A stretch of DNA of 64,000 bases, taken from an uncultured Leptospiraceae bacterium. Lineage in GTDB: Bacteria; Spirochaetota; UBA4802; UB4802. Location: the NCBI GenBank assembly GCA_964629365.1, contig CAZVRB010000004.1:18827-82826 (forward strand). The letters are read 5' to 3'. Shown one piece after another: positions 1 through 64,000 of the stretch (positions within the stretch are counted from its first letter, which is position 1; every line of letters begins with the position of its first letter). The translations under genes and the position numbers were made by a program. Under the pieces are notes generated by a model. The model saw nothing but the letters and a program-made list of their open reading frames with translations. It was not told the DNA's origin and made no database searches.

Positions 1-810
1 CTGCTAGCCGGATGTGACATAGGGTCCCTCACTGCAAAGGCGGTGCTCTTAGACCTTGATACGGGTAAAATTCTATCGCAGGGGATACTGCCTGTCAGGC
101 CCACTGCAGCTGAATCATCATACGCTATCATGAATATAGTACTCAACCGGGTTGGCCTGTCTCACGATGATATTGATTACCTCTGCAGCACCGGGTATGG
201 CAGGCTGGAAATTCCATTCGCGGACATGCACATCAGTGAAATATCCTGTCATGGAAGAGGGGCACACTGGCTTGACACGTCAATCCGTACAGTGGTAGAT
301 ATTGGCGGCCAGGACTGCAAGGTCATCTCAATTGATAACGCGGGGTTTATCAATGACTTCATTATGAATGATAAATGCGCTGCCGGTACAGGACGATCAC
401 TCGAGATGCTTGCAGCCACAATTGGGGTTCCACTTGATGATTTGGGCAGGCTTTCACTCAAATCCCGGAAACCAGTACCCATATCAAACAAGTGCAGCAT
501 TTTCATGGAGCTTGAAGTTCTTGATGCCATGTACCGCAAAAAAAAATTGAAACACATAGCCCACGGGCTTACCGACGCCGTCGCAAAACGTGTTGCATCA
601 CTGGCAAAGGCCGTCCCGGTGCGCGAAAGTATATGTATTACCGGGGGTGTAGCAAAAAACATGGGTGTTGTCCGTCAACTTGAGAAATACATGGATATAC
701 ATTTCAAAAAACTTCCAGTAGATTCACAGCTTATCGGCGCTATTGGTGCAGCCCTCTTCGCGGGTGATACATACACAAAAAAAGGGGTCCCATCGGAGGC
801 AAAATGCTGA
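1..810 (+). CDS. BadF/BadG/BcrA/BcrD-type ATPase (HgdC-like CoA-substrate-specific enzyme activase), 5' end truncated by window edge
   Basis: N-term LAGCDIGSLTAKAVLLD matches the GIDxGST actin-fold start and continues in-frame to base 1. DIGGQDCKVI, NDKCAAGTGRSLE (cluster-Cys motif) and NKCSIFMELEV motifs present. Only a few codons are missing upstream. Confidence 0.8.
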   Translation: MLAGCDIGSLTAKAVLLDLDTGKILSQGILPVRPTAAESSYAIMNIVLNRVGLSHDDIDYLCSTGYGRLEIPFADMHISEISCHGRGAHWLDTSIRTVVDIGGQDCKVISIDNAGFINDFIMNDKCAAGTGRSLEMLAATIGVPLDDLGRLSLKSRKPVPISNKCSIFMELEVLDAMYRKKKLKHIAHGLTDAVAKRVASLAKAVPVRESICITGGVAKNMGVVRQLEKYMDIHFKKLPVDSQLIGAIGAALFAGDTYTKKGVPSEAKC

Positions 811-1649
811 CGGCGGGTATCGATGTGGGAACTCGTTTCATAAAGGTGGCAATCACTGATGGGAACATTATGATGGGTTCAAGCTGTATAGAACTGGCTG
901 CCGATTTCAGGGGAATACTTAAGGCCTGTTTTCAAGAGGCACTTGCAGATGCCGCCAATTTCAGTTCTACCCGGGTACGGAAAAGACATGTAAAGAAAAT
1001 AATAGCCACGGGATACGGTGCACACCTTGTAAAACAGGCGGCATATACCATACAGGAATCATTCTGCCTTGCACGTGCCGCTCGTTTCCTGTCACGGGAT
1101 ACCAACACGGTGATAGACAGCGGTGGACTATTTATAAAGGTGGTTACTGTCAATGAACATGGCTTCCCCGAAGAAAGCCATGTCAATGAAAAATGTGCAG
1201 CCGGCAGTGGCAGGTTCCTGGAGATGATTTCCGCGGCATTGAATATTTCGATTAATGAAGTATCACATACAGCATCCAAATCAACAAATCCATATAATAT
1301 CGTGAACAGCTGTGCCGTGTTCGCCGAAAGCGATGTCATCAGCCAGGTAAACGCGGGAACATGTGGTGAAGATATCATCGCCGGTGTTCTCAATGTAATA
1401 ACATTAAAAACCATAACACTCCTGGAAGGTGTGGATTCCGGTGATACAATTGTCATGGCAGGGGGACTTGCAAAGATACCTGCATACATACACGCTCTTG
1501 AACGTTATTCAAAGAAAGATATTTCTCTCATATCTATTGACCCGCAAATGCCTGCAGCATTTGGCGCAGCCCTTATTGCACAGGGAAGGACAATGGTATC
1601 ACACGAAAGAAAAAATGGGACGGGTAGAAAACAAATCCATGATAAGTGA
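804..1649 (+). CDS. second BadF/BcrAD-type activase ATPase (HgdC/BcrA-like)
   Basis: MLTAGIDVGTRFIKV N-term, NEKCAAGSGRFLE and SCAVFAESD motifs, about 280 aa. Overlaps the upstream activase by 7 nt, so the tandem pair resembles BcrA/BcrD. Confidence 0.8.
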   Translation: MLTAGIDVGTRFIKVAITDGNIMMGSSCIELAADFRGILKACFQEALADAANFSSTRVRKRHVKKIIATGYGAHLVKQAAYTIQESFCLARAARFLSRDTNTVIDSGGLFIKVVTVNEHGFPEESHVNEKCAAGSGRFLEMISAALNISINEVSHTASKSTNPYNIVNSCAVFAESDVISQVNAGTCGEDIIAGVLNVITLKTITLLEGVDSGDTIVMAGGLAKIPAYIHALERYSKKDISLISIDPQMPAAFGAALIAQGRTMVSHERKNGTGRKQIHDK

Positions 1650-2436
1650 AAAAGTGAATAATAAAAAGACACAGGATCATGCACCTCTTATTGAGGTCAT
1701 ACACAAAATAACCGGAAACACCACAAGAAGATTCATGGAGTATCCACTTGATGATGGCATTGAAGCTGACAGGTTTAATCTGCGGTCACCCCATGGAGTG
1801 AAAAAACCCGTAATCGTCACCGCAGAAGACACCGCCCTGGAAATTGGATCACCCCATCACCGGGCAGTAAACACGCTGCTGTGGACACACCGGAAAGGAG
1901 TTATCCGCAACCGTGTACTAATCGGAGGCATTGAGATGGAAGAAGCAATGCCGGGACCAGTTACGGCCGCTGTTTGCAGTATGACCGAGATAGAAGAATC
2001 TCTCGACACAAGCGGTCCAAACTTCCAGGCCCTGCGCCATCTTTCCAATATGCTGCCGGGATACATGATTCGCAGTATGCCAGGCAAGATGTGGGTACGT
2101 CTCCACCATAATCTGGTAAAATCAGGTTTTTCATCATATTCACTTGCCCAGTGTCTTGCCCATGCGTATCGTCAATTACATCCAGCCATCAGCGCAGTAG
2201 AGGTAATGGTAGTGATGGGTATACCGGATATCGTAGAGGAAATGGAGTCCGTAGATCTCAGGGCCAGGATCATTAACGGTACAAATCGCAACATTTCACT
2301 CGAAGAAGACGGGTCCCTGGTCTGTGAAGACCTGGATTGTACACACTGCGAGAATATGGCCTCCTGTGATATCATCAGGGAAATAATAAAAAAGAAAAGA
2401 GGAAATAATGGGAAAAACCATCGCCTTCACGGGTAA
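1613..2436 (+). CDS. hypothetical protein with C-terminal Cys cluster (CEDLDCTHCENMASCD); family not recognised
   Basis: Long ORF in a third frame. The likely start is ATG 1613 (MGRVENK) or ATG 1637 (MISEKV), just overlapping the activase stop. No motif I recognise, and it overlaps the CooC-like gene start by about 29 nt. Confidence 0.45.
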
Positions 2437-3181
2437 GGGAGGGGTGGGCAAAACCGCTCTATCCGCCATATGCGGGAAAATACTCATTGAGAAAGGGGAA
2501 CGGGTTCTTTTTATTGATGCTGATCCTGCGATGGGGCTTGCTACCGCCCTGAATGTGAAAGAGTATACAACCATAGGACAGGCACGAGAAGAGATTATCC
2601 GGCAGGTACGAACCACATCCCCGGAGGATGACAAGGCCCCCCTGGCTGATATCATTGATTATCTTCTTCTTGCATCACTGCACGAGGCTGAAGGATACAG
2701 CCTCATAGTAATGGGGCAGACTGATACACTTGGATGTTTTTGCTCATTGAATTCCCTTCTAAAGGATACTATCACTTCAATAAGTGAAGAATACGACTGG
2801 ATTATTATTGATGCCGAAGCAGGATTTGAGCAGGTAAATCGACAGGTTATGAACACCGTACAATTCCCGGTCATCGTCAGCGATAATACAATGCGTGGTG
2901 TTAAAACCGCATCAATGATCATGGAGGTCATAGATCGCATCCCATCAATGAATCCCCTGCGTACCGGTCTCATTTTTAACAGGGTAGAAAAGGCAGAACC
3001 GCAACTTGTACGCAACATCAAATCAGCCGGAATCAATTATTACGGGCATGTGCCTGCTGATAGTGATATATCAAGAATTGACCTGGATGGCACCTCAATT
3101 CTTGATATATCCCGCGATTCTATATCCATGCAAAACATGAAACGTATTCTCTCCGAAAGTAAAATTCTTCAAAAAACTTGA
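2408..3181 (+). CDS. CooC/MinD-family P-loop ATPase (CooC-type metallochaperone-like)
   Basis: Deviant Walker A TGKGGVGKT, and a GCFCS (C-x-C) motif where CooC has its metal-binding CxC. About 257 aa. AGAGGA RBS upstream. Confidence 0.7.
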   Translation: MGKTIAFTGKGGVGKTALSAICGKILIEKGERVLFIDADPAMGLATALNVKEYTTIGQAREEIIRQVRTTSPEDDKAPLADIIDYLLLASLHEAEGYSLIVMGQTDTLGCFCSLNSLLKDTITSISEEYDWIIIDAEAGFEQVNRQVMNTVQFPVIVSDNTMRGVKTASMIMEVIDRIPSMNPLRTGLIFNRVEKAEPQLVRNIKSAGINYYGHVPADSDISRIDLDGTSILDISRDSISMQNMKRILSESKILQKT

Positions 3182-3286
3182 GATTACACTCCCTGAAGTT
3201 TTGTTTCAGCCACTTCACGCCGTACACGACATCACCCTGTTAACCCTGTAGAATGCACTCACATATTATGCGTGAGGAGTAATCAG

Positions 3287-4681
3287 ATGAGAGACGTATA
3301 TATAATTGGAGCTCACACGGTGAAGTTCGGAAAGCACCTCGACAGGTCAATATCCGACCTGTGCAGGATGACAGTTTTCCCCTGCCTCGAAGATGCCAGC
3401 CTTAAAAAAGATGATATACAGGCTATCTGGTTCGCTAATTCTGCATGGGGAGAATACCGGCGACAGGTTTGCATAAGAAGCCAGGTTGCTTTACGACCTC
3501 TTGGTATTGACACGATACCAATGACAAACGTGGAGAATGCATGTGCGGGTGGATCAACTGCCCTCCATCACGCCTGGCTTGGTGTAGCCAGCGGCCTGTA
3601 CGATATCACCATGGCACTTGGCGCAGAAAAAATATACGACCCCAACCGGCACCTGGTATTCTCCGGTTTCCTGACCGGAATGGATGTAGCCAACTTCAAG
3701 GAATCGGTTGCGTTGCTGCCCTCATTATCAATGTCCGATGACGATAAAGAAGCAATGTTCCAACATATCGAAAAGTATGCAAAGAACACAAAGGGAAAGT
3801 CCAAAAAAAGACAAACCGTAAAACAGAAAATCAGGGACACCCGTGATTCCCTGGTAATTGCCATACGAATCGGGGAAAGCATGGGATATGATGCGCTAAA
3901 AATTATTAAGAAACTGATGACCGGTGATCATTCCCCCTTCATGGACGTGTATGGCCATGAAGCCAGGAAGCATATGAAAAAATACGGCAGTTCAATTGAA
4001 GACCTTGCCGTAATTGCATCAAAAAACCATATGCACAGCACCATGAACCCCAATGCCCAATACCAGTTCCCTATCTCTAAAGAAGATGTTCTGGCAGACC
4101 GTCTTGTATCCTGGCCATTGACACGTTCAATGTGTGCTCCCGTCGGTGATGGTGCCGCCTCGTCAATACTCTGTGACGAAAAAACTGTAAGAAAACTTGG
4201 CCTCATGTCCCAGGCAGTAAAAATCAGGGCATCCATACTTGGCTCAGGAAAAGCAAGAGAAGAAAACGAGATGGACCTTGGCCAGCGTCTGGCAAATCGT
4301 GCCTATGAACAGGCGGAGCTTTCACCATCAGACATGGATATAGCCGAGGTTCACGATGCAACAGCTTTTGGAGAACTTCACCAGACAGAAAACCTGGGAT
4401 TCTGCAATGCCGGAGAGGGCGGCACCCTGGCCCAGAGCGGTGCCACACGTATCGGAGGAAAAATTCCCGTTAACACCAGTGGAGGACTTGAATCCCGCGG
4501 GCATCCCATCGGGGCATCCGGGCTTGGACAGGTTCATGAAATCGTCACCCAGCTGCGGGGTAACGCAGGAAAACGGCAGGTAGCATCCCCAAGAATAGGA
4601 ATAGCAGAAAACGGCGGCGGGGCTCTTGGTGTAGAAGAAGCGGCCATGTGCATACACATACTGGAAACACCACAAAAGTAA
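3287..4681 (+). CDS. thiolase-fold protein, SCP-x / nonspecific lipid-transfer-type acetyl-CoA C-acyltransferase with ~80 aa insertion
   Basis: VYIIGAHTVKFGK, NVENACAGGSTAL (active-site Cys) and C-terminal NTSGGLESRGHPIGASG / IAENGGGALG motifs. GAGGAG RBS 7 nt before ATG 3287 (the track ORF starts earlier at 3272). A lysine-rich segment around residues 150-230 is absent from canonical thiolases. Confidence 0.75.
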   Translation: MRDVYIIGAHTVKFGKHLDRSISDLCRMTVFPCLEDASLKKDDIQAIWFANSAWGEYRRQVCIRSQVALRPLGIDTIPMTNVENACAGGSTALHHAWLGVASGLYDITMALGAEKIYDPNRHLVFSGFLTGMDVANFKESVALLPSLSMSDDDKEAMFQHIEKYAKNTKGKSKKRQTVKQKIRDTRDSLVIAIRIGESMGYDALKIIKKLMTGDHSPFMDVYGHEARKHMKKYGSSIEDLAVIASKNHMHSTMNPNAQYQFPISKEDVLADRLVSWPLTRSMCAPVGDGAASSILCDEKTVRKLGLMSQAVKIRASILGSGKAREENEMDLGQRLANRAYEQAELSPSDMDIAEVHDATAFGELHQTENLGFCNAGEGGTLAQSGATRIGGKIPVNTSGGLESRGHPIGASGLGQVHEIVTQLRGNAGKRQVASPRIGIAENGGGALGVEEAAMCIHILETPQK

Positions 4682-6468
4682 TGAAGGAACAGGTGAACGA
4701 TATGATGAGTCAAAACTTGAAAATATTTATCGGAAAGATGAGAATGCTGAAAAATGTAACCAGGTCATTGTTCATCTTCATGGGAGAAGATATCAAACGG
4801 GGTACTCTTTCAAAGAACCTCAAGGGCATCGGCAAGATGGAGCTTGCCGAAGAGATGTCCTGGGCAGAACTTGTGGAAGAAAAAGCCGCAAAATATGGCA
4901 GCAGGACATACCTTACATATGAGGACAGAAACTTCTCATACAGTGATATGAATGACAATGCAAATCGTATCGCAAATTTTCTTAAGAAAGCCGGTGGTCA
5001 ACAGGGTGTGGGGGTTGCCATCTTTATGGACAACAGTCCACGTTTTCTTGATGTTTTCTTTGGCCTGCAGAAGATCGGAATGTATGCCGTCCCGGTAAAT
5101 ACATCATTAAAAGGTGAGGGCATGAAGTATATTCTCAATCATTGTGATGCCCGGTTTCTCGTGATAGACCAGCAGCACCTTCACACACTCCAAAAGATCG
5201 AAGCCAACCTTGATACCATTCATACCATTATCGTGAACCCCTCAGAGAATTCTCCCATCATAGCTGAAAGAAATTATCTTTCCCTTGATGACGCCTACAC
5301 TGAGAATCCCCATAATCCGGGTACAGGCTATAACAGGGACGACATCTGTTTTATTACCTACACCTCCGGCACTACCGGGCTTCCCAAGGGTGTGGTCTAT
5401 CGCTATCGCAACAGCGGGGTGAAGTTTTTCTCTCTTATCGCCCATATATTGTGGAGAAAACGAGATGTCATGTATACCTGCATGCCCCTTTTCCATGCCA
5501 ATGCTCTTGTTGTTACCTGTACCAGCGCACTGCACGCGGGAGCCCGTGTTGTGCTTGAGAAAAAGTTTTCGGCAAGTCGATTCTGGCACTCTATTCGTAC
5601 ACATGGCGTTACTACTTTCAATACCATCGGTGCCATGATCCCTATCCTCATGAAACAGCCCGAGAATGAACTTGATGGAAAAAACAAAGTTCGTTTTATC
5701 ATATCTGCCGCATGCCCCCCTGAACTATGGGAACAATTCGAAAAACGCTTCAATACAACAATATACGAAACATATGGAGCAGTTGACAGCGGCGGCAAAA
5801 CCATCTTAAACCTGGGCACCGCACCGGTGGGATCAATTGGCAAACCACCCATGAAGGTAACATATCGCCTGGTTGACGAACACATGAATGATGTACCTGA
5901 AGGAGAACCGGGAGAATTAATATTCCCCGCGCCAAAAGAAAAGACTGCCAGTTCGGGTGTTGAGTTTTATAAAAATGAAGAAGCAACCTCTGCCAAGCAA
6001 AGCGATGGGTGGATCAGGACCGGGGATCTTCTGAAACGGGATAAGAAAGGATACCTTTATTTTGTAGGACGTAATACCGAGTCCATGCGGATCAAGGGGG
6101 AAAATGTCTCTGCCTACGAAGTTGAACAGGTAATACAAAATCATCCTTCTGTACTGGAAGTTGCCGTATATGCGGTCCCCTCAGACCTGGCTGAAGATGA
6201 GATCATGGCAAGGGTTAAAATTGTGGACGGGAAAAGAATAACAGAAAAAGAACTATGGGAATTCATCATTGAGAACCTGGCAAAATTTGCCGTCCCCAGG
6301 TATATTAAATTTGTTTCTGACTTTGATAAAACAGAGACCCATCGCATAAAGAAGAAACAGCTGGAGCAGGACGGAATTGTAGAAGGTACATACGACGCAC
6401 AGAAAAACACCTATATAACGACAGGAAATAACAAACCGAAAGAAGCTGCAACCGGACACAGTGTATGA
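4681..6468 (+). CDS. AMP-dependent acyl-CoA synthetase/ligase
   Basis: YTSGTTGLPKGV AMP-binding motif, a TGD motif and the two-domain ANL layout. ATG 4681 overlaps the thiolase stop (TAATG), which suggests translational coupling. The track ORF start at 4648 is probably too early. Confidence 0.8.
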   Translation: MKEQVNDMMSQNLKIFIGKMRMLKNVTRSLFIFMGEDIKRGTLSKNLKGIGKMELAEEMSWAELVEEKAAKYGSRTYLTYEDRNFSYSDMNDNANRIANFLKKAGGQQGVGVAIFMDNSPRFLDVFFGLQKIGMYAVPVNTSLKGEGMKYILNHCDARFLVIDQQHLHTLQKIEANLDTIHTIIVNPSENSPIIAERNYLSLDDAYTENPHNPGTGYNRDDICFITYTSGTTGLPKGVVYRYRNSGVKFFSLIAHILWRKRDVMYTCMPLFHANALVVTCTSALHAGARVVLEKKFSASRFWHSIRTHGVTTFNTIGAMIPILMKQPENELDGKNKVRFIISAACPPELWEQFEKRFNTTIYETYGAVDSGGKTILNLGTAPVGSIGKPPMKVTYRLVDEHMNDVPEGEPGELIFPAPKEKTASSGVEFYKNEEATSAKQSDGWIRTGDLLKRDKKGYLYFVGRNTESMRIKGENVSAYEVEQVIQNHPSVLEVAVYAVPSDLAEDEIMARVKIVDGKRITEKELWEFIIENLAKFAVPRYIKFVSDFDKTETHRIKKKQLEQDGIVEGTYDAQKNTYITTGNNKPKEAATGHSV

Positions 6469-6480
6469 GTTGAACGATCA

Positions 6481-6516
6481 GGGGAGAGAACCACAATTCA
6501 ACTCTCCCCTTCTTTT
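6481..6516. terminator. bidirectional rho-independent terminator hairpin between convergent genes
   Basis: GGGGAGAG-13 nt loop-CTCTCCCC followed by TTCTTTTCC on the + strand. Confidence 0.4.
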
Positions 6517-8147
6517 CCCTGCATCATTACACGATATTCACTTGGTGTCTTACCTGTCTGTTTTTTAAATTGCCGGTGGAAATGCGTCAGGTTGTCGAAA
6601 CCCACATGATACGCGATATCTATAATCTTTGCATCTGTTTCCATCAACAAATCTTTTGCCCCTTCAATACGCTTGTTGTTTATATAATTCGATATGTTTA
6701 TTCCCGTTGTTTTTTTAAATACCTGCCCCATGTAATCTTCATTGAGACCAAATTTTTTCGACAGATCCTTACGGTCATATCGCTCCTGGTAATTCACATC
6801 AAGGTATTCAATGACATCATGTATCATATCCCTTGGATCAGGTTTCACCGACTCACCCTTAATTGAATTGAGTATTCGCTCCATTTTCTTTGTTTTTTTC
6901 AAAAGGGCACCGTACAGCGAATCCTTCTCTCTTTTCATTCGTTCAAAATCATAGATATAATACAAAGCGAATATGGTGAATACCAGCGGCACATGGAAAA
7001 ATATCAGCATCGGGAGTTCATCGAATCGAAATGTGGCCATGTAATACGTATTTCTAAGAACCGAGACCGGAACCGGGATAGCCACAAAAAGGAAGTACCA
7101 GTATCGTCGTGGGTCCCGTCGTATACATATAAAAAAAAGTACAGCAGCGGTTATAATACAGAGATTAACAAAAATGACCGTTCCCAGGCCTGCACCCTTG
7201 ATAAGAAAGGACGTATCAGGTGCTAAAACTATTGCCAGCACCAGAGGCATACCCAGTATAAATGACATCCATACTATATACTTATTTTTTATATCAAAAA
7301 ATTCCATGACCGCATGCAACGCGATAAAATTAACCAGGGTGAGGCTCATCAGGAACATCTTGTATCGCAAAAGGCCTGAAATAGCACAATTGAAATCCAG
7401 CATGGTCACATTACCGGCGAGGGTGAATAAAACGAGAAGGAAGAAATAGAGGTATTCTCTCCGGCCGGTACGGGATACCGCCAGTACCCCGAGTCCCAGC
7501 AGGAAAAGAAAATTGAGTGCCACAGAAGAAATATTGATCAGTATTGGAGTTTTGTTTTCTATTCTATGCGCAAAATACCCGCCGGGATATTCTGTAATTC
7601 CCATATATCCATTGATGCCGCTGATCACATGTGAAAAGACCCGAATAGCGATAGTATTATATTCACCATACCGAACAAGCGTATCGGGTAGTAGATAAGA
7701 ACGGCCCTGTTGCCATGAGAAATGGTACCTGTCATCTTCTTTATCCGGTATGGTTCCATTTGCACCCACCTGTATACCATTGAGGAACGTCTCATCTGCC
7801 ACACCAATTCGTCCCAGGAGAAGACATAATGATTTTCCCCTGTACTCTTCACCTATAAAAATTTTTTTCCGCAGCCATATAGTGGCCTCAAGGTTTTGCT
7901 GATCAATAATCAGGCGGGTAAAACTTCCAGGTAATTCCAGTTCAGGATAATCTCTATCATCCAGGGAAGGAAGGGCAAGTTCAGGATTATCGAAGGTTGA
8001 ATACTTCCATGTTCCACTGCAATCAATATCAGTGTCAGGGGTTCCTGCGGTAGTACATGCAGTACACAACAAGACAACACAGGCGATGCATATATATTTG
8101 ATAGTAGTCATAATCACATGAACATGAGTTTTGCAATATTTCCCCAA
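6498..8147 (-). CDS. 7TMR-DISM (DISMED2 extracytoplasmic domain + 7TM) fused to AraC-family HTH regulator
   Basis: Signal peptide and lipobox-like CTAC, an about 180 aa periplasmic beta-rich domain, then 7 hydrophobic helices. C-terminal HTH_AraC: DIAYHVGFDNLTHFHRQFKKQTGKTPSEYR. Confidence 0.7.
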   Translation of the reverse strand: MGKYCKTHVHVIMTTIKYICIACVVLLCTACTTAGTPDTDIDCSGTWKYSTFDNPELALPSLDDRDYPELELPGSFTRLIIDQQNLEATIWLRKKIFIGEEYRGKSLCLLLGRIGVADETFLNGIQVGANGTIPDKEDDRYHFSWQQGRSYLLPDTLVRYGEYNTIAIRVFSHVISGINGYMGITEYPGGYFAHRIENKTPILINISSVALNFLFLLGLGVLAVSRTGRREYLYFFLLVLFTLAGNVTMLDFNCAISGLLRYKMFLMSLTLVNFIALHAVMEFFDIKNKYIVWMSFILGMPLVLAIVLAPDTSFLIKGAGLGTVIFVNLCIITAAVLFFICIRRDPRRYWYFLFVAIPVPVSVLRNTYYMATFRFDELPMLIFFHVPLVFTIFALYYIYDFERMKREKDSLYGALLKKTKKMERILNSIKGESVKPDPRDMIHDVIEYLDVNYQERYDRKDLSKKFGLNEDYMGQVFKKTTGINISNYINNKRIEGAKDLLMETDAKIIDIAYHVGFDNLTHFHRQFKKQTGKTPSEYRVMMQGKEGES

Positions 8148-8337
8148 TCACTGCATGAAAACATAAAAAAATCAACGAATTTATTATACTCTCCTTGTAA
8201 TTGACAACACGATACGCAAAAATAAATACACTACATCAAGAATGCAGCAACTTCCTTAATATACTGCAAGAAATAGAACTTACTATATTGTAGTATTCAT
8301 CATACTTTCAAAGGGAAGAGACTACAGAACGTTTTAA

Positions 8338-8784
8338 TTGCAGAGGCACTTAATTATGAATGATAATGTATTTCTTCGTCTATACAAAGTTATATTTATC
8401 CTGGCTGCACTCTGGAATATTTGTGTCGGTGCTACAGGACTCCTGTTCCAGAATTATTCCATTCAATTGTTTTATGGAAGCAGTGCGTTGCATGAGACGT
8501 TTATCGCAATGCTGAATTATCGCATCGTTATGCTGGCAATAATTATTTTCGGGCTTGGATATTTTATCGTATCCAGGGCACCCCTCTTGAACAGGGGAAT
8601 AATATGGCTTGGGCTTTTAAGCAAGCTCATCCTGTTTTGCATATTTACGTTTCATTTTTTCACCGGAAATACCACCATATTCGCATTTCTTCTCGTCTGC
8701 GGAGACATGGCATGGTCACTTATATTCTTATATTTTCTATTCAAAAGTTCGCATCACGTAAAATATAATTTTTTAACAGGATAG
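8338..8784 (+). CDS. small integral membrane protein, hypothetical
   Basis: 148 aa, 4 predicted TM helices, AT-rich promoter region upstream. Confidence 0.4.
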   Translation: MQRHLIMNDNVFLRLYKVIFILAALWNICVGATGLLFQNYSIQLFYGSSALHETFIAMLNYRIVMLAIIIFGLGYFIVSRAPLLNRGIIWLGLLSKLILFCIFTFHFFTGNTTIFAFLLVCGDMAWSLIFLYFLFKSSHHVKYNFLTG

Positions 8785-8792
8785 AATACGGC

Positions 8793-9548
8793 ATGAAAAA
8801 AAAACCAGATACTACACTGTCCCCCCTGTATACCTATCATGAAGGGATGCAATGGAACCCCGTCGAAAAGGTGATATTTGAGCGAAGGAGCATTCGTGTC
8901 TTCAGGAAAAAAGATGTACCGGATTCCCTTATCAAAAGAATTTTAGAAGCAGGTCGGTTTGCCCCTTCAGCGGGCAACTGCCAGCCCTGGAAATTCGTGG
9001 TAATAAAAGATCCACAGGTTATAGAGCAAATGGAACGGGACACAATACGAATTACCCGACTCCTGATGTGGTTCATTGACTACGAACGGGGACCCGTAAG
9101 GCGTATTCTTCTGGGCACTCCGGTAAGGCTTTTGGCCAGGCTTGTGCCCAACATGCTGCACCCCATACCATTCAACCTGCTTCAGCGCATCGCCGCTGGT
9201 TCAGTACCCGTGTATCATAATGCCCCGGTTATAATCCTTCTTTTGGTAGACAAGCGAGGGGTTGGAACACCATCACTGGACGCGGGAATTTGCGGACAAA
9301 ACATGGTACTGGCTGCACACAGCCTGGGTCTGGGCACATGCTGGATCGGAATGATCACCTTGCTGATGAAAATGAAGAAGTGGCGTAAACGTTTTGGGGT
9401 TACATACCCATTTACCCTTGACGACTGTCTCATACTGGGCTGGCCACGGGGGGATTATGATGGTGAAATAGATCGCGAAATACAACTCGTTGAATGGATC
9501 AAAGAAGGTTCATCGTGGGACAAAACTACAGAACGACAGGGGGAATAA
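8793..9548 (+). CDS. nitroreductase family protein
   Basis: RRSIRVF...AGRFAPSAGNCQPWKFVVI signature of the NADH oxidase/nitroreductase fold. Confidence 0.75.
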   Translation: MKKKPDTTLSPLYTYHEGMQWNPVEKVIFERRSIRVFRKKDVPDSLIKRILEAGRFAPSAGNCQPWKFVVIKDPQVIEQMERDTIRITRLLMWFIDYERGPVRRILLGTPVRLLARLVPNMLHPIPFNLLQRIAAGSVPVYHNAPVIILLLVDKRGVGTPSLDAGICGQNMVLAAHSLGLGTCWIGMITLLMKMKKWRKRFGVTYPFTLDDCLILGWPRGDYDGEIDREIQLVEWIKEGSSWDKTTERQGE

Positions 9549-9549
9549 C

Positions 9550-9906
9550 ATGGCAAACCTTTCCATTCTGGATAAAGCAAAAATACCCAACTATTTCAAG
9601 TCAAAGCATATACGAACCGGCCTGGTCGTCTTTGATCCGTCACTGTGCACAGGATGTGGAATCTGCGTTTCCATCTGCCCTGCCGGTGCCATAACGATGA
9701 ACAGCCATATCCCGGGGGAGCGAACGAAAATCCCTGAGCTTGTACAGCTCTTTCATGATAAAGACATTCTCGCCTGCATGGCCTGCGGTGATTGCACGGC
9801 AGCATGTCCCAGTGATGCTATACAAATTAAGAGAGGATACAATACGAAGTATTATTTCAAAAAGATATCCCAGGTGCCCGACTTTGCTTTCCCCAAAAAA
9901 TACTGA
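9550..9906 (+). CDS. 4Fe-4S dicluster ferredoxin-domain protein
   Basis: Two CxxCxxCxxxCP motifs (CTGCGICVSICP, CMACGDCTAACP). The start MANLS at 9550 abuts the nitroreductase stop. Confidence 0.7.
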   Translation: MANLSILDKAKIPNYFKSKHIRTGLVVFDPSLCTGCGICVSICPAGAITMNSHIPGERTKIPELVQLFHDKDILACMACGDCTAACPSDAIQIKRGYNTKYYFKKISQVPDFAFPKKY

Positions 9907-9923
9907 GATTGTTACTTATGATA

Positions 9924-9950
9924 CCGGCATAAAGCCGGTTTCCGTATTTC
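9924..9950 (+). terminator. weak terminator-like hairpin after the ferredoxin gene
   Basis: CCGGC-ATAAA-GCCGG followed by TTTCCGTATTTC. Confidence 0.3.
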
Positions 9951-10069
9951 AGTAAAAAATAGCATACAATTTTTTACTTGACTAAAAGCCATTCACCCCT
10001 TCTTTACTTATCAAGCCTACCCGGTTTTATAACGGACATCTTATTAAAAACTTAAGGAAGTGAACCCGT

Positions 10070-10771
10070 ATGAAAAAAGCATTTTTTGCGGTTTTTCTAA
10101 TGTTGTTTGTCGTATCCTGTGGTCCATCAGCTAATCCGCAGCTCAAGGCAAAGATCAGCCCATACTTTACACAGGATTCTTCCACTCGTATCAGGGCATC
10201 AAAGAAATTTTATTCACCCATGCCCCTTGCCATTGGGCAGTACGCAGTTTATGGAACCATTGAAGATGATGGTACCCGCTCAATCACAAAGACCAGTATT
10301 GTTGGCAGGGAAGCCGGTGGCTGGATATATGAATCCTACACCCTGTCTGAGACCCAGGAGAGCACAGTACAAATTCTCATCAGGGGACTTGAAAAAGTTC
10401 GAAAGTCAGGAAACATTGATGACATCGAACTCTTATGGGTAAAGATTAAGGGAGAGGACGGCAAAGTGCAAAAGCTTGAAGGCCCTGTTCTCATGATGGC
10501 CAAATCACTGTACAAAAAACACCTTTCAGGACTGGATGTAACTGTTTCCCAATATGTGAACGGTGGTACAGTCAAGGTTCCCGCTGGATCATTCGCAGGC
10601 ACTAACAAGGTCAAGTCAGAGGTCACCTTCTGGGGTAAAAAGTATAAGAGCACAGGCTGGTACCATTATAAAGTCCCTATTAACGGTATGGTTAAATCGG
10701 TAACTGATGATGGTGATTCCACAATGGTGCTTCTAGAGTATGGCACCCGGGGCGCAAAATCTTCATTTTGA
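10070..10771 (+). CDS. lipoprotein, hypothetical
   Basis: MKKAFFAVFLMLFVVSC lipobox signal peptide, GGA-rich RBS. Confidence 0.5.
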   Translation: MKKAFFAVFLMLFVVSCGPSANPQLKAKISPYFTQDSSTRIRASKKFYSPMPLAIGQYAVYGTIEDDGTRSITKTSIVGREAGGWIYESYTLSETQESTVQILIRGLEKVRKSGNIDDIELLWVKIKGEDGKVQKLEGPVLMMAKSLYKKHLSGLDVTVSQYVNGGTVKVPAGSFAGTNKVKSEVTFWGKKYKSTGWYHYKVPINGMVKSVTDDGDSTMVLLEYGTRGAKSSF

Positions 10772-10786
10772 TCGTATTATACAATA

Positions 10787-10810
10787 GATCCTCCCAAAAC
10801 CGGGAGGATC
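10787..10810. terminator. bidirectional terminator hairpin
   Basis: GATCCTCCC-AAAAC-CGGGAGGATC followed by TTGTTATTTC, between convergent genes. Confidence 0.5.
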
Positions 10811-10829
10811 TTGTTATTTCAACATTTCA

Positions 10830-12389
10830 TTATTTCATTCCGAAAAATGAACTGATGCTATTTATAATCTCATCTCCGTAATCTCCCAGCAATTCACCTG
10901 TACTTTTTCTGTGCTTAAGCTGCAGTCTTGATTCAGTTTCCAGCTTGCGGCTTGCCATTACTTTTGCAAGCTCTTCAATAACCTCCGGCCTTTTTTCCAG
11001 TATAGGGGCAAGGTCTTCCCTGGAAAATTCCATGGCCTGGCAATCGGTAAGGGCAACAATTGTGGCCGATCTGCGCTCACCTGTTAAAAGTGAGTTTTCC
11101 CCGAAACAATCCCCGGTTGCCAGGCGCTCCAGTTCAACCGGCTTGCCATATGAATCAAGACGGGATATGGAGATTACACCGGCAGTTAATACCATCAGGG
11201 AATCACCTTTGTCCCCTTCCCTGACAATGGTTTCGTTTTCCCTGTAACTATTCAGGGTTACCCTTTCCAACAGTTCTTTGCGCTCTTCTTCGGTAAGAGG
11301 CGAAAAAATTTCAACGCTGGATATAAGTTCGTCAAGACCGGGTTCAATTATTTCATTGCGCTCTCCACTAAAGACATTCACTTCATGAGCGGATGGTGGC
11401 GGACTTATTCCTGCCTTCTGGCAATAATTCCATATCTCCATGAAAAGGTCATCACGGGCGGCAAAATACGTGGGATAATCTTCAAAATATACAAAAACAG
11501 AGTAGAGATAAGGCCTGCTCGTCCCATCCGAGAGGCGAACTACAGGGGGAGGATCCTTCAAAACTTTTTTACAGCTGAGAGCTGCTTCCAGTAAAACCCG
11601 ACGTACGAGTTCAGGAGAGATATCAGGTGAAATTTCCATCTTGAACCATGTACAGTAAACCCTGTCAGGCAGGTTGTAATTATGGATTGTGGAGGACATG
11701 GCTTTTCCGTTGGGTACTACGTACACGCTCTTGTTCCATGACAAAAGTCTTGTTGAGCGCCAGTTGATATCCACAACCTTCCCAATAGTACCATCACCCA
11801 TCTCAATCCAGTCATTGATACGGTAGGGTTTCTCTATGCTGAGAGCTATACCCGCGAATATATCTCCCAGGGTAGTTTGCATCGAAAGACCTATAACCCC
11901 GGCAATAATCCCTGATGAAACAAGAAGACCGGTTACAGGGCGGTCAAACACAAAGGTCATAATGCCATAAATGGCAAGGAGGTATACCCCTATCCTCACA
12001 AGGTTTTGCAGTATGTTGGGAACATCCATACCGGTTCGCCGTTTTACCATCCCTTTCCATACAAATAAATCTACAGCCTGAACAATTATACGGGCAAAAA
12101 TCAACCATAGTAAAACGGTTCGACCACGAGTTATCATGTTCGCGATTCTATCATCAAGAATAGGACCAAGCCAGTTGAATACCAGTGCTTCAAGTGACAA
12201 TACAAATAGGGGCAAAAGCACTATCTGTATCAACCAGAAAAAACGGATTATCAACAGCACCTGCAAACGATCAGCTGCTTTTTTCAATATCACGTATATA
12301 ACAAAAATCACGAGGACCGGATACGCCATCTCAACTGGCAGGCTTGATGTACTGCCCTTGAGGTATTCCAATATCATATGCACATTCAT
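10830..12389 (-). CDS. MscS-family mechanosensitive channel with C-terminal cyclic-nucleotide-binding domain
   Basis: TM region plus MscS pore/beta domain (GDIFAGIALSIEKPYRINDWIE...VVPNG). C-terminal cNMP-binding domain (GDKGDSLMVLTAGVISI...GDCFGENSLLTGERRSATI). Confidence 0.8.
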   Translation of the reverse strand: MNVHMILEYLKGSTSSLPVEMAYPVLVIFVIYVILKKAADRLQVLLIIRFFWLIQIVLLPLFVLSLEALVFNWLGPILDDRIANMITRGRTVLLWLIFARIIVQAVDLFVWKGMVKRRTGMDVPNILQNLVRIGVYLLAIYGIMTFVFDRPVTGLLVSSGIIAGVIGLSMQTTLGDIFAGIALSIEKPYRINDWIEMGDGTIGKVVDINWRSTRLLSWNKSVYVVPNGKAMSSTIHNYNLPDRVYCTWFKMEISPDISPELVRRVLLEAALSCKKVLKDPPPVVRLSDGTSRPYLYSVFVYFEDYPTYFAARDDLFMEIWNYCQKAGISPPPSAHEVNVFSGERNEIIEPGLDELISSVEIFSPLTEEERKELLERVTLNSYRENETIVREGDKGDSLMVLTAGVISISRLDSYGKPVELERLATGDCFGENSLLTGERRSATIVALTDCQAMEFSREDLAPILEKRPEVIEELAKVMASRKLETESRLQLKHRKSTGELLGDYGDEIINSISSFFGMK

Positions 12390-12636
12390 ATCCTGTTCCT
12401 GATTACATGGAATATATTAACCACTTTAACAGAATACCCATAGTATATGCAAACCAGCTAGTCAACAACATTGTACTGGGTAACAGGGGATATTATTTTT
12501 CTTGATTTTTTTCGGAAATACCGGTAATACTATATTCTAATCTACATTGTTCATGCGGGTTTTTTGCATACCTCTCACACCGATAACACCTGCCCGTAAT
12601 AATGCAACGCGCACTCATCCTGATGGAGGATACGAA

Positions 12637-14205
12637 ATGCCGGCTACAGTAAGCAGTCTTGATGAATTAACCAGGGCAGGAACACTTCTTACACAGGAGT
12701 TGGACTTCAAATCATTGATCTCCATCATCGCAGAACAGACACTGGATATATCCCTTTCAGACCTGGCCTGCCTTTACCTGGCAAAAGACCCAGAAGACAA
12801 TAATAGTGATTTACAACTAGCATATAAGAGGGGAAGATATGATGTCCCTTCCCGTATAACAGCTTCAAGTGAACTGGTTGACTTCATACGAGAATCGGAT
12901 GAGACCGTTGTTCTTACAGATCGTAAAAGAAGCCCTTTTCTTGATATACTCTGTAATGAACATATGCATTGCGGCATCGCCATGCCTCTATCTACTCCCA
13001 AAATCATGGTGGGTATACTGGTACTTAACAGCATAGAACCTGGATTTTACAACAGGGAAAAGTTTAACTTTCTGGATTCATTTTCCAGGCTGGCAGGTGG
13101 CATGCTGCATAATTCCCGCATGTTCAAACAACTCAGGGACTACCTGCGGGAGATCGAAGAGTTGCATTTATACCAGGAAAGTATATTCTCTTCCATGACC
13201 AACCTGCTTATTACCACGGATAATAGTGGAGAAATTCAGTATTACAATACCGTGGCAGAAGAACGATTTGGACTATCCGACGAACAGAAGGGCAAAAAAT
13301 TTGATACAGTGTTTAAAGACTCAATGAACAGAAAGATAATCAATGCCATAAATTCTTCCATCAGGCAGCCAAAGGAAATGCCTGGAATAGAAGGTATTTT
13401 CCGTGATGAAGAAAAAGAGATGGATTTCTCACTTAATCTTTCACCGCTTAAAGGCCGTCGTGGTAAACACCAGGGATTAACCCTTCTATTCACCGACCAG
13501 ACCCGCGAACGCGAACTGGAAGAAAAAATGGAGCGGGTGGTTGAAGAGCGACGCGTCATCAAGGACATGTTCTCCCGCTACCTTTCACAGGAGATAGTTC
13601 AAACATTGATGGAGCAGCCTCACCTTGTGAAACCCGGTGGTGACAAGAAGGAAGCCGCCATCCTTTTCGCAGATATACGGGGATATACAACCTTCTCAGA
13701 AACCAAGCCTCCCGAATATATTATTGAGATGCTAAACGACTATTTCAGCGAGGCTGTTGAGATCGTGGTGAAACATCGAGGGTATATAGACAAGTTTATT
13801 GGTGACGCCATAATGGCTGCCTGGGGGGTTCCCCTGCAAACAGAACAGCAGGATGCCATATCGGCGGTTTCTGCAGCCCTTGAAATTCAACAGTTAATCG
13901 CTTCAACCAGGCGGACATTCTTCAAGGGAGATGCGTCAGTACTGAAGGTGGGCATAGGATTACATACGGGACCCATAGTGGCCGGCAATCTTGGAAGCTC
14001 ACGGCGTATGAATTACACCGTTATCGGCGATACTGTCAATGTAGCTGCCAGGCTTGAAGGTGTAGCAAAGGGTGGTGAAGTTATCATCACACAGAAAACC
14101 CTCGACTACCTGGGTAACCTTTTCGCGGTCAAAAGCCTCGAGCCGGTAAAAGTAAAAGGAAAAGCAGATCCCATTCCCATATACAGTGTGCTCAAACAAA
14201 ATTAG
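12637..14205 (+). CDS. class III adenylate/guanylate cyclase with N-terminal GAF and PAS domains
   Basis: CHD motifs AILFADIRGYTTFSE, FIGDAIMAAWG, GLHTGPIVAGNLGS and YTVIGDTVNVAARLE. GGAGGA RBS before ATG 12637. Confidence 0.8.
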   Translation: MPATVSSLDELTRAGTLLTQELDFKSLISIIAEQTLDISLSDLACLYLAKDPEDNNSDLQLAYKRGRYDVPSRITASSELVDFIRESDETVVLTDRKRSPFLDILCNEHMHCGIAMPLSTPKIMVGILVLNSIEPGFYNREKFNFLDSFSRLAGGMLHNSRMFKQLRDYLREIEELHLYQESIFSSMTNLLITTDNSGEIQYYNTVAEERFGLSDEQKGKKFDTVFKDSMNRKIINAINSSIRQPKEMPGIEGIFRDEEKEMDFSLNLSPLKGRRGKHQGLTLLFTDQTRERELEEKMERVVEERRVIKDMFSRYLSQEIVQTLMEQPHLVKPGGDKKEAAILFADIRGYTTFSETKPPEYIIEMLNDYFSEAVEIVVKHRGYIDKFIGDAIMAAWGVPLQTEQQDAISAVSAALEIQQLIASTRRTFFKGDASVLKVGIGLHTGPIVAGNLGSSRRMNYTVIGDTVNVAARLEGVAKGGEVIITQKTLDYLGNLFAVKSLEPVKVKGKADPIPIYSVLKQN

Positions 14206-14229
14206 AAACAATATTCCAAAGGAGGTTTC

Positions 14230-16812
14230 ATGGAAACATTGATACGTATCATTGAATCACTGCCCTTATGGGTTATATTGCTGTTCTTTGCGTTTTTTGT
14301 GGCTGTGATAGCAGATATTATATGGAGCATTAAGGCCAGAAAACGTATATATAACATACTGGCAAGGGCTGCTGATAACCCGGATAAAGCAAGTGACATT
14401 GTTGCACCCATCTTTAAAAAAAGATATGCCTTCATTCGTTCTCAAGCCATCGAACGATTCGCAAAAGAAGAGGGTAATGATATTATATATATAAGCGGCA
14501 TCGATCGTTACTGGATCCAAAACCTGTTACGACTGAAGAGAAAACGTGACTTTAACAGGATCATGCATTATGCACCCGATACGGGCCTGTTTACCTGTTT
14601 CCTGGTAAGCCTCGATAAAAAACGGTTTGCCAGGCTTCTTCTTTCATTTCTTGAAGAAAGTGGTGATTTTTTATACATGCGACGTGTTGCTCTTTCAGGA
14701 CAGGGTGAAGATTTCGACGGGGCCAGGGCCAGGGAAATGTTTCTTGATCATCTTGATGAGATCCGCGAAATGACCGGAGATCCCGAATGGGCTTCACGAT
14801 ATTTCGCTATTAAAATACTGCTCCATGATAATGACAACCGGTCCATTCGCGCATTGTGGGACGCATTCGAGGACTCATATCCACTGGTACGGAAAACAGT
14901 CGCTCACGAATTTACCACCGACGAAACAGACAGGCTGCTTGACAGGTTGACTGCACTCACCATAAATGATTACACCTACGAGGTTCGGCACACCGCATGG
15001 AATCGTATCATGAATGAATTCCCGGATTATCGTTTCCCCGATTCAAAAAAAATGAGCCAGACTCAATCATTCCATATTCTTGAGCTGCTGCGACCCGAAA
15101 TAAAAGAAGATGAGAACCTTGCTTTCTACTTTCTTGACCAAAATAACCTGGAATTGCGTCTTCCTGCGGCAAGATACCTGAAAGAAAACGCGGCACTTGA
15201 CAGGCTGTGCCTGGATGTAGACCTCGGAGATAAAAAATTACTGGAACGTAACTTCTCATTACTTGAAAAAGCTGCACAGGTAAACGTAACGGATTTTCTT
15301 GCTTGCATTGAGAAAACAGATAACCCCGCAAGCCTGCTTATATGTGCCCGCATTCTGCTGCAATCGGGTCCCCGTCATTTCATCACCACCCTTGCCAGAA
15401 AATCATTCTCCCTGTATGATGGTACCTCCCGGTACAGGGAGATATATTCTGCAGCACTTGATTGCGTGGCAGCCAGGGGTAACGATGACGCCCTGAAACT
15501 CATGGACCGTGAATTGCAAAAGCGCAAAGGGGAAGTTGAAACCCTGCCTGTATTATTAGAACACGTACCTCCTCATGCTGACCATATCATTCAGGATACA
15601 CTCATTGGTTTTTTGAAGGACGAAAAGATCAAGCCCAGGGATATTCTTCGCCAGGCCCTGGTTAAAATGTCCCCACCGCATGTCCTTGAGCAGGTACTGA
15701 AAATTTTGTATGCCGGGCGGGATGCCCATCCACATATTGTAAGGAAGGACGCCCTCAAACTTCTGGGGCAGATGGATCTTCATTACTGTCTGCAGCTTTT
15801 GCTTGAAAATCTTCCATCCCTGCCAGTGGATGAGGCATCCGAGTTCACCCGGATACTTTCCTCTTACCCGAAAAAGGAATTCAACTCAAGGGTAGGAGAA
15901 CTTCTTGATTCCGGTGATGCCAGGATTCGCGCTTCTGTAATAACGGCATTACCGGTTACCGGTGACAAGTCATTTATTAAACGAATCACAAAATCATTAA
16001 AAGACGCCGATCCGGACGTGCGAATAGCATCGGTCTGGGCACTGGTGAACTTCGAGGAATACAAGTCTCTTCAGCAGACCGTTGACATGCTGCGTGACCC
16101 GGTAAAACGTGTAAGGAAGGAAGTGGCAAGTGCACTGGGTTTACATGGTTCCGTTAAAATGATCAAGGAACTCAAACAGATACTTCATGATGAGAACGAA
16201 GTTGAACCGGTAAAGAATGCAGCAATCATCGGACTGGGTGCCTCAAAATTAAAGGAATCAATTGACATTCTCATTGAAAAACTTGAAGAGCCCGACAATG
16301 ATGATGAAAATAAACAACTTAGCCTTGCGCTGTCATCTAAAACAGATACAAAAGATGCCCGTCACCTGGTTGAACATTTCAAGGATGCCGATCCCTCTAT
16401 GCGTGAGAAGATAACACGTATCTTTATAATGATGGAAGAAAAAGGTGAAAAGATGCTTACCGACCTGCTCAGAGAAGACATCAAGTCATTGAATCCCTAT
16501 ATAGCCGAGATTCTTGATGCAACGGGCTATGTTGAAAGCATCATTCGCTCCCTCTCTCACCGGGATCCTGCTATACGACGCGATTCAGCCGACACTCTCT
16601 CACGGATAGGCACCAAGTCCGCGTTTCGGGGAATTGTCCTTGCAGCACGTGACCCAGACGAAGAAGTACGGGTAAAAGTAACAAGGGCACTTGAAAAACT
16701 GGAAACCAAAGAAGGCAAAAAGATTTTGGATGAACTTGAAAAGGATCCTGACAGAAAAGTACGTAAATATACACACTGGGCACTGGAAAGACTTCGATCA
16801 AAGTCATTGTAG
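14230..16812 (+). CDS. membrane-anchored HEAT/PBS-lyase-like repeat protein
   Basis: AAGGAGG RBS, one N-terminal TM helix, then repeated DPDVRIASVWAL / DPVKRVRKEVASALG HEAT-type repeats across 860 aa. Starts 24 nt after the cyclase stop. Confidence 0.65.
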   Translation: METLIRIIESLPLWVILLFFAFFVAVIADIIWSIKARKRIYNILARAADNPDKASDIVAPIFKKRYAFIRSQAIERFAKEEGNDIIYISGIDRYWIQNLLRLKRKRDFNRIMHYAPDTGLFTCFLVSLDKKRFARLLLSFLEESGDFLYMRRVALSGQGEDFDGARAREMFLDHLDEIREMTGDPEWASRYFAIKILLHDNDNRSIRALWDAFEDSYPLVRKTVAHEFTTDETDRLLDRLTALTINDYTYEVRHTAWNRIMNEFPDYRFPDSKKMSQTQSFHILELLRPEIKEDENLAFYFLDQNNLELRLPAARYLKENAALDRLCLDVDLGDKKLLERNFSLLEKAAQVNVTDFLACIEKTDNPASLLICARILLQSGPRHFITTLARKSFSLYDGTSRYREIYSAALDCVAARGNDDALKLMDRELQKRKGEVETLPVLLEHVPPHADHIIQDTLIGFLKDEKIKPRDILRQALVKMSPPHVLEQVLKILYAGRDAHPHIVRKDALKLLGQMDLHYCLQLLLENLPSLPVDEASEFTRILSSYPKKEFNSRVGELLDSGDARIRASVITALPVTGDKSFIKRITKSLKDADPDVRIASVWALVNFEEYKSLQQTVDMLRDPVKRVRKEVASALGLHGSVKMIKELKQILHDENEVEPVKNAAIIGLGASKLKESIDILIEKLEEPDNDDENKQLSLALSSKTDTKDARHLVEHFKDADPSMREKITRIFIMMEEKGEKMLTDLLREDIKSLNPYIAEILDATGYVESIIRSLSHRDPAIRRDSADTLSRIGTKSAFRGIVLAARDPDEEVRVKVTRALEKLETKEGKKILDELEKDPDRKVRKYTHWALERLRSKSL

Positions 16813-17026
16813 TTACTACCGGGATATCCTTACTTTTGCCACAACAACTGGTAGAAGCATGGATATCCTGCCGTCATTTATTCCCCCGTGCTATCAAATA
16901 CAACTGCACGATCTAATTTACACAGATATAAGTATTTTGTAAATTTTTCTTGCCGTATGTGTATATTCCATTATTATAAAGTTCATACATAGACTAAATT
17001 GTGTATAAATTCTTCATAACGGGGTA

Positions 17027-18160
17027 GTGACTGTGGCTATTGATATTAAACGGGTAGAACATTCTAAAAGTCCATATTACAGGCATTTTATCGATCTGCC
17101 GCATAAGATTTACAGGAACAACGAGAACTGGGTACCATGGCTTCACAACGAAATGAAAACATTTATCGATAAGAAGCACCCCCTGTTCAAACATTCCAAT
17201 GGAGAATTCTATGTTGCAATGAAAGACGGCTCTCCCCTGGGAAGAATATTTGTATTTGAGAATACCAGGTACAATAAAACACACAACATGAAAAGCGCCC
17301 ATTTTTATTTTATTGATTTCTATGACGACACCAAGGTTTCCACTGCCCTGTTTATGACCGCTGCCGACTGGGCAAAAAAACGAAACTGTACCAGCCTGCT
17401 TGGACCAATGGGGTTTGGCGGTGTTACCGGGGGCGGCCTGCTCATTGATGGATATGAACACAGGGCCTCTATGAGTATGATGATGTATAATTTCCCCTAT
17501 TACCGTGATCATATCGAAGCTTTCGGATTTATGAAATACCTTGACAATTTTTCTTATTATCTTCCCACTTCGGCACAGTTGCCACCACAGTTACGTGATG
17601 CGTCAGATGCCCTGCTTGCAAAAGGAGATTTTAATGTAATGAATTTCACCTCAAAGAAAGAATTAGCTGAAGTGGCAGACGACGTAATTGATGTGTTTCT
17701 GCAAACACTCAGTGATCACGCGGGCAATTACGAACTCACCAGGGCGGAAAGTGATTACCTCGTAAACAGCCTGCTGCAGGTGGCAGATCCCGAATTAATA
17801 AAGATCATTGCATACAAGAAAAAGGTAATAGGGTTTCTCTTCGGGTTTCATGATCTTTCCGCTGCACTGCAAAAATCAAAAGGTAAAATTAACCCGCTGA
17901 GCATATACAGGATAATGCGGGAATATAAAAAAACAGACTGGATACTGATAAACGGGCTTGGTGTTCTACCTGATTTCCAGGGACTGGGTGCTAACGCTGT
18001 ACTGTATGCTGAACTGGAAAAGACCCTGAGAGAACACCCCGAATTCAAACACCTTGAGATGGTACAGATACAGGAAACAACAGCTAAAATGCTCAACAAC
18101 GTGAAAACATTAATGGGCCGCACCTATAAAACACATCGCATGTACAGGTATGATATTTAA
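17027..18160 (+). CDS. hypothetical protein, possibly GNAT-fold acyltransferase-like
   Basis: 377 aa. A GLGANAVLYAELEK segment resembles GNAT motif A. Otherwise unrecognised. GTG start. Confidence 0.35.
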   Translation: MTVAIDIKRVEHSKSPYYRHFIDLPHKIYRNNENWVPWLHNEMKTFIDKKHPLFKHSNGEFYVAMKDGSPLGRIFVFENTRYNKTHNMKSAHFYFIDFYDDTKVSTALFMTAADWAKKRNCTSLLGPMGFGGVTGGGLLIDGYEHRASMSMMMYNFPYYRDHIEAFGFMKYLDNFSYYLPTSAQLPPQLRDASDALLAKGDFNVMNFTSKKELAEVADDVIDVFLQTLSDHAGNYELTRAESDYLVNSLLQVADPELIKIIAYKKKVIGFLFGFHDLSAALQKSKGKINPLSIYRIMREYKKTDWILINGLGVLPDFQGLGANAVLYAELEKTLREHPEFKHLEMVQIQETTAKMLNNVKTLMGRTYKTHRMYRYDI

Positions 18161-18188
18161 AAAGCGATGGTGATACAAGACACATATA

Positions 18189-18593
18189 ATGGATACCATA
18201 CTGACATTAACCCTGATACTTATTTTTTCAATTATGACCATGCTCCTGTACCTGTACTTCAGCAGAAAGAACCCCGGCGAAAACCGGTCAATCACGGTTA
18301 CCGAAATACCATCTCTGGAATTCACCACCTGTTTACTTTGCGGAAGTCTTCTTCAGAAGGGTGAGAGGATGAAAACAGACGTATACCGGGGAAACAATTA
18401 TAGCGTGGTTCATATAACCGGCTGTCCATGGTGTAACGGGAGTCGGGGCAACAGGACAAGACAATGCCCGCAATGCAAAAGAGAACTACCCATGGATAAA
18501 TACCTTGTGGGAAAGATGTGGAAGAAAGGCAACGGTAAAATCCATGTCCAGGTATCAGGATGCAACTTCTGTAGCTACGGGAAACAGAGGTGA
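18189..18593 (+). CDS. membrane-anchored zinc-ribbon protein, hypothetical
   Basis: N-terminal TM helix, then CLLCGS...CPWCNG...CPQCKR...CNFC Cys pairs. Confidence 0.35.
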   Translation: MDTILTLTLILIFSIMTMLLYLYFSRKNPGENRSITVTEIPSLEFTTCLLCGSLLQKGERMKTDVYRGNNYSVVHITGCPWCNGSRGNRTRQCPQCKRELPMDKYLVGKMWKKGNGKIHVQVSGCNFCSYGKQR

Positions 18594-18609
18594 AAGATAT
18601 CCCATTATA

Positions 18610-19284
18610 CTACGAACCTGATCTTGACATTTCAATAATACTGTCCGACTCCCAGATGTGTATACCCTTGCTATTATCAAGGGCTGCGGTTTTCATGGCA
18701 CTGGCAACCACTCTGGCCTTCACGGGCCTGTATTTTCTTGCCGGTCCCACCATGAGAAAAGACAACCAGGGAAGAACCTTCATCCCCAGCTCTTCAGCAA
18801 ACCTTTGTTCATTTCTTTCACCCAGCAGCAATGATGGCCTGAATATATGCAGGGCTGAAAAACCCATGGTTTGCAGTTTTTCCTCCACTTCACCCTTAAC
18901 CCTGTTGTAGAACACAGAAGATCGCGGATTGGCCATCATTGCGGTTATCACTAAGAAACGGGAAGCACCAGCATCTTTTGCAAGCTTCGCCGCCTGAACC
19001 ACGTAGTGATAATCTACTTTTTTAAATGCTTCCCTGCTCCCGGCTTTTTTCATAGTAGTTCCCAGGCAACAGAACACATCATCAACCTTGAAAAGATGGC
19101 CTTGTTCTGCCATCCTGTCAAAATCAATAATATACTGCTGAACCTTTTCACCGGAGACATCTGAATTACGCCTGACTGGAACAGTAATCATTGTATATGC
19201 GTCATCATTGTTTAATAAACGCACAAGTTCACCTCCCACCAGTCCGGTGGCACCCAGAACAAGCGCTGTTTTTTTGTCCGTCAT
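18610..19284 (-). CDS. NAD(P)H-binding oxidoreductase (atypical SDR / NmrA-like)
   Basis: LVLGATGLVGGELVRLL Rossmann motif. Overlaps the upstream transporter gene by 4 nt. Confidence 0.65.
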   Translation of the reverse strand: MTDKKTALVLGATGLVGGELVRLLNNDDAYTMITVPVRRNSDVSGEKVQQYIIDFDRMAEQGHLFKVDDVFCCLGTTMKKAGSREAFKKVDYHYVVQAAKLAKDAGASRFLVITAMMANPRSSVFYNRVKGEVEEKLQTMGFSALHIFRPSLLLGERNEQRFAEELGMKVLPWLSFLMVGPARKYRPVKARVVASAMKTAALDNSKGIHIWESDSIIEMSRSGS

Positions 19285-20651
19285 GACAACTCCTCTTTTT
19301 TTCTTTCTTCCAGAACCGCCCTGATCTCATCAAAACGTTCACGGGTAATGGGCAGTGCCTTTACAAAGAGCGCCGATATGAGGAAGAATACTCCCGGCCC
19401 CACACCCATCAACAACCGTATGGCTACCAGGGCTGATTCAGGCTGAGACGCAGCGCTATTCTCGATATACCCGAATACTCCAAGAAGGGTGGATGCCAGG
19501 GCAATGGCAACCGCCGAAGCCACCTTGTAAAGAAAAGTGGTTACCCCGTAGAAGGCTCCTTCACGTCGCACCCCGTTGTGATATTCATCAAATTCAATCA
19601 CGTCAGGTATGATAGACCATGGTATTATCTGCGACGCGGAAATTCCAAATCCTGCCAGCACACCAATGCCTATCACAAAGTGCAGGTTTCCAACGGGAGC
19701 CACAAGACTCAAAAGCAGGGCAAGGGCAAAATAGACTGCTGCAATCATGTATGCCCGCCGCTTACCGAATTTTTCTCCAAGCATAACCCATAGTGGTGCT
19801 GCCAATACCGCAACCACCAGTGGTATTCCCATCACTACGAAGGTCATGTCTTCAGAAATATGAATTACATCCTTCAGAAAAAATATGAAAATTGCCTGTA
19901 TAAGATCAAACCCGATCATATTGAACAGGAACATTCCCAGCACTATCCTGAACTCGTACAATTTCATAATCGAAGTGAAAGTTTCAATTATACCACCGGT
20001 AACCTGTTTCAGCGGCTTAACCCTTTCTTTTGTACCTGCAAAAGTAATAAAAAAAGATACAATGGCAATAATACCAAACAGCCCCCCCATTATGGGATAG
20101 CTCTCCAGGTAACGGTCATGGCCGCCGAATATCACGTCAACGATGAGGGCAACACCTACCGCTGCCACAAGATTCCCCACGAATGACATACCCATTCTGA
20201 AACCTGATATGCTTGTTCTCTCATCGTAATTCTGGGACATTTCTGGCATCAGTGCGCCGTATGGTACCGCAACCACGGTAAATGCCGTGTTGAAGATAAT
20301 AGTGATGAGTACGTAATAGATAATCAGGTACAGGTCACTTTCAAAAGGAACCAGCCACAAAAGGAAAAAGGCAATACCAAAAGGTATACTGCCGAAAAGG
20401 ATGTATGGCCGCCTTCTCCCAAACCTTGTATCTGTTCTGTCAGAGATCATTCCCATCAGGTAATCGGTTATGGCATCCCACGCACGGGCAATGAGGAAAA
20501 TAACCCCTGCCCAGTAGGCCGGTAAACCAGCCACGTTCACCAGGAAAAATATGAAGTAAAACCCTATGGTTGTATACGCGATGTTTATTGCAAAATCGCC
20601 CAGGCCATATGCCATCTTCTCCCGTACCGGTACAACATACCCTTCTTTCAT
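19281..20651 (-). CDS. MFS transporter, glycoside-pentoside-hexuronide (GPH):cation symporter family
   Basis: YGLGDFAINIAYTTIGFYFIFFL ... DRTDTRFGRRRPYIL GPH signature, about 12 TM helices. Confidence 0.8.
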   Translation of the reverse strand: MKEGYVVPVREKMAYGLGDFAINIAYTTIGFYFIFFLVNVAGLPAYWAGVIFLIARAWDAITDYLMGMISDRTDTRFGRRRPYILFGSIPFGIAFFLLWLVPFESDLYLIIYYVLITIIFNTAFTVVAVPYGALMPEMSQNYDERTSISGFRMGMSFVGNLVAAVGVALIVDVIFGGHDRYLESYPIMGGLFGIIAIVSFFITFAGTKERVKPLKQVTGGIIETFTSIMKLYEFRIVLGMFLFNMIGFDLIQAIFIFFLKDVIHISEDMTFVVMGIPLVVAVLAAPLWVMLGEKFGKRRAYMIAAVYFALALLLSLVAPVGNLHFVIGIGVLAGFGISASQIIPWSIIPDVIEFDEYHNGVRREGAFYGVTTFLYKVASAVAIALASTLLGVFGYIENSAASQPESALVAIRLLMGVGPGVFFLISALFVKALPITRERFDEIRAVLEERKKEELS

Positions 20652-22084
20652 AATCCCCTCCCTTGCTCCTGCCTGTTTTTCTGTGACTTGATAAAATCCA
20701 TGTACCAGAGCCCACTGTCCTTGATGGTTCTTTCCAGTGTTTCATAATTTACGTACACGATGCCAAACCTCTTGGTAAATCCAACTGACCACTCAAAGTT
20801 ATCCAGCAATGACCATACGAAATAGCCCCTCACATCGGCCCCATCCTGCAGGGCTCGTGCAATCATGTGCAGGTATCCATTAATGAATTGTACCCGTTTC
20901 TCATCAGGAACCCTGCCATTAACCGGTGGAACATCGTCAAATGCAGCACCGTTCTCAGTGACCAGCACAGGCGGGTTCCCATACTCATTTTTCAGTCGCA
21001 TCAGTACATCGTACATACCCCTGGGAAACACTTCCCACCCCATGCTGGTATATTGCCTTCCATTTTCCTCGTACTCGGTTTCCGCGATGTCTCCCCCGGT
21101 CATCCATGTGTGCAGCAGGGGTATATACCAGACATGATAAGCAAATTCACGGGTGTAGTTATTCACCCCAAGAAAATCTATACCGGTTGTTATATAATTC
21201 CAATCCTGTTCTTCCACCTTCGGCTTGAACCATCGAAGTGTATGAAAGAGTTTTTCAGGGTAACTGCCCCTTAACAGGGGGTCAAGTGTTACCCGGTTCA
21301 TGAACTGATCAGCAAGGTCGGCTGCATTCATATCCTTCTCAGATTCAGTCCGGGGATGCACCGGCATGAGATTCAGGGTAATCCCCACGTTACTCTCAGG
21401 ACGAACTGCCTTTATCGACTGGACAGCCTTGCCATGTCCAAGAAGCAGATGATGCACTACCTTTAAGTATTCCCATACCCGTTTGTGTCCCGGCGCGTGT
21501 TCACCAAGAAAATGTCCATTGGAGGCATAATCCTGTGGTTCGTTAAGGGTTATCCAGTTATCTGCCCTGTCACCCAGTTCTTTTGCCACTATGGCAGCAT
21601 AGTCTGCAAAATAATCACTGCATTGCCGGTTATAAAATCCTCCGAATTTTTCCTGTAAAGACAGTGGCAGGTCCCAGTGGAAAAGGGTCACATACGGAGT
21701 TATATCATGTTCAAGCAATGAATCCAATAGTTTTTTATAAAAATCAAGCCCACTGTGGTTTATCCTTCCCTTACCCTCCGGTAACACCCGGGACCACGAA
21801 ATAGAAAACCGGTAGGCGTCAAGATTCAGCCTTTTCATTATTGCAACATCTTCAGAATACCGATGATAATGGTCACAGGCAACATCACCGGTTGAACCGT
21901 CACGAATGGTTCCCTTTTTATGGGCAAAACTGTCCCATATCGACTTCCCCCTGCCGTCCTCATTCCAGGCACCTTCAACCTGGTAGGCCGCCGTAGCAGC
22001 ACCATAGATAAAATTTCCTGGTAAATCCACTTTCATCATATCTGCCTCCATGGAAATATCACATACGAGTGACTGATCAGTCAT
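20648..22084 (-). CDS. bglA: GH1 beta-glucosidase
   Basis: NFIYGAATAAYQVEGA start plus ITLNEPQ and LVTENGAAF catalytic Glu motifs. ATGA overlap with the symporter gene. Confidence 0.9.
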   Translation of the reverse strand: MTDQSLVCDISMEADMMKVDLPGNFIYGAATAAYQVEGAWNEDGRGKSIWDSFAHKKGTIRDGSTGDVACDHYHRYSEDVAIMKRLNLDAYRFSISWSRVLPEGKGRINHSGLDFYKKLLDSLLEHDITPYVTLFHWDLPLSLQEKFGGFYNRQCSDYFADYAAIVAKELGDRADNWITLNEPQDYASNGHFLGEHAPGHKRVWEYLKVVHHLLLGHGKAVQSIKAVRPESNVGITLNLMPVHPRTESEKDMNAADLADQFMNRVTLDPLLRGSYPEKLFHTLRWFKPKVEEQDWNYITTGIDFLGVNNYTREFAYHVWYIPLLHTWMTGGDIAETEYEENGRQYTSMGWEVFPRGMYDVLMRLKNEYGNPPVLVTENGAAFDDVPPVNGRVPDEKRVQFINGYLHMIARALQDGADVRGYFVWSLLDNFEWSVGFTKRFGIVYVNYETLERTIKDSGLWYMDFIKSQKNRQEQGRGL

Positions 22085-22138
22085 TTATAGCAAGAACACC
22101 TTTATATGTCAATACATTCTCACCAGTGTATACACTAA

Positions 22139-22783
22139 TTACCCCTGAAGCATTCCCCGAATTACCGTCATTATTTTTTCAACTATCATTTCAGTTGGGA
22201 TATCACCGAAATGCATATACAGTTTTTCTTTCTCGTGATTTGAGATATATGACTTCATCAATGTCCCCACGATGCCATCCACACAAAAGGCAGCGGCAGC
22301 GGCATCGATTCGGTCACTTATACTTCCCTCATCAATCCCCTGCTTTATAATATCCTTCCAGAATGTGATACCTTCTTTTTCCAAAACCAGCGTATCCTCT
22401 GAAAACCTGGCGTTATATTCGAAACTGAGTTCAAGCCATATTGAAATACTATCCGGGTCCGTAACCGCAATCGCAAGAGAGGTGGATAGAATTCTTTCAA
22501 TGTTTTCAAACACGTCCAGGGTTTTCTCCTCACTTCCTGAAAACGCCTGTCTCTGAACCTGGTGACCTCTCTGTATGATTGTTCGTATAAGATCATCCTT
22601 TGAGGCAAAATACGTATACATGGAGCCATGTGATATCCCCGCCTTTTTGGCAATATCATCAATACGGGTATCTGAAAGTCCTCTTCGCCTGAACTCTTCA
22701 AGGGAAAGGCGCAGAATCCGTTCACTTTTCTCTCCCGGTATCTTTTCAAATGTTTCACTGTAATATTTTTTCATGTGTATCAA
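22139..22783 (-). CDS. TetR/AcrR-family transcriptional regulator
   Basis: N-terminal HTH ILRLSLEEFRRRGLSDTRIDDIAKKAGISHGSMYTYF. Confidence 0.8.
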   Translation of the reverse strand: MIHMKKYYSETFEKIPGEKSERILRLSLEEFRRRGLSDTRIDDIAKKAGISHGSMYTYFASKDDLIRTIIQRGHQVQRQAFSGSEEKTLDVFENIERILSTSLAIAVTDPDSISIWLELSFEYNARFSEDTLVLEKEGITFWKDIIKQGIDEGSISDRIDAAAAAFCVDGIVGTLMKSYISNHEKEKLYMHFGDIPTEMIVEKIMTVIRGMLQG

Positions 22784-22926
22784 TCCAGTCTTTTTTTATA
22801 TCAAAAACCATATATTGCACTGTGTATTGTTCTGCATCATTGAATTGCTGATATCAAGTAAAATATTACTTTAACTGGTTTACAAATATCTTGACAGTGT
22901 AGTGTTTCAGGGTAGATATTTTATAC

Positions 22927-24726
22927 ATGATCCGGCATATTCTTACATCAGGGCGGAGTGTGTTTTGCCTGGTAATCGTGCTTACATGTCTATCACTCAT
23001 ACAATGCGGCAGGGGAACCCATCCCCCCGACAACCTGCCACGTGGTGCCGCATGGCCGCTTGAACTGCCACGCAGGCTATCCGGAACCCTGGGTGAGATA
23101 CGGGGCACATCAATGCATTATGGCATAGATGTGAAGACAAACGGTAGAAATGGATACAGGGTGAATGCCATTGCCGACGGGGAAATTCAGTCACTGATAT
23201 CAAAACCATGGGGATACGGGAAAGGGATATACCTGCGCCATAATGATGAATACATGTCAGTATATGGCCATCTTGATGCGTTTGAGAACCAGTCTAACAA
23301 TCTCAATGACCTGGTTGCCCTGCTGCATGTATTATACCTTGATGAGTCCGTGTTCTTTTCGCCGCGAAATCACTCCCTGTATTTTGAAAAAGGTGACGCA
23401 ATAGCCTATACCGGGGAAACAGGATCAGGATATCCCCACCTGCACCTGGAATTAAGGAAGGGAGAGGAGTATCTCAATCCTTCAGTCATCTTTCCAGCCG
23501 ATGATGACAAGGCACCCGTCATCACCGCGATCTTTCTATGCAGGGAGAAGGGCAACACCACAATTGAAGAAACCATGTTAAAATTAACACCCAAAAAGCA
23601 GAAAAAAGAAAACAGGGTTATTACCACCTCACCCGTCACCCTGATCCCAGGAGAAAAGTATTTCTTCAAGCTGTCATGCTATGACAGTGTTAACGCCAGA
23701 AATCCGGTAGTACCCTATACAATATCATACTCCATTAACAACACCCGCCAGTTCTCCATACAGTTTGACCGGCTGACAAAAAAAGATCTATATTACGGAT
23801 CCATGATATACGATATTTCCCGGTCAACAATACACGGCAAGCCCTCATACACCTATTTTTTATGCAGAAGGACAGGGAACAATGCCGCCTGCGTCAACAC
23901 ATCAGACAAGAACGGTTATCTCGATGCAAATAATGGGGGTCAAACTGCCGAGTTTCGAGTTTCAGATCTCGGGGGCAATGTTACCATCGCACAAATTCCC
24001 ATTACCAGGTCAAAAAAATCAAAAGCAGCAATGCCGGGTAAAAACTGGAAATGGATTTCACGCAATACATCAAAAAAAATAGTGACCAGTGATAAATCCT
24101 GTTCCGTTGAAATGCCCGCCTATGCCCTTCCCTCCTCTTCTTTCATTTCTCTGGAAAGGGTGCAAAGCAGCAAAACTCTTGCTTCGGTTAAGAAATCGGC
24201 ACGGGGAACACGTCTTTTCAGTGTGTACAACCTGAAACCGCACGATGGACTTCTCCGCAAAAAAGCAACCATCATGATGAAAGCACCCGGTGGAATGAAT
24301 CCCAGGGTGCTGAAAAAAATTACTATCTGCCAGTTCTATCCCGGGAAAAAACCGAGGAAACTGCGTACAACCTACGATAAAAGTAATAACGTTTTCACGG
24401 CAAAGACACGTAAGACCGGTTACTTCGCCCTGCTGATGGATTATTCTCCACCATCCATCTATCTCCCCCCTGTTCACGAGATGATCAACCAGGATAACGG
24501 GATAACACATGTGAGAATCCACGCGGTGGACAATCTTACCGGTATCAACACATACAGGCTTACCTGTTTTTTAAACGGAGAAGCAGCCTCCTTCACTTAC
24601 GATCATGACCGCAAGTGGATAGACATACTTGTCCCCCCCGGAAAAAGCCGGATACATCACCTGCTCATCAAGTGTCCGGATTACGCCGGCAACTGGCGGG
24701 TATATCGAAACCTGGTGAATTTTTAA
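22927..24726 (+). CDS. M23 family metallopeptidase with long C-terminal extension of unknown function
   Basis: HYGIDV...GHLD...GETGSGYPHLHLELR M23 motifs in the first 200 aa, signal/TM at the N-terminus, and about 400 aa of unassigned sequence after it. Confidence 0.75.
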   Translation: MIRHILTSGRSVFCLVIVLTCLSLIQCGRGTHPPDNLPRGAAWPLELPRRLSGTLGEIRGTSMHYGIDVKTNGRNGYRVNAIADGEIQSLISKPWGYGKGIYLRHNDEYMSVYGHLDAFENQSNNLNDLVALLHVLYLDESVFFSPRNHSLYFEKGDAIAYTGETGSGYPHLHLELRKGEEYLNPSVIFPADDDKAPVITAIFLCREKGNTTIEETMLKLTPKKQKKENRVITTSPVTLIPGEKYFFKLSCYDSVNARNPVVPYTISYSINNTRQFSIQFDRLTKKDLYYGSMIYDISRSTIHGKPSYTYFLCRRTGNNAACVNTSDKNGYLDANNGGQTAEFRVSDLGGNVTIAQIPITRSKKSKAAMPGKNWKWISRNTSKKIVTSDKSCSVEMPAYALPSSSFISLERVQSSKTLASVKKSARGTRLFSVYNLKPHDGLLRKKATIMMKAPGGMNPRVLKKITICQFYPGKKPRKLRTTYDKSNNVFTAKTRKTGYFALLMDYSPPSIYLPPVHEMINQDNGITHVRIHAVDNLTGINTYRLTCFLNGEAASFTYDHDRKWIDILVPPGKSRIHHLLIKCPDYAGNWRVYRNLVNF

Positions 24727-24737
24727 TAACCTGTAAT

Positions 24738-25259
24738 CTATTTCCTGTTACGCTTAAAAATATATGGCAGGATGAAAGGGGTTTCCTGCTTGTACCGGGT
24801 ATACTCTTCACCGAAACGTTTCTCAAGCTCCCTCTCTTCAACAATTTTATCATACAACAAATGTAACGATGAAATCACCACAGCGATGACCAGTGCCGAT
24901 ATCGACCACAGGGCAATTGCCGCACCCAAAAGCATGAGAATCACACCCAGGGCCATTGGATTCCGACAATACCTGTATGGTCCCCTGACCACAAGCTTTA
25001 CGGCAGGCAAGAGGGGGACGGGGGTGCCCTCTCCTATAGCATATTGGGCATAGATTGACCATAACGCTATCCAGATACCGGCAAGCAGGACAAACACTCC
25101 AGGAACCAGCCGGTAAAGATCATCTATTTCCGTGTATATGCTGTATTCAGGATGGAAAAAAATAGTAGCTCCAAGCATAACCAGCGGCAGCACCACTGCC
25201 CAGGCAATTATTCCCGTGGCAATTACACCCAGTTTTATAAATTTTTTTTCCATATTCAA
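24738..25259 (-). CDS. isoprenylcysteine carboxyl methyltransferase (ICMT/PEMT)-family membrane methyltransferase
   Basis: Multi-TM protein with the YRYCRNPMALGVILMLLG and EERELEKRFGEEY C-terminal signature. Confidence 0.65.
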   Translation of the reverse strand: MNMEKKFIKLGVIATGIIAWAVVLPLVMLGATIFFHPEYSIYTEIDDLYRLVPGVFVLLAGIWIALWSIYAQYAIGEGTPVPLLPAVKLVVRGPYRYCRNPMALGVILMLLGAAIALWSISALVIAVVISSLHLLYDKIVEERELEKRFGEEYTRYKQETPFILPYIFKRNRK

Positions 25260-25958
25260 TTATTTCTGTAAAAAGGAGTCCGGATCAAGAGTTTTTTCTC
25301 CTTTCCGGATTTCAAAATGCAGATGGGGACCGGTTGCCCGCCCGGTGGCACCAACTGTACCAATTACTTCCCCACGTGTAACCTTATTACCTTTTTTCGC
25401 GTATCGTTTATCCAGATGCCCATAATAGCTGACCAGGTTATCAGCATGTTGAATAACTACCAGGTTTCCATAACCATTATTATAGTAGGCAGATTTCCGC
25501 ACTACACCTGATGCAGTTGCCTTTACCGGCGTTCCCCGTGGTGCCGCGATATCAATACCCTTATGAAATGAAGATTTTTTTTTGGTTATGGGATCTACCC
25601 GGTAACCATAATCGCTGGTACGTGTTCCACTTGCAGGTGAAATAAAATTTTTAGACTCCAGCTTATCCACATCATCCACCTTTTCTGGTGATACGGGTGA
25701 AATCATCTTACCTGGTATCGATTCACCTAGGCCGTCATTTATTTCTTTCATAAATGCGTCAAGTTCTTTCAGTATTTTCTGTTTTCTCTCAAGATCTGAA
25801 GAATGCTGCTTGTCCACACGATCCCTGTCCGCTGTTTTCTGATCAGTATACCTGTTATCCCCATTAGCCGCGTATGCAGTCAGCAGGAAGATTAGACTTA
25901 CGGTCCACAATTTTTTCATTCTCCACTCCACCTGGCCCTTAATTAAATCATTACCCAA
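25260..25958 (-). CDS. M23 family peptidase (secreted)
   Basis: Signal peptide. HKGIDIAAPRGTPV...GHLD...GATGRATGPHLHFEIR motifs. Abuts the ICMT gene and overlaps the kinase gene by 8 nt. Confidence 0.8.
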   Translation of the reverse strand: MGNDLIKGQVEWRMKKLWTVSLIFLLTAYAANGDNRYTDQKTADRDRVDKQHSSDLERKQKILKELDAFMKEINDGLGESIPGKMISPVSPEKVDDVDKLESKNFISPASGTRTSDYGYRVDPITKKKSSFHKGIDIAAPRGTPVKATASGVVRKSAYYNNGYGNLVVIQHADNLVSYYGHLDKRYAKKGNKVTRGEVIGTVGATGRATGPHLHFEIRKGEKTLDPDSFLQK

Positions 25959-28900
25959 GAACCCTGTTCAGCACCTTGGTAATATCACTCAGCCTGAAAG
26001 GTTTGGTTATCACATCTTTAAAACCATACGCACGGTGATTTGCCATAATCGGGTCATTAGAATACCCGCTGGAAACGATGGCATTTATATCCGGATCAAT
26101 TTTCAAAAGTTCCCCTACTGCCTCTTTGCCCCCCATCCCTCCGGGAATGGTGAGATCCATTATCACTGCCCCGAAAGGATTATTTTCCTGCCGTGCTTTC
26201 TTATATTCATCGATGGCTTCTTCGCCAGTCTTAACACATTTTACTTCATATCCCAGGTACTCGAGCATATGGCTTGATACGTCACATATATATTCCTCGT
26301 CATCCATGATCAGAACTCTTCCGCTTTGCTGCGTGTTTACCTGGTATACATCGTCACTCTTTTTAACATCCTGCGAGGATGCCCTCAGATATATTCTGAA
26401 TGTTGTACCTCCATCCTCCTGTGATTCAACCTTTATGTGGCCACCATGTCTTTTAATTATTGAATAACTGCTGGCAAGTCCCAGTCCTGTTCCGTAATCT
26501 TTTGTAGTAAAATAAGGATCAAAAATTTTATTCAGTATCTTCTTTGGAATACCCGGACCTTCATCTTCAATTGAGAATGTGACGTATTTACCTTCAGGCA
26601 AAGGAACATCGAGTTTACCCTCATAATTCCTGGCCACAATGTAGATCGTACCACCCTCAGGCATGGCCTGCATCGCGTTAATTATTATATTATTCAACAC
26701 CTGGCTAATCTGTCCTGTATCAATATCAACAGACCATAAACCGTCTTGTATGTCAAATTCGCAATTGACACCCGATCCGGCAAGAATGAAGCTTACTGTT
26801 TCCCTGATCAGGTCAACAATTGAAGTTATTTCCTTGATTGGCTCTCCTCCTTTCGCGAAGGCCAGCAACTGGCGTGTCAGGTCTACCGCCCGCTGGGCCG
26901 CCTGTTCAATTTTTTGGAGAATGGGGAATGGCTCTGAATCATCCGTCATCTTTATCTTGGCAAGGGAAAGATTACCCAGGATGGCTGTTAAGAGGTTATT
27001 AAAATCATGGGCAATCCCCCCCGCAAGCACGGATAACGACTCAAGTTTGCTCATTTTCAAGATTTCCTGCTCAAACTGATGCTTGTCCGTAACATCACGA
27101 ATTGCCAGCACAACACCGCTCATCTCCTCTTTCTCCATCCTGATAGGGGCACCGTTAAGCTCAACGATCCGTTGATTGCCTGACATGGTAACAAGGGTCA
27201 GCGGTATTCCAATCATGTCAAGTTCTCCATACGCCATCACCTGTGTTACAGGATCCGGGTAATCTTCACTTGTGTTCAGATAACGCAGAAACAGCACTTC
27301 ACTCATTTTTTTACCTTCTGCGTCTTTTTGCGAAATACCGATCAATTCTTCTGCCACCCTGTTGATCAATAGAATTGTTCCCCGTATATCAGTGGTTATA
27401 ACTGCATCACCTATAGATCGTAACATTGCACCAAGCTGTTCTTTTTCTCTTTCCGCTGTTTCGTTTGCTTCAATCAGTTCATTATGGGTACTTAACAATT
27501 CTTCATTAATAGCCTCAAGTTCTTCATACTGGGACTGGATCTCTGAATACTGCTGTTGTATTGTGGAATGGGCCTTCGTCAACTGGCTGATGTCTGTGAT
27601 AATTGCCAGTGTACCCATACGTTCCCCAAGTGTAATTGGAACGGCTGAGATGTGCACCTGTTTTACATCTCCTTCAGATGTACACATCTGGGCCTCGTAA
27701 TGAGTGGGAACATCCTTTTCCCCTTTCATACGGGACCTGTAATTTTCTAATACTATTTTACCACGCTCCGTATCAGGTACCAGGTCGCTAAGCGATTTCG
27801 CATAAAAATCATCCTCTGAATAATTCAGCATGGACAGCATGGCAGAATTTACAAATGCAGGTTTTTCATCAATAACCACGATAATTCCGTCATGCGCGTT
27901 TTCTACCAGTGACCTGTATTTGGATTCAGATTCTTTCAAAGCTGCGATTGCAAATTCTCTCTCTCTTCTAATAGTATTGATCTTGTCAGCGATTCCAAGT
28001 GAAAACAGGAGCACCATTATTGACGACCCGATCTGGTAACCCCATTCAGTGAGAAATATGTCAGGAAGCACAGCATACACCCTCAGTGACAACAAGAGTG
28101 CCCCCAGTATAAAACTTACCGACGCGATCATATAAAAAACAGCAGGGCGGTGTTTCTTGAACAGCTGATGAAAACCGATAACCAGTAAAAGAACAGCTGC
28201 TGCCATGGCATGCAACACGGATGCCTGTGTACCATAATAATACCCGATTACCAGCACGGCTCCCATTCCAATTATGCCTATGTATAACAACAGCTTCAAC
28301 AGCCTGTCCAGAAAGGGCTGCAAAGTGGATGTATTTAAAAATGACCTTGTAAACAATGTAATACTTACCATAACCAGGAATACCGAGAAAGGGTGGGCCT
28401 TGTTTGCCCACCAGGTATTTCCCGGCCAGAGATACTTAAAGGCCAGGCCGTTGTTCACCATTGAAAAAATAAAAATACCGATTATAAAGAACACAAGATA
28501 AAGATAACTACGTTCACGTATGGAAAAGAAAATGAACAGGTTATAAAATAACAAGGCCGCCATAATGCCATAATACAACCAGAGAATGGGCAACTCCCTG
28601 AATTTACTTCGGAACAGTGCATCCCGGGACCATGCGGTTAGTGGTACCACCAGGGATCCCTGTGAACGTACGCGAAGATAGTATGTCCTTTTTCCGGCAG
28701 GCTCAACGAGAGGAAATACATAATTTCTGTACAGGGGCTCCGGCCTTGAATAAAAATCAAAGGTATCACCGGTGCGAATCGTTCTATAACCGGTTTTTTC
28801 GGGTATGAACAGGGTTATATCATCAATAATTGGGTATCCAAACTCCAGGTGCCATTTAAGCGGTTTTCCAGTAACATTATCTACCGTAAAACGAATCCAG

Positions 28901-29187
28901 AGAGCTTCCTCAGAGTAGCCGAATGAAGGATGTGCTGCAGCAATATGGGCAAATTGATACTGGTCACCACCAGAAGATATTTCATTTATTTTTACAGAGG
29001 AATCAACACCTTCCACATATTCAATATACTGATCCAATTCAATTTTTGAAAGATCAGCATCCAGAATAACCGTGTGTTCATTTCCAGCATGAAGATATTG
29101 ATACGATGAAAGTATCAGTATTGTGGTGATCAATGATATTTTATATAAATATTTCAATGCCATTATGTAATTACTCATCACCATCAA
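25951..29187 (-). CDS. 7TMR-DISM hybrid sensor histidine kinase/response regulator with PAS domains
   Basis: N-terminal DISMED2 plus 7TM, PAS, HisKA (HDFNNLLTAILG), HATPase_c (GTGLGL) and a C-terminal REC (LIMDDEEYI...DLTIPGGMGG). Confidence 0.85.
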   Translation of the reverse strand: MMVMSNYIMALKYLYKISLITTILILSSYQYLHAGNEHTVILDADLSKIELDQYIEYVEGVDSSVKINEISSGGDQYQFAHIAAAHPSFGYSEEALWIRFTVDNVTGKPLKWHLEFGYPIIDDITLFIPEKTGYRTIRTGDTFDFYSRPEPLYRNYVFPLVEPAGKRTYYLRVRSQGSLVVPLTAWSRDALFRSKFRELPILWLYYGIMAALLFYNLFIFFSIRERSYLYLVFFIIGIFIFSMVNNGLAFKYLWPGNTWWANKAHPFSVFLVMVSITLFTRSFLNTSTLQPFLDRLLKLLLYIGIIGMGAVLVIGYYYGTQASVLHAMAAAVLLLVIGFHQLFKKHRPAVFYMIASVSFILGALLLSLRVYAVLPDIFLTEWGYQIGSSIMVLLFSLGIADKINTIRREREFAIAALKESESKYRSLVENAHDGIIVVIDEKPAFVNSAMLSMLNYSEDDFYAKSLSDLVPDTERGKIVLENYRSRMKGEKDVPTHYEAQMCTSEGDVKQVHISAVPITLGERMGTLAIITDISQLTKAHSTIQQQYSEIQSQYEELEAINEELLSTHNELIEANETAEREKEQLGAMLRSIGDAVITTDIRGTILLINRVAEELIGISQKDAEGKKMSEVLFLRYLNTSEDYPDPVTQVMAYGELDMIGIPLTLVTMSGNQRIVELNGAPIRMEKEEMSGVVLAIRDVTDKHQFEQEILKMSKLESLSVLAGGIAHDFNNLLTAILGNLSLAKIKMTDDSEPFPILQKIEQAAQRAVDLTRQLLAFAKGGEPIKEITSIVDLIRETVSFILAGSGVNCEFDIQDGLWSVDIDTGQISQVLNNIIINAMQAMPEGGTIYIVARNYEGKLDVPLPEGKYVTFSIEDEGPGIPKKILNKIFDPYFTTKDYGTGLGLASSYSIIKRHGGHIKVESQEDGGTTFRIYLRASSQDVKKSDDVYQVNTQQSGRVLIMDDEEYICDVSSHMLEYLGYEVKCVKTGEEAIDEYKKARQENNPFGAVIMDLTIPGGMGGKEAVGELLKIDPDINAIVSSGYSNDPIMANHRAYGFKDVITKPFRLSDITKVLNRVLG

Positions 29188-29361
29188 ATAGTATACTAAT
29201 TCTAATTACCAGAAAATCAGCTTACTATATACCATAGATCACAATTTTACAACAAAAAATATACACTGACCTTTCGCACATATTTAGATATCATTAATCG
29301 GCCAATTAATGATTGACTATGTCAATATTATATTCTCTCATACAATATAATCAACCTGAAA

Positions 29362-29434
<73 letters not shown>

Positions 29435-29461
29435 TGTTGAGTAATTGAACTTCTTATAATT

Positions 29462-31792
29462 CTATTGATGCGGGTTCAGTGTAAGCTCATTTTCAAAAAC
29501 ATCATTCTTCCCTGTATCATGCCACTGTCGAAACTCAGGTGCTTCTTTCAGTAGTCCATAGTATGATGAAAAGGGATTTAAAGACATTCCCGTTCTTAGT
29601 GCATGATGGGTAATATTATTCCAGATATAGGAAGACACCACGGTAGCGTCCGAAACAGCCATGGCTGCTGTATACTTCGTCCCTCCCTTCATTATTGTAT
29701 TATCAGAACCCTGTATTTCAACCGGATCACCATGAAAAAGATATTGATATAATGAGGAATCCTCCCCCAGCATCGGAATTTCCATCATGGCATAATGTAG
29801 TCTTCCCCAATTCCACTTATCCATGTAAGGGCCCAGTGATTCATTCATAATCCGTAAAGAATGCAGGAATGCCCGGTCAAAGATCATATCACGCGTTTCA
29901 ATTTTTCTCAGTGTGCGGATATCATCAAAAAAGACTGTTCTTTCATCTTCAAGCATCCTGAAAAAACCATCCTCCACCAGGTAAAAACATGATTGCAAAT
30001 CAACTGCAAATTCCGGCATTTCATCACTGAATATTTCCTTTACCAGTTGAGAAGTGATACTGTGATAGATTGTAGCGGCCACAGAACCCTTCTTCATACG
30101 GTAATCCCAGTCATTGAAATACAACCGGGACAGCCTGGCCGAAGTAACAGGCATATTTTCAAGACGGGAAAGGTAAAAAGGTACATACTTTTGGGCCACA
30201 TCGGACCCATTATCCAGTAGAATTGCTTCTATCTCTTCGGGGACACCATGCTGCATTGTATCCAGCAGTGTTTCCATCCTGTTGAATTGTCTGCCTGCGT
30301 GCATTACTGCTGACTGCCTGAGTTGATATGGAAATGATTGTACATAATCCGAGCCGGTAACTACAATACCCATCGACGTGAAACCGCTGAGATAGAAATC
30401 ACGGTATCGTCCAGCCAGGTAAGAATGGGTACTATCCAGTATAACATCCTTACTGCCGCCTGACAGGGGAACCTTGCCTGTATGAACGGTATAATTGCCA
30501 TCAACATCCTGAAACAGAAACACCGACGGCATCATTCCTGACCCGCGAATTTTTTTCATTGCTTCAATAGTAGAACCGGCAAATGGAATTTCGAATAATG
30601 CTGCAATACTTGCCGCATCCGGGTACAGGGCATTAAGAACGACCGCCTCACTGAGCATACCTTTATCGGTATACCCGCATATCACAGGCCCCTGGTCAGT
30701 GGAGAACTGCTGGAACAGGGTGGTATTTGCTTCATCAGCATCTTTTCCCTTCTTGATTATATCCATCCTGGATAAAAAATCATGCCACCTGCTGTTTTTC
30801 AAATACTGGTACTTATCATCGATTTTTCGAATAGGTTCCCTGGAAAAAAACTGCGTATCAACCGTCAGCGAAAAGCTTACATAAGAAAATTCACTATTTA
30901 CACCTGCGTAAAAAAATGGCATGCCTGCATATGTATATCCCTGTATACGCTGATCTGCAACCTCCATTAACACCGGGTACCATGCAGGATAAAGCTTCAT
31001 GGAATGTTCATAATTAAAGGCAAGCACCGGAACTTTATCCTGTGTAAGTGATGGGGGTATGGCAAATGCAAGACCCCTCCTGCCAACCCCGAATGGACCC
31101 AGTATTTCTCTCAAAGAGTCTCTCACTTTTCTGAGATATGTCACGGCATCAACATCTTCTTTGTCATACACGAACAGCTGGGCATTGGGGAGGAAAGACC
31201 TGGACATCTCGGATCTGAACTCATCGCGTACCGGGAAATGTATCTCCCTGTTGGAAAGAAATGAATTGCTCCATTCAAGAAACAGCATAAGTGATACTAC
31301 ATCTGAGGATGTCCATGTATCATCAGGAACAGTACTTGAGATCACCAGTTCATTGAGCTTTTTATCCTTAAATTGGTTTATACCCCCTGCATACCCCTCC
31401 AGGAATCCACGGCTTTGTTCATCCAGTTCCTCAATAATGGCAGCTGCTTTATCGGGAAGGTTCAACGAACGAAGAACCCTGTCCATGTATATCTTATCTT
31501 CAGCGGTATATTCACAGTAACGTCCCCGGGCAAGCAGACGGAGCATTTCCATTGACATTATCCGGTCTTGCGCGTGAACAAAGCCAAGCGCGCAATATGC
31601 ATCACGCAAGTTGTTTGCCCGTATATGCGGGATACCCGAGCCATCACGCTGAATTTTTACCGGGGAATCAACATCAGCAGATATTGTACCTTCATAGGAG
31701 GCAGAGTCCCAAATAAAAATTACTCCTATTATGGCCGGTATTATAATAACAAGCAATACTGCACCCGGAATAACAAGATATCTTCGTTTCAC
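29462..31792 (-). CDS. penicillin acylase family (S45 Ntn-hydrolase) protein
   Basis: N-terminal TM, GIPHIRANNLRDAYCALGFVHAQDRIMSME signature, 776 aa. Confidence 0.8.
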   Translation of the reverse strand: MKRRYLVIPGAVLLVIIIPAIIGVIFIWDSASYEGTISADVDSPVKIQRDGSGIPHIRANNLRDAYCALGFVHAQDRIMSMEMLRLLARGRYCEYTAEDKIYMDRVLRSLNLPDKAAAIIEELDEQSRGFLEGYAGGINQFKDKKLNELVISSTVPDDTWTSSDVVSLMLFLEWSNSFLSNREIHFPVRDEFRSEMSRSFLPNAQLFVYDKEDVDAVTYLRKVRDSLREILGPFGVGRRGLAFAIPPSLTQDKVPVLAFNYEHSMKLYPAWYPVLMEVADQRIQGYTYAGMPFFYAGVNSEFSYVSFSLTVDTQFFSREPIRKIDDKYQYLKNSRWHDFLSRMDIIKKGKDADEANTTLFQQFSTDQGPVICGYTDKGMLSEAVVLNALYPDAASIAALFEIPFAGSTIEAMKKIRGSGMMPSVFLFQDVDGNYTVHTGKVPLSGGSKDVILDSTHSYLAGRYRDFYLSGFTSMGIVVTGSDYVQSFPYQLRQSAVMHAGRQFNRMETLLDTMQHGVPEEIEAILLDNGSDVAQKYVPFYLSRLENMPVTSARLSRLYFNDWDYRMKKGSVAATIYHSITSQLVKEIFSDEMPEFAVDLQSCFYLVEDGFFRMLEDERTVFFDDIRTLRKIETRDMIFDRAFLHSLRIMNESLGPYMDKWNWGRLHYAMMEIPMLGEDSSLYQYLFHGDPVEIQGSDNTIMKGGTKYTAAMAVSDATVVSSYIWNNITHHALRTGMSLNPFSSYYGLLKEAPEFRQWHDTGKNDVFENELTLNPHQ

Positions 31793-31829
31793 CCTGTCCC
31801 CCTCCCCTGTCTGTTACATTTTTTCAGTA

Positions 31830-33062
31830 TTAAAACGTAAACTTGAGTTTTCCCAGTCTTTCCTCAATTTCTTCAAGCACCCTTTTTTCATCATCCTCAT
31901 CATCTGCTTCGAAAGTAGCTGAGAACCGGGCGAAATGACCCGCGTCGTCCCATGGAACCGAAGAGATCAGGCATTCCTTTATCAGGAACTGGGAAAAATC
32001 TTCTGCAGTATTAAACGTTATGCCACTACTTGTTCCAGCGGGCACCTCTACATACAGGTAAAATGTACCACCGGGTAGTTCAGCTGAAAACCCCAAACGC
32101 TGGAATATTTCAACAAGTGCCTGCAGCCTGCGCCTGTATTTTTTCTTGATTTCCTCTGTAATTGCCGGGTTATCAAGGGCCACTATCCCGGCTTTCTGAA
32201 TTGCCTTGAACTGCCCTGAATCGTTGTTGTCCTTTACATTGGCAAATGCACTTACTACCAGCGGATTACCCGCAACAAATGCCATTCTCCATCCTGTCAT
32301 ATTAAACGCCTTGGATAAAGAATGTATTTCTATTCCTACTTCTTTCGCTCCTGGCACAGACAGGAATGAAAGCGGTTTTGTTTCATAGGTAAGTGCCGCG
32401 TAGGCTGCATCCTGTATGACAATAACCCTGTTCTTCCTGGCAAAATCCACAACATCCCTGTAAAATGATTCTGTTGCGGTAGCACCAGTGGGATTGTTTG
32501 GATAATTGATTACCAGTACCTTTGCACGTTTGAGTATATCATCGGGTATGGCCCCCAGGTCTGGAAGAAAGTTGTTTTCCTTGAGAAGGGGTATATTATA
32601 TATTTCCCCTCCATACCATGCAGTATGGGTGCCAAATACAGGATAGCCGGGTACAGTCATCAAGGCGACATCCCCTGGATTAATGAACGCTGAGGGCAAC
32701 ATGGCAAGTGCCGGCTTTGAACCGATGGAATGCACCACTTCATTCATGGGATCAATACCTTCAACCCCGAATACATCTCTTAAATATTTTGCCGCCGCAA
32801 CCTTGAACTCGTCGATACCGTTATCGGAGTAGCCCCGATTTTCAGGTTTCTCAGCTTCCTTCTGAAGGGCTTGAATCACAATATCATAGGCTTTATCATC
32901 GGGTTCACCAACACCCAGGTCAATAATAGACATTCCCGGGTTTTTTTCTATTGCCTCCCGTTTTGCCCTCTTGATCTTTTCAAACTTGTAGATCTTATTC
33001 TCTTTACCAAATTTTTCTCCGCCGATTCTGTCAGCAAACAGGTTCTGAATATACGACTCCAT
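31830..33062 (-). CDS. dapL: class I/II aminotransferase, likely LL-diaminopimelate aminotransferase (DapL-type)
   Basis: 410 aa. N-terminal LFADRIGGEKFGKE...YKFEKIKRAKREA is typical of proteins annotated as LL-DAP aminotransferase. PLP fold. Confidence 0.55.
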   Translation of the reverse strand: MESYIQNLFADRIGGEKFGKENKIYKFEKIKRAKREAIEKNPGMSIIDLGVGEPDDKAYDIVIQALQKEAEKPENRGYSDNGIDEFKVAAAKYLRDVFGVEGIDPMNEVVHSIGSKPALAMLPSAFINPGDVALMTVPGYPVFGTHTAWYGGEIYNIPLLKENNFLPDLGAIPDDILKRAKVLVINYPNNPTGATATESFYRDVVDFARKNRVIVIQDAAYAALTYETKPLSFLSVPGAKEVGIEIHSLSKAFNMTGWRMAFVAGNPLVVSAFANVKDNNDSGQFKAIQKAGIVALDNPAITEEIKKKYRRRLQALVEIFQRLGFSAELPGGTFYLYVEVPAGTSSGITFNTAEDFSQFLIKECLISSVPWDDAGHFARFSATFEADDEDDEKRVLEEIEERLGKLKFTF

Positions 33063-33067
33063 ATTCC

Positions 33068-33526
33068 TTATTTTTCCTCCCTTATTGAGATGTTCGCATT
33101 TAATATTTCAATCTTAGTATAGCTGTCATCCAGAAGTGTAAAAAACCTCCCGAAATCACCAACTACGTCAATTTTTGATTTACCAGGTATCAGTTTAGCA
33201 ACTGTCTTTACGTCTTCCCGATTATACCAGTCTTTTGCATACACGTAACATTCAACAGATTTCCCATTATACGGTACGGTAACCACAACGCTAAAATTAT
33301 AATCAATATTTGTTGACCCCACAACATCTTTAACCAGTACGTTCTCAAGCTTCACACGCTTCTTCTTCAATTCCTTCCTTATCAACTCAGCCCGTGCAGG
33401 ATTTTTTGCCTGGTCAATATTCTGCTTATATTCGATGGCTTTATTGACTTTCATGGTTTCTCTGAATAATCCACAACCAGTCACAAAGAGAACTGTCACA
33501 AGAACTGCTATTATACCTTTTTTCAT
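33068..33526 (-). CDS. lipoprotein, hypothetical
   Basis: GGAGGA RBS, then MKKGIIAVLVTVLFVTGC lipobox. Confidence 0.5.
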   Translation of the reverse strand: MKKGIIAVLVTVLFVTGCGLFRETMKVNKAIEYKQNIDQAKNPARAELIRKELKKKRVKLENVLVKDVVGSTNIDYNFSVVVTVPYNGKSVECYVYAKDWYNREDVKTVAKLIPGKSKIDVVGDFGRFFTLLDDSYTKIEILNANISIREEK

Positions 33527-33741
33527 CATATCCTCCAATGTTGTTTCAATTGCCGTACTTATACATGGTACCTGCACATTTATTTGTCAAATAATCTTTT
33601 CAGAATCTTCACTTTTCAGTCTAAATGTCTTTTTTTTCTTGACAGTTATAATACAATGTTTTTCTAGTAGAATTGTTGCTTCTCCATTCTCTACCATATA
33701 TATTATCTCATAACATCATCTATTCCGTGTCGGGAGGAAAA

Positions 33742-34698
33742 ATGTATCATGATCCAGTTCATATTATCGGATCTTTACTAGTGGTAGATGATGACCCAAC
33801 CATCTGTAAAATACTTACAAAGATCCTGACTGAAGACGGGCATTCTGTTGATTTCGCTTACAATGGAAAAGACGCGATAGAACTGATCAGCAAAAAAGAA
33901 TACGATATTATCGTATCCGACGTCAAGATGCCCGGTGATCTCGGCGGCATGGAACTTTTAAACGAAATAAACAACATTAAGCCGGACACTGACGTCATAG
34001 TTATAACAGGATACGGCTCCATAAACGATGCTGTTGAATTCATGAAATCAGGCGCCCTGGATTATATCGTCAAGCCGATAAATCATGACCACCTGCTTAT
34101 AGTTATTCAAAAGGCGCTTGAACGAAAACGTCTTATCAAGGCCGCACGTGAACGTGATTATTACATGAAAATTTCCCTTACAGATGCATTAACCGGCCTG
34201 TTTAACCGTAAATATTTTATGGATGCCCTTGAAAAGGAGATCCAATTATCCAGCAGAAAAGAACGTATTTGCAGTGTAATGATGCTTGATATTGATGACT
34301 TCAAGAAGGTGAATGATACACATGGACATCAACTTGGTGACAAGGTATTGCATGAATTCGCCAAGAGGGTACTGAAGGCATGCAGACGTTATGACACGGT
34401 TGCCAGATATGGAGGTGAAGAATTTTCAATAATACTTCCCGGAACCCCCATTCCCGATGCTGAAAAAGTCGCCTGCCGTATCGTATACAGCCTGGGGAAG
34501 GTCCCATTTGACGGCATAGAAAAAGGAGTTACCGCATCGATCGGCATTTCAAGTTATCCATCTCATGCTGTTGGTGTTGACGAAATGATTCGTGCGGCGG
34601 ACAAAGCCCTGTACTGGAGCAAACAGCAGGGTAAAAACAGGTATTCGGTCTACTCTGGTCAGATTGAATCCTTGTTCCAGAATGTTTCAATCAACTGA
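33742..34698 (+). CDS. response regulator receiver fused to GGDEF diguanylate cyclase (PleD-like)
   Basis: GGGAGGA RBS. REC LVVDDDPTICKIL...DVKMPG. GGDEF domain with an RYGGEEF active site. Confidence 0.8.
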   Translation: MYHDPVHIIGSLLVVDDDPTICKILTKILTEDGHSVDFAYNGKDAIELISKKEYDIIVSDVKMPGDLGGMELLNEINNIKPDTDVIVITGYGSINDAVEFMKSGALDYIVKPINHDHLLIVIQKALERKRLIKAARERDYYMKISLTDALTGLFNRKYFMDALEKEIQLSSRKERICSVMMLDIDDFKKVNDTHGHQLGDKVLHEFAKRVLKACRRYDTVARYGGEEFSIILPGTPIPDAEKVACRIVYSLGKVPFDGIEKGVTASIGISSYPSHAVGVDEMIRAADKALYWSKQQGKNRYSVYSGQIESLFQNVSIN

Positions 34699-35811
34699 CA
34701 TATCAATATCTTCTTCAACAGACTCAATACCTGCCTCCCTTTTTTTATTGGTATATGCGTCAATCAACCAGTACATTTCCCAGAAAGTGAAAAACAGTGT
34801 AAGCAGGATAGGTCCGATAATAACGCCGGGAAGCCCAAAAGCCTGGATGCTTCCAATGAGAAGAAAAAAGAAAATAAGAGGGTGAAACTTCAATTGTTCA
34901 CCAAACACAACAGGTTTCACCAGGTTTTCAAGTAACAGGTACCAGGCAAGACACCAGATAGCCACAACTGCCGCATCACCGAATTGACCCAGCGCAACCA
35001 GGTACAACACCGCGGGCACCCATACAAAAGTAGTACCTATAACCGGGATCAATGAGAATATTGCTGCGATACTCCCCCACAAAAGCGGCATACCTACTCC
35101 ACCAATAATAAACCCCACACCTACCATTGATCCCTGAAGCACCATAATTAAAAGATTACCGGCAAGAAGTATCTTGATTACCTGGCGAAGCCGGTCAATT
35201 ACATCCATCTCAATATCATCAGGGAATGGAAGAATCCTGTAAAAAGGCTCTTCAAGTCGATACCCGTCCTTGAATAGAAAGAACAGTATCAATAACATAA
35301 AAAAGAAATCCAGGGCGAATTTTATAGAAAAGGAAAGCAGACCGGTAAGATTTGAAAAGAAATTAAGTGACATTCTTTGCAGGTATGCCACTATCTTTTG
35401 CATTATTTCTGTTTCTGATATATTCAAAATCCCAATCAGCTCTTGTGCCATGTCACTTTTATGCAGCAATTGCTGAAAAACAAGAGGATCAAATGATTGC
35501 TGCAGAAAAAGATAAAACGCGTATGTCTGGTTTGCAAGTGCAACCAGTAGAATAAAGAGCGGTATAAGAATAACAGCGATGAGGAAAATTATCAACACTG
35601 TTGAGCAAAGAAGCCTGATTTTAAGATATTTTAAAATATAATCCAGAAGTGGCTTTAAACCCATATAGAATATAATGGCAAAAAGGAAAGGCCAGAAATA
35701 ATAGCGGAAAATATACCCGAGACTGGCAATTACGATTAAAAATAATACCAGGAATAGTATTTTTAGTCTTCTATTTTCAGAAACGGTAAAATATGATTCT
35801 CTTTGTTCCAT
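34687..35811 (-). CDS. AI-2E family transporter (UPF0118/PerM)
   Basis: 8-TM protein with the conserved C-terminal LIGSIQAFGLPGVIIGPIL motif. Confidence 0.8.
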   Translation of the reverse strand: MEQRESYFTVSENRRLKILFLVLFLIVIASLGYIFRYYFWPFLFAIIFYMGLKPLLDYILKYLKIRLLCSTVLIIFLIAVILIPLFILLVALANQTYAFYLFLQQSFDPLVFQQLLHKSDMAQELIGILNISETEIMQKIVAYLQRMSLNFFSNLTGLLSFSIKFALDFFFMLLILFFLFKDGYRLEEPFYRILPFPDDIEMDVIDRLRQVIKILLAGNLLIMVLQGSMVGVGFIIGGVGMPLLWGSIAAIFSLIPVIGTTFVWVPAVLYLVALGQFGDAAVVAIWCLAWYLLLENLVKPVVFGEQLKFHPLIFFFLLIGSIQAFGLPGVIIGPILLTLFFTFWEMYWLIDAYTNKKREAGIESVEEDIDMSVD

Positions 35812-35887
35812 AGTGTTTAGTTGTAATCGGCCTGAGCAAAGCTCAGGCCGATTCGCAATGGGTCTTATCAGCTAACCTCTACTGCGA

Positions 35888-36076
35888 TTACTTGGTGAGA
35901 TAGTGAGATAAATCAGTTGCAATTCTGTTAATGGCATGATCCAGGTATGCTTCATCAGATATCTTTTCCCGATATTCCCTGACCTTTCCAGATATGCCTT
36001 CACCTGGTCTGTTTTTTATCTCACGATCATCCTTGTTCATGAGACGTTTCATATAGTTACCCCTTATTTCGGTCAC
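35888..36076 (-). CDS. small charged hypothetical protein
   Basis: 62 aa ORF only. No family recognised. Confidence 0.2.
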   Translation of the reverse strand: MTEIRGNYMKRLMNKDDREIKNRPGEGISGKVREYREKISDEAYLDHAINRIATDLSHYLTK

Positions 36077-36195
36077 CTGTCCCTCCTTGAACAGGTTAGC
36101 TGACCTGATTAATGGATCGGTAAAAGGGGGCTTGTTATTTAACGATTCTTATAAATTCGTGGAAAAATATGCAAAGGATGGGGATAAAAACCAGG

Positions 36196-36567
36196 TTATC
36201 TCACAATATCCTGTATCCATTGCACAGTTCCTTCATTTATGGTGATAAGGTCAAATCTGCATGTGATTTCAGCTTTATCATACCGTGGATATTGTATAAG
36301 AAAATGCCTTGCCACAGTCCGCAGTGTCTTCTTTTTTCGTGCAGATATGGCGTATTCTCCGCCACCATAGGCATTGCCGCTTCTGGCCTTTACTTCCACG
36401 AATGCTACCAGCAAATCCCGTACTGCGACAATGTCAAGCTCACCATACCTGCCATACCTGAAATTCCTGGCAATAATTGTAAATCCCTTCTCAACCAGGA
36501 AATGGCATGCGGTTTCTTCACCCGCATTCCCATGAAGTATATTAGACTGGTTTTTTTTCGAGGACAT
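36196..36567 (-). CDS. YraN-family (UPF0102) endonuclease-fold protein
   Basis: GNAGEETACHFLVEKGFTIIARNFR...GELDIV...FVEVKAR. Confidence 0.7.
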   Translation of the reverse strand: MSSKKNQSNILHGNAGEETACHFLVEKGFTIIARNFRYGRYGELDIVAVRDLLVAFVEVKARSGNAYGGGEYAISARKKKTLRTVARHFLIQYPRYDKAEITCRFDLITINEGTVQWIQDIVR

Positions 36568-36570
36568 TGA

Positions 36571-37761
36571 TTACAACACGTCAAACAGGTTAACGCCCAC
36601 TTCTGATTCATCCATGGCGCGGGTGATATACAAAGAAGACTCTTCAAGCAGATTAATTATGAGGGTCTCTTCAATAGGGTTTTTTTCGCTGTCAAAGATT
36701 AATTTTACCAGGGGCCTGAGCGGCTTCTGCGGCACCGAACCAACAACAATACCTACACTATTATCATTAAGCTCCACTATGGATCCAATTGGGTATACAG
36801 ACATCCTTGAAAGGAAAACGCGCAGAATAACAGGATCAAACCTGTTAATGCCGCTTGAAAGAAGATTTTTCATGGCATGATAAAAGAACAGCCGTTTTCT
36901 ATAGCTTCTGCTGGCAATCTGTGCCTCATACGAATCAGAGATAGAGGCAATTCTTGCGTATTCATCGATTTGTGTACCTTTAAGCCCCCTTGGATATCCC
37001 TTTCCATCGAATTGTTCGTGATGCTGCAGGCAAATATTGGCACTTTTTTCGGGGACTTTCCCAAGCTGTCGAAGGGCCCTGTAACCCAGTAGCGGATGAG
37101 TTTTTATCTGGTTAAACTCATGATCAGTAAGGTTTGACTGCTTATGTATTATGTATGCCGGCATTTTTACCATCCCGGCATCGATCAGCATTGTTCCCAG
37201 GCCCAATTCACGCAGCTTTACCGGTGTGTACTTTAATGCCATCCCTATAAGAAGTGAATAAAAAGTAACATTCACGGAATGAACTACAAGATAATTTTTT
37301 CCTTCGTCAAGACCATACAGAAAAAGGAATATATTTTTATTCTCTTTCATGAGATCAATAATCTTTGAAAGTGAAACTTCTATCTGGTCGGTTGTGAATA
37401 TTTCTTCAGCCTTAATTGAATTGTACACATTGGTTATTGCATCACATGCTTCCTTATGTACTTCAATAAGCGCTCTTCTCTTGGTAAGCAGAACATTGTA
37501 TTCTTCTAAAATCTTTCGTGCATCTTCACTTGACTGCCCTGATGATTTTACCGCAGCCGCCTGCAGCTCATTGTCAGTTGAAAGCAGGTTTCCCGAAGTT
37601 TCAACTTCACTTATTCCCCACCGCATAAGCTTCTTGATATCATCTGTTTTGATGCTGATATTGGCTGATACCAGCATATTGTTTTTATCAATATATACTG
37701 GCTTATCAAACCGCATACCCGGTTTCAACTCTTCAACTGGTATCTTCCTCATTTCCGCCAT
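36571..37761 (-). CDS. HD-GYP domain phosphodiesterase
   Basis: HD motif plus HHEQFDGKGYPRGL. Confidence 0.8.
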   Translation of the reverse strand: MAEMRKIPVEELKPGMRFDKPVYIDKNNMLVSANISIKTDDIKKLMRWGISEVETSGNLLSTDNELQAAAVKSSGQSSEDARKILEEYNVLLTKRRALIEVHKEACDAITNVYNSIKAEEIFTTDQIEVSLSKIIDLMKENKNIFLFLYGLDEGKNYLVVHSVNVTFYSLLIGMALKYTPVKLRELGLGTMLIDAGMVKMPAYIIHKQSNLTDHEFNQIKTHPLLGYRALRQLGKVPEKSANICLQHHEQFDGKGYPRGLKGTQIDEYARIASISDSYEAQIASRSYRKRLFFYHAMKNLLSSGINRFDPVILRVFLSRMSVYPIGSIVELNDNSVGIVVGSVPQKPLRPLVKLIFDSEKNPIEETLIINLLEESSLYITRAMDESEVGVNLFDVL

Positions 37762-37783
37762 ATTCTCCGGTTACCTGTTTACA

Positions 37784-38056
37784 CTATTCAATCTTTTGCC
37801 TGAAACTTTCATTAACCCTGTAACAATAGGCAAGAACCTCGGCCATCGCAGTAAATAGATGTTCCGGGATATCCGTGCCCGGTTCTAATTCAGCAAGGAC
37901 CTCGGCAAGATCTTTATCATTATAAATTGTTATATTATGTTCACTGGCAACTTCTAATAGTTTTTCTGCCAGGATTCCTTTTCCAGCAGCAATTATACTG
38001 GGAATGGTGCCTTTCCCATCATATTCTATTGCTGCTGCTTTTTTTTCTTCTTTCAT
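37784..38056 (-). CDS. FlhB/EscU C-terminal-domain-like small protein (YlqH-type)
   Basis: 90 aa, AAAIEYD...IPSIIAAGKG...AEKLLEVASEHNITIYNDKDLAEVL resembles the FlhB cytoplasmic domain. Confidence 0.7.
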   Translation of the reverse strand: MKEEKKAAAIEYDGKGTIPSIIAAGKGILAEKLLEVASEHNITIYNDKDLAEVLAELEPGTDIPEHLFTAMAEVLAYCYRVNESFRQKIE

Positions 38057-38058
38057 AA

Positions 38059-39144
38059 TTACACTGTTATGTCAATACCAATAGTAAAAAGCAGGTTTTG
38101 ATTAATTGCAATAATTTTTTGTTTTATTTCGTCCGGGCCAAAAAACCAGATTTCTATCTTTTTTTGCAACCTGTCAGCCAGGGTTTGGGCAAGCTCCTCC
38201 TGGCTGCTTCGCAGCATATTCATGCCCTCATGTTCATGACAATAAAAATTGACCTTAATCCTTTCACTAACAGAATTGATCAATACTTCCACGCGTCCTG
38301 TTGCCGACATGTCGACACTCACCAGAATAGTATCTTCATTAAGTACAATCCTGGCAGGTGTAAAGTTTTCATCATCAAATACCGGCAACTCCTTTAAAGC
38401 AGCACCGTTTATTTCCTCTCCATCTCCTGCCAGCAGTTCATATATCATTGAGACAAGAACCTTCGCATCAGGGTCATTTTTCAGCACATCAAACACCTTT
38501 CCCACAGCCTGTTCCATGCGGTGGGAATCCAGCTTCCAACGACCCTTTTCTTCCAAATACTGCTTTTGAAAGAACTGCCTGAATAGTACATTCAATATCT
38601 CTGTAAGTATACTCATATTTCTCGAAAAAAGGAAAGAAAAAACAGCACAATCCTGGGGACTCACCCCCTTTTTAAGTAATATATTGAGCAGGCTTGAAAG
38701 TGAGCTCTTTGAAACAGCTTTAGCTGAAATCAATTCATGCAGCAACCTGTTTAAAATATACAGCGATTCAACCTTCCCTGTTGAAGAGTTAATCTTGTCT
38801 CCTAGAGAATGAAGAAGTGAATCCGAGATCAGATCCCTGTGAAACACGGATACATCCGCGATATATTCCCGCAGGGCTGATTTACCTTGCCCATGTTCAA
38901 TCCTGAACACGTACCTGTCTCCCTGAGCCTTTTCAAGAAGTAATTTCATCCTGTTCACATCGGGCACACCGTCTTTGAAGGTGGCATCAATTTTACTCCC
39001 CCTGATATCCAGGAGTGCCCTGTGTGGCCCCTGTCTTCTTACCACTGAAGCCATAACCGTCTGCCCAACCTTCAACCGTGAAAGTGCCTGGCCGCCGGTT
39101 TCGGATTTTTGTACATGCGATCCGGTTACTTTATTAATTTTCAT
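38059..39144 (-). CDS. hypothetical protein (YlqG-like, rnhB-linked)
   Basis: ORF overlaps rnhB's 3' end by 11 nt (start MKINKV). No motif recognised. Confidence 0.45.
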   Translation of the reverse strand: MKINKVTGSHVQKSETGGQALSRLKVGQTVMASVVRRQGPHRALLDIRGSKIDATFKDGVPDVNRMKLLLEKAQGDRYVFRIEHGQGKSALREYIADVSVFHRDLISDSLLHSLGDKINSSTGKVESLYILNRLLHELISAKAVSKSSLSSLLNILLKKGVSPQDCAVFSFLFSRNMSILTEILNVLFRQFFQKQYLEEKGRWKLDSHRMEQAVGKVFDVLKNDPDAKVLVSMIYELLAGDGEEINGAALKELPVFDDENFTPARIVLNEDTILVSVDMSATGRVEVLINSVSERIKVNFYCHEHEGMNMLRSSQEELAQTLADRLQKKIEIWFFGPDEIKQKIIAINQNLLFTIGIDITV

Positions 39145-39808
39145 TTTCGAAAAGGGTAAAGGGATAATGGAGCATGCTGGCAAGGGGCTCATACGATCTG
39201 CGATGTACCGGTGTTGGCCCCCTGTCCATCAATATCTGGCGATGTGCCAGGGTTCCATATCCCATGTGTTCTCCAAATTTATATCCAGGATATATATGTT
39301 CGTATCCGGCTACATGTGTATCCCGGGTCACTTTTGCAAGAATTGATGCTGAAGCTACACTCAATGATTTTGAATCACCCTTCTTTACTGAAAGATACGG
39401 CAGGGGAAGTGAAAAACGAAATGAACCATCCAGAATTATAAAATCCAGTGCCACGGTGGCCCTCCGTATCAGTTCCTGTATACCGTATTCGGTAGCCCCG
39501 TTAATATTATACCTGTCTATAATGTCAGGTGACACGAATACACAATCATACCACAGGGCATTATTTTTTACCAGTTCAAGAACACCGGCACGTTTTTGTT
39601 TAGCTACTTTTTTCGAATCGTTTATTCCGGCAAGATTTACGGCTGGGGAAGTGAACAGACTTTTATCATACACTACCAGGGCCACAGCCAGCGGCCCTGC
39701 CAGGGCGCCGCGTCCTGCTTCATCAATTCCTCCAATAAAACTACGGCCATTATCACGGCATTGCAGTTCGATAGAAAAATCCGGCAGGCTTTGCGGCGAA
39801 ATATTCAC
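39134..39808 (-). CDS. rnhB: ribonuclease HII
   Basis: IGGIDEAGRGALAGPLAVALVV active site. Confidence 0.9.
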   Translation of the reverse strand: MNISPQSLPDFSIELQCRDNGRSFIGGIDEAGRGALAGPLAVALVVYDKSLFTSPAVNLAGINDSKKVAKQKRAGVLELVKNNALWYDCVFVSPDIIDRYNINGATEYGIQELIRRATVALDFIILDGSFRFSLPLPYLSVKKGDSKSLSVASASILAKVTRDTHVAGYEHIYPGYKFGEHMGYGTLAHRQILMDRGPTPVHRRSYEPLASMLHYPFTLFENEN

Positions 39809-39822
39809 TGCATTGACTACTG

Positions 39823-40335
39823 TTATTCCGTTGAGGTATCTTCCACGTTTGCAGTCTGGGTAGTAGTATCTTCACCCGTCGACGTGGCAGCTTCACCTGG
39901 AACCTCAATGGGACCTGCGTCAGGTACTGGTGACGCTTTCTTCTTTACGCTTTCCTTTATGAAACGGCGTTCCTTCAATTTTGCCGACTTTCCTCTTCTT
40001 TCCCTGAGGAAATACAGCTTGGCACGACGTTTCTTGCCTTTTCGCACCACTTCAATTTTATCAATCCTTGGTGAAAACAGTGGGAATATCCTCTCAACAC
40101 CTATATCATAGGAAATCCTTCTCACCGTAAAGGTGGTACTGATACCTTTATTATCTATAGCAATAACGATACCTTCATAAACCTGTATTCGTTCCCTGTT
40201 CCCCTCAACTATCTTGTAATGTACCTTTATGGTATCACCAACTTCGAAATTTTTCTCTCTCTGTACAGGGGACATCTCATTTTTAAGCGAATCGATTACA
40301 TTCATTTCTTTTCTCCTCTTCCTGTTCTCTTGCAA
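39823..40335 (-). CDS. rplS: 50S ribosomal protein L19 with Lys/Glu-rich C-terminal extension
   Basis: [29 protein letters not shown]...[15 protein letters not shown]. Confidence 0.85.
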
Positions 40336-41006
40336 TACGTACTGTATATATCAGGTCTAACCTGTCCTGTCTTCTCAATACTTTTCTCAAGCCGCCATTG
40401 CCTGATCTTTTCATGATTACCACTCAGCAGCACATCCGGCACTTCCATGCCATCGAATTCCCTTGGCCGTGTATACTGCGGATACTCTAACAGGTGATCC
40501 TCAAAACTCTCTTCAACAATAGATTGAGGATTGGACATAAAGCCGGGCACCTGCCTCCCGATTGCATCTATAATAACCAGTGCGGCGTATTCTCCACCGG
40601 AAACAACATAGTCGCCGATTGACAGCTCAATATCCACATACCGGTCAATAACGCGCTGATCAACACCCTCGTAATGGCCACAGATAATACAAATATCTTC
40701 AATTGCAGCCAGTTCTTTTACAATGTCCTGCGTAAGCAGTTTCCCACCTGGTGATGGATATATAACAGTGGCACCCTTTGCGTGATCTTCAATAGCCCTG
40801 CTCAGGGGACCCGGCATAAGCACCATTCCAGAACCGCCCCCATAAGGATAATCATCGCAATGACCATAGGCATCCTCGGCATAATCCCGCAACTGTATGA
40901 GATCAATGGAGAAAAGCCCTTTTTCAAGAGCTTTACCCATAAGCCCGGTCCGTATGGGACTTTCGAAGAACTCCGGGAACAGTGTTATGACTCGATATTT
41001 TCTCAA
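40302..41006 (-). CDS. trmD: tRNA (guanine37-N1)-methyltransferase
   Basis: VITLFPEFF...[10 protein letters not shown]...[11 protein letters not shown]. Confidence 0.9.
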
Positions 41007-41543
41007 TTACTCCTGTATTTCAAGCAGCCCTTCAACGGGCGAAATATCTATACGCGATTGCTTAATATTGGCAGTGTCAACCATATTTTCTACAAAGGGG
41101 ATCATGTATTCCCTGCCATCTTCAGTCATGATAACAAGTACATCATTTGAGGCTGCCTCAACAATCTCATGAACCACTCCAAAAACTTTCCCCTTATGAT
41201 ATACCCTGCAGCCAATAATATCATAATAAAAAAATGTATCATTATCCAGATTTTTTCTGGAGTTTTCAGCATCCTGAACATCTATAAAGATTTCGCATCC
41301 AGTCAGCGACTGGGCCATCTCTTTTCCCGGCATTTCCCTGAAACGAAGTATACCAATCCTGTGCTTTGTGGAAATAAATTCATCTACATGGAATTTTTTA
41401 TGGTTTCCACGGATATTCACGTATACGGGTATCGTACCATTGAAACGATCCAGGTCATCAGTAATAATATATACTTTCAGTCGACCTTCAAGTCCGTGTG
41501 TACCCGTGATCTTCCCTATTCGTAAATATTCAACAGTGCTCAA
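41007..41543 (-). CDS. rimM: 16S rRNA processing protein RimM
   Basis: IGKITGTHGLEGRLKV plus a PRC barrel. Confidence 0.85.
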   Translation of the reverse strand: MSTVEYLRIGKITGTHGLEGRLKVYIITDDLDRFNGTIPVYVNIRGNHKKFHVDEFISTKHRIGILRFREMPGKEMAQSLTGCEIFIDVQDAENSRKNLDNDTFFYYDIIGCRVYHKGKVFGVVHEIVEAASNDVLVIMTEDGREYMIPFVENMVDTANIKQSRIDISPVEGLLEIQE

Positions 41544-41776
41544 TCAAGAATTTCCAGTACTACCCTTTTTCCTGATTTAGTTGCAGAGGCATTAATTATG
41601 GTTCTTATAGCACGGGCTATTCTCCCATGCTTACCAATTACCTTACCAATATCGTCCTTGGTTACCTTAAGTTCGAGTATTGTTGACTTTTCACCTTCAA
41701 TCTCACGTATTTCAACTTCATCAGGATAATCCACAAGCGACTTCACCATATATTCCACGAGATCTTTATAATTCAT
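41540..41776 (-). CDS. KH-domain RNA-binding protein (UPF0109/YlqC-like)
   Basis: IGKVIGKHGRIARAIRTI. Confidence 0.8.
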   Translation of the reverse strand: MNYKDLVEYMVKSLVDYPDEVEIREIEGEKSTILELKVTKDDIGKVIGKHGRIARAIRTIINASATKSGKRVVLEILD

Positions 41777-41797
41777 CTCTACCTCCGGGGCTGTGTA

Positions 41798-42058
41798 TTA
41801 TGCCTTCTTGAAATTTTTCCAGATACCCGATTTTTTAAGTAACTGAAGTATCGTGTCCGATGGTTGCGCGCCTTTATTCAGCCAGTCAAGAACCTTCTCT
41901 TCATTGACATTAAACTGATTGTCCGCAGCGATCGGCTGATACTGCCCCAGTGTGTCAATAACTACTCCGTCCCGTCTTTCACGTCCATCAACAGCTACCA
42001 CTCTATAAAAGGGCTTCTTTTTTGTCCCTACTCGCTGTAATCGAATCTTAACCGCCAC
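41798..42058 (-). CDS. rpsP: 30S ribosomal protein S16
   Basis: MAVKIRLQRVGTKKKPFYRVVAVD. Confidence 0.9.
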   Translation of the reverse strand: MAVKIRLQRVGTKKKPFYRVVAVDGRERRDGVVIDTLGQYQPIAADNQFNVNEEKVLDWLNKGAQPSDTILQLLKKSGIWKNFKKA

Positions 42059-42130
42059 TGATACTACCTCCTGTCATAATTAGAGGATGATTATTAAATA
42101 CCTGCTTTTTTTGTCAATATTAATAACTAC

Positions 42131-42153
42131 AGCCTTTCGAAATTTGAAAGGCT
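42131..42153 (-). terminator. hairpin downstream of rpe / upstream of rpsP operon
   Basis: AGCCTTTC-loop-GAAAGGCT, with a T-rich tract on the minus strand after it. Confidence 0.35.
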
Positions 42154-42183
42154 CCCGGTTATTAGAATAGCACATGATTTACA

Positions 42184-42855
42184 TTATAACACAGGAAAAC
42201 CATGCAGGGCCGCGTCCTTTATGGCCTGTACATTATTGTTTACCGTGCCCCCCCTGAAGGCGGCGCTGCCGGCAACAATAATCCTGGCACCTGCTTTTAC
42301 TATTTCTGATATATTATCAACAGTTATTCCACCATCAACCTGTATTGCTGTATGTTCATTAAGACCGTTTTGTGTAATATATTCTTTTAATCGCAAAATT
42401 TTCTTCAATGACATCGGCATGAATTTCTGACCATAGAACCCGGGGTCAACCGACATGATCAATACCATGTCAGCATATTCGAGTAGATCAAACAATACAT
42501 CAACCGGTGTGGACGGGTTGAGGCTGATCCCCGCCAGGATACCCGCAGAACGGATTTTCTGCAATAGACGTACCGGAAAACGGGTGCTCTCGTAATGTAT
42601 AGTTATACATTCAGGATTAATGTCAATATATGAATCTATTGAATCTTCCGGCCGTTCAATCATAAGGTGCACATCAAGGGGAACAGGTGAATGATCACGA
42701 ACATTCTTAATATAAGCCGGACCGAAAGTAAGATTGGGGACAAAATGACCGTCCATAACATCCATGTGCAACCAGTCTACTATGTCCGGATCCACCTGTC
42801 CGATTTCACTGCCCAGTGTACACAGGTCAGTAGCGATAACAGATGGTGACACCAT
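42184..42855 (-). CDS. rpe: ribulose-phosphate 3-epimerase
   Basis: VSPSVIATD...HMDVMDGHFVPN...HLMI...VDGGI. Start taken at the internal MVSPS. Confidence 0.85.
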   Translation of the reverse strand: MVSPSVIATDLCTLGSEIGQVDPDIVDWLHMDVMDGHFVPNLTFGPAYIKNVRDHSPVPLDVHLMIERPEDSIDSYIDINPECITIHYESTRFPVRLLQKIRSAGILAGISLNPSTPVDVLFDLLEYADMVLIMSVDPGFYGQKFMPMSLKKILRLKEYITQNGLNEHTAIQVDGGITVDNISEIVKAGARIIVAGSAAFRGGTVNNNVQAIKDAALHGFPVL

Positions 42856-42862
42856 TATACTG

Positions 42863-43897
42863 TTATTCAAATTCTTCCACATTAACCGTGAACACCTTTA
42901 CCTGTTTCTTGTCCCTGAGAAGGGTTACCCGTGAATTACCGGTTCGATGAAATACAAATGATATAACGCTACCGGGTTTCATGGTTCGTGAAAAACGCAG
43001 CCGCTTTGACTGGTTGTCCTCAACGTATGCCTCAAACAGCCCCTCTTCTTCGTCTGAAGGAATTGTATAATCAATTTTCTCAAATGCCCGGTACGGATGA
43101 TTTTTAAGAGGGTAATATAGCACCTTCACCACTACTGTCTGCCCCTTGCTTATTGCTGTACCGGGACGGGGCGACTGGGATACGATAATACCGCTTTTAT
43201 CCTGCAAACCGGTTTTGACTATCTCCTCAGAGATTTCCACGTTGTGGGCCATCAACAGGTCGTAGGCAAGATTTATGGACTGTCCCTGGCAATCAGGCAT
43301 CTTTGCGTCCACCCCTGTTTTTCCCGTTGAAACCAGCAGGTTAATTTTTCTTTCAGGAGTGATCCTCTCACCCGGTTTAGGATCCTGCGCAATAATGATA
43401 TTTCCCGCAGTTTTATCTGAAGGCAGGTAGGAGATAACCCCCGGGTTGATAGTTATCGTCTTGTCATGTATATGCATATTTTTAAGTTTATTCAGGGCAA
43501 AAGGAAGTTCAATTCCAACCAGGTTAGGGGCTTCCATCTTCAGGCTGCTTCTACTGACAAGCAGGCGAACTGTGCTTCCGTCAGATACAATATTACCACT
43601 TTCAGGGTATTGCTCCAGCACAAGACCATTGTCAATATCATATACATCATAAAATCGTATCTCCGGCCTGAGACCCTTTCGGCTTATGCTGTTATACACG
43701 TCAATAAACTGTCTGCCCACCACGTTGGGCACACGTACCTGCTTCTCAGGCCTGGTCAGCACAACTACTACTATGGCAGAGACGAGCATATATAATGAAA
43801 ATCCCACGAAAAGCGCCAGAAGCACTTTGAAAGGAACACCCTCTACCCAGCTTTTTTGGGTATCATCTGTACTATTATCAGTTTTCTTTTTGGTCAT
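42863..43897 (-). CDS. PASTA-domain membrane protein (three PASTA repeats)
   Basis: Single TM, then repeated VPNVVGRQ / APNLVGIELPFA / MPDCQGQS PASTA-type modules. The start is uncertain (MTKKK). Confidence 0.6.
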   Translation of the reverse strand: MTKKKTDNSTDDTQKSWVEGVPFKVLLALFVGFSLYMLVSAIVVVVLTRPEKQVRVPNVVGRQFIDVYNSISRKGLRPEIRFYDVYDIDNGLVLEQYPESGNIVSDGSTVRLLVSRSSLKMEAPNLVGIELPFALNKLKNMHIHDKTITINPGVISYLPSDKTAGNIIIAQDPKPGERITPERKINLLVSTGKTGVDAKMPDCQGQSINLAYDLLMAHNVEISEEIVKTGLQDKSGIIVSQSPRPGTAISKGQTVVVKVLYYPLKNHPYRAFEKIDYTIPSDEEEGLFEAYVEDNQSKRLRFSRTMKPGSVISFVFHRTGNSRVTLLRDKKQVKVFTVNVEEFE

Positions 43898-44046
43898 TTG
43901 CATTCTCACCTGAATATAACACTGTATGCCGGTTACTGAACATCCCACCCCGATCAACGTCAAGTACTAATTATAGTTATATATAGTTTTCCCTTATGGT
44001 ATACAATATATAAAATGTCAATTTTAATGTCCTCCCACAATAAAAA

Positions 44047-44075
44047 ATTGACAGTGGGGATTTTCTTTCTTAGAA
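44047..44075 (+). promoter_or_regulatory. sigma-70-like promoter (TTGACA-N17-TAGAAT)
   Basis: Read directly upstream of the kinase gene. Confidence 0.35.
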
Positions 44076-44126
44076 TATTTTTTTGATGATTAAAAAGAAT
44101 TTAAAAATAAAAAGAAGTTACTGGTA

Positions 44127-46004
44127 ATGGGAAAAAACATACCCGGCCTCACCCCTGCAGAACTTGCCGAACTCATTGAAAATATACCAGACCTGATACT
44201 ATCCATTGAATACCCATCAGGAGACATTAACTACATTAATACCGCTGCCCTGACCGCCCTCGGTGTTCCTTCCGGCAGCATTACCAATATCAAGCAACTT
44301 GCAAAAAACATTCCCCTGGACTATAGGAAAAAAATCCTCTCAAAGTGGAGAGATGTTACCGACGGCATTCTCTATCCCTCCATCACATTTAAAATGGAAA
44401 CTGCAGATGGAATAACACGCTGGATCGAAGATAAAAATATATACATAAAAGACAGGGATGGCAAAACTATTCGCATTCATGCCATTTTGCGTGATATTTC
44501 CGAAAGAAAACGGCTCGAAGAAGAGATGATGCAGTCATTTTATTTTTCTGAGAACCTCTTTTTGTATGCCCCTTATGCCATTATACATTTTACTATCGAT
44601 GGTTCTATCAAGCGCTTCAACAAATCCTTCAGGGGCATACTGGATTTCTCTGATGATACTTTTAATGAATACAATCTCTGGGAAGATCCCCAGTTAAAAT
44701 CAGAGGGTATTGAAATTCTTCTCCGGGAGGTTCTCAAGGGCAGGATAATGGAGATACCACCGTATCCTTATACCGCCACAAGAGACAACGAGACAGTTAC
44801 CTATACGCTATCCGGCAAGGCCTTTCCATACCTGGGTGATTCCGTGTCCCCCTCAGGTCTTGTGCTCATGCTTGAAGACGTAACAGATAAACGAAAGAAA
44901 GAACATGAATACATGGAAGCAAAAAAACTTGAAAGTATCGGAAGACTGGCCCGCGGGGTTGCCCACGAATTCAACAACATCCTGGCCGGCATCTCGGGTT
45001 TTTCAGAGATATTACTTCGAAAGATAAGCCAGGATGATTCAAACTATCGATTTGTCGAAAAAATTCACGATGCGTCGATGAAAGCCGCCACCCTCACCAA
45101 CCAGCTTCTTGGATTTGCCCGGGGACAGATTTACAATCCATCATATATCGACATTCACAGTCCAATAATGTTTGCCCTTGGCGCCACTCCGGGAATACAC
45201 AGGAATATCACCATTGAAAAAAACATAGAATCGGCACGTTACCGGGTATTTGCCGATGTAAACCAGATCAGGCAGGTGTTTATTGAGCTTTTCCGTAATG
45301 CTTCAGAAGCTATTTTTGACAGTGGTACCATCAAGATTGACGTATGTCATGTATATTCATCAGAAATCCAGGATCAGCTTGTTGACTCAAGCGAAAATAG
45401 ATTTATACAGGTAAGTATCACCGATACAGGCGAGGGTATGGACCATGAAACTATCTCACATGCCTTCGAGCCTTATTTCACCACCAGGGAGTCCAGCAAA
45501 CATGCCGGTATGGGACTTGCAATTGCCTATGGTCATTTAAAACGTCATGGCGGTAACCTTTCAATTCACAGTTCTCCCGGCACGGGAACTACCGCCCTTG
45601 TTGTACTGCCCGAGGCAACTCCCCCGGGTGGATACTCTGAGAGCACAATACCTTACAATCGGGTACTGATCATTGATGACAGTGAAGAAACAACCTCCAT
45701 GCTGAAAACATACCTGGAAGACTGCGGGTGTTATGTGCAGAACACATCAAGTGGCAAGGCAGGTATCGAGTTGATCAAGAATAGCTACCTTACTTTTGAT
45801 CTGATATTTCTCGACCTGGTTATACCGGATGTGAGTGGCAAAGAAGTTCTTCATACCATCAGGCGCCACAAGATGGATATACCGGTCATACTTATTTCCG
45901 GAACCGATGCACATTCAATACTGGAAGATTTTACTTCTGACAAGAATCTTCATGTACTTTTAAAGCCATTCAGCCTTGAAGACCTCGAGGCGATGCTTGG
46001 ATGA
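44127..46004 (+). CDS. PAS-domain hybrid sensor histidine kinase with C-terminal receiver
   Basis: HisKA HEFNNILAGISGF, HATPase GEGMD...GMGLAIA, REC VLIIDDSEE...DLVIPDVSG. Confidence 0.8.
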   Translation: MGKNIPGLTPAELAELIENIPDLILSIEYPSGDINYINTAALTALGVPSGSITNIKQLAKNIPLDYRKKILSKWRDVTDGILYPSITFKMETADGITRWIEDKNIYIKDRDGKTIRIHAILRDISERKRLEEEMMQSFYFSENLFLYAPYAIIHFTIDGSIKRFNKSFRGILDFSDDTFNEYNLWEDPQLKSEGIEILLREVLKGRIMEIPPYPYTATRDNETVTYTLSGKAFPYLGDSVSPSGLVLMLEDVTDKRKKEHEYMEAKKLESIGRLARGVAHEFNNILAGISGFSEILLRKISQDDSNYRFVEKIHDASMKAATLTNQLLGFARGQIYNPSYIDIHSPIMFALGATPGIHRNITIEKNIESARYRVFADVNQIRQVFIELFRNASEAIFDSGTIKIDVCHVYSSEIQDQLVDSSENRFIQVSITDTGEGMDHETISHAFEPYFTTRESSKHAGMGLAIAYGHLKRHGGNLSIHSSPGTGTTALVVLPEATPPGGYSESTIPYNRVLIIDDSEETTSMLKTYLEDCGCYVQNTSSGKAGIELIKNSYLTFDLIFLDLVIPDVSGKEVLHTIRRHKMDIPVILISGTDAHSILEDFTSDKNLHVLLKPFSLEDLEAMLG

Positions 46005-46005
46005 T

Positions 46006-47355
46006 CTAGATCTGGTATTTATTCAGCTTATCATATAATACGCTGCGGCTGATTCCCAGCAATCGGGACGCTTCTGCCCTGTTATTTCCGGCGATCTTGA
46101 GAACCTTGAGGATGTGCTTTTTCTCAAACCCTGACATGGCAATGGAAAGCTGCAACGGGGAAGAGTTGTCGGTTGTCTCCTCCCTCCTCTCAGGCAAAAC
46201 ATGCATTATCGTATCTACACCAATTACTGGTTTTGATTCAAGTATAAGAGCATGTTCGGTCATATGCGCAAGTTCACGCACGTTTCCCTTCCATTCCCGT
46301 TGCTGAAGGATCTCAAGGGCTTCTTTGTCCATGCAGCTTACAGTCTTGTTGAGATCCCGTGAGAAGATTTCGATAAAATGTTCTACCAGGAGGGGTATAT
46401 CCTCAACTTTTTCACGAAGGGGGGAAACATTCATTTCTATCCCGGACAGGCGATAATAAAGGTCTTCACGAAAACTTCCATTTTCGATCTGTCCCCGAAT
46501 ATCCGCATTAGTGGCACTTATAACCCGCACGTCAACTTTCAGGGGTTTGCTGGACCCAACAGGTTTAATCTCACGTTCCTGAAGAAATCTAAGCAGCTTA
46601 CTTTGAACCTGCAACGAGAGGTTACCTATCTCATCAAGGAAAATGGTGCCCATGTGGGCCTCTTCAAACATCCCCTTGCGTGTCCTGTCAGCACCGGTAA
46701 AGGCACCCTTGAGATGACCAAAAAGCTCTGATTCAATAATTGATTCGGTCAGGGTGCTGCAGTCGATAGGGATAAAAGCCCTGTCAGAGCGGTCACTTTC
46801 ATTATGAATAGCCCTTGCGATAAGTTCTTTACCTGTTCCGCTTTCACCCAGCACCATTATTGATGCATTAGTCGGGGCCACCTGTAAAATCTGGCGCTTC
46901 AACTGTTCCATGGGAGGGCTGTCACCTATAAGAAGATTAACTCCCCTGTTGCTCTTTTTTGACGACTTCAGGTAGGCAAGCTCACGTTTCAGACGTACAG
47001 TCTCAAGGTTTTTCTCAACCTTGATAATAAACTCATCCGCGTTCAAAGGCTTGGTGATAAAATCACTGGCTCCATGCCTTATAGCCTGCACGGCCTCAGG
47101 CACACCCCCAACCCCGGTAATCATTATTATGGGGATCTCCAGGTCTGTAGAACGGACTTTTTGTATCAATTCCAGGCCATCCATAACTGGCATTGCCATA
47201 TCTGAAATAATCAGATCAAAGGGTTCTTTCTGCAATTCTGCCAGTCCTTCAGCCCCATTTGATCCTTTTTTCACGGTATGGCCGGAAACAGTTAATACGT
47301 CCTCAATATATTCAAGAATTGCTGGACTATCATCGACAATAAGAATATGGCTCAT
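46006..47355 (-). CDS. sigma-54-dependent Fis-family response regulator (NtrC-like)
   Basis: [16 protein letters not shown]+ [14 protein letters not shown] motif, C-terminal Fis HTH. Confidence 0.9.
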
Positions 47356-47496
47356 AGTATCTTTATCTTGATGGCAAAAGCCATTACACCCTGATTATTC
47401 AAGTATTAATTGACGGATAAGACAATCTATACAATCATGTAGGCGAATGCAACAATATTATTATGGATAATAAAAGCCGCAATCGGTACAACTGAT

Positions 47497-48618
47497 ATGA
47501 TGAAAATACTATTAATGGCAGATTTACACCTGGGAGCTGTTTCCCCGGATACAGGAATTGATGACTCTGTGCGGCTGGATACCTTCAAAAAGATCGTATC
47601 CCTTGCGCATGAACATGATATTCTCATCATAGCCGGTGACCTTTTTGAAGGCCCTTTTGCAGACACCTATACCTTCATGCAAATGAATTCAGAACTGCAG
47701 TCACTTATTGATGCCGGTATTGATGTGATATTTACCGCGGGTGAAAGTGAGTTCCGTGATATTCCTAATCTCAGCAACCTGCTTTATATTCCGGCAAGCC
47801 ACACATTTCTTAACGATCACCCGGTATCCCCGGTTCATATAGAAAAGAACGGCACAAACCTGTACATATACAGCAAGCCGGCACTTGATACACAGGATGT
47901 TGCCACCATTCAAAAATGTGACAGCGAAGGATTCCACCTGGGAGTTTTCCATATTGACTTTGACCCGGGAAATCCCACCGGTGAAAGTCTCGTATACAAG
48001 CTTCCACGAGAAGCGGTAAAATCCCTGGATCTTGACTTTTACGCCCTGGGGCATAATCACAATTTCAAGCTATATAAGTTTCAGAACAGGATCATTGGTG
48101 CCTACCCGGGAAGTCCCGAAGCCACATCACCCGATGAGACCGGTGATCGATATGTATTGTCCATACATGTGGCTGGATCGGACATTATGCAGATTAAAAG
48201 GCTGGCTGTAAATACATTGAGCCTTGAAGAATTGCATATAGACTGCGAAACAATCAACTCCCAGGTTGAACTGGTGAATACTATTAACGCATCGGCTTCT
48301 CCCCGAACTGTACTCAGGGTTACCCTTTCAGGGAACAGGTCCTTTCCAATCGAAGGTATTTTTAATGCTCTTCAGGACAGGTGTGCAGATTTCAGACTTA
48401 TGGATAATTCAATACCCGACCTGCATCTTTTGATAATGCAGCATGCGTCTGAGCATTCACTCAGGGGAACACTTATGACAAGGTTACAGGAACTGGTAAA
48501 AGAAGACATGATTCCCGGAGATATCGACAAGACTATCCTTGCTGAAATACTGCACAGGATTAATACATCAAAACAATTCACACCGGAGGAATTGCTGTGC
48601 GAATCAAGAAATGCATAG
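47497..48618 (+). CDS. SbcD/Mre11-like calcineurin-type metallophosphoesterase
   Basis: MKILLMADLHLG, IIAGDLFEG and ALGHNH phosphoesterase motifs. Confidence 0.75.
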   Translation: MMKILLMADLHLGAVSPDTGIDDSVRLDTFKKIVSLAHEHDILIIAGDLFEGPFADTYTFMQMNSELQSLIDAGIDVIFTAGESEFRDIPNLSNLLYIPASHTFLNDHPVSPVHIEKNGTNLYIYSKPALDTQDVATIQKCDSEGFHLGVFHIDFDPGNPTGESLVYKLPREAVKSLDLDFYALGHNHNFKLYKFQNRIIGAYPGSPEATSPDETGDRYVLSIHVAGSDIMQIKRLAVNTLSLEELHIDCETINSQVELVNTINASASPRTVLRVTLSGNRSFPIEGIFNALQDRCADFRLMDNSIPDLHLLIMQHASEHSLRGTLMTRLQELVKEDMIPGDIDKTILAEILHRINTSKQFTPEELLCESRNA

Positions 48619-50756
48619 CAACATGTCCCGGTGTATTCCAGGACAAAACCATTGTACTTAATGACGGCATTACCGTTGTGCATGGAAAAAACAATGCCGG
48701 GAAAACGCTTCTTTCCCGGGCCATGATTGATGCCATCTTTCCATTCACGTCTTCTCCACTGCTTGAAGGGGAATCATGGAAAAACATCTCCATTGAAATC
48801 GATACCAGGTTTGATAACGCCACCTACAGGTTCATGCGAAAGGACATGAATCATTGCTCCATAAACACGGTGAACGACAGGGGAAGCATTTTACATTCTC
48901 ATAAAATTAACAATACCGGTAACTCAATTTCTGACATCGTACATGAATTGCAGTCAAAAAACGGTTTCGTCCGGCTGTCTGACTTTTACCGCAACATTGG
49001 CTTCCATGGCTTCATTGCAGCCGGTTACCTGCCATCTGCCGTTGATCTTGACAACCTTCCCCCTGTTTCACGGGACTCCATAGACTTCCTGTTGCTACAG
49101 GACCGCAGCAATTATTACGCAGCATATAGTGCAATCCAGGAATCTTACAGCAACAGGGACATTTCATCGAAAGTACACAATGAGCTAATGAACCAGACTT
49201 TCAAATTCGAACGTCTTCACAAGGACACGGTAAAAAAACTTGAACTAATGAAAATCAATGCATCCAAGAGAGAAAAACAACAAGGTGAACTTGCCCGGTA
49301 CAACGAGGAGATTAAATCCATATCCAGCAAGATTGATGCCTTCAGTATTCGCAAAAATCACATATCCAGGATACTGGAGGCCTGTTCCAGGAAAAACACC
49401 CTTGTTCAAGATATACAGAATATACAGAAAAAAATTAAGACCGGGATAGAACAGGAGAAGGAGATCGCCGCCAGGGAAAAAGAACTGGAGAAGTCATACC
49501 CTCAATTTAGAAATTTCGACCAGGCAAAGAAGAACAACATTAAGCATATGCAGGACAGGTACAGGGAGATACGGACTATTAATGAAAAAATTGAAAATGA
49601 ACTTTTTAAACGTGAATCGAGGGTCAGGCGTGTAGGCAGTATACTTGCAGGAATAAACCTGCTGGTATTGGCAGCTGTAGTATGGTTATTCCTGCAAACT
49701 TCACTCATACTAAGCCGTGACGAAAAAGTGATTATTATCGGCAGCATGATCATTATGCAGCTTCTCAGCTATATTTCACATATAATATACAGGTATCGTC
49801 TTTTCCACTCATCGGTAATATATAACCTGGAACAACAAAAACAGGATCTTGAGCAGAAGCTGGAGAATATATTACGGGCAAATGACATCGACATGCAGAA
49901 TATTGACCTTGAAGAGATTTATGAATTTCTTTTACAGTATTTTGAAGAATACGGAGAATTTAACGAGAAACAACTGGATCTTTACATGCTGAAGAAGGCG
50001 CATAATGAACAATATATCAATTCCAGCCTGGAAGAAAAAAAAGAAGCGCTGGAAGCAGACCTGCAAAGCTTATCGGGAACCATACAGGAAATGGCCAACA
50101 TGGCAGGAATTGATGCGGAGATACTGAACGATGAAGAGTCACTGCTTACCATGATGGATGAAACCATTGAAAAAATAGACACACTGACAAGCGAGCTCAC
50201 CGCAAAACAGAAAATTGCCGACAGCATATCATTTAATCTCCAGGAAAGTCCGGACGCAACGAATGAACAGAAACAACTTGAACAGCAGCTTGACGAATAC
50301 AATGAAATGTTAGATACTCTTACCAGAAGGCAGAAGCACGTGAAATACCTGCTTGATCTTTTCGACGAATCGATACAGAATAGAATGCAAATACAAATGG
50401 AACAGCTTGTGCATACAACAGCATCGATATTCAGGGAATTAACCGGGTCCAGTTATTCTCAACCAATTGACATGAATACCATTGTCAATGTAATGGAAAA
50501 AAATCATACTGACAGTACCCGCAATGTTTCGTTTTCTCACCTCCTTCAATTGGCAATAAAATGTGCCCTCCATGATTTTTTGGTTGATTCTGGTGTCTCA
50601 ATTCCTTTAATTCTTGATGATCCCCTTGTTTTTATAGATGAGGATAAAATTGATGCATTCGGGAAGATTATTGAAAAAACAGCACAATCGCGTCAGGTTA
50701 TAGTATTCACTCACAGCAATGCGCTGAACAGCTGGTATACCCCGGTAGAATTGTAA
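48597..50756 (+). CDS. SMC/Rad50/SbcC-like ABC ATPase with central transmembrane hairpin
   Basis: Walker A GKNNAGKT at the N-terminus, long coiled-coil-like Glu/Lys/Gln-rich arms, and C-terminal signature/Walker B/D-loop (IPLILDDPLVFIDEDK). Two hydrophobic helices sit mid-protein at the coiled-coil apex. Overlaps the SbcD-like gene by 22 nt. Confidence 0.65.
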   Translation: MRIKKCIATCPGVFQDKTIVLNDGITVVHGKNNAGKTLLSRAMIDAIFPFTSSPLLEGESWKNISIEIDTRFDNATYRFMRKDMNHCSINTVNDRGSILHSHKINNTGNSISDIVHELQSKNGFVRLSDFYRNIGFHGFIAAGYLPSAVDLDNLPPVSRDSIDFLLLQDRSNYYAAYSAIQESYSNRDISSKVHNELMNQTFKFERLHKDTVKKLELMKINASKREKQQGELARYNEEIKSISSKIDAFSIRKNHISRILEACSRKNTLVQDIQNIQKKIKTGIEQEKEIAAREKELEKSYPQFRNFDQAKKNNIKHMQDRYREIRTINEKIENELFKRESRVRRVGSILAGINLLVLAAVVWLFLQTSLILSRDEKVIIIGSMIIMQLLSYISHIIYRYRLFHSSVIYNLEQQKQDLEQKLENILRANDIDMQNIDLEEIYEFLLQYFEEYGEFNEKQLDLYMLKKAHNEQYINSSLEEKKEALEADLQSLSGTIQEMANMAGIDAEILNDEESLLTMMDETIEKIDTLTSELTAKQKIADSISFNLQESPDATNEQKQLEQQLDEYNEMLDTLTRRQKHVKYLLDLFDESIQNRMQIQMEQLVHTTASIFRELTGSSYSQPIDMNTIVNVMEKNHTDSTRNVSFSHLLQLAIKCALHDFLVDSGVSIPLILDDPLVFIDEDKIDAFGKIIEKTAQSRQVIVFTHSNALNSWYTPVEL

Positions 50757-50762
50757 TAACAT

Positions 50763-51752
50763 ATGGACCAGGACGGACAGTTAACATTCAATGACGATCC
50801 TCTTCTGACGGGAAGTAACGAGGCATTCCGTCTTATTGAGGAAGGAAGCTTTTTCGCTGCCGTGGAAAAGCTGGATACACTTATGTCCACTAACCCTGAT
50901 TATCCCGGACTGGCTGAAGGATACAGGGCCGCCAAGTTCTGGCAAAACCGAAAAAAAACTATCGAAGAGTTGAACCCGGGAAGGGATACCGCTGATTTTC
51001 TTATGAAACAATGGGAACAATTCACCAGCTACGCGGAAGAAAAGAATCTTTCCGGTTCAACTGCCTACAACTCGGTTATGAGATACATTTTTTTTACCGC
51101 CTCTGAGCATTATAAAATAGCCTTCAATGACAGGGAAAATCCAACCGATAATTTCACACTACTCTTGCAGCTGGGCACCTGTTTCCTGCGTCTTGGCGAA
51201 TATGCTCATACCATAGAGGCCCTTGAATATGCCAGGAGTTCGTATCGAAGCAATGCTTTTCTGCTAGCCCTGCTGGGAGAGGCCTATTTTCATAAGAATG
51301 ATATCCCCAAATCCCTTCTCTATTTCAGAGAAGCATTTCTTATAGATCCCTCAGAAATTGATCTCACCCTCATCAAGGCCCGGCCCATACATGATATTAT
51401 TGCCATAATTAAACAGGAGAATCCTGAAATTGAGGAAGTACGCGAATGGATACCAGTATACGGATTTCTCCATGACATTTTTTACGTAAAACGTCATCTC
51501 AATTCCCAACAGGTTGAACAGTTAAAACGTGAGATTTACACACTTGAACAGAATTACCAGACCATGAGCAAAGATCGCATACGGACATCAAATATTGTCC
51601 CCAGGCTGATAAATAAATATCTCTGGATGCTTGACTATTTTGAATTTCAAAACTATGATTTTGAAAGTATTACTGATATCCGTTCCAGGCTGCTTGCTAT
51701 TGACAGGGAAAAGTTTGAACCATATTTCAAGAATAAACCTGGATTATCGTAA
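50763..51752 (+). CDS. TPR-like repeat protein, hypothetical
   Basis: LGTCFLRLGEYAHTIEALEYA...LLGEAYFHKNDIPKSLLYFREAFLIDP TPR-like helices. Starts 7 nt after the ATPase gene. Confidence 0.45.
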   Translation: MDQDGQLTFNDDPLLTGSNEAFRLIEEGSFFAAVEKLDTLMSTNPDYPGLAEGYRAAKFWQNRKKTIEELNPGRDTADFLMKQWEQFTSYAEEKNLSGSTAYNSVMRYIFFTASEHYKIAFNDRENPTDNFTLLLQLGTCFLRLGEYAHTIEALEYARSSYRSNAFLLALLGEAYFHKNDIPKSLLYFREAFLIDPSEIDLTLIKARPIHDIIAIIKQENPEIEEVREWIPVYGFLHDIFYVKRHLNSQQVEQLKREIYTLEQNYQTMSKDRIRTSNIVPRLINKYLWMLDYFEFQNYDFESITDIRSRLLAIDREKFEPYFKNKPGLS

Positions 51753-51879
51753 TACCAGGTTTATAAATTTCCCACCTTTATCAGCGCCATCGTCCTTCTC
51801 AAAAATGAATTGACATCCCCTTTCGCGGCGGGTTATTGACTTTCACATACAATATAATGCGAGTACAGGAAACAGCCTT

Positions 51880-54522
51880 ATGGAAATGCCTTCGTCATAC
51901 GACCCCACATCAGTTGAAGAAAAATGGTACCACATCTGGCAGAAAGAAAATCTCTTTCATGCTGATGATAATGATCCAGGAGAGCCGTATTCCATAGTGA
52001 TACCTCCCCCCAATGTGACCGGCAACCTGCATATGGGGCATGCCCTCAATAATACACTGCAGGACATACTTATCAGGTGGCAGCGAATGATGGGAAAAGC
52101 AGCCATGTGGATGCCGGGAATGGATCACGCGGGAATTGCCACCCAGAACGTAGTTGAGCGTCTTCTGCAGAAGGATGGCAAAACAAAACATGACCTGGGA
52201 CGTGAAAACTTTGTTACCCGTGTATGGGAATGGAAAGAACATTCAGGGGGACAAATTCAGGGTCAGCTTCGTCGTCTTGGCTGCTCACTGGACTGGCAAC
52301 GGGAACGTTTCACCCTCGATGAGGGCCTGTCCAGGGCTGTACGAAAGGTATTCGTCACCCTGTACGAAGAAGGTCTTATCTACCAGGGATACCGTATCAT
52401 AAACTGGTGCCCCCGATGTGAAACAGCCTTATCTGATATCGAAACAGAATACCAGGATCTGCCCGGTAAACTGTACCATATACGATACCCCATCGCTGGT
52501 AGTGACAATTATATTACAGTTGCCACCACAAGACCTGAAACAATGCTTGGAGATACCGGCGTAGCCGTCAATCCGGACGACGAACGGTACACCCATCTTG
52601 TGGGTAAAAATGTAATTCTACCATTGATGGAACGGGAAATTCCGGTTTTTGCCGACGAGTATGTATCCAGCGAATTTGGTACTGGGCTGGTAAAAGTTAC
52701 CCCCGCCCACGATCCCAACGACTTTGAGATGGGGAAACGACACAATCTTGAAGAGATAAACATACTGGATAAAAACGGTTACATAAATGAAAACGGTGGC
52801 AAATACCAGGGCCTGGGCAGGGACGAGGCAAGGCAAAAAGTTCTGGAAGATCTCGAAGAAAAGGGACTGCTGGTAAAAACAGAAGATCATGATCATTCAG
52901 TTGGTCACTGTTATCGTTGTCATACGGTCATCGAACCCTATCTCTCAAAACAGTGGTTTGTGAAAATCAAACCACTGGCAGATGAAGCTATCGCAGCCGT
53001 CAAGGACGGGCGTATCACCTTTGTGCCGAAGAACTGGGAGAAAACCTACTTCGAGTGGATGTACAATATCCGTGACTGGTGCATATCCCGCCAGCTATGG
53101 TGGGGTCATCGAATCCCCGCCTTTCGCTGCAGTGATTGTGATCATGTTACCGTGTCAATGGAAGACCCCAGCACATGTGCGAAATGTGGTTCTGGTAATA
53201 TCATCCAGGATCCCGATGTCCTTGATACCTGGTTCTCATCTGCATTATGGCCCTTCTCTACCCTGGGCTGGCCGGACAACACAAAAGCCCTTGAAAAGTT
53301 CTATCCCACCAGCGTGCTCGTAACCGGGTTTGATATCATATTCTTCTGGGTTGCCCGCATGATAATGATGGGCTTGAAGTTTATGGATGATATCCCCTTC
53401 AAGGACGTGTATATTCACGCATTGGTTCGGGATGAACAGGGACACAAAATGAGCAAGTCAAGGGGCAACGTAATCGACCCCCTCATCATGATGGACCAGT
53501 ATGGAACAGACGCATTCAGGTTTACCCTGGCCGCCTTTGCCGCACAGGGGCGGGATATCATCATGTCAGAAAAACGAATTGAAGGATACCGGGCTTTCTG
53601 CAACAAGATATGGAACGCCACCCGTTTTATCATGATGAACCTTGGCGATAATTTTACCCCGTCCCCCCTGGATACTGACAATCTTGAGCTTTTTGACAGG
53701 TGGATACTTCACCGGCTGAACAAGACTATTGATACGGTCACAGGTGCCCTTGAAGAATACAAGTTTAACGACGCCGCACATGAACTCTACGACTTCTGGT
53801 GGCATGAATTCTGCGACTGGTACCTTGAACTCACAAAAACAAGGATGTACGGGGGGGACGAAGAAAATCCCATCTCCTCGCAAACGGCAAAACAGGTTTT
53901 ATATCATGTGCTCACCTCCACGTTAAAGCTTCTCCATCCATTCATGCCTTTTATATCCGAAGAGATATGGGAGAAGGTGGCAGGCAACAGCGGCAGGCTT
54001 ATCGTTGCTTCATGGCCAGAACACGATCCCCGTTTTGACTTCACGGAAGAAAGTGATAAAACCGAAACATTCAAAGAAATCGTATACAGGATACGCAATA
54101 TACGTGGTGAGATGAATATACCGCCGGATAAAAAGGCAAGTGTTGTATTAAAAACTGACAGCCAGCTGGTTGCGCAACTTGTAGAATCAGAGAAGGCCAA
54201 TTTTCACTCACTGGCTAAACTGGATCATTCTGATGTTGATCCTTCGTATTCTCCCGATAAAACAGATGCCGCGGCAGTGATGCCGGATATCGAGATATAT
54301 ATGCCCCTCAAAGGGCTTATCGATATGGAAAAAGAAGCGGCCCGTCTTTCAAAGGAGATCGACAAGATCAACGGTGAATTGAAAAAGGTGAAAGGAAAAC
54401 TGTCAAATGAGAAGTTCCTTTCAAAGGCACCAGCCGACGTCGTGGCAAAAGAAAAAGCGAAACAGGAAGAGTTACAGGAGATAATGGAAAAGATCCAAAC
54501 CAGTTTGAACAACTTATCATAA
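51880..54522 (+). CDS. valS: valine--tRNA ligase
   Basis: PPPNVTGNLHMGHAL (HIGH), KMSKSRGN (KMSKS), and a C-terminal coiled coil. Confidence 0.95.
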   Translation: MEMPSSYDPTSVEEKWYHIWQKENLFHADDNDPGEPYSIVIPPPNVTGNLHMGHALNNTLQDILIRWQRMMGKAAMWMPGMDHAGIATQNVVERLLQKDGKTKHDLGRENFVTRVWEWKEHSGGQIQGQLRRLGCSLDWQRERFTLDEGLSRAVRKVFVTLYEEGLIYQGYRIINWCPRCETALSDIETEYQDLPGKLYHIRYPIAGSDNYITVATTRPETMLGDTGVAVNPDDERYTHLVGKNVILPLMEREIPVFADEYVSSEFGTGLVKVTPAHDPNDFEMGKRHNLEEINILDKNGYINENGGKYQGLGRDEARQKVLEDLEEKGLLVKTEDHDHSVGHCYRCHTVIEPYLSKQWFVKIKPLADEAIAAVKDGRITFVPKNWEKTYFEWMYNIRDWCISRQLWWGHRIPAFRCSDCDHVTVSMEDPSTCAKCGSGNIIQDPDVLDTWFSSALWPFSTLGWPDNTKALEKFYPTSVLVTGFDIIFFWVARMIMMGLKFMDDIPFKDVYIHALVRDEQGHKMSKSRGNVIDPLIMMDQYGTDAFRFTLAAFAAQGRDIIMSEKRIEGYRAFCNKIWNATRFIMMNLGDNFTPSPLDTDNLELFDRWILHRLNKTIDTVTGALEEYKFNDAAHELYDFWWHEFCDWYLELTKTRMYGGDEENPISSQTAKQVLYHVLTSTLKLLHPFMPFISEEIWEKVAGNSGRLIVASWPEHDPRFDFTEESDKTETFKEIVYRIRNIRGEMNIPPDKKASVVLKTDSQLVAQLVESEKANFHSLAKLDHSDVDPSYSPDKTDAAAVMPDIEIYMPLKGLIDMEKEAARLSKEIDKINGELKKVKGKLSNEKFLSKAPADVVAKEKAKQEELQEIMEKIQTSLNNLS

Positions 54523-54543
54523 TAGTACGGTATACCATTATTC

Positions 54544-54576
54544 AAAAAATCACTTCATGAGAAGTGATTTTTTTTG
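54544..54576 (+). terminator. rho-independent terminator after valS
   Basis: AAAAAATCACTTC-ATGA-GAAGTGATTTTTTTT. Confidence 0.6.
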
Positions 54577-54674
54577 CACAAATATCAGAAAATTTTGTCC
54601 AATATGGTTAACAAACTGCACTTATTGTAAACGAATATGCCGCTAATATCCGTTAATATTTTTTAAATACAATA

Positions 54675-55874
54675 ATGGTAAGTGCAATCATGAAAATAAT
54701 TATTCGCCTCATGTACAATTTTATCGTCTTTTTTATCATGTGTTCGCTACTATCTTCCCCTCTTCATGCCGGCAACATATCAGTAGATATGATATCTTTT
54801 GACAATTATTCAGGCTACCTGCTTCTTCTGCTGTTAATGTTTCTACTGTGTATAAATATTGTTATTTGCCTGATATGGTATTCACTTTTTCAGAAAAAGA
54901 TGCACCTGTACATGGCATTGCTTAGCGGGGTATGGATTATCCATACATTGTTACTGTGTCCCCAGTGTAATCCTTTTTCTACAGAAACCATGAAAACCTG
55001 TATACTGGTCTGCATGACAATTACGCCACCTCTCATCTACGTCATTCTACAGCATGTATACAGGATTTTTCTTCGGGGATTAAACAAGATAATGTGCACC
55101 TTCTACCTTTCACTTTTTTCAATCATGCTGATATTACAAATAACCGGATTAATATATACACTACGGCTTGTCAGCTGTCTCAGTATAATGATTTCCGCAA
55201 TCCTGGTGGCCGGATATTGTATATATGCCCTGCACCTTATCAAACCTGACAAAAAAATATTCATCATAATAATATATATCCTGATCCCATTTCTTTTTAT
55301 AACCAGGGACATGATCTATTATCTTTTCTTAACCCGTGATTTCACAGTAACGGTATTCTTTATGTTTCTGCCATTAATGCTGGGATTACATTTTTTAGCA
55401 TGGCATTCTATTTTTGAGAAAAAAGTAATTAAAAAGGTTCTGTACGTTAGAGACATCACTATTTACCCAAATGGTACCGGCAGGGTGGCATCTCAGCATT
55501 GTCATCTCATGGAAACCGTAATCGAGTATATACGGAACAATTATTCATGTCCGCTTACCCGTGAAGACCTTGCCGACATTGTAGAGATCAGCCCGGATTA
55601 TCTCGGCCGCATGTTTCAGAAATATACCGGGAAGAAGCTCAAAGAATATATCAATGAATATCGTATCACTGAATCTGCCAGGCTGATTAGCGAAACCAGC
55701 CACAGTTTTATTCACATCGCCTATGAAGTGGGCTTTGAATGTGTTGCAACTTTTAACAGGTATTTTCAGAAAGTATATGGAATGGCACCCAGGCTTTATC
55801 GACATAAAATGTCGTCAATGGTTAGTTCCGCAATGACAGCAGTGGAGCAGGGATCCTGCCACCCCGGCGTATAA
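54675..55874 (+). CDS. membrane-embedded (7-8 TM) AraC-family HTH regulator
   Basis: N-terminal polytopic membrane domain, then a C-terminal HTH_AraC (IAYEVGFECVATFNRYFQKVYGMAPRLYR). Confidence 0.7.
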   Translation: MVSAIMKIIIRLMYNFIVFFIMCSLLSSPLHAGNISVDMISFDNYSGYLLLLLLMFLLCINIVICLIWYSLFQKKMHLYMALLSGVWIIHTLLLCPQCNPFSTETMKTCILVCMTITPPLIYVILQHVYRIFLRGLNKIMCTFYLSLFSIMLILQITGLIYTLRLVSCLSIMISAILVAGYCIYALHLIKPDKKIFIIIIYILIPFLFITRDMIYYLFLTRDFTVTVFFMFLPLMLGLHFLAWHSIFEKKVIKKVLYVRDITIYPNGTGRVASQHCHLMETVIEYIRNNYSCPLTREDLADIVEISPDYLGRMFQKYTGKKLKEYINEYRITESARLISETSHSFIHIAYEVGFECVATFNRYFQKVYGMAPRLYRHKMSSMVSSAMTAVEQGSCHPGV

Positions 55875-57189
55875 AAATCGAAGGGGATGACACATGCGCC
55901 TCCATTACCGTTGCACTGCCCAGCAACCCTCCGAAGGCAACATTGTCTCCCTTCACCGCACCGGGAACCGGGATAACCCTGACCGCTGTTGTTTTGTTAT
56001 TGCAGACCCCAATGCTAACCTCATCAGCGATTATGGCAGAAATAACATCAGCCGGGGTGTCTCCCGGAATTGCGATCATGTCAAGGCCCACTGAACACAC
56101 CGATGTCATCGCTTCAAGTTTATCAATAGTGATATCTCCCGATTGTGCCCGTCTTGCCATGGTTGAATCTTCACTTACGGGAATAAAAGCTCCTGAAAGT
56201 CCACCCACGTAAGAAGAAGCAAAGACTCCACCCTTCTTTACGGCATCATTCAGCATTGCCAGGGCCGCGGTTGTGCCATGTCCCCCGCAACGTTCAATTC
56301 CCATGGCTTCTATGATGTCAGCAACACTGTCCCCAATAGCTGGCGTGGGTGCAAGGGAGAGGTCAAGAATTCCAAATGGCACACCCAGCGCACCGGCCAC
56401 TTCGCGTCCCATCAGCTCTCCCATCCTGGTAATCTTAAAAACAGTTTTCTTAATCTCTTCTGCCAGGGTGCCCATATCCGCATCACTTGCCAGGTTTTGA
56501 ACAACATGGTGAACTACACCCGGACCAGATATACCCACATTCAGCGCCGCTTCGCCCTCACCAGTACCATGAATTGCCCCTGCCATGAATGGATTGTCAT
56601 CCGGGATGTTACAGAAAACCACCAGGCGGGCACACCCTGCACCAGCCCTGTCAGCTGTCTTCTGTGCTGTATCACACACAGTTTTTCCCATTAATTGCAC
56701 CGCATCCATGTTAATACCCGCCCGTGTTGATGCTACATTTACTGATGAACACAATCGGGACGTGGCCGCCAGTGCTGCAGGTATTGACTTGATAAATTTC
56801 CTTTCCCGGCCTGTCATTGCCTTGTGAACAAGGGCAGAGTATCCACCGATAAAATCAACCCCGATGTCACCTGCTGCTTTATCCACCTCCTTTGCCAGGA
56901 GTACAAAATCATCTTCGTTTTGAAGAGGTGATGCCACAAGTGAAAGGGGGGTTAATGAAACCCGCTTATTGACAATTGACACTCCATACTTCCCGGAAAC
57001 CTGTGTGCTTACTTTAACAAGATCATTAGCCCTGTACCTGATCCTGTCAGTAACCGCATTTATAAATGATTGTTTACCAGATGCTGAAATATCCAAAAGG
57101 CTGATACCCAGCGTAACGGTTCGTACATCCAGGTTCTGCAGCGATGTCATCTGAATTGCTTCAAGTATTTCCTCGACTTCGTAATGCAT
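55822..57189 (-). CDS. UPF0210 (DUF711, PFL-like) family protein
   Basis: About 455 aa. N-terminal MHYEVEEILEAIQMTSLQNLDVRTVTLGISLLD is typical of UPF0210. Confidence 0.7.
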   Translation of the reverse strand: MHYEVEEILEAIQMTSLQNLDVRTVTLGISLLDISASGKQSFINAVTDRIRYRANDLVKVSTQVSGKYGVSIVNKRVSLTPLSLVASPLQNEDDFVLLAKEVDKAAGDIGVDFIGGYSALVHKAMTGRERKFIKSIPAALAATSRLCSSVNVASTRAGINMDAVQLMGKTVCDTAQKTADRAGAGCARLVVFCNIPDDNPFMAGAIHGTGEGEAALNVGISGPGVVHHVVQNLASDADMGTLAEEIKKTVFKITRMGELMGREVAGALGVPFGILDLSLAPTPAIGDSVADIIEAMGIERCGGHGTTAALAMLNDAVKKGGVFASSYVGGLSGAFIPVSEDSTMARRAQSGDITIDKLEAMTSVCSVGLDMIAIPGDTPADVISAIIADEVSIGVCNNKTTAVRVIPVPGAVKGDNVAFGGLLGSATVMEAHVSSPSIFIRRGGRIPAPLLSLRN

Positions 57190-57203
57190 GTGTTGTGTTC
57201 CTT

Positions 57204-57647
57204 TTATATTCTGTTCATACTCTTAAAAATATTCTCATGTTGTATGTAAATCTTAAGTGCTTTTTTCCCAGCTACTTCGTCCATCCTGGTCTGCAATGCG
57301 TCAATATCAATATTCATCACTGATATATCTATGGTCAGGATCAGGGCGAAGAAGCCATGTAATACAGTCTGGTTCATACCCTCGATATTGGCATTTGATT
57401 CTGCCAGCACTCTTGTCACCTCTGCCACTATACCAACGGTATCTTTACCAATAACCGATACGACCGCAACCTCCCTTTCCTGGTCTCTTTGTTCCATCAA
57501 CGATCGAAGGGCTGCATCTATTGAATCCTGGTCGGTTGTGTCCTTACGACCCAGGTCGTTTAACATCTTTTCAATCAGGTGATCATCAATGTTTTCACCC
57601 TTATGTTCTTTCAATAAATCATTCAGCATTTTCATATGTTTTTTCAT
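57204..57647 (-). CDS. ACT-domain protein (UPF0237-like) with ~55 aa N-terminal extension
   Basis: REVAVVSVIGKDTVGIVAEVTRVLAESNANIEGMNQTVLHGFFALILTIDIS ACT fold. Sits 14 nt downstream of UPF0210. Confidence 0.6.
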   Translation of the reverse strand: MKKHMKMLNDLLKEHKGENIDDHLIEKMLNDLGRKDTTDQDSIDAALRSLMEQRDQEREVAVVSVIGKDTVGIVAEVTRVLAESNANIEGMNQTVLHGFFALILTIDISVMNIDIDALQTRMDEVAGKKALKIYIQHENIFKSMNRI

Positions 57648-57762
57648 ACACCAAGTACCCGGTTCATATATTTTATATTTCAGTTGACATTACCTTTTGA
57701 TTTTTCCAAAAATTGCAATAACTATTAATATGAAGGCATTAATTTAGCGGGGGTCACCATTC

Positions 57763-58179
57763 ATGATTTCGTACGACCTGGAATGTAATAACGGACATCG
57801 TTTCGAAGGAATATTTTCTGACTATTCTTCTTTCTGCGTACAGAGAGATAAAAAGATGATCCAATGTCCAATATGTGATGACTCCCATATCAGGCAACTT
57901 TTCACCGGATGTTCCATTCAGGGAAAATCTTCTGTCAAAAAAATAGCGGGGGAAGAACACCCAACATTACTTGAATCATTAAAGATGATGGAACAATTTG
58001 TTAAAGATAACTTTGAAAACGTGGGCAAAGACTTTCCAGACACCGCCAGGGCCATATATTACGGTATGGAAAAAGAACGAAACATTTATGGTGAGACTAC
58101 CCGTGAAGAGATTAAAGACCTTGTAGAAGAAGGAATACCCGTGCTGCCTTTTCCTAAGAATGACAAGATTGAGAACTGA
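57763..58179 (+). CDS. zinc-ribbon protein, DUF1178-like
   Basis: MISYDLECNNGHRFEG...CPICDD pattern. Confidence 0.45.
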   Translation: MISYDLECNNGHRFEGIFSDYSSFCVQRDKKMIQCPICDDSHIRQLFTGCSIQGKSSVKKIAGEEHPTLLESLKMMEQFVKDNFENVGKDFPDTARAIYYGMEKERNIYGETTREEIKDLVEEGIPVLPFPKNDKIEN

Positions 58180-58182
58180 TAC

Positions 58183-58707
58183 TTATTCCCTGTATATGAC
58201 AAAAGAAACAGCTGCCACCAGGATATACACTGCGGGAACCGCAATATTCACATAATACCCGGGGGTAATCTCATAAGGATCCGCTTTTGTTAATTCACCC
58301 GCCATTGGAAGATAGATAACCCAGAACAGGTAATACATATTCACCAGCACCCTGAGCACAAGTACCCAAAAATACCTGAAAAGTGTACCCGCCACCATGA
58401 AGAACACAATAGCGATCATGTATACTGACAGGGGATTGTTTATGTAATACCATTCTTCAAATATATAATACCGTGCAACCGGCAATACTACGGCAAAAAA
58501 TGCGGGAATGGTATTAATTACGATGATCTTTTCTGTTACAGGTATTTCCAGAAACTTTTCATATAGAAACAGGATAAAATCATACACATATCCCAGGATG
58601 GTCATGAGTAAGTCCCTGGCAAGTATGAAAAGTTCGTGAAATATATTTATTACTGAATCAACAATGCTCATGTTATTTTTTCCTTCAATGATGAAGCTGA
58701 TAGTCAA
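58183..58707 (-). CDS. integral membrane protein, hypothetical
   Basis: 174 aa, 4-5 TM helices. Confidence 0.4.
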   Translation of the reverse strand: MTISFIIEGKNNMSIVDSVINIFHELFILARDLLMTILGYVYDFILFLYEKFLEIPVTEKIIVINTIPAFFAVVLPVARYYIFEEWYYINNPLSVYMIAIVFFMVAGTLFRYFWVLVLRVLVNMYYLFWVIYLPMAGELTKADPYEITPGYYVNIAVPAVYILVAAVSFVIYRE

Positions 58708-59062
58708 TAATAGAATACACTACGTCAAGAAAATAATGAGATCAATTTCTCATTTTGTCCCTCCCGATGGTTCTACAAACTCCCGTATTTTTTAATAGAC
58801 ACAATTTGATAAAGGCCTATACTTGTATACAAAGGGTAGGATTACATGTAAACTTCCCTTATAATTTGAGGAAAATGACTTTTTAATAATATAATGTTTC
58901 GAAATGAGGTTTATTGTAATGGCACATTATAAGCTGGACGGAGCCAAATTCCCAACAATTGAAGAACTGAAAGATAGCCTCTGGCCATTATACCAGGATA
59001 AAATGTCCAGGGATGAATTTGAAAAACATGTTGAAGAAAATGTCGAAAAATCAGAATAAATA

Positions 59063-59869
59063 CTAGTCGGTATTGCACAATTTTCGAACAGCTTCGCTGA
59101 AACCTGCAGGCCCGCTGTCCCTGGTTCGTGTTACCGGGAAACCAGCTTGCACATCATAGCCATGCTGATTTCTAACCAGGTAGGGGATATCAACAACCCT
59201 GAGCATTGGAAGATCGTTCATGCTGTCTCCTATGGCAGCCGTTTTTATTTTGCTATCCTTCAATACGACAACCATTCTCGCAGCCACTTCTTTTACCGCA
59301 TCCCCCTTGTTGGCATTTCTTGATGAAAAATGATAAAATCTTCCACCCCTTGTGAGCATAAGATTTTCTTTCGCCAGTATACTATTCGCATTCTCCACGT
59401 CTTCCTGGGACAATTGCAGCTCTTTTCCGGTAATAAAAGGGAGTGACGTCCGGCGTTTTAAGGCGAGTGCCGCCTTATCTTCTGGCAAACCGGTTATTCT
59501 GACAACAGCCTCTACGGGCATATCCTTCAGCAATACGATATCCCCGCCAATAATTGAGCGCAACAGTGGAACATATTCTTCAAGTGTACTTGTATCCATC
59601 CCGCGTAGTTGTACTGTATAGTCATTTTTATCGCCGGTTTCTGAAATCCACGCGATTCCCCCCCCGTTTTCAAAAACAAAGGGATCAGCAAGGGCAAGTT
59701 CGCGATGCAGTATACGCATCTCCGGAAATGTTTTACTTGATACCAGTACAAGGGGATACCCTTTCTCTTTCAAAAGGGCTATCCCCGGTTTTGACAGTTG
59801 ATAGCTGTACGTGTAATGATCCAGCAGGGTACCATCCATATCACTGAACACAATCACACGGTTTATCAT
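59063..59869 (-). CDS. HAD-IIB family hydrolase (mannosyl-/glucosyl-3-phosphoglycerate phosphatase-like)
   Basis: VIVFSDMDGTLLD motif I, SSKT motif II, GDSMNDLPM motif IV. Confidence 0.7.
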   Translation of the reverse strand: MINRVIVFSDMDGTLLDHYTYSYQLSKPGIALLKEKGYPLVLVSSKTFPEMRILHRELALADPFVFENGGGIAWISETGDKNDYTVQLRGMDTSTLEEYVPLLRSIIGGDIVLLKDMPVEAVVRITGLPEDKAALALKRRTSLPFITGKELQLSQEDVENANSILAKENLMLTRGGRFYHFSSRNANKGDAVKEVAARMVVVLKDSKIKTAAIGDSMNDLPMLRVVDIPYLVRNQHGYDVQAGFPVTRTRDSGPAGFSEAVRKLCNTD

Positions 59870-59877
59870 GCGTCTTA

Positions 59878-62550
59878 TTATTGCCCCTGCTTGATCAACA
59901 GGAATTCAACCCGACGGTTTCTTCTCCTGTTTTCAGAACTGGTATTAGGTAGAAATGGAGTTGTTTCTCCCATCCCCCTGAATGACAGCCTGTCCTTGTC
60001 AATGCCGTTATCAACCAGGTATTCCATTACAGCCTTTGCCCTGCGTTCAGAGAGTTTAAGGTTATACTTTTCTTCCCCGATGTCATCCGTGTGACCTTCG
60101 ATGAGTACGTTGTAGCTTGAATATTTTTCAAGTATCTCGGTTACCCTGTCCAGGATGGGGAAAGCCCTGCCGGTCAACTTTGAACTGTCAAACTTGAACT
60201 CGATATTACTGATGCGTATTTTCAAACCACGCTCAGTAACGATCACAAGCACATCTATGGGTAATTTCACTTTATCAGTGGATATCCTGTTTCCGGCGTT
60301 ATCACCTGTTTCAAGCTGAATATGGTAATCAGCCGCCGATTCAACCAGCTCACCATTCTCACCGATACCGTCCCATTTGATCTGTGCGGGTGGGGTATCC
60401 TTTCCACTGAATGTCTTGAATACGTCTCCTGACGGAGCATAAATCGTAACCTTCCAGTCCTTCACACCGAATTCATCTTTTGCCACGGGATAAATGGTGA
60501 GTATATCATTCTCTCCATCCCCGTCGGGAGAAAATCGCGATGGTTCATATTCTAAGTCAACATCAGGGGGAGTGCTGTCCACGATGATTTTTTTATCAAA
60601 GGAAGATGGTTTATTACCGCTTTCAAACTCCGCCATCAAGCTGTAATAGAACACACCATCATCCAGTTTATCACCATCATCATCCCGAACATCCCAGCTG
60701 ACCGTATCCGGAAGCTGGTCTTTTCCCTGTATCTTTCGTACAGGTTTTTTCTTTTTATCAGATATTGTGATTTCCCATCCCACAAGTCCTTTCTTATCCG
60801 AAAGATCAGTGTTAAACACAATGGGCCTGTTGGATGAGTACGAATAGTATTCCGCGGCTGTAGTAATATCTGCAACCTGGTATTTCCTGGTAAGTGATAT
60901 TTCCTTTACCGTGGCTTTTGTACTGTTTCCAGCCATATCGGTGCAGGCAATGAAATAGGTATACAGCCCTTCAGGTACATCCTGGCCGTTATCATTCTTA
61001 CCATTCCATGTAACAGAACGGGGCACATCCTTACCCTTCCAGTTGTATGATTTTACAATATTTCCCTCCCCATCCTCATAACCTGCTTTCCATTCATCTT
61101 CAGGCTCGGTTGTAATATCCTGTCGTATGGTGAGGGTGTCTTTACGATTATCATCGTTGGGTGAGAAAAGTGTATATTCTGAAGACAGTGTGGCTTCCGG
61201 AGCAGTCTTATCTATATGTATGACACCGGTTTTCTCAGCAGAGATATTGTCCCGTTCATCCCATACTATGAATGAATAAAGATAAGAACCGTCAGGTACT
61301 GTCCTGCTTTCCTGGTTAGTGCCGTCCCAGAAGAGGGTACCCGGAACCATCATTGATTCCTTCTTCGTCCATATCTTTTTGATAAAGCCAATGGGTGAAA
61401 GAGTTTCATCGATATCCCTTTCGGACACACGATATTCCTTTACCACCTGGTTCTGTTCATTCTTGATCTGCATCTTCCAGCCATTAATCCGGCTCTGATC
61501 GTTCACGTCCAACTTGAAATAGACGAAATCCTTGTTCCCGTCATAGTTTGGCGATATGTATTTCTGGCTGGCCTCAATGGACGTAACTGGAGGCTCCCTG
61601 TCCAGTTTCCCGTATTCCCCGCTGATTCCTGCGTAGTGCACGAAATCTGTATCCTTGTAGTGAACCAGTGAATAGCTGATCTCACCATCAAAGTCGCCAT
61701 AGCGCATCTTGTAGCCTATTCCCATGGTCATATCCCCGTATTCGTACGACTGGGGATACATGCCTCCAATTCGAAGCACGTACTTCTGCTTAAAAACAGA
61801 TTCAAATCCAACCCTGACCGGCACTTCGCTGAATTCATCCGTTACGTTTACATCGTTAAAAAGGCTTATCATCATTTTATCAGAACGATAAAATGGAAGA
61901 GTATAGCCAAGTGTCACCTGGTTAAGTTGAGACATGTCACTTTCGCTACCCAGGGGGATACCGGTTAAAAGAGCAAACGCAAGAGATGGATTAAATATAC
62001 CAAAGCCACTGCCAAGTTCATGGCTATAACCTGTTGAATAGATACTTCCAATATTCAAACCACCGAAATGGGCGCTTTCACCCTGCCCTTTTCCGTACAA
62101 TCCGTTAAGCGATACCCCGACTACCAGATTCTCGGTAAACTCCTTGGCCCCACCCAGGCCAAACATGTACCCACGTTCAATATCATAGCTGTCAGGTATA
62201 TCCAGCATACGGAAATATCCCCCCAGCACACCGTAGGATGTAGGAAAGGCCAGTGAAAACCCTGGATTATGATACCTGAAAGGCAGGCTGCCATAATCCA
62301 GCCCCATGCCCAGCCTTTCAAGCCTGCCAATTGCTGCCGGATTATAGGGAAAGATGTCAGCACCGGTGTCTGCCACCCCAGCCCCACCTCGTCCCAGCAT
62401 ACGTGTTGATTCACCCAATAGCAGCAGGCTTGAACCACTGTCTGGTTCTGCCTTTGCCAGGGAATGTATGGAAAAACATGATATCATTACCATAATTGAT
62501 ATTGAAATTAATCGTTTCATAATACACATACCGTACCCGTGACTAAACAT
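59878..62550 (-). CDS. OmpA-family outer-membrane protein with FlgD-Ig-like repeat region
   Basis: Signal peptide. Gly/Tyr-rich N-terminal domain that looks like a beta-barrel. Several FSPNxDGxxD repeats. C-terminal OmpA domain (FDSSKL...LIEGHTDDIGEEKYNLKLSERRA). Confidence 0.8.
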   Translation of the reverse strand: MFSHGYGMCIMKRLISISIMVMISCFSIHSLAKAEPDSGSSLLLLGESTRMLGRGGAGVADTGADIFPYNPAAIGRLERLGMGLDYGSLPFRYHNPGFSLAFPTSYGVLGGYFRMLDIPDSYDIERGYMFGLGGAKEFTENLVVGVSLNGLYGKGQGESAHFGGLNIGSIYSTGYSHELGSGFGIFNPSLAFALLTGIPLGSESDMSQLNQVTLGYTLPFYRSDKMMISLFNDVNVTDEFSEVPVRVGFESVFKQKYVLRIGGMYPQSYEYGDMTMGIGYKMRYGDFDGEISYSLVHYKDTDFVHYAGISGEYGKLDREPPVTSIEASQKYISPNYDGNKDFVYFKLDVNDQSRINGWKMQIKNEQNQVVKEYRVSERDIDETLSPIGFIKKIWTKKESMMVPGTLFWDGTNQESRTVPDGSYLYSFIVWDERDNISAEKTGVIHIDKTAPEATLSSEYTLFSPNDDNRKDTLTIRQDITTEPEDEWKAGYEDGEGNIVKSYNWKGKDVPRSVTWNGKNDNGQDVPEGLYTYFIACTDMAGNSTKATVKEISLTRKYQVADITTAAEYYSYSSNRPIVFNTDLSDKKGLVGWEITISDKKKKPVRKIQGKDQLPDTVSWDVRDDDGDKLDDGVFYYSLMAEFESGNKPSSFDKKIIVDSTPPDVDLEYEPSRFSPDGDGENDILTIYPVAKDEFGVKDWKVTIYAPSGDVFKTFSGKDTPPAQIKWDGIGENGELVESAADYHIQLETGDNAGNRISTDKVKLPIDVLVIVTERGLKIRISNIEFKFDSSKLTGRAFPILDRVTEILEKYSSYNVLIEGHTDDIGEEKYNLKLSERRAKAVMEYLVDNGIDKDRLSFRGMGETTPFLPNTSSENRRRNRRVEFLLIKQGQ

Positions 62551-62723
62551 TCTTTATTTGAATTCAGAAAAATTATGCAAATTGTTATTTTCATTATACA
62601 TGGACAATAGAACCCTAATGCAAGTTATTTTTTTTATAGTTCCCACAACTTATAGATGTATCGGTTTTTTTAAAAGAATCTGAAAAGGTACATGCTTCAA
62701 CTGAGAAGAATCTCAATCAGCAG

Positions 62724-62752
62724 TTGACTTTCATCTTACCGTTACTTATTAT
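62724..62752 (+). promoter_or_regulatory. sigma-70-like promoter TTGACT-N17-TATTAT upstream of bcp
   Basis: Read directly. AAGAGGAGG RBS follows before ATG 62790. Confidence 0.4.
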
Positions 62753-62789
62753 ACTTTATTATAAACAGCAACATAAGAGGAGGAAATAT

Positions 62790-63278
62790 ATGGCAACAAA
62801 AGTAAGCCTGCTTGAAAAAGGAAATATAGCACCGGAGTTCTGTCTTCCGGACAAAGATAGAAACACCGTATGTCTCAAGGATCTTCGATCTAAATGGGTT
62901 GTTCTTTATTTTTACCCGAAGGACAACACCAGCGGCTGTACACTTGAGGCTATAGACTTTACCAGGGAGCTTGATGATTTCAAATCACTGAATACGGTAA
63001 TACTCGGTGTAAGCCCGGATTCACCGGAAAGCCACTGCCGGTTTTATGACAAGCACAACCTGAAGGTTACCCTGCTTAGTGATACAGAAAAGGAAGTGCT
63101 GCAGCAATACGGCGCATGGGGTACAAAAAAGATGTACGGAAAGGAATACCAGGGTGTAATCAGAACCACCTGCCTGGTTGATCCCGACGGGAAAATCGCA
63201 AAGGTGTGGAATAACGTAAAGGTAAATGGCCACGTTAACGAGGTGATGGACACGGTAAAATCACTACAGGGTGAATGA
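62790..63278 (+). CDS. bcp: peroxiredoxin Bcp (thiol peroxidase)
   Basis: VVLYFYPKDNTSGCTLEA peroxidatic Cys motif. Confidence 0.85.
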   Translation: MATKVSLLEKGNIAPEFCLPDKDRNTVCLKDLRSKWVVLYFYPKDNTSGCTLEAIDFTRELDDFKSLNTVILGVSPDSPESHCRFYDKHNLKVTLLSDTEKEVLQQYGAWGTKKMYGKEYQGVIRTTCLVDPDGKIAKVWNNVKVNGHVNEVMDTVKSLQGE

Positions 63279-63296
63279 ACTGGTAACAGGATACCT

Positions 63297-63896
63297 CTAT
63301 CCCAGCTTGAATTTCTTGTCGATATCATCAGGGTTTCCAGCCTGTGGTGACTCATGGCTGTGTGTATGAATACGCATCTCATGATCAAGTAGATATTTCT
63401 TCATCTCAGCCCCGGATGTATACATACCCATTGAACCATCACCCTTTATCACCCGGTGACAGGGTATAATGATTGGAAACCGGTTTTTCGCCATGGTATT
63501 ACCGGCGAACCGGGCTCCGCCAGGGATTCCTGATCGTTCTGCCAGTTCACCGTATGAAACCGTTGTACCCGTTTCAATTGACAATAATGACTGGTAAACT
63601 TTTTTTTCCATGGTGGTGTATCCATTGAGATCAAGAGGGGGAGCACCCACAGGGGCCAAGGGATCAGCAAAGTATGTCGAAAAAAAGTTCAGCGACTCAT
63701 CAAGGGGTGCAGTTATGGATGGGACACAATTAGAACGAATCATATCAACCAGGGTCGTCCTGTGTCCATATACCACGCATTTCAAACTTTCTTCATCAGC
63801 TGCCAGGAATAGTTCTCCACCATGAAAAGGAAATACCGCACTGAAAAGACTGGTATTTGCTCGAAGAATTAATTGTGCCTGCTTTTCATTCATCAT
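63297..63896 (-). CDS. ogt: methylated-DNA--protein-cysteine S-methyltransferase
   Basis: IIPCHRVI active site, N-terminal Ada-like domain. Confidence 0.85.
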   Translation of the reverse strand: MMNEKQAQLILRANTSLFSAVFPFHGGELFLAADEESLKCVVYGHRTTLVDMIRSNCVPSITAPLDESLNFFSTYFADPLAPVGAPPLDLNGYTTMEKKVYQSLLSIETGTTVSYGELAERSGIPGGARFAGNTMAKNRFPIIIPCHRVIKGDGSMGMYTSGAEMKKYLLDHEMRIHTHSHESPQAGNPDDIDKKFKLG

Positions 63897-64000
63897 GCAT
63901 ACCCAATAAGTATTACTGAGATCGAAGTATTTTCAAAGAGTTTTCCCTGTCCTTTTTCAACTGTGTCATTAGATCGTCAACAGAAGAAAATTTTATCTCG

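Follow-up and report, generated by a model that had tools for sequence, protein, structure and literature searches.

A GAF-PAS cyclase gene and a HEAT-repeat gene form a conserved two-gene operon in free-living Spirochaetota

Across free-living Spirochaetota, a cyclase gene and the gene for a membrane-anchored HEAT-repeat protein form a conserved two-gene operon. We examined this pair in a 64-kb stretch of spirochaetal DNA (the window), in which the cyclase gene (12637–14205, 522 aa) and the HEAT gene (14230–16812, 860 aa) lie on the forward strand, and a gene for an MscS-type channel with a cyclic-nucleotide-binding (cNMP) domain at its C-terminus (10830–12389, 519 aa) lies divergently on the reverse strand. 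Open reading frame (ORF) and Pfam analyses confirmed the positions and architectures of the three genes given in a preliminary description of this DNA, and their strong domain matches show that none is a chance ORF. No cNMP or cyclase domains beyond those of the channel and the cyclase were found within the window.

Conservation of the cyclase-HEAT gene pair

Two sets of loci were compared. The first, drawn from a one-genome-per-species collection, comprised 160 stretches encoding a relative, from which 80 loci were kept; upstream sequence was available for 78 of them, and each of these has a homologue of the cyclase or of its GAF domain as the adjacent upstream gene, in the same orientation. 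Among independent metagenome loci, which made up the second set, 71 had room upstream of the HEAT gene and 69 carried a GAF partner there. Across both sets, amounting to about 150 genome and metagenome loci of Spirochaetota, a GAF-containing gene is found immediately 5′ of the HEAT gene wherever there is sequence on that side, with two exceptions, L132 and L136. Clustering of ORFs in the first set recovered the cyclase and HEAT families in 78 of 81 sources and revealed no conserved third gene, the best other neighbour family being present at 12 of 81 loci. The most divergent HEAT members (36–39% identity) are still paired, and in each of two look-ups that started from the cyclase, the HEAT gene lay downstream of it.

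The two genes are closely spaced, with a median gap of 15 nt in the first 75 loci and several 4-nt ATGA overlaps. In the window, the cyclase stop codon (TAG, 14203–14205) and the HEAT start codon (ATG, 14230) are separated by 24 nt (14206–14229, forward strand), exactly as first described, and this junction contains a strong ribosome-binding site, AAAGGAGG, at 14218–14225 and no terminator. A Pfam survey of the wider surroundings showed heterogeneous, clade-specific upstream neighbours (FHA in 6, acyltransferase in 4) and clade-specific downstream neighbours (Peptidase_S49 in 10). We found no paper on the cyclase-HEAT pair.

The GAF domain is the part of the cyclase that persists beside the HEAT gene. 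At 10 loci, spread over three parts of the HEAT tree, the partner is a GAF-only protein of 154–194 aa, and in L098 alone it is reduced to GAF-PAS; such reduction has occurred at four points on this tree, and GAF plus HEAT is therefore the constant core of the pairing. The short GAF genes abut or overlap the start of the HEAT gene, which leaves no space for pseudogene remnants. These loci reveal modular loss of the cyclase output, with the sensor half kept beside HEAT. When distances were compared with those of HEAT, GAF gave the best correlation (r = 0.70, against 0.47 for the catalytic domain), a comparison confounded by differences in evolutionary rate.

The HEAT-repeat protein and the cyclase

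Pfam matches the HEAT protein to HEAT_2 (1.2e-33, over five stretches) and HEAT_PBS (1.4e-5), and an AlphaFold2 model (pLDDT 89.6) shows tandem helix-turn-helix repeats forming an all-helical solenoid of 53 helices. Foldseek searches with this model retrieved HEAT/ARM solenoids only, at TM-scores below 0.3 and identities of 12–15%, and the likeness to known solenoids is therefore one of fold class only. Pfam and fold searches detected no enzymatic or cNMP domain in the protein, returning only generic scaffolds (SF3B1, CAND1, PP2A-A). With PP2A-A, CAND1, SF3B1, importins and CpcE/NblB it has in common a solenoid of all-helical repeats that bear the signature D-P-x-x-x-V-R; unlike generic HEAT scaffolds, however, the window protein has an N-terminal membrane anchor and belongs to a discrete Spirochaetota family of about 857 aa. 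Length is strictly conserved in this family, which has about 85 near-full-length representatives (50% clustering) among the 150 listed, and no Rosetta-stone fusions with GAF or cyclase occur among its best 150 representatives. The protein is single-pass, in agreement with the preliminary description: its one hydrophobic segment peaks (19-residue window) at residues 13–31, within a predicted transmembrane anchor at approximately residues 11–34 (nt 14260–14331, forward strand). All 110 of 110 family members have a transmembrane segment, with a net charge of +4.5 after it, and by the positive-inside rule the solenoid is predicted to lie on the cytoplasmic side.

The cyclase ORF opens at TTG 12547; the real start is ATG 12637, with GGAGG (12625–12629) positioned 7 nt 5′ of it, and the closest orthologues are likewise 522 aa long. 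Pfam and NCBIfam describe a soluble protein with, at approximate boundaries on the forward strand, a GAF domain (aa 10–165, nt 12664–13131), a PAS domain (aa 181–297, nt 13177–13527) and a catalytic domain (aa 338–511, nt 13648–14169), matching Guanylate_cyc (1.2e-31), PAS_9/PAS_4 and, weakly, GAF; a profile search against the PDB confirmed the GAF domain (PtsP GAF 3ci6, 8e-8). Residues D346, K386, D390, N468, R472 and K507 are invariant across 70 of 70 orthologues, of which 36 have Thr and 34 have Ser at position 461. A single chain carries the metal-binding Asp pair (D346, D390), transition-state Asn/Arg (N468, R472) and phosphate-binding Lys (K507) of homodimeric class III cyclases, as well as the class IIIb signature of an adenine-specifying Lys (K386) with Thr/Ser in place of Asp (position 461). 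On these residues, the enzyme is predicted to be a catalytically complete, adenylyl-type class IIIb cyclase, in line with the type originally proposed.

Bacterial class III cyclases are usually regarded as self-contained sensor-enzyme fusions. The nearest solved catalytic domains to that of the window enzyme are Cya2 (2w01, 3e-37) and Pseudomonas aeruginosa CyaB (3r5g, 8e-34). Synechocystis Cya2 is a guanylyl cyclase and in its wild-type form has Glu/Gly where the window enzyme has Lys386/Thr461, a difference which argues that the latter is adenylyl-type. Anabaena CyaB1 and CyaB2, cyanobacterial GAF-PAS class IIIb adenylyl cyclases, are likewise soluble, with N-terminal GAF and PAS domains and a class III catalytic domain containing Lys and Thr; they have two GAF domains, whereas the window cyclase has one, along with a dedicated and probably translationally coupled HEAT partner. 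We found no report of a HEAT partner for CyaB1/2 in the literature. A cNMP-binding GAF domain conferring CyaB1-like autoactivation was considered and rejected, as the profile retrieves PtsP and HD-GYP GAFs and not PDE/CyaB GAFs; an apparent NKFDE-like motif corresponds to the generic C-terminal helix of GAF domains.

The channel and its position beside the operon

The channel has about five hydrophobic segments, MscS pore, beta- and C-terminal domains and, at its C-terminus, the cNMP-binding domain (aa 381–466, nt 10992–11249, reverse strand; Pfam and homologue alignment). That the channel is homologous to MscS in its pore-lining helix and cytoplasmic beta-domain is evident from Pfam matches (MS_channel_2nd PF00924, 7e-18; MS_channel_3rd PF21082, 1.5e-5) and from the alignment of residues 83–302 with E. 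coli MscS structures (MscS residues 29–241), and the C-terminal domain matches cNMP_binding (PF00027, 2e-22). Its phosphate-binding cassette, GDCFGENSLLTGERRSATIVA (aa 426–446, nt 11052–11114, reverse strand), contains G430, E431, R440, S441 and A442. At least 103 of 118 homologues retain these residues, and 98 of the 118 have Ser or Thr at position 441. The preliminary description had held that lack of the cAMP-contacting residues (R/T in the cassette) would refute its proposed circuit; they are present, and the cassette is canonical and predicted to be competent for cAMP. Homologues of the channel fall into at least 543 clusters, and the MscS-plus-cNMP architecture is common to all 120 clusters among the matches listed.

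The channel is a member of a known family, the bacterial cyclic nucleotide-gated MscS-like (bCNG) channels, an already described channel type (Caldwell et al. 2010 and Malcolm et al. 2012, as presented in the review PMC13591265). It shares with these the MscS pore-lining helix and beta-domain, the C-terminal cNMP-binding domain and a length of about 500 aa, and differs in being spirochaetal, with about five hydrophobic segments, whereas bCNG channels are known mostly from cyanobacteria (PMC13591265). The review, which dates from 2026, states that neither a physiological role nor a solved structure is known for bCNG channels.

The unstranded spacer between the channel and cyclase genes (12390–12636) measures exactly the 247 bp first reported and is alignable with the three closest relatives only. 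A promoter scan of the spacer gave no strong sigma-70 match (best 9/12, at 12574–12603), and an Rfam search of it found no riboswitch or other RNA element at the gathering threshold.

The preliminary description further proposed that channel, cyclase and HEAT protein form a self-contained sensor-cAMP-channel module, and named co-conservation of the trio as a test of this. The cyclase and HEAT genes are indeed co-conserved, and the relevant residues of cyclase and channel are intact, but the channel lies outside the conserved module: it adjoins the pair in 4 of about 150 loci, namely the window and its three closest relatives (L018, L001 and L002), which together make up a shallow clade whose HEAT proteins are at least 73% identical. 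Conservation of the trio was rejected both from the HEAT-centred loci and from look-ups centred on the channel, in which three channel orthologues at 44–46% identity had no cyclase within 6 kb. A GNAT gene, orf134 and orf233 are also kept in this clade, reflecting general synteny there. In the first set, an ORF with a cNMP domain occurs near the cyclase-HEAT pair at 6 of 81 loci, and in the second at none. In the window's clade, the channel may read cAMP made next door.

A weaker link between MscS genes and the operon survives. In each of three clades, the operon is immediately preceded by a divergent MscS gene; the three are non-orthologous paralogues, and two of them lack a cNMP domain. This recurrence hints at a connection, although fewer than 10 of the roughly 150 loci have an MscS gene adjoining the operon. 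A rough chance expectation for such recurrence, not computed from these genomes, is about 0.1–0.3 events, on the assumption that about 0.15% of genes are MscS genes.

Possible roles of the pairing

We tentatively favour, with somewhat less than even confidence, the reading in which the cyclase's GAF, possibly GAF-PAS, sensor has in the HEAT protein a dedicated partner that docks it at the membrane or regulates it; physical contact between GAF and HEAT, recruitment to the membrane and any regulation are what we infer. The HEAT gene would be translationally coupled to the cyclase gene, and the HEAT anchor would hold the otherwise soluble cyclase at the inner membrane face, where cyclase activity could be coupled to any ligand or signal that the solenoid takes up, with cAMP as the usual but not obligatory output of the GAF-HEAT complex. 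HEAT solenoids bind partners of many kinds, and co-transcription could therefore mean a shared pathway and not direct contact. The HEAT protein might instead have a cAMP-independent role of its own, such as organising membrane proteins like MscS-type channels, with GAF as a small-molecule-sensing regulator and PAS-cyclase as a secondary read-out. This alternative, which we consider unlikely but deserving of attention, would fit the stable retention of GAF-only and GAF-PAS partners at several places in the tree, the discrete HEAT family with its strict length and the recurrence of MscS genes, with or without cNMP domains, beside the operon. However, most loci by far pair HEAT with a full cyclase, the catalytic residues of which do not vary, and cAMP output is therefore under strong selection; moreover, no other conserved neighbour suggests a client protein, and MscS adjacency is infrequent. 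The circuit of the preliminary description, in which cAMP from the GAF-PAS cyclase acts on the adjacent bCNG channel as its specific effector, under a shared divergent control region and with HEAT scaffolding both, seems to us a rather poor prospect. Adenine-type cyclase residues, an intact cassette, the 247-bp divergent layout kept in the three closest loci and divergent upstream MscS genes in three clades speak for it, but bCNG adjacency is confined to one shallow, generally syntenic clade, the other two kinds of MscS neighbour lack a cNMP domain, bCNG orthologues at 44–46% identity occur away from cyclases and cNMP-domain genes near the pair are rare.

Two further explanations draw on likeness to known systems. 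It is very improbable that the HEAT protein is a PBS-lyase of the CpcE/F or NblB type, loading or removing a GAF chromophore to yield a light-regulated cyclase. GAF is the bilin-binding fold of phytochromes, and weak HEAT_PBS and NblB/CpcE model matches exist, but these reflect repeat type only, with scores far below the family cut-offs (NblB, 49 bits against 300; CpcE, 18.6 against 330); the GAF alignment has no conserved Cys, its sole Cys column varying between C, A, V and G, and the nearest GAF structures are those of PtsP and HD-GYP proteins, not phytochromes. We attach next to no probability to a Pycsar-like anti-phage system, in which a class III-type cyclase and a cNMP-binding membrane effector kill the infected cell. 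The locus does place a class III-like cyclase beside a membrane protein with a cNMP-binding domain, and PADLOC models match the catalytic domain (PycC, 7e-32) and the cNMP domain (PycTIR/effector, 2.6e-10), but these matches are confined to generic shared domains. Cyclase and channel genes are divergent and not in one operon, and throughout the phylum the cyclase is inherited vertically together with HEAT, not with the effector. In addition, the cyclase carries GAF-PAS sensors, its adenine-type Lys/Thr residues argue against pyrimidine cyclase activity, and the genes around it have housekeeping or metabolic roles, with no defence-island context.

A more novel reading, which we regard as a long shot, is that GAF(-PAS-cyclase) and HEAT constitute a spirochaetal complex, so far unrecognised, for signalling the state of the membrane (tension or osmotic). 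The anchored, elastic solenoid would be its sensing element and act through GAF, with MscS-type channels as functional companions, and in the window's clade the cAMP-binding MscS channel would complete a loop from cAMP to ion flux. Membrane potential was long ago proposed to carry signals along spirochaete cells, and if the membrane-state reading is true, such a loop could bear on this proposal. The window's clade, with a cyclase next door to the channel, is a natural setting for the study of bCNG channels, and the MscS genes recurring at the same position hint at a link worth testing. Across the phylum, a soluble cyclase has a membrane-anchored HEAT solenoid as its obligate genetic partner, which provides a testable hypothesis for an uncharacterised HEAT family and points to a way in which cAMP synthesis may be localised or regulated in spirochaetes.

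The three genes of the window

The three long genes named in the preliminary description are present where it had placed them, with domain architectures assigned by Pfam. The channel gene (10830–12389, minus strand, from the ORF listing and its translation) encodes 519 residues with about five hydrophobic segments, MscS beta and C-terminal domains (PF00924, 7e-18; PF21082, 1.5e-5) and a cNMP-binding domain at its C-terminus (PF00027, 2e-22). Its phosphate-binding cassette, FGENSLLTGERRSAT, retains Gly430, Glu431, Arg440, Ser441 and Ala442, and therefore the cAMP-contacting residues, on which the proposal of a cAMP-responsive channel depended, are in place. Each of these cassette positions is conserved in 103 or more of 118 channel homologues, with Ser or Thr at position 441 in 98 of the 118. 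By its architecture, the channel is classed as a new member of the known bCNG family (MscS-type channels with a C-terminal cNMP-binding domain); its homologues, spread over several phyla, form at least 543 clusters, of which the 120 listed all show this architecture. According to a 2026 review, neither the physiological role nor the structure of the bCNG family is known (PMC13591265). Between the channel gene (stop at 10830) and the convergent orf233 (stop at 10771) lies a GC-rich hairpin with a 10-bp stem (window 10786–10811), a candidate bidirectional terminator.

The cyclase ORF opens at TTG 12547; GGAGG precedes ATG 12637, and the closest orthologues, at 522 residues, agree with a start at this ATG, which leaves a spacer of exactly 247 bp to the divergent channel gene, the length originally described. 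The protein has a GAF-PAS-class III cyclase architecture, with a GAF domain nearest to those of PtsP and HD-GYP proteins, and the best alignments of its catalytic domain are to Synechocystis Cya2 (2w01, 3e-37) and P. aeruginosa CyaB (3r5g, 8e-34). Wild-type Cya2 has Glu and Gly at the positions where the window cyclase instead has Lys386 and Thr461. Every one of 70 cyclase orthologues has D346, D390, K386, N468, R472 and K507, with Thr or Ser at position 461. The roles of such catalytic and specificity residues are well established for class III cyclases, and at the level of sequence this set is characteristic of homodimeric class IIIb adenylyl cyclases; within class IIIb, the window cyclase is unremarkable.

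The cyclase stop codon (14203–14205) is followed by AAAGGAGG and then by the ATG of the HEAT gene (14230, plus strand), which encodes 860 residues (HEAT_2, 1.2e-33) comprising a single N-terminal hydrophobic helix and HEAT repeats, with neither a catalytic nor a nucleotide-binding domain. AlphaFold2, run with 110 sequences, confidently predicted an all-helical solenoid (pLDDT 89.6), for which Foldseek returned no specific fold match, all hits being generic HEAT scaffolds (TM-scores below 0.3). Residues 180–260 and 800–860 are among the conserved surfaces of the HEAT protein. The N-terminal hydrophobic segment occurs in 110 of 110 family members, flanked by a net charge of about 0 on its N-terminal side and +4.5 on its C-terminal side, a pattern that, by the positive-inside rule, would place about ten residues outward and the entire HEAT solenoid in the cytoplasm.

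The flanking genes in the window are unrelated (AraC regulator, nitroreductase, ferredoxin, GNAT, MFS transporter), and no second cNMP or cyclase domain was found within the 64 kb. The sole RNA gene detected in the window is a tRNA-Ala (CGC) at 29362–29434.

A conserved pair with a variable partner

The HEAT family is sharply bounded, with 118 clusters of about 857 residues at 36–93% identity, after which the E-value leaps to 3e-7; about 85 near-full-length members are found among the best 150 representatives (50% clustering). Four representatives (P0440, P0448, P0457 and P0460) are shorter variants of about 730–740 residues that match profile positions ~180 to 856 only and differ from the others in their N-terminal 60–75 residues or so. 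The family is otherwise confined to Spirochaetota, and the members labelled as 'Deltaproteobacteria' and 'Calditrichaeota' MAGs (loci L036 and L100, JAOUEW010000001.1, and representative P0093) could reflect mis-binning, mislabelling or horizontal transfer.

An alignment-based search covering a single genome for each species found 160 stretches that encode a relative; 80 loci were kept, nearly all from Spirochaetota, including Marispirochaeta, Oceanispirochaeta, Sediminispirochaeta, Alkalispirochaeta and many MAGs. Culturable carriers include Spirochaeta isovalerica and strains of Oceanispirochaeta and Marispirochaeta. A cyclase (or GAF-domain) homologue lies directly upstream of the HEAT gene, on the same strand, in every locus with upstream sequence (78/78); the median distance between the two genes is 15 nt, and in several loci they overlap by 4 nt. 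ORF clustering recovered the cyclase and HEAT families in 78 of 81 sources and every other family in at most 12. An independent metagenome scan placed the partner upstream in 69 of 71 loci with room, and cyclase-centred look-ups (n = 2) found the HEAT gene downstream in both. The sole loci with upstream room but no GAF gene before the HEAT gene are L132 (1–2371), with ABC permease genes there, and L136 (1–4809), with unannotated opposite-strand ORFs.

Even the most divergent HEAT members remain paired. Upstream of the most divergent one (36% identity; L086, 4730–5805), the cyclase is split into ORFs of 110 and 167 residues, which may reflect a frameshift, gene decay or misassembly. Longer and more divergent GAF-PAS-cyclase partners (652 residues, 37–39% identity), with a weak catalytic-domain score (3.5e-14), were seen in L135 (2486–4444) and L153 (2995–4953).

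The most informative feature of the conserved pair is the variation of the partner gene. It is reduced to a stand-alone GAF domain (154–194 residues) in L028 (117–644), L033 (7361–7942) and L111 (4486–5004), in L029 (7246–7767), L103 (165–692) and L104 (1661–2245), and in L141 (459–932), L149 (4342–4806) and L154 (326–799), three groups that branch at separate points of a neighbour-joining HEAT tree; in L098 (4013–4945) only GAF and PAS are present (310 residues). These short genes run up to or into the start of the HEAT gene, indicating clean truncations and not decaying pseudogenes. What stays constant is therefore GAF plus HEAT, with the cyclase as the usual but dispensable output. As a weaker line of support, HEAT distances are best tracked by GAF distances (r = 0.70, versus 0.47 for the catalytic domain), a comparison confounded by differences in evolutionary rate. 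We found no description of the pairing in the literature; the novelty lies in a GAF(-PAS-cyclase) and HEAT operon that spans the phylum and has a modular output.

Channels beside the operon and a proposed role of the HEAT protein

The trio that the preliminary description had suggested to be a self-contained module is not co-conserved. The cNMP channel adjoins the pair in just four loci (the window, L018, L001 and L002), which form a shallow clade in which other flanking genes are kept too; any cNMP-domain ORF near the pair occurs in 6 of 81 loci of the genome set and in none of the metagenome set, and a cyclase is absent within 6 kb of three channel orthologues (44–46% identity). A dedicated cyclase-to-bCNG circuit, with which the intact cassette and shared spacer are compatible, is thus unlikely, and conceivable in the window's clade only. 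Two other cNMP-binding genes were seen near the pair. In L077 (7214–7732, plus strand), a stand-alone protein of 172 residues (PF00027, 2.3e-13) begins 18 nt past the HEAT stop and may be a third operon gene in one lineage. In L088, a gene 1.6 kb upstream of the cyclase (529–2754, minus strand) encodes a 741-residue protein, possibly a cNMP-regulated phosphodiesterase, with metallo-beta-lactamase (Apyc1-like) and cNMP-binding domains.

In three clades the operon has a divergent MscS-family gene as its immediate upstream neighbour; these genes belong to three mutually non-orthologous paralogue types (22–25% identity between types). The first is the bCNG type of the window's clade; the second (355 residues) is found in L089 (3708–4775, minus strand), with a 72%-identical orthologue in L004 (148–1209, minus strand) 5 kb off, two genes being inserted between; and the third (295–370 residues) in L078 (3906–4793), L055 (5240–6112) and L131 (1064–2176), all on the minus strand. 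Types 2 and 3 carry no cNMP domain and are not orthologous to the window's channel. MscS genes were absent from downstream neighbours (0/71) and from elsewhere in the flanks in scans of the first 170 loci. Taking MscS as ~0.15% of genes, a rough, post hoc estimate gives ~0.1–0.3 upstream events expected by chance, versus three seen. This recurrence leaves room for a looser form of the earlier idea, in which the operon is functionally tied to MscS-type channels, and argues against cAMP gating as a general explanation of such a link. Genes for ion transport may be a recurrent feature of the upstream region: in L090 (3069–4998), a TrkA gene (K+ uptake regulator) and a 159-residue ORF directly precede the cyclase on its strand, 3 nt from its start, and CLC chloride channels are two of the upstream neighbours in the genome set.

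From gene context, topology and domain type, we infer that the HEAT protein would be a membrane docking or regulatory partner of the GAF sensor, contacting the GAF domain. The persistence of GAF plus HEAT where the cyclase is missing also suits another reading, a HEAT protein with a function of its own and GAF as its regulator, which we consider rather unlikely. A Pycsar system was rejected: PADLOC matched generic domains only, the genes are divergent, the cyclase residues are of adenine type and the enzyme is inherited together with the HEAT gene. A PBS-lyase or bilin function was likewise rejected. With the HEAT protein as partner of the GAF sensor, the pairing provides a solid, testable hypothesis for an uncharacterised HEAT family.

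Follow-up and report, generated by a model that had tools for sequence, protein, structure and literature searches.

A 7TMR-DISM hybrid kinase gene clustered with M23 metallopeptidase and membrane methyltransferase genes in a lineage of uncultured Leptospiraceae-like Spirochaetota

A receptor of the 7TMR-DISM type that works together with a peptidoglycan hydrolase is known from Sinorhizobium meliloti, in which RgsP, a protein of the architecture 7TMR-DISMED2-7TM-PAS-GGDEF-EAL, binds and acts with the M23 protein RgsM (PMC6107284). Interaction of the two proteins is essential for cell-wall growth in Rhizobiales, and the essential part of RgsP is its N-terminal sensor part (PMC6107284). That the 7TMR-DISMED2 domain binds a carbohydrate is a family-level prediction by Anantharaman and Aravind (quoted in PMC6107284). 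A similar sensor is joined to a histidine-kinase core in RetS and LadS of Pseudomonas aeruginosa, which combine a periplasmic 7TMR-DISMED2 domain and seven transmembrane (TM) helices with that core and with one or more receiver domains.

Here, we analysed a locus in which a hybrid kinase with this sensor is encoded next to M23 genes. It lies in a window of 64,000 nucleotides, the whole stretch of DNA analysed, from an uncultured Leptospiraceae bacterium. The genes for the kinase, a small M23 peptidase and a membrane methyltransferase (hereafter the trio) face the gene for a large M23 protein.

Layout and spacing of the genes

All four open reading frames lie where a reading made from the sequence alone had placed them, and its domain assignments agreed with Pfam (Table 1). 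The trio is co-directional and closely spaced on the minus strand, as had been stated. The 8-nt overlap and the 0-nt gap given for it in that sequence-only reading are artefacts, arising because each longest ORF had been read from its first TTG.

Table 1. Features of the cluster and its flank, with positions in the window
Feature	Position	Strand	Basis or remark
Large M23 metallopeptidase, 599 aa	22927..24726	+	Pfam and AF2 model; convergent with the trio
PEMT/ICMT-fold membrane methyltransferase, 171 aa from ATG 25253	24738..25253	-	longest ORF 24738-25259
Secreted M23 (LytM-type) metallopeptidase, 219 aa from ATG 25919	25260..25919	-	longest ORF 25260-25958
Hybrid sensor histidine kinase, about 1078 aa	25951..29187	-	Pfam domains and hydropathy
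tRNA-Ala(CGC)	29362..29434	+ (opposite to the kinase)	also in relatives L086, L006, L004, L001

In the relative L086, the upstream TTG positions either carry another codon or are cut off by stops, and a database gene call (P0121) is a 171-aa methyltransferase 100% identical to ours. The loss of the TTG codons and this gene call argue for the ATG starts, so the real gaps are 31 nt from the kinase to the M23 gene and 6 nt from the M23 to the methyltransferase gene, distances that an operon would still allow; the corresponding gaps in relatives are 18-29 nt and 8-9 nt. The ATG starts are conserved in the five genomes compared, and all five also keep a GGAG Shine-Dalgarno-like motif upstream of the small M23 start. 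The kinase gene has candidate TTG, ATG and GTG starts at 29187-29160.

The stop codons of the methyltransferase and large M23 genes stand 11 nt apart in convergent orientation. At the other end, the promoter region of the kinase gene, of about 175 nt, is bounded by the tRNA-Ala(CGC) gene, which separates the four-gene cluster from a penicillin-amidase gene. This tRNA was the only feature recovered when the 11-nt gap and the intergenic regions were searched for RNA elements and terminators. The interval from the kinase gene to the M23 gene showed no terminator-like site, and both promoter-like and terminator-like motifs occurred at chance frequency.

The four proteins

Pfam gave the kinase the domain order 7TMR-DISMED2, 7TMR-DISM_7TM, two PAS, HisKA, HATPase_c and Response_reg (E-values including 8e-46, 2e-34, 2.7e-24 and 2.8e-15). 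The sensor models scored 118.9 bits (PF07696; cut-off 22) and 157 bits (PF07695; cut-off 29), and PF00512, PF02518 and PF00072 all exceeded their cut-offs. An N-terminal signal or TM segment precedes the periplasmic 7TMR-DISMED2 domain (aa 53-187) and the 7TM module (aa 201-402), in agreement with a hydropathy profile of one plus seven TM segments in which seven hydrophobic stretches fall at aa 201-400. The H-box AHDFNN and the receiver motif IMDLTIPG are readable in the sequence. The kinase departs from RetS and LadS by a pair of PAS domains that separate the 7TM module from HisKA, and by having just one receiver domain. No NCBIfam model reached its cut-off with the kinase, and among the matches listed in a word-index search its sensor region was at most about 34% identical to full-length relatives outside its own clade; this search covered 8000 candidates and did not recover even known orthologues.

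The small M23 protein opens with a signal peptide (MKKLWTVSLIFLLTAYA), followed by roughly 80 aa of charged linker and then by the M23 domain, which matched Peptidase_M23 of Pfam at 125 bits. Its zinc and catalytic motifs, HKGID, YYGHL and HLHFE, correspond to HxxxD, the central H and HxH, and by these intact motifs the enzyme would be catalytically competent. It thus has the full LytM-type zinc site of the soluble periplasmic DD-endopeptidases MepM, ShyA/ShyC and Csd1-3/Pgp3, from which it differs in its N-terminal region, lacking LysM or coiled-coil regulator domains. It fell in none of the named subfamilies tested (MepM, ShyA/C, Pgp3, DipM, NlpD and EnvC): the best NCBIfam scores, for Pgp3, ShyC and MepM, were 84-97 bits against cut-offs of 300-700 (Pgp3, 96.6 against 300; ShyC, 96.4 against 700).

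The methyltransferase is largely a helical, hydrophobic protein, with the conserved motifs RNPM and EExELxxRFGxEYxxY in its cofactor region. It matched PEMT (PF04191) at 56.7 bits (cut-off 25) and ICMT (PF04140) at 20.9 bits, under the cut-off of 24. A profile search matched it to Ma-ICMT (4a2n; E 4e-7), with R-x-P-M and EE..L...FG.EY..Y kept in the alignment. Its AF2 model (pLDDT 88.2) had 4a2n and the eukaryotic ICMT 5v7p as top Foldseek matches, each at probability 1.00, with a TM-score to 5v7p of 0.63 when normalised by query length. What it has in common with both ICMTs and with PF04191 is the multi-helix membrane fold and the C-terminal cofactor-binding region; RHPxY has given way to RNPM.

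The substrate prediction that the sequence-only reading had called for, which we ran on NCBIfam, reached the cut-off of no functional subfamily. Identity as an isoprenylcysteine methyltransferase (NF040696, 36.8 against 160), as LmtA, acting on the lipid A 1-phosphate (TIGR04571, 31.4 against 325), and as MddA, with methanethiol as its substrate (NF045656, 28.8 against 270), was rejected. To our knowledge, bacteria generally have no CaaX-prenylated proteins; LmtA of Leptospira methylates lipid A. A literature search on bacterial ICMT homologues gave nothing of use. The assertion that ICMT/PEMT-type methyltransferases are rare in bacteria proved wrong, as a single-sequence phmmer search (E<=1e-3) returned 14,095 representatives of 50%-identity clusters, and relatives occur in at least 478 GTDB species representatives, among them Chloroflexota, Desulfobacterota, Bacteroidota and archaea.

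The large M23 protein begins with a hydrophobic signal containing Cys27 and is possibly a lipoprotein. Peptidase_M23, its sole Pfam domain, is N-terminal (about aa 40-190, with an insertion), and its structural matches are StM23, Csd1/Csd2 and EnvC. H64, D68, H115, H171 and H173 are invariant in 46 homologues. The C-terminal 400 aa, described earlier as unassigned, indeed had no match in the Pfam copy searched, even at E<=10. They are nevertheless confidently predicted by AF2 (pLDDT 87.6 and pTM 0.83 for the protein) as all-beta, with beta-sandwich-like domains; P0001, a 99% identical protein, has a precomputed match to PF27332, a model evidently newer than that copy; and the family is widespread. 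In the PDB, this region matched tandem beta-sandwich proteins (ankyrin ZU5, adhesins and cadherins) only weakly (TM-scores <0.2), and the matches pointed to no specific domain family. An exact-sequence look-up of the 599-aa protein gave no match because database gene calls use another start.

Full-length relatives are widespread in Spirochaetota and Bacteroidota (Flavobacterium, Pedobacter and Alistipes among the latter). These proteins of about 560-600 aa, annotated as M23 family metallopeptidase, cover 86-100% of the large M23 protein at 20-39% identity; their catalytic residues are invariant, D, G and N positions are conserved in the C-terminal beta region, and their genomic contexts differ from that in the window. 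No characterised member of the family was found.

Conservation of the cluster and its interpretation

Conservation of the trio, which had been named as a check on its significance, held in part: the gene order was kept in every relative with these genes, but these are only close relatives, collinear with the window where their contigs are long enough. The layout was found in L085, L086, L005, L004 and L001/L006, which are Spirochaetota- or Leptospiraceae-labelled MAGs, at 60-100% protein identity. In L086 and L006, the loci with sufficiently long contigs, the full gene order follows that of the window over 16 kb or more to either side, with unrelated genes among those kept (TetR, GH1, MFS, penicillin amidase and aminotransferase). 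Conservation of the trio is therefore indistinguishable from general synteny.

The trio order was not found in otherwise non-syntenic genomes, at 78 + 38 + 3 + 3 loci of greater distance. Of the 78 loci of distant methyltransferases, one (L083) had an M23 gene within 8 kb, 2.5 kb away and non-adjacent, and none had a 7TMR-DISM sensor nearby; neither a kinase sensor nor a methyltransferase was near any of 38 distant small-M23 genes; an M23 or PEMT neighbour was absent from the three neighbourhoods of related 7TMR-DISM sensors sampled; and three large-M23 relatives (36-38% identity) all stood in contexts other than beside the trio. The convergence of the large M23 gene on the trio is thus real in this lineage, but only there. 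Common descent in a small clade of uncultured spirochaetes accounts for the adjacency of the four genes.

We consider it likely that the cluster is an ordinary chromosomal neighbourhood, confined to a single lineage of uncultured Leptospiraceae-like Spirochaetota, in which the trio is probably co-transcribed and no specific coupling exists. The common direction of the kinase, small M23 and methyltransferase genes, and the gaps of 31 nt and 6 nt that separate them, suggest that a promoter in the interval between the tRNA-Ala and kinase genes drives all three; the large M23 gene would be transcribed separately from the other strand, ending 11 nt away. Because the cluster encodes neither an HPt domain nor a DNA-binding regulator, the kinase most likely passes its signal, by phosphorelay, to a regulator from another locus. 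The M23 enzyme most likely cuts peptidoglycan cross-links in the periplasm, and the methyltransferase most likely uses S-adenosylmethionine to methylate a membrane-embedded lipid or other hydrophobic acceptor. Co-expression would make the trio a loose envelope-related module, and may link its members functionally, because short gaps that persist at about 60% protein identity fit a real operon. All four proteins are unremarkable representatives of very large families, and nothing beyond the closeness of the genes points to the kinase sensing or controlling the peptidases, or to the methyltransferase acting in the same pathway.

An envelope-remodelling role for the cluster, which the sequence-only reading had drawn from the coupling of a carbohydrate-sensing kinase to two endopeptidases, is plausible by analogy. 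It seems unlikely to us that the genes form a dedicated module for this role, in which 7TMR-DISMED2 would sense a glycan or cell-wall cue or directly bind the co-expressed M23 enzyme in the manner of RgsP, the M23 enzymes would reshape peptidoglycan, and the same response would include modification of an envelope lipid by the methyltransferase. The trio is tightly spaced and co-directional, and its arrangement is kept at 60-100% identity, yet the co-occurrence was not found outside the fully syntenic clade. Active-site motifs are intact in both M23 proteins, but the large M23 gene also exists elsewhere without the trio. LmtA, a distant Leptospira relative of the methyltransferase, acts on lipid A, although the TIGR04571 match is weak (31 bits against 325) and the protein reaches no functional-subfamily cut-off. 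The RgsP-RgsM precedent (PMC6107284) fits such a module, whereas the distant rgsP and rgsM locus tags and the GGDEF-EAL, rather than kinase, output of RgsP do not.

We would regard as rather improbable a spirochaete-specific circuit for cell-wall sensing and remodelling, in which the kinase and the small M23 protein, whose gene directly follows that of the kinase, would be a receptor-hydrolase pair like RgsP-RgsM, running on a phosphorelay instead of c-di-GMP, and the co-transcribed methyltransferase would act on an envelope lipid as part of that response.

We give little credence to the idea that the small M23 and methyltransferase genes are a two-gene unit of their own, translationally coupled across the 6-nt gap and expressed from a promoter in the 3′ end of the kinase gene, with the kinase an unrelated neighbour. 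In all relatives the M23-methyltransferase gap (6-9 nt) is far shorter than the kinase-M23 gap (18-31 nt), but the latter is still typical within an operon. A conserved Shine-Dalgarno motif precedes the M23 gene itself, and hybrid kinases are often orphan genes; however, there is no terminator-like site between kinase and M23, no promoter-like site rises above chance, and M23 and methyltransferase genes were not found side by side in other genomes (a single non-adjacent case among 78 loci, none among 38). A toxin/immunity pair of an M23 bacteriolysin and a membrane immunity protein was rejected: the methyltransferase family is ubiquitous and elsewhere unlinked to M23, and rplS-trmD-rimM near the cluster indicates a core-chromosome context, with no mobile-element genes among the ORFs scanned.

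Comparison with RgsP-RgsM

As it stands, the locus is of small significance, all of its proteins belonging to large, well-populated families. Were the kinase to control or bind the M23 protein encoded next to it, this would be only the second link between a 7TMR-DISM receptor and a peptidoglycan hydrolase, after RgsP-RgsM, and one of the many 7TMR-DISM orphans of Leptospiraceae would gain a function. A direct test in the host is impossible because the organism is uncultured.

Set against the locus in the window, RgsP-RgsM differs in several respects. RgsP has a GGDEF-EAL output, a c-di-GMP phosphodiesterase, whereas the window kinase ends in HisKA-HATPase-REC; RgsM is a membrane-anchored protein of more than 600 aa, whereas the small M23 protein is secreted and has 219 aa; and the rgsP and rgsM locus tags are far apart (SMc00074 and SMc02432), with no methyltransferase, whereas the trio is clustered. 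What the window and the RgsP-RgsM systems of Sinorhizobium meliloti and Agrobacterium share, compared by description, is a receptor with 7TMR-DISMED2, 7TM and PAS modules together with an M23/LytM protein. Given this precedent, a direct partnership between kinase and peptidase would not be far-fetched.

Gene starts and spacing of the cluster

The four open reading frames proposed in the sequence-only reading are present in the window at the positions given there, and Pfam bore out their domain content (see table). The 8-nt overlap and 0-nt gap that this reading had reported within the kinase–small M23–methyltransferase trio proved wrong: they arise when every maximal ORF is begun at its first TTG. 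At the junctions, the small M23 start region reads ...GGTGGAGTGGAGA ATG AAA AAA... ahead of a typical signal peptide (MKKLWTVSLIFLLTAYA), and the methyltransferase start region reads TAA TTG AAT ATG. Five related genomes keep the ATG codons of both genes and a GGAG motif, the TTGs farther upstream are substituted or blocked by stop codons in the related locus L086, and the ATG start is used in P0121, a 171-aa database protein 100% identical to the methyltransferase. Thus, the spacings are 31 nt (kinase–small M23) and 6 nt (small M23–methyltransferase); the same gaps are 18–29 nt and 8–9 nt in relatives. The corrected spacing is still operon-like and, judging from it alone, the three genes are probably co-transcribed.

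No promoter or terminator signal rose above chance level. The sole RNA gene, a tRNA-Ala(CGC), lies between the penicillin-amidase and kinase genes, opposite in strand to the two, and marks the edge of the kinase promoter region; L086, L006, L004 and L001 have it in the same place. Between the stop codons of the convergent large M23 and methyltransferase genes lie just 11 nt (24727–24737), which leaves no space for separate terminators, so the transcripts must overlap or stop within the opposing gene; this gap is 29–48 nt in L004 and L006.

Features of the cluster and its neighbourhood (nucleotide positions are those of the window)
Feature	Position	Strand	Basis or remark
ORF, 233 aa	10070–10771	+	no Pfam match
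cNMP-binding MscS-type channel	10830–12389	-	neighbourhood gene
PAS-adenylate/guanylate cyclase	12547–14205	+	neighbourhood gene
Large M23 gene	22927–24726	+	599 aa
Methyltransferase gene	24738–25253	-	171 aa
Small M23 gene	25260–25919	-	219 aa
Hybrid kinase gene	25951–29187	-	1078 aa
7TMR-DISMED2	aa 53–187 of kinase	-	Pfam
7TMR-DISM_7TM	aa 201–402 of kinase	-	Pfam
Two PAS, HisKA, HATPase_c, C-terminal receiver	C-terminal to the 7TM module of kinase	-	Pfam
tRNA-Ala(CGC)	29362–29434	+	sole RNA gene
ORF, 169 aa	33068–33577	-	no Pfam match; kept in L001 and L086 (72–91% identity)
REC-GGDEF response regulator gene	33673–34698	+	4.5 kb from kinase; no demonstrated link to it
HD-GYP-like HD_5/DUF3391 protein	36571–37761	-	neighbourhood gene

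Family membership of the four proteins

Hydropathy shows a hydrophobic segment at the N-terminus of the kinase and seven more within the protein. In the small M23 protein, Pfam detects the Peptidase M23 domain at 125 bits, with the zinc-site motifs HKGID, YYGHL and HLHFE present; in the large one, H64, D68, H115, H171 and H173 are invariant in 46 homologues. As read from these residues, the LytM-type zinc site is complete in both. The single Pfam domain of the large protein is its N-terminal M23, whose match is interrupted by an insertion. Its C-terminal 400 aa had been described as unassigned, and they do remain unnamed: the annotation of the family offers nothing beyond "M23 family metallopeptidase". 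The protein nevertheless belongs to a full-length family of ~560–600 aa common in Spirochaetota and Bacteroidota (including Flavobacterium, Pedobacter and Alistipes), and its AlphaFold model (pLDDT 87.6, pTM 0.83) predicts the M23 domain followed by ~400 aa of all-beta structure; the C-terminus is therefore neither orphan nor unusual. Against the PDB, good matches were confined to the M23 domain (StM23, Csd1/Csd2, EnvC, ShyA), the C-terminus giving only weak ones to tandem beta-sandwich proteins, and relatives show weak Big_13 Ig-like matches at the extreme C-terminus. A precomputed PF27332 match is present in some family members, among them P0007 and P0001, the latter 99% identical to the large M23 protein.

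The methyltransferase matches the PEMT family (PF04191, 56.7 bits), while ICMT (PF04140) scores under its cut-off. Its profile matches Ma-ICMT (4a2n, E 4e-7), in alignment with which the R-x-P-M and EE..L...FG.EY..Y cofactor region is retained, and its structure model (pLDDT 88.2) finds ICMT structures, 4a2n and 5v7p, as best PDB matches. Such enzymes had been called rare in bacteria, which is false: at E<=1e-3 the family numbers 14,095 representatives of clusters formed at 50% identity (1,146 at E<=1e-10), and relatives occur in at least 478 GTDB species representatives across bacteria and archaea. Two stretches of one 367-aa representative, P0287, match the methyltransferase, pointing to tandem duplication or fusion of a PEMT-fold protein. 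None of the four proteins reached the cut-off of an NCBIfam functional model; all are new members of known families.

Conservation within and beyond the clade

The complete four-gene layout was found again in six loci: L085 (~100% identity), L086 (91–95%), L005 (89–95%; labelled "Spirochaetes bacterium M55B154"), L004 (70–85%), and L001 and L006 (60–73%; the latter labelled "uncultured Leptospiraceae bacterium"). In L086 and L006, every gene tested was collinear with the window over at least 16 kb, a stretch that takes in GNAT, epimerase, MFS, GH1 and TetR genes to one side of the cluster and, to the other, penicillin amidase, aminotransferase and the genes beyond them; shorter contigs were collinear up to their ends. 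Trio conservation is therefore not separable from general synteny among close relatives.

The association was not seen beyond the clade. Around 78 distant methyltransferase loci (flanks up to 8 kb each side), no 7TMR-DISM sensor was found, and an M23 gene occurred once, in L083, 2.5 kb off and not adjacent. None of 38 distant small-M23 metagenome loci had the methyltransferase or the kinase sensor nearby, and neither M23 nor methyltransferase genes neighboured the three 7TMR-DISMED2 proteins on long contigs with the closest sensor regions among the matches listed (33–34% identity). Three large-M23 relatives (36–38% identity) sit in contexts different from the window. In two of them, the more distant Spirochaetota loci L002 (8968–13577) and L130 (5052–9681), the large M23 orthologue is preceded by an LTD-domain (lamin-tail) gene and faces a convergent bipA/typA, an arrangement unlike that of the window and perhaps ancestral for the family.

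In a Thermodesulfobacteriota MAG (L125, 1142–4195), the gene for a 7TMR-DISMED2 histidine kinase with 34% sensor-region identity comes immediately downstream of one for a 269-aa protein that contains a PF00905 transpeptidase (penicillin-binding) domain. This is one more isolated instance of a 7TMR-DISM sensor adjoining a cell-wall or beta-lactam-related gene.

Signalling output and comparison with RgsP–RgsM

The kinase carries a receiver but lacks an HPt domain, and no DNA-binding regulator gene is adjacent; its output must therefore pass via partners encoded elsewhere. Signalling genes are abundant around the cluster (10830–14205 and 33673–37761), none with a demonstrated link to the kinase.

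The best-supported reading, which we consider likely, is that routine envelope and signalling genes form a neighbourhood specific to this lineage. The operon-like arrangement in close relatives is real and bears out the earlier interpretation in part. Functional coupling of the kinase with the peptidases, as previously proposed, is unsupported, given the synteny and the distant loci, and a specific envelope-remodelling circuit seems to us unlikely. Such a circuit would have one real literature precedent, in Sinorhizobium meliloti: RgsP, a 7TMR-DISMED2-7TM-PAS-GGDEF-EAL receptor, binds RgsM, an M23 protein, and neither is dispensable for polar cell-wall growth (PMC6107284). RgsP–RgsM is unlike the window in M23 protein architecture, gene arrangement and output domain; the two systems are likened by domain description, with GGDEF-EAL as the output of RgsP and HisKA-HATPase_c-receiver as that of the window kinase.

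Follow-up and report, generated by a model that had tools for sequence, protein, structure and literature searches.

The window analysed here, a 64,000-nucleotide stretch of a contig from an uncultured Leptospiraceae bacterium, carried three tightly packed plus-strand ORFs, hereafter genes A, B and C (Table 1), with coordinates matching the preliminary description exactly. Gene B started with GTG, had GGAGG upstream, and overlapped gene A by 22 nt, as described earlier; gene C, previously placed 7 nt after gene B, was separated from it by a 6-nt spacer, with its ATG on the seventh base past the B stop codon. The products were a Rad50-fold ABC ATPase (B), its cognate SbcD/Mre11-fold phosphoesterase (A) and a cytoplasmic TPR-type solenoid (C).

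Table 1. Genes and sequence features of the A-B-C cassette (positions within the window).
Gene	Feature	Position	Strand	Remarks
A	Gene A	47497-48618	+	373 aa; calcineurin-type phosphoesterase, SbcD/Mre11-fold (YhaO/SbcF-type)
A	Motif I, DLH (metal ligands)	47521..47529	+	D9, H11 invariant in 34/34 orthologues
A	Motif III, degenerate	47740..47751	+	GESE for canonical GNHD
A	Motif V, GHNH	48049..48060	+	second His 34/34, first His 24/34
A	C-terminal tail, aa 308-373	48418..48615	+	...SLRG...LC...; putative ATPase-binding domain
B	Gene B	48597-50756	+	719 aa; YhaN/SbcE-type Rad50-fold ABC ATPase, intramolecular coiled coil
B	Walker A, GKNNAGKT, aa 30-37	48684..48707	+	G30, G35, K36 kept in at least 86% of 88 family members, those without them being mostly N-terminally truncated
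B	PQFxxF patch, ascending arm	49500..49517	+	about 40 aa ahead of TM1; F304 84/88, P302 70/88
B	Hydrophobic helix 1, aa 349-372	49641..49712	+	ILAGINLLVLAAVVWLFLQTSLIL; predicted TM; KD19 maximum 2.47; helical in AF2
B	Loop SRDEK, aa 373-377	49713..49727	+	between helices 1 and 2; putative periplasmic side
B	Hydrophobic helix 2, aa 378-398	49728..49790	+	VIIIGSMIIMQLLSYISHIIY; predicted TM; KD19 at least 1.6 at 378-380
B	Subfamily signature, descending arm	49920..49961	+	YEFLLQYFEEYGEF; about 45 aa past TM2; putative C docking site
B	Walker B and D-loop, aa 670-681	50604..50639	+	PLILDDPLVFID; P670 88/88, D674 81/88, D681 81/88
B	H-loop region, RQVIVFTH	50691..50714	+	R699, Q700 88/88; H706 62/88
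C	Gene C	50763-51752	+	329 aa; cytoplasmic all-alpha TPR-type solenoid
C	N-terminal peptide GQLTFNDDP	50775..50801	+	Q6, F9, D11, D12 invariant in 48 sequences
C	Canonical TPR repeats, aa 130-200	51150..51362	+	PDB profile matches cover 130-200

B scored 24.4 bits against PF13514 AAA_27 (cut-off 22), and its profile matched the Rad50 heads in the PDB with E 4e-15. The AF2 model (pLDDT 80) comprised an ABC head and long helices at residues 192-300, 309-364, 374-395 and 407-616, and its best PDB match in Foldseek was Rad50 of the MRN complex (7zr1). Profile and fold thus both bear out the SMC/Rad50-like ATPase with Walker A/B heads and coiled-coil arms that had been proposed. Position 675 was Asp in 43 and Glu in 41 of the 88 family members. 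The signature motif was degenerate, with Ser in only 38 of the 88, in contrast to the LSxGxxDQ of the YhaN type.

At its midpoint, B carried two hydrophobic helices of bilayer-spanning length in place of the zinc hook of Rad50 and SbcC. Both segments were 21-24 residues long, about 50% I, L, V, M or F and charge-free inside; elsewhere in A, B and C no Kyte-Doolittle 19-mer reached 1.6. Hessa-type insertion energies, summed with the scale of Hessa et al. (2005), were -1.5 kcal/mol for helix 1 and +2.3 kcal/mol for helix 2. The mean over the whole protein was 21.6 ± 6.7, which placed helix 2 about 3 sd below it, TM2 alone being marginal. The hairpin was flanked by R/K-rich stretches (KRESRVRR ahead of TM1, YRYR past TM2), and since the ATPase heads on either side would be cytoplasmic, the SRDEK loop is predicted to face the periplasm. 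CxxC was absent throughout B, in which Cys occurred only at positions 6, 10, 87, 263 and 656. Hydropathy, insertion energies and the lack of CxxC all agree with the earlier reading of two hydrophobic helices forming a TM-hairpin-like apex without a zinc hook.

The hairpin is no special trait of this locus, being the norm across the YhaN/AAA_27 superfamily. All 117 full-length homologues, including YhaN-type proteins of 830-1295 aa, had a hydrophobic block (median 57 aa) at their centre, at a relative position of 0.51 ± 0.018, so that its recurrence at the same midpoint is far beyond chance. None of the 117 had a central CxxC, and one had an incidental CxxC just past the block. In a search with a YhaN profile, the hydrophobic centre was present in all 71 top AAA_27 matches, while the lower-scoring SbcC-type matches were without the hairpin and 16 of those had a central CxxC instead. 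A separate check of the YhaN of Peribacillus (Bacillaceae), encoded in a yhzD..yhaO-yhaN..yhaM-yhaL-prsA neighbourhood, also revealed the hairpin.

It appears improbable that this centre remains outside the membrane as a buried dimerisation domain, substituting for the hinge of a soluble SMC-like protein. The B. subtilis authors wrote of a 'unique central domain' rather than a transmembrane one, and foci of SbcE-YFP were seen on the nucleoids of 10% of growing cells (PMC2811018); the marginal hydrophobicity of TM2 on the insertion scale points the same way. Two charge-free segments of this length, separated by a short loop and bordered by R/K-rich flanks, argue for insertion. Moreover, the TM blocks of B reached 0.95-1.34 bits, the mean being 1.51; hydrophobicity was conserved and sequence was not, as is usual for helices that face lipid and unusual for a specific protein interface. 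The first half of the central domain of B. subtilis SbcE is likewise described as hydrophobic, and the isolated domain was fully insoluble in E. coli (PMC2811018).

Profile comparison aligned B with YhaN-type proteins end to end and with the hydrophobic centres in register (hhalign 100%, E 4e-44, 689 columns), and A with their YhaO-type partners (hhalign 99.9%, E 6e-34). On these profiles, and with AAA_27 above the Pfam threshold, A and B are assigned to the family of SbcF/SbcE (YhaO/YhaN; AAA_27/COG4717), a DNA-repair pair that has received little study, and not to ordinary SbcCD, and the resemblance to the B. subtilis pair noted earlier was confirmed. Shared features were the gene order, with the phosphoesterase and ATPase genes overlapping or abutting, homology of both proteins along their whole length, the absence of CxxC, the two-helix hydrophobic centre at the exact midpoint and a DDP-type Walker B. 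However, B was shorter than SbcE (719 aa against about 950-1150 aa), and no yhaM-type HD/OB exoribonuclease gene was found near this locus. With SbcCD and Mre11-Rad50 the cassette shared the ABC head, the antiparallel coiled coil, a calcineurin-fold phosphoesterase partner and, on the phosphoesterase, a C-terminal tail with a probable role in ATPase binding, but it differed from them in its membrane hairpin, degenerate motif III and third subunit. The reading as ordinary sbcCD, with the hook mis-read, was rejected as practically untenable. Weak matches of A to Mre11/SbcD (NCBIfam, PDB) and of B to Rad50, together with the JGI label 'SbcCD ATPase subunit' on some relatives, would favour it, yet the NCBIfam equivalogs for SbcC, SbcD, Rad50 and Mre11 all scored far below their cut-offs (e.g., 33.7 vs 500), the E. 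coli SbcC profile gave only E 2.5e-4, and true SbcC-type matches had the central CxxC that B lacks and no hydrophobic centre.

Gene A scored 27.6 bits against PF00149 (cut-off 21.5), which upholds the phosphoesterase ancestry of the 'SbcD-like nuclease' first described, but the degenerate motif III makes the nuclease chemistry implied by that name doubtful. Motifs I and II and the last His were invariant in the orthologue alignment, while motifs IV and V were partly eroded. In motif III, GNHD occurred in none of the 34 orthologues, although YhaO-type relatives retain it; the Asn position was never Asn (Glu in 18, Asp in 6, also R, V or I), and only 8 of the 34 kept the catalytic His. Of the seven metal ligands, the window's own A has kept six, and with E83 possibly standing in for Asn it could still be active. 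By analogy with the Rad50-binding domain of Mre11, the C-terminal tail of A would be the part that binds B. In one lineage (L042), the catalytic domain was gone and the tail survived as a stand-alone 67-aa ORF overlapping B by the same 22 nt (tail HMM 41 bits, E 9e-15; hhalign 89%), with B and C persisting; this loss was seen in a single protein cluster, on two contigs.

Gene C was a genuine TPR-type all-alpha protein, as the name 'TPR protein' had anticipated. Its AF2 model (pLDDT 91) had 16 helices, its profile matched consensus TPR with E 3e-29, TPR_1 and TPR_2 fell just below the Pfam cut-offs, and PDB matches were to generic TPR folds only. A Kyte-Doolittle scan of C found no hydrophobic segment. 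C is the most conserved subunit and the constant companion of A and B in the Spirochaetota subfamily, with 54-67% identity across loci where B shows 20-29%. The N-terminal GQLTFNDDP, a putative docking peptide, lies in a low-confidence, disordered tail (pLDDT <50 for residues 1-8). No 20-aa block of B was more conserved than the YEFLLQYFEEY region on the arm (2.74 bits vs 2.38 for Walker A); the motif was present in every B with C at the locus (7 loci) and in no B without C (4 loci), a co-occurrence across 11 independently sampled loci that are not phylogenetically independent. This pattern suggests that the arm patch is a docking site for C; the C-B contact, like that between A and B, is deduced purely from gene-level co-variation. 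The Spirochaetota subfamily is new in its constant, highly conserved C, in an arm motif that is absent from YhaN-type proteins and occurs only with C, in the GE(S)E or worse that replaces GNHD in A, in the degenerate signature of B, and in the lineage that kept only the tail of A.

A-B-C was colinear in all 33 genome loci with enough upstream DNA, as well as in loci sampled via B, and the cassette was present in every locus carrying C. Its neighbours were housekeeping genes (rimM-rpsP-rpe-PASTA upstream; valS or dctQM downstream), its G+C was that of the surroundings, and no mobile or defence genes adjoined it at the sampled loci. The suggestion that the locus could equally be a defence module thus found no support, and a nuclease-based anti-phage system of the Lamassu, Wadjet or PARIS kind is very improbable. 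An SMC-like ATPase with a nuclease is a common defence architecture, B had weak PADLOC matches to JetC, AriA and LmuB (E from 1e-5 to 5e-3, no score above 21 bits), and LmuB and JetC were two of the many SMC folds in the Foldseek list. However, PADLOC returned nothing for A or C, and the matches of B were generic ones to a coiled coil or P-loop; the SMC/Rad50 fold that B shares with these systems is likewise generic. Unlike those systems, the cassette had no cognate effector or kleisin genes and no island context, was conserved across the lineage in a recurring neighbourhood, and carried an apex membrane hairpin; its predicted nuclease site was also eroded.

Given the eroded catalytic motifs, A-B-C may no longer function in DNA metabolism at all. 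The module would then be a scaffold, made of a membrane-bound SMC-like ATPase and its TPR adaptor, for the envelope, cell division or morphogenesis of these spirochaetes, and A a pseudo-enzyme or structural part. The erosion in A and in the B signature, the loss in L042, and the strong constraint on C and the arm motif are consistent with such a role, as are the most frequent neighbour, a divergently transcribed membrane PASTA-domain protein, and the yeast two-hybrid recovery of B. subtilis SbcE together with YabT and SpoIIE, both membrane proteins (PMC4205851). Nevertheless, it is rather unlikely: all relatives that have been characterised (Rad50, SbcC, SbcE) act on DNA, conservation of B persists in Walker A, Walker B and the D-loop, the invariant residues of A argue for retained metal binding, and of 40 loci only about 15 had PASTA/rpe upstream.

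The locus is instead interpreted, with moderate confidence that extends jointly to the following architecture and function, as a three-subunit derivative of the YhaO/YhaN (SbcF/SbcE) module that is specific to Spirochaetota and inherited with the chromosome. B would fold back on itself into an antiparallel coiled coil of about 150 residues per arm and dimerise through ATP-engaged heads, with the hairpins anchored in the inner membrane and the heads hanging about 20 nm inside the cell. The tail of A would dock at the arm base, and C on the arm patch near the membrane. In B. subtilis, sbcE mutants are DSB- and transformation-defective, and SbcE and SbcF are found at the pole in competent cells and interact with each other in the yeast two-hybrid assay (PMC2811018). 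By homology, A-B-C may use ATP to capture, tether or process DNA (ends) at the membrane. Of the 'membrane-anchored Mre11/Rad50-like machine' proposed earlier, the Rad50-like ATPase and the predicted hairpin stand, while the term appears to fit ancestry better than chemistry because motif III of A is degenerate and the catalytic domain of A was lost in one lineage. With motif III of A and the signature of B eroded, and constraint strongest on C and its presumed docking motif, the role of the complex is probably closer to that of a clamp or scaffold for DNA, tethered to the membrane and driven by ATP, than to that of a processive nuclease.

The cassette consists of three genes encoding a 373-aa calcineurin-type phosphoesterase (A), a 719-aa Rad50-fold ABC ATPase (B) and a 329-aa TPR-type solenoid protein (C), and the three ORFs agreed exactly with the coordinates given in a preliminary description of this DNA. 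A and B overlapped by 22 nt, and a spacer of 6 bases separated B from C. The start codon of B was GTG, with GGAGG ahead of it. The G+C content of the cassette was that of its surroundings, and a promoter and terminator scan gave no signal above the shuffled expectation.

Features of the cassette and its surroundings in the window
Feature	Position	Strand	Description
rpe	42184–42882		Neighbor of the PASTA gene
PASTA protein	42863–43963	−	366 aa; one N-terminal TM helix and PASTA repeats, without kinase or PBP domain
Kinase/regulator pair	44127–47355	+ (kinase), − (regulator)	Hybrid PAS histidine kinase (625 aa) and sigma-54-dependent response regulator (449 aa)
A	47497–48618	+	ORF call
B	48597–50756	+	ORF call
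C	50763–51752	+	ORF call
AraC-type protein	54675–55874	+	399 aa; long polytopic hydrophobic N-terminal half, C-terminal AraC-type HTH

The ATPase contained Walker A (GKNNAGKT), Walker B/D-loop (PLILDDPLVFID) and H-loop (RQVIVFTH) motifs. Its exact midpoint was occupied by two predicted transmembrane helices, ILAGINLLVLAAVVWLFLQTSLIL (TM1, aa 349–372) and VIIIGSMIIMQLLSYISHIIY (TM2, aa 378–398), with SRDEK between them. Across A, B and C, the Kyte-Doolittle 19-mer average exceeded 1.6 solely in these two segments, with a maximum of 2.47, and Hessa-type insertion sums were −1.5 kcal/mol for TM1 and +2.3 kcal/mol for TM2 against a protein-wide mean of 21.6 ± 6.7. These scans and a motif check bore out the earlier observation of an SMC-like ATPase with two hydrophobic helices at its apex and no CxxC. 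Because the flanks of the hairpin were R/K-rich (KRESRVRR ahead, YRYR behind), they fit an N-in/C-in topology in which the arms and the two head halves are all cytoplasmic, an argument that applies to the window protein alone; a crude positive-inside count across the family was not clean. The ascending arm was basic (23% K+R, 16% D+E) and the descending arm acidic (9% K+R, 21% D+E; window 49167–50456), a charge complementarity that an antiparallel intramolecular coiled coil would require and that would zip the arms together. The AlphaFold2 model of B (nine homologues; pLDDT 80) showed an ABC head and helices at 192–300, 309–364, 374–395 and 407–616. Its best Foldseek match in the PDB was Rad50 of the MRN complex (7zr1), followed by MukB, LmuB and Smc5/6.

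The resemblance to the SbcE/SbcF (YhaN/YhaO) pair of Bacillus subtilis that had been noted for this locus proved to be homology. Profile alignment (hhalign) of the B subfamily with YhaN-type proteins covered 689 columns (2–716 vs. 4–1029; probability 100%, E = 4.4e-44) with the hydrophobic centers aligned, and that of the A subfamily with phosphoesterases encoded directly upstream of YhaN-type genes reached 99.9% (E = 6e-34). AAA_27 (PF13514) matched the N-terminus of B at 24.4 bits (cut-off 22), covering only profile positions 1–55 of 206, and Metallophos (PF00149) matched A at 27.6 bits (cut-off 21.5). An exhaustive phmmer search covering 1.8 billion cluster representatives returned 393 relatives, 114 of them at E ≤ 1e-10; most belonged to a family of ∼700-aa proteins, behind which came proteins of 830–1300 aa with AAA_27 and AAA_23, one of them named YhaN by JGI. 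B shares with the YhaN/SbcE type the AAA_27 P-loop domain, end-to-end homology, a hydrophobic center without CxxC, and a translationally coupled phosphoesterase gene upstream, the last being found both in the window and in five further sampled loci (L041, L043, L045, L048, and L049). Against the PDB, the B profile matched Rad50 heads at E = 3.9e-15 and E. coli SbcC at just E = 2.5e-4. Although a Rad50-type ABC head is common to B and the SbcCD/Mre11-Rad50 systems, the CxxC zinc hook of the latter was missing from B and its family, and scores against the NCBIfam SbcC, SbcD, Rad50 and Mre11 equivalogs were far below the cut-offs (at best 33.7 vs. 500 for A and 29.1 vs. 1087 for B); the reading as an ordinary sbcCD locus was rejected. 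A role in double-strand break repair and transformation is known only for SbcE/SbcF of B. subtilis, where in competent cells the pair gathers at the pole (PMC2811018).

The hairpin at the apex of B was real, but it was not particular to this locus; the family as a whole shares it. All 117 full-length homologues of B, spanning 89% identity to distant YhaN-type proteins, had a central hydrophobic block (median 57 aa) at a relative position of 0.51 ± 0.018. A CxxC hook replaced this block in none of the 117, and B of the window contained no CxxC at all. A second search with a YhaN-type profile gave the same picture, with a hydrophobic center in all 71 best matches; the lower-scoring, SbcC-like matches had no hydrophobic center, 16 of them carrying a central CxxC instead. 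One match came from a cultured Peribacillus (Bacillaceae); this YhaN protein (P0349) had the center LLSSGLIALICVLAIVSFF-EGQN-LGGMILLSAALILIVSRLLF, and its gene lay in the order yhzD ... Metallophos (400 aa)-AAA_27 (998 aa) ... OB/HD (YhaM)-YhaL-PrsA, which, judged by gene order, is the B. subtilis yhaO-yhaN-yhaM region. Within the subfamily of the window protein, the TM blocks were conserved at 0.95–1.34 bits vs. a protein average of 1.51, and their hydrophobicity was universal. Hydrophobicity kept without sequence is the signature of lipid-facing helices and not of a specific protein interface. Krishnamurthy et al. (2009) described in SbcE a ‘unique central domain’ that has a hydrophobic first half and is completely insoluble, and they noted that CxxC is missing; their text never uses the word ‘transmembrane’ (PMC2811018). 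Our literature search found no paper calling the center of SbcE transmembrane or describing a TPR partner.

The third subunit, C, was confined to spirochaetes in our searches. Its 226 homologues (54–67% identity) were all from uncultured Spirochaetota, and a scan based on C with one genome per species yielded 36 loci, all in Spirochaetota or ‘Leptospirales’ MAGs. A, B, and C were colinear and tightly packed in every locus with sufficient upstream DNA (33/33). C was by far the most conserved subunit, with 54–67% identity across loci vs. 29–40% for A and 20–29% for B. C is a cytoplasmic protein in which a KD19 scan found no hydrophobic segment. Its AlphaFold2 model (pLDDT 91) had 16 helices arranged as an all-alpha solenoid. 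Scores against TPR_1 and TPR_2 (26.5 and 26.4 bits) were slightly below the cut-offs of 27.8 and 27; the C profile matched a consensus TPR in the PDB at E = 2.6e-29, with genuine TPRs at aa 130–200, and Foldseek gave only generic TPR matches (TM about 0.3). The peptide QLTFxDD was invariant in the disordered N-terminus. In B, the best-conserved 20-residue block was YEFLLQYFEEYGEF (aa 442–455), at 2.74 bits vs. 2.38 for Walker A, located ∼45 residues past TM2; a second conserved patch, PQFxxF, lay ∼40 residues ahead of TM1. Counted on loci sampled through B and not through C, the arm motif was present in all seven loci that encoded C (L001, L002, L003, L042, L044, L046, and L047) and in none of the four that lacked it (L041, L043, L045, and L048). 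Since motif and subunit were present or absent together, we infer that C docks at the YEFLLQYFEEY arm motif, near the membrane.

Conservation of the catalytic motifs was uneven. Among 34 orthologues of A, the DxH of motif I, the GD of motif II and the final His of motif V were invariant. The motif IV His was found in 27, and motif V kept its first His in 24. The motif III sequence GNHD occurred in none (0/34): in place of the metal-binding Asn stood E, D, R, V, or I, and eight orthologues had the catalytic His. In the window, motif III read GESE; the other six ligands were present, so that this protein may still bind metal. It is in these motifs that A departs from the YhaO/SbcF type, with which it shares profile homology: the YhaO-type partners of the long YhaN-type ATPases kept GNHD. 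The ABC signature of B had also degenerated, from the LSxGxxDQ of the YhaN type to S-x-x-H (SFSHLLQL in the window), with the Ser found in 38 of 88 subfamily members and the Gly absent, while Walker A, Walker B and the D-loop were retained. One locus had gone further. In L042, a 67-codon ORF upstream of B (4819–5022) corresponded to the C-terminal tail of A only, the catalytic domain being absent. An HMM of the last 75 residues of the phosphoesterase detected it at 41 bits (E = 9e-15) and hhalign at 89%, a link that pairwise BLASTP against A of the window did not show. The overlap of the mini-ORF with B was again 22 nt, as for A in the window; C followed as usual, and the upstream 195 nt were AT-rich and intergenic. 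Because only the tail survived, the catalytic domain of A appears to be dispensable in at least one lineage and the tail not; by analogy, the tail presumably corresponds to the Rad50-binding domain of Mre11. With its TPR subunit, its arm motif and its decayed catalytic motifs, the cassette is a new, uncharacterized variant of the SbcE/SbcF-type module.

The genomic context of the cassette was conserved, with recurring housekeeping neighbors and no island-like variability. The commonest upstream arrangement was rimM-KH-rpsP-rpe-PASTA on the opposite strand, in ∼15 of 40 loci and across the deepest branches; the PASTA gene was the most frequent divergent upstream neighbor (∼15/40), usually with rpe. 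The kinase/regulator pair stood between the PASTA gene and A in the clade of the window only, and it looks like an insertion, because in deeper branches PASTA directly adjoins A. In the clade of the window, valS lay downstream of C; elsewhere, the cassette had dnaK-dnaJ or dctQM as neighbors. One MAG (SRP220891_co1_11) carried a complete PASTA-rpe/A-B-C locus on each of two contigs (L026 and L028); the two loci are true paralogues unless the bin is mixed. Further downstream in the window, the AraC-type gene had a syntenic counterpart in L003 that was called as two ORFs of 90 and 295 aa, the latter with HTH_AraC/HTH_18.

A nuclease-based defense module, suggested earlier for this locus, was not supported and the reading was rejected, given the G+C content, the neighbors and the result of a PADLOC-DB v2 scan. 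A and C had no matches in that scan, B had only generic ones (≤21 bits, to JetC, AriA, and LmuB), and no mobile or defense genes adjoined the cassette in the loci examined. In L048 (1–2508), a YhaO/YhaN-type pair without C had genes for a DUF1156 protein and for a Y1 transposase beside it, so that part of the wider family, unlike the spirochaete cassette, may lie in mobile or defense-like contexts.

In the spirochaete subfamily, constraint has moved away from the catalytic motifs and onto C and the site where it presumably docks, which argues for tethering or scaffolding rather than processive nucleolysis. Going by the homology of B to Rad50/SbcC and SbcE, two B molecules would engage their heads around ATP, and each arm (∼150 residues and, as a complete helix, some 20 nm long) would end in the inner membrane, such that the loop would be closed by the bilayer and the heads would sit at the nucleoid periphery. 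A dimer of A would be held on the heads by its C-terminal tails, and C would decorate the membrane-proximal arms. One such scaffold role would be that of a chromosome-to-membrane tether, or of an envelope or division factor tied to the PASTA neighbor. We consider it unlikely that the substrate in the spirochaete subfamily is not DNA and that the module has an envelope or division role instead. The scaffold reading goes together with a claim on the whole family, and we advance the two jointly as a tentative proposal: that every SbcE/YhaN protein would be anchored in the membrane by its central domain, and that spirochaetes would have turned an SbcE/SbcF-type module into a membrane-anchored, TPR-bound, SMC-like scaffold without need of nuclease chemistry.

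Among the SMC-like repair systems of bacteria, SbcE/SbcF is the one least understood, and the hairpin gives a vague feature of SbcE a definite form that experiments can test, namely a Rad50-like clamp hung from the membrane. Such an anchor would fit the polar gathering of the B. subtilis pair, including the localization of SbcE beside the DNA-uptake machinery. If true, SbcE/YhaN would be the sole family of the SMC/Rad50 class with arms ending in the bilayer. The spirochaete subfamily, with its decayed catalytic motifs, the deletion of the phosphoesterase domain in one lineage and the strongest constraint on the new TPR subunit and the motif where it presumably docks, represents a natural experiment that points to the parts carrying the function.
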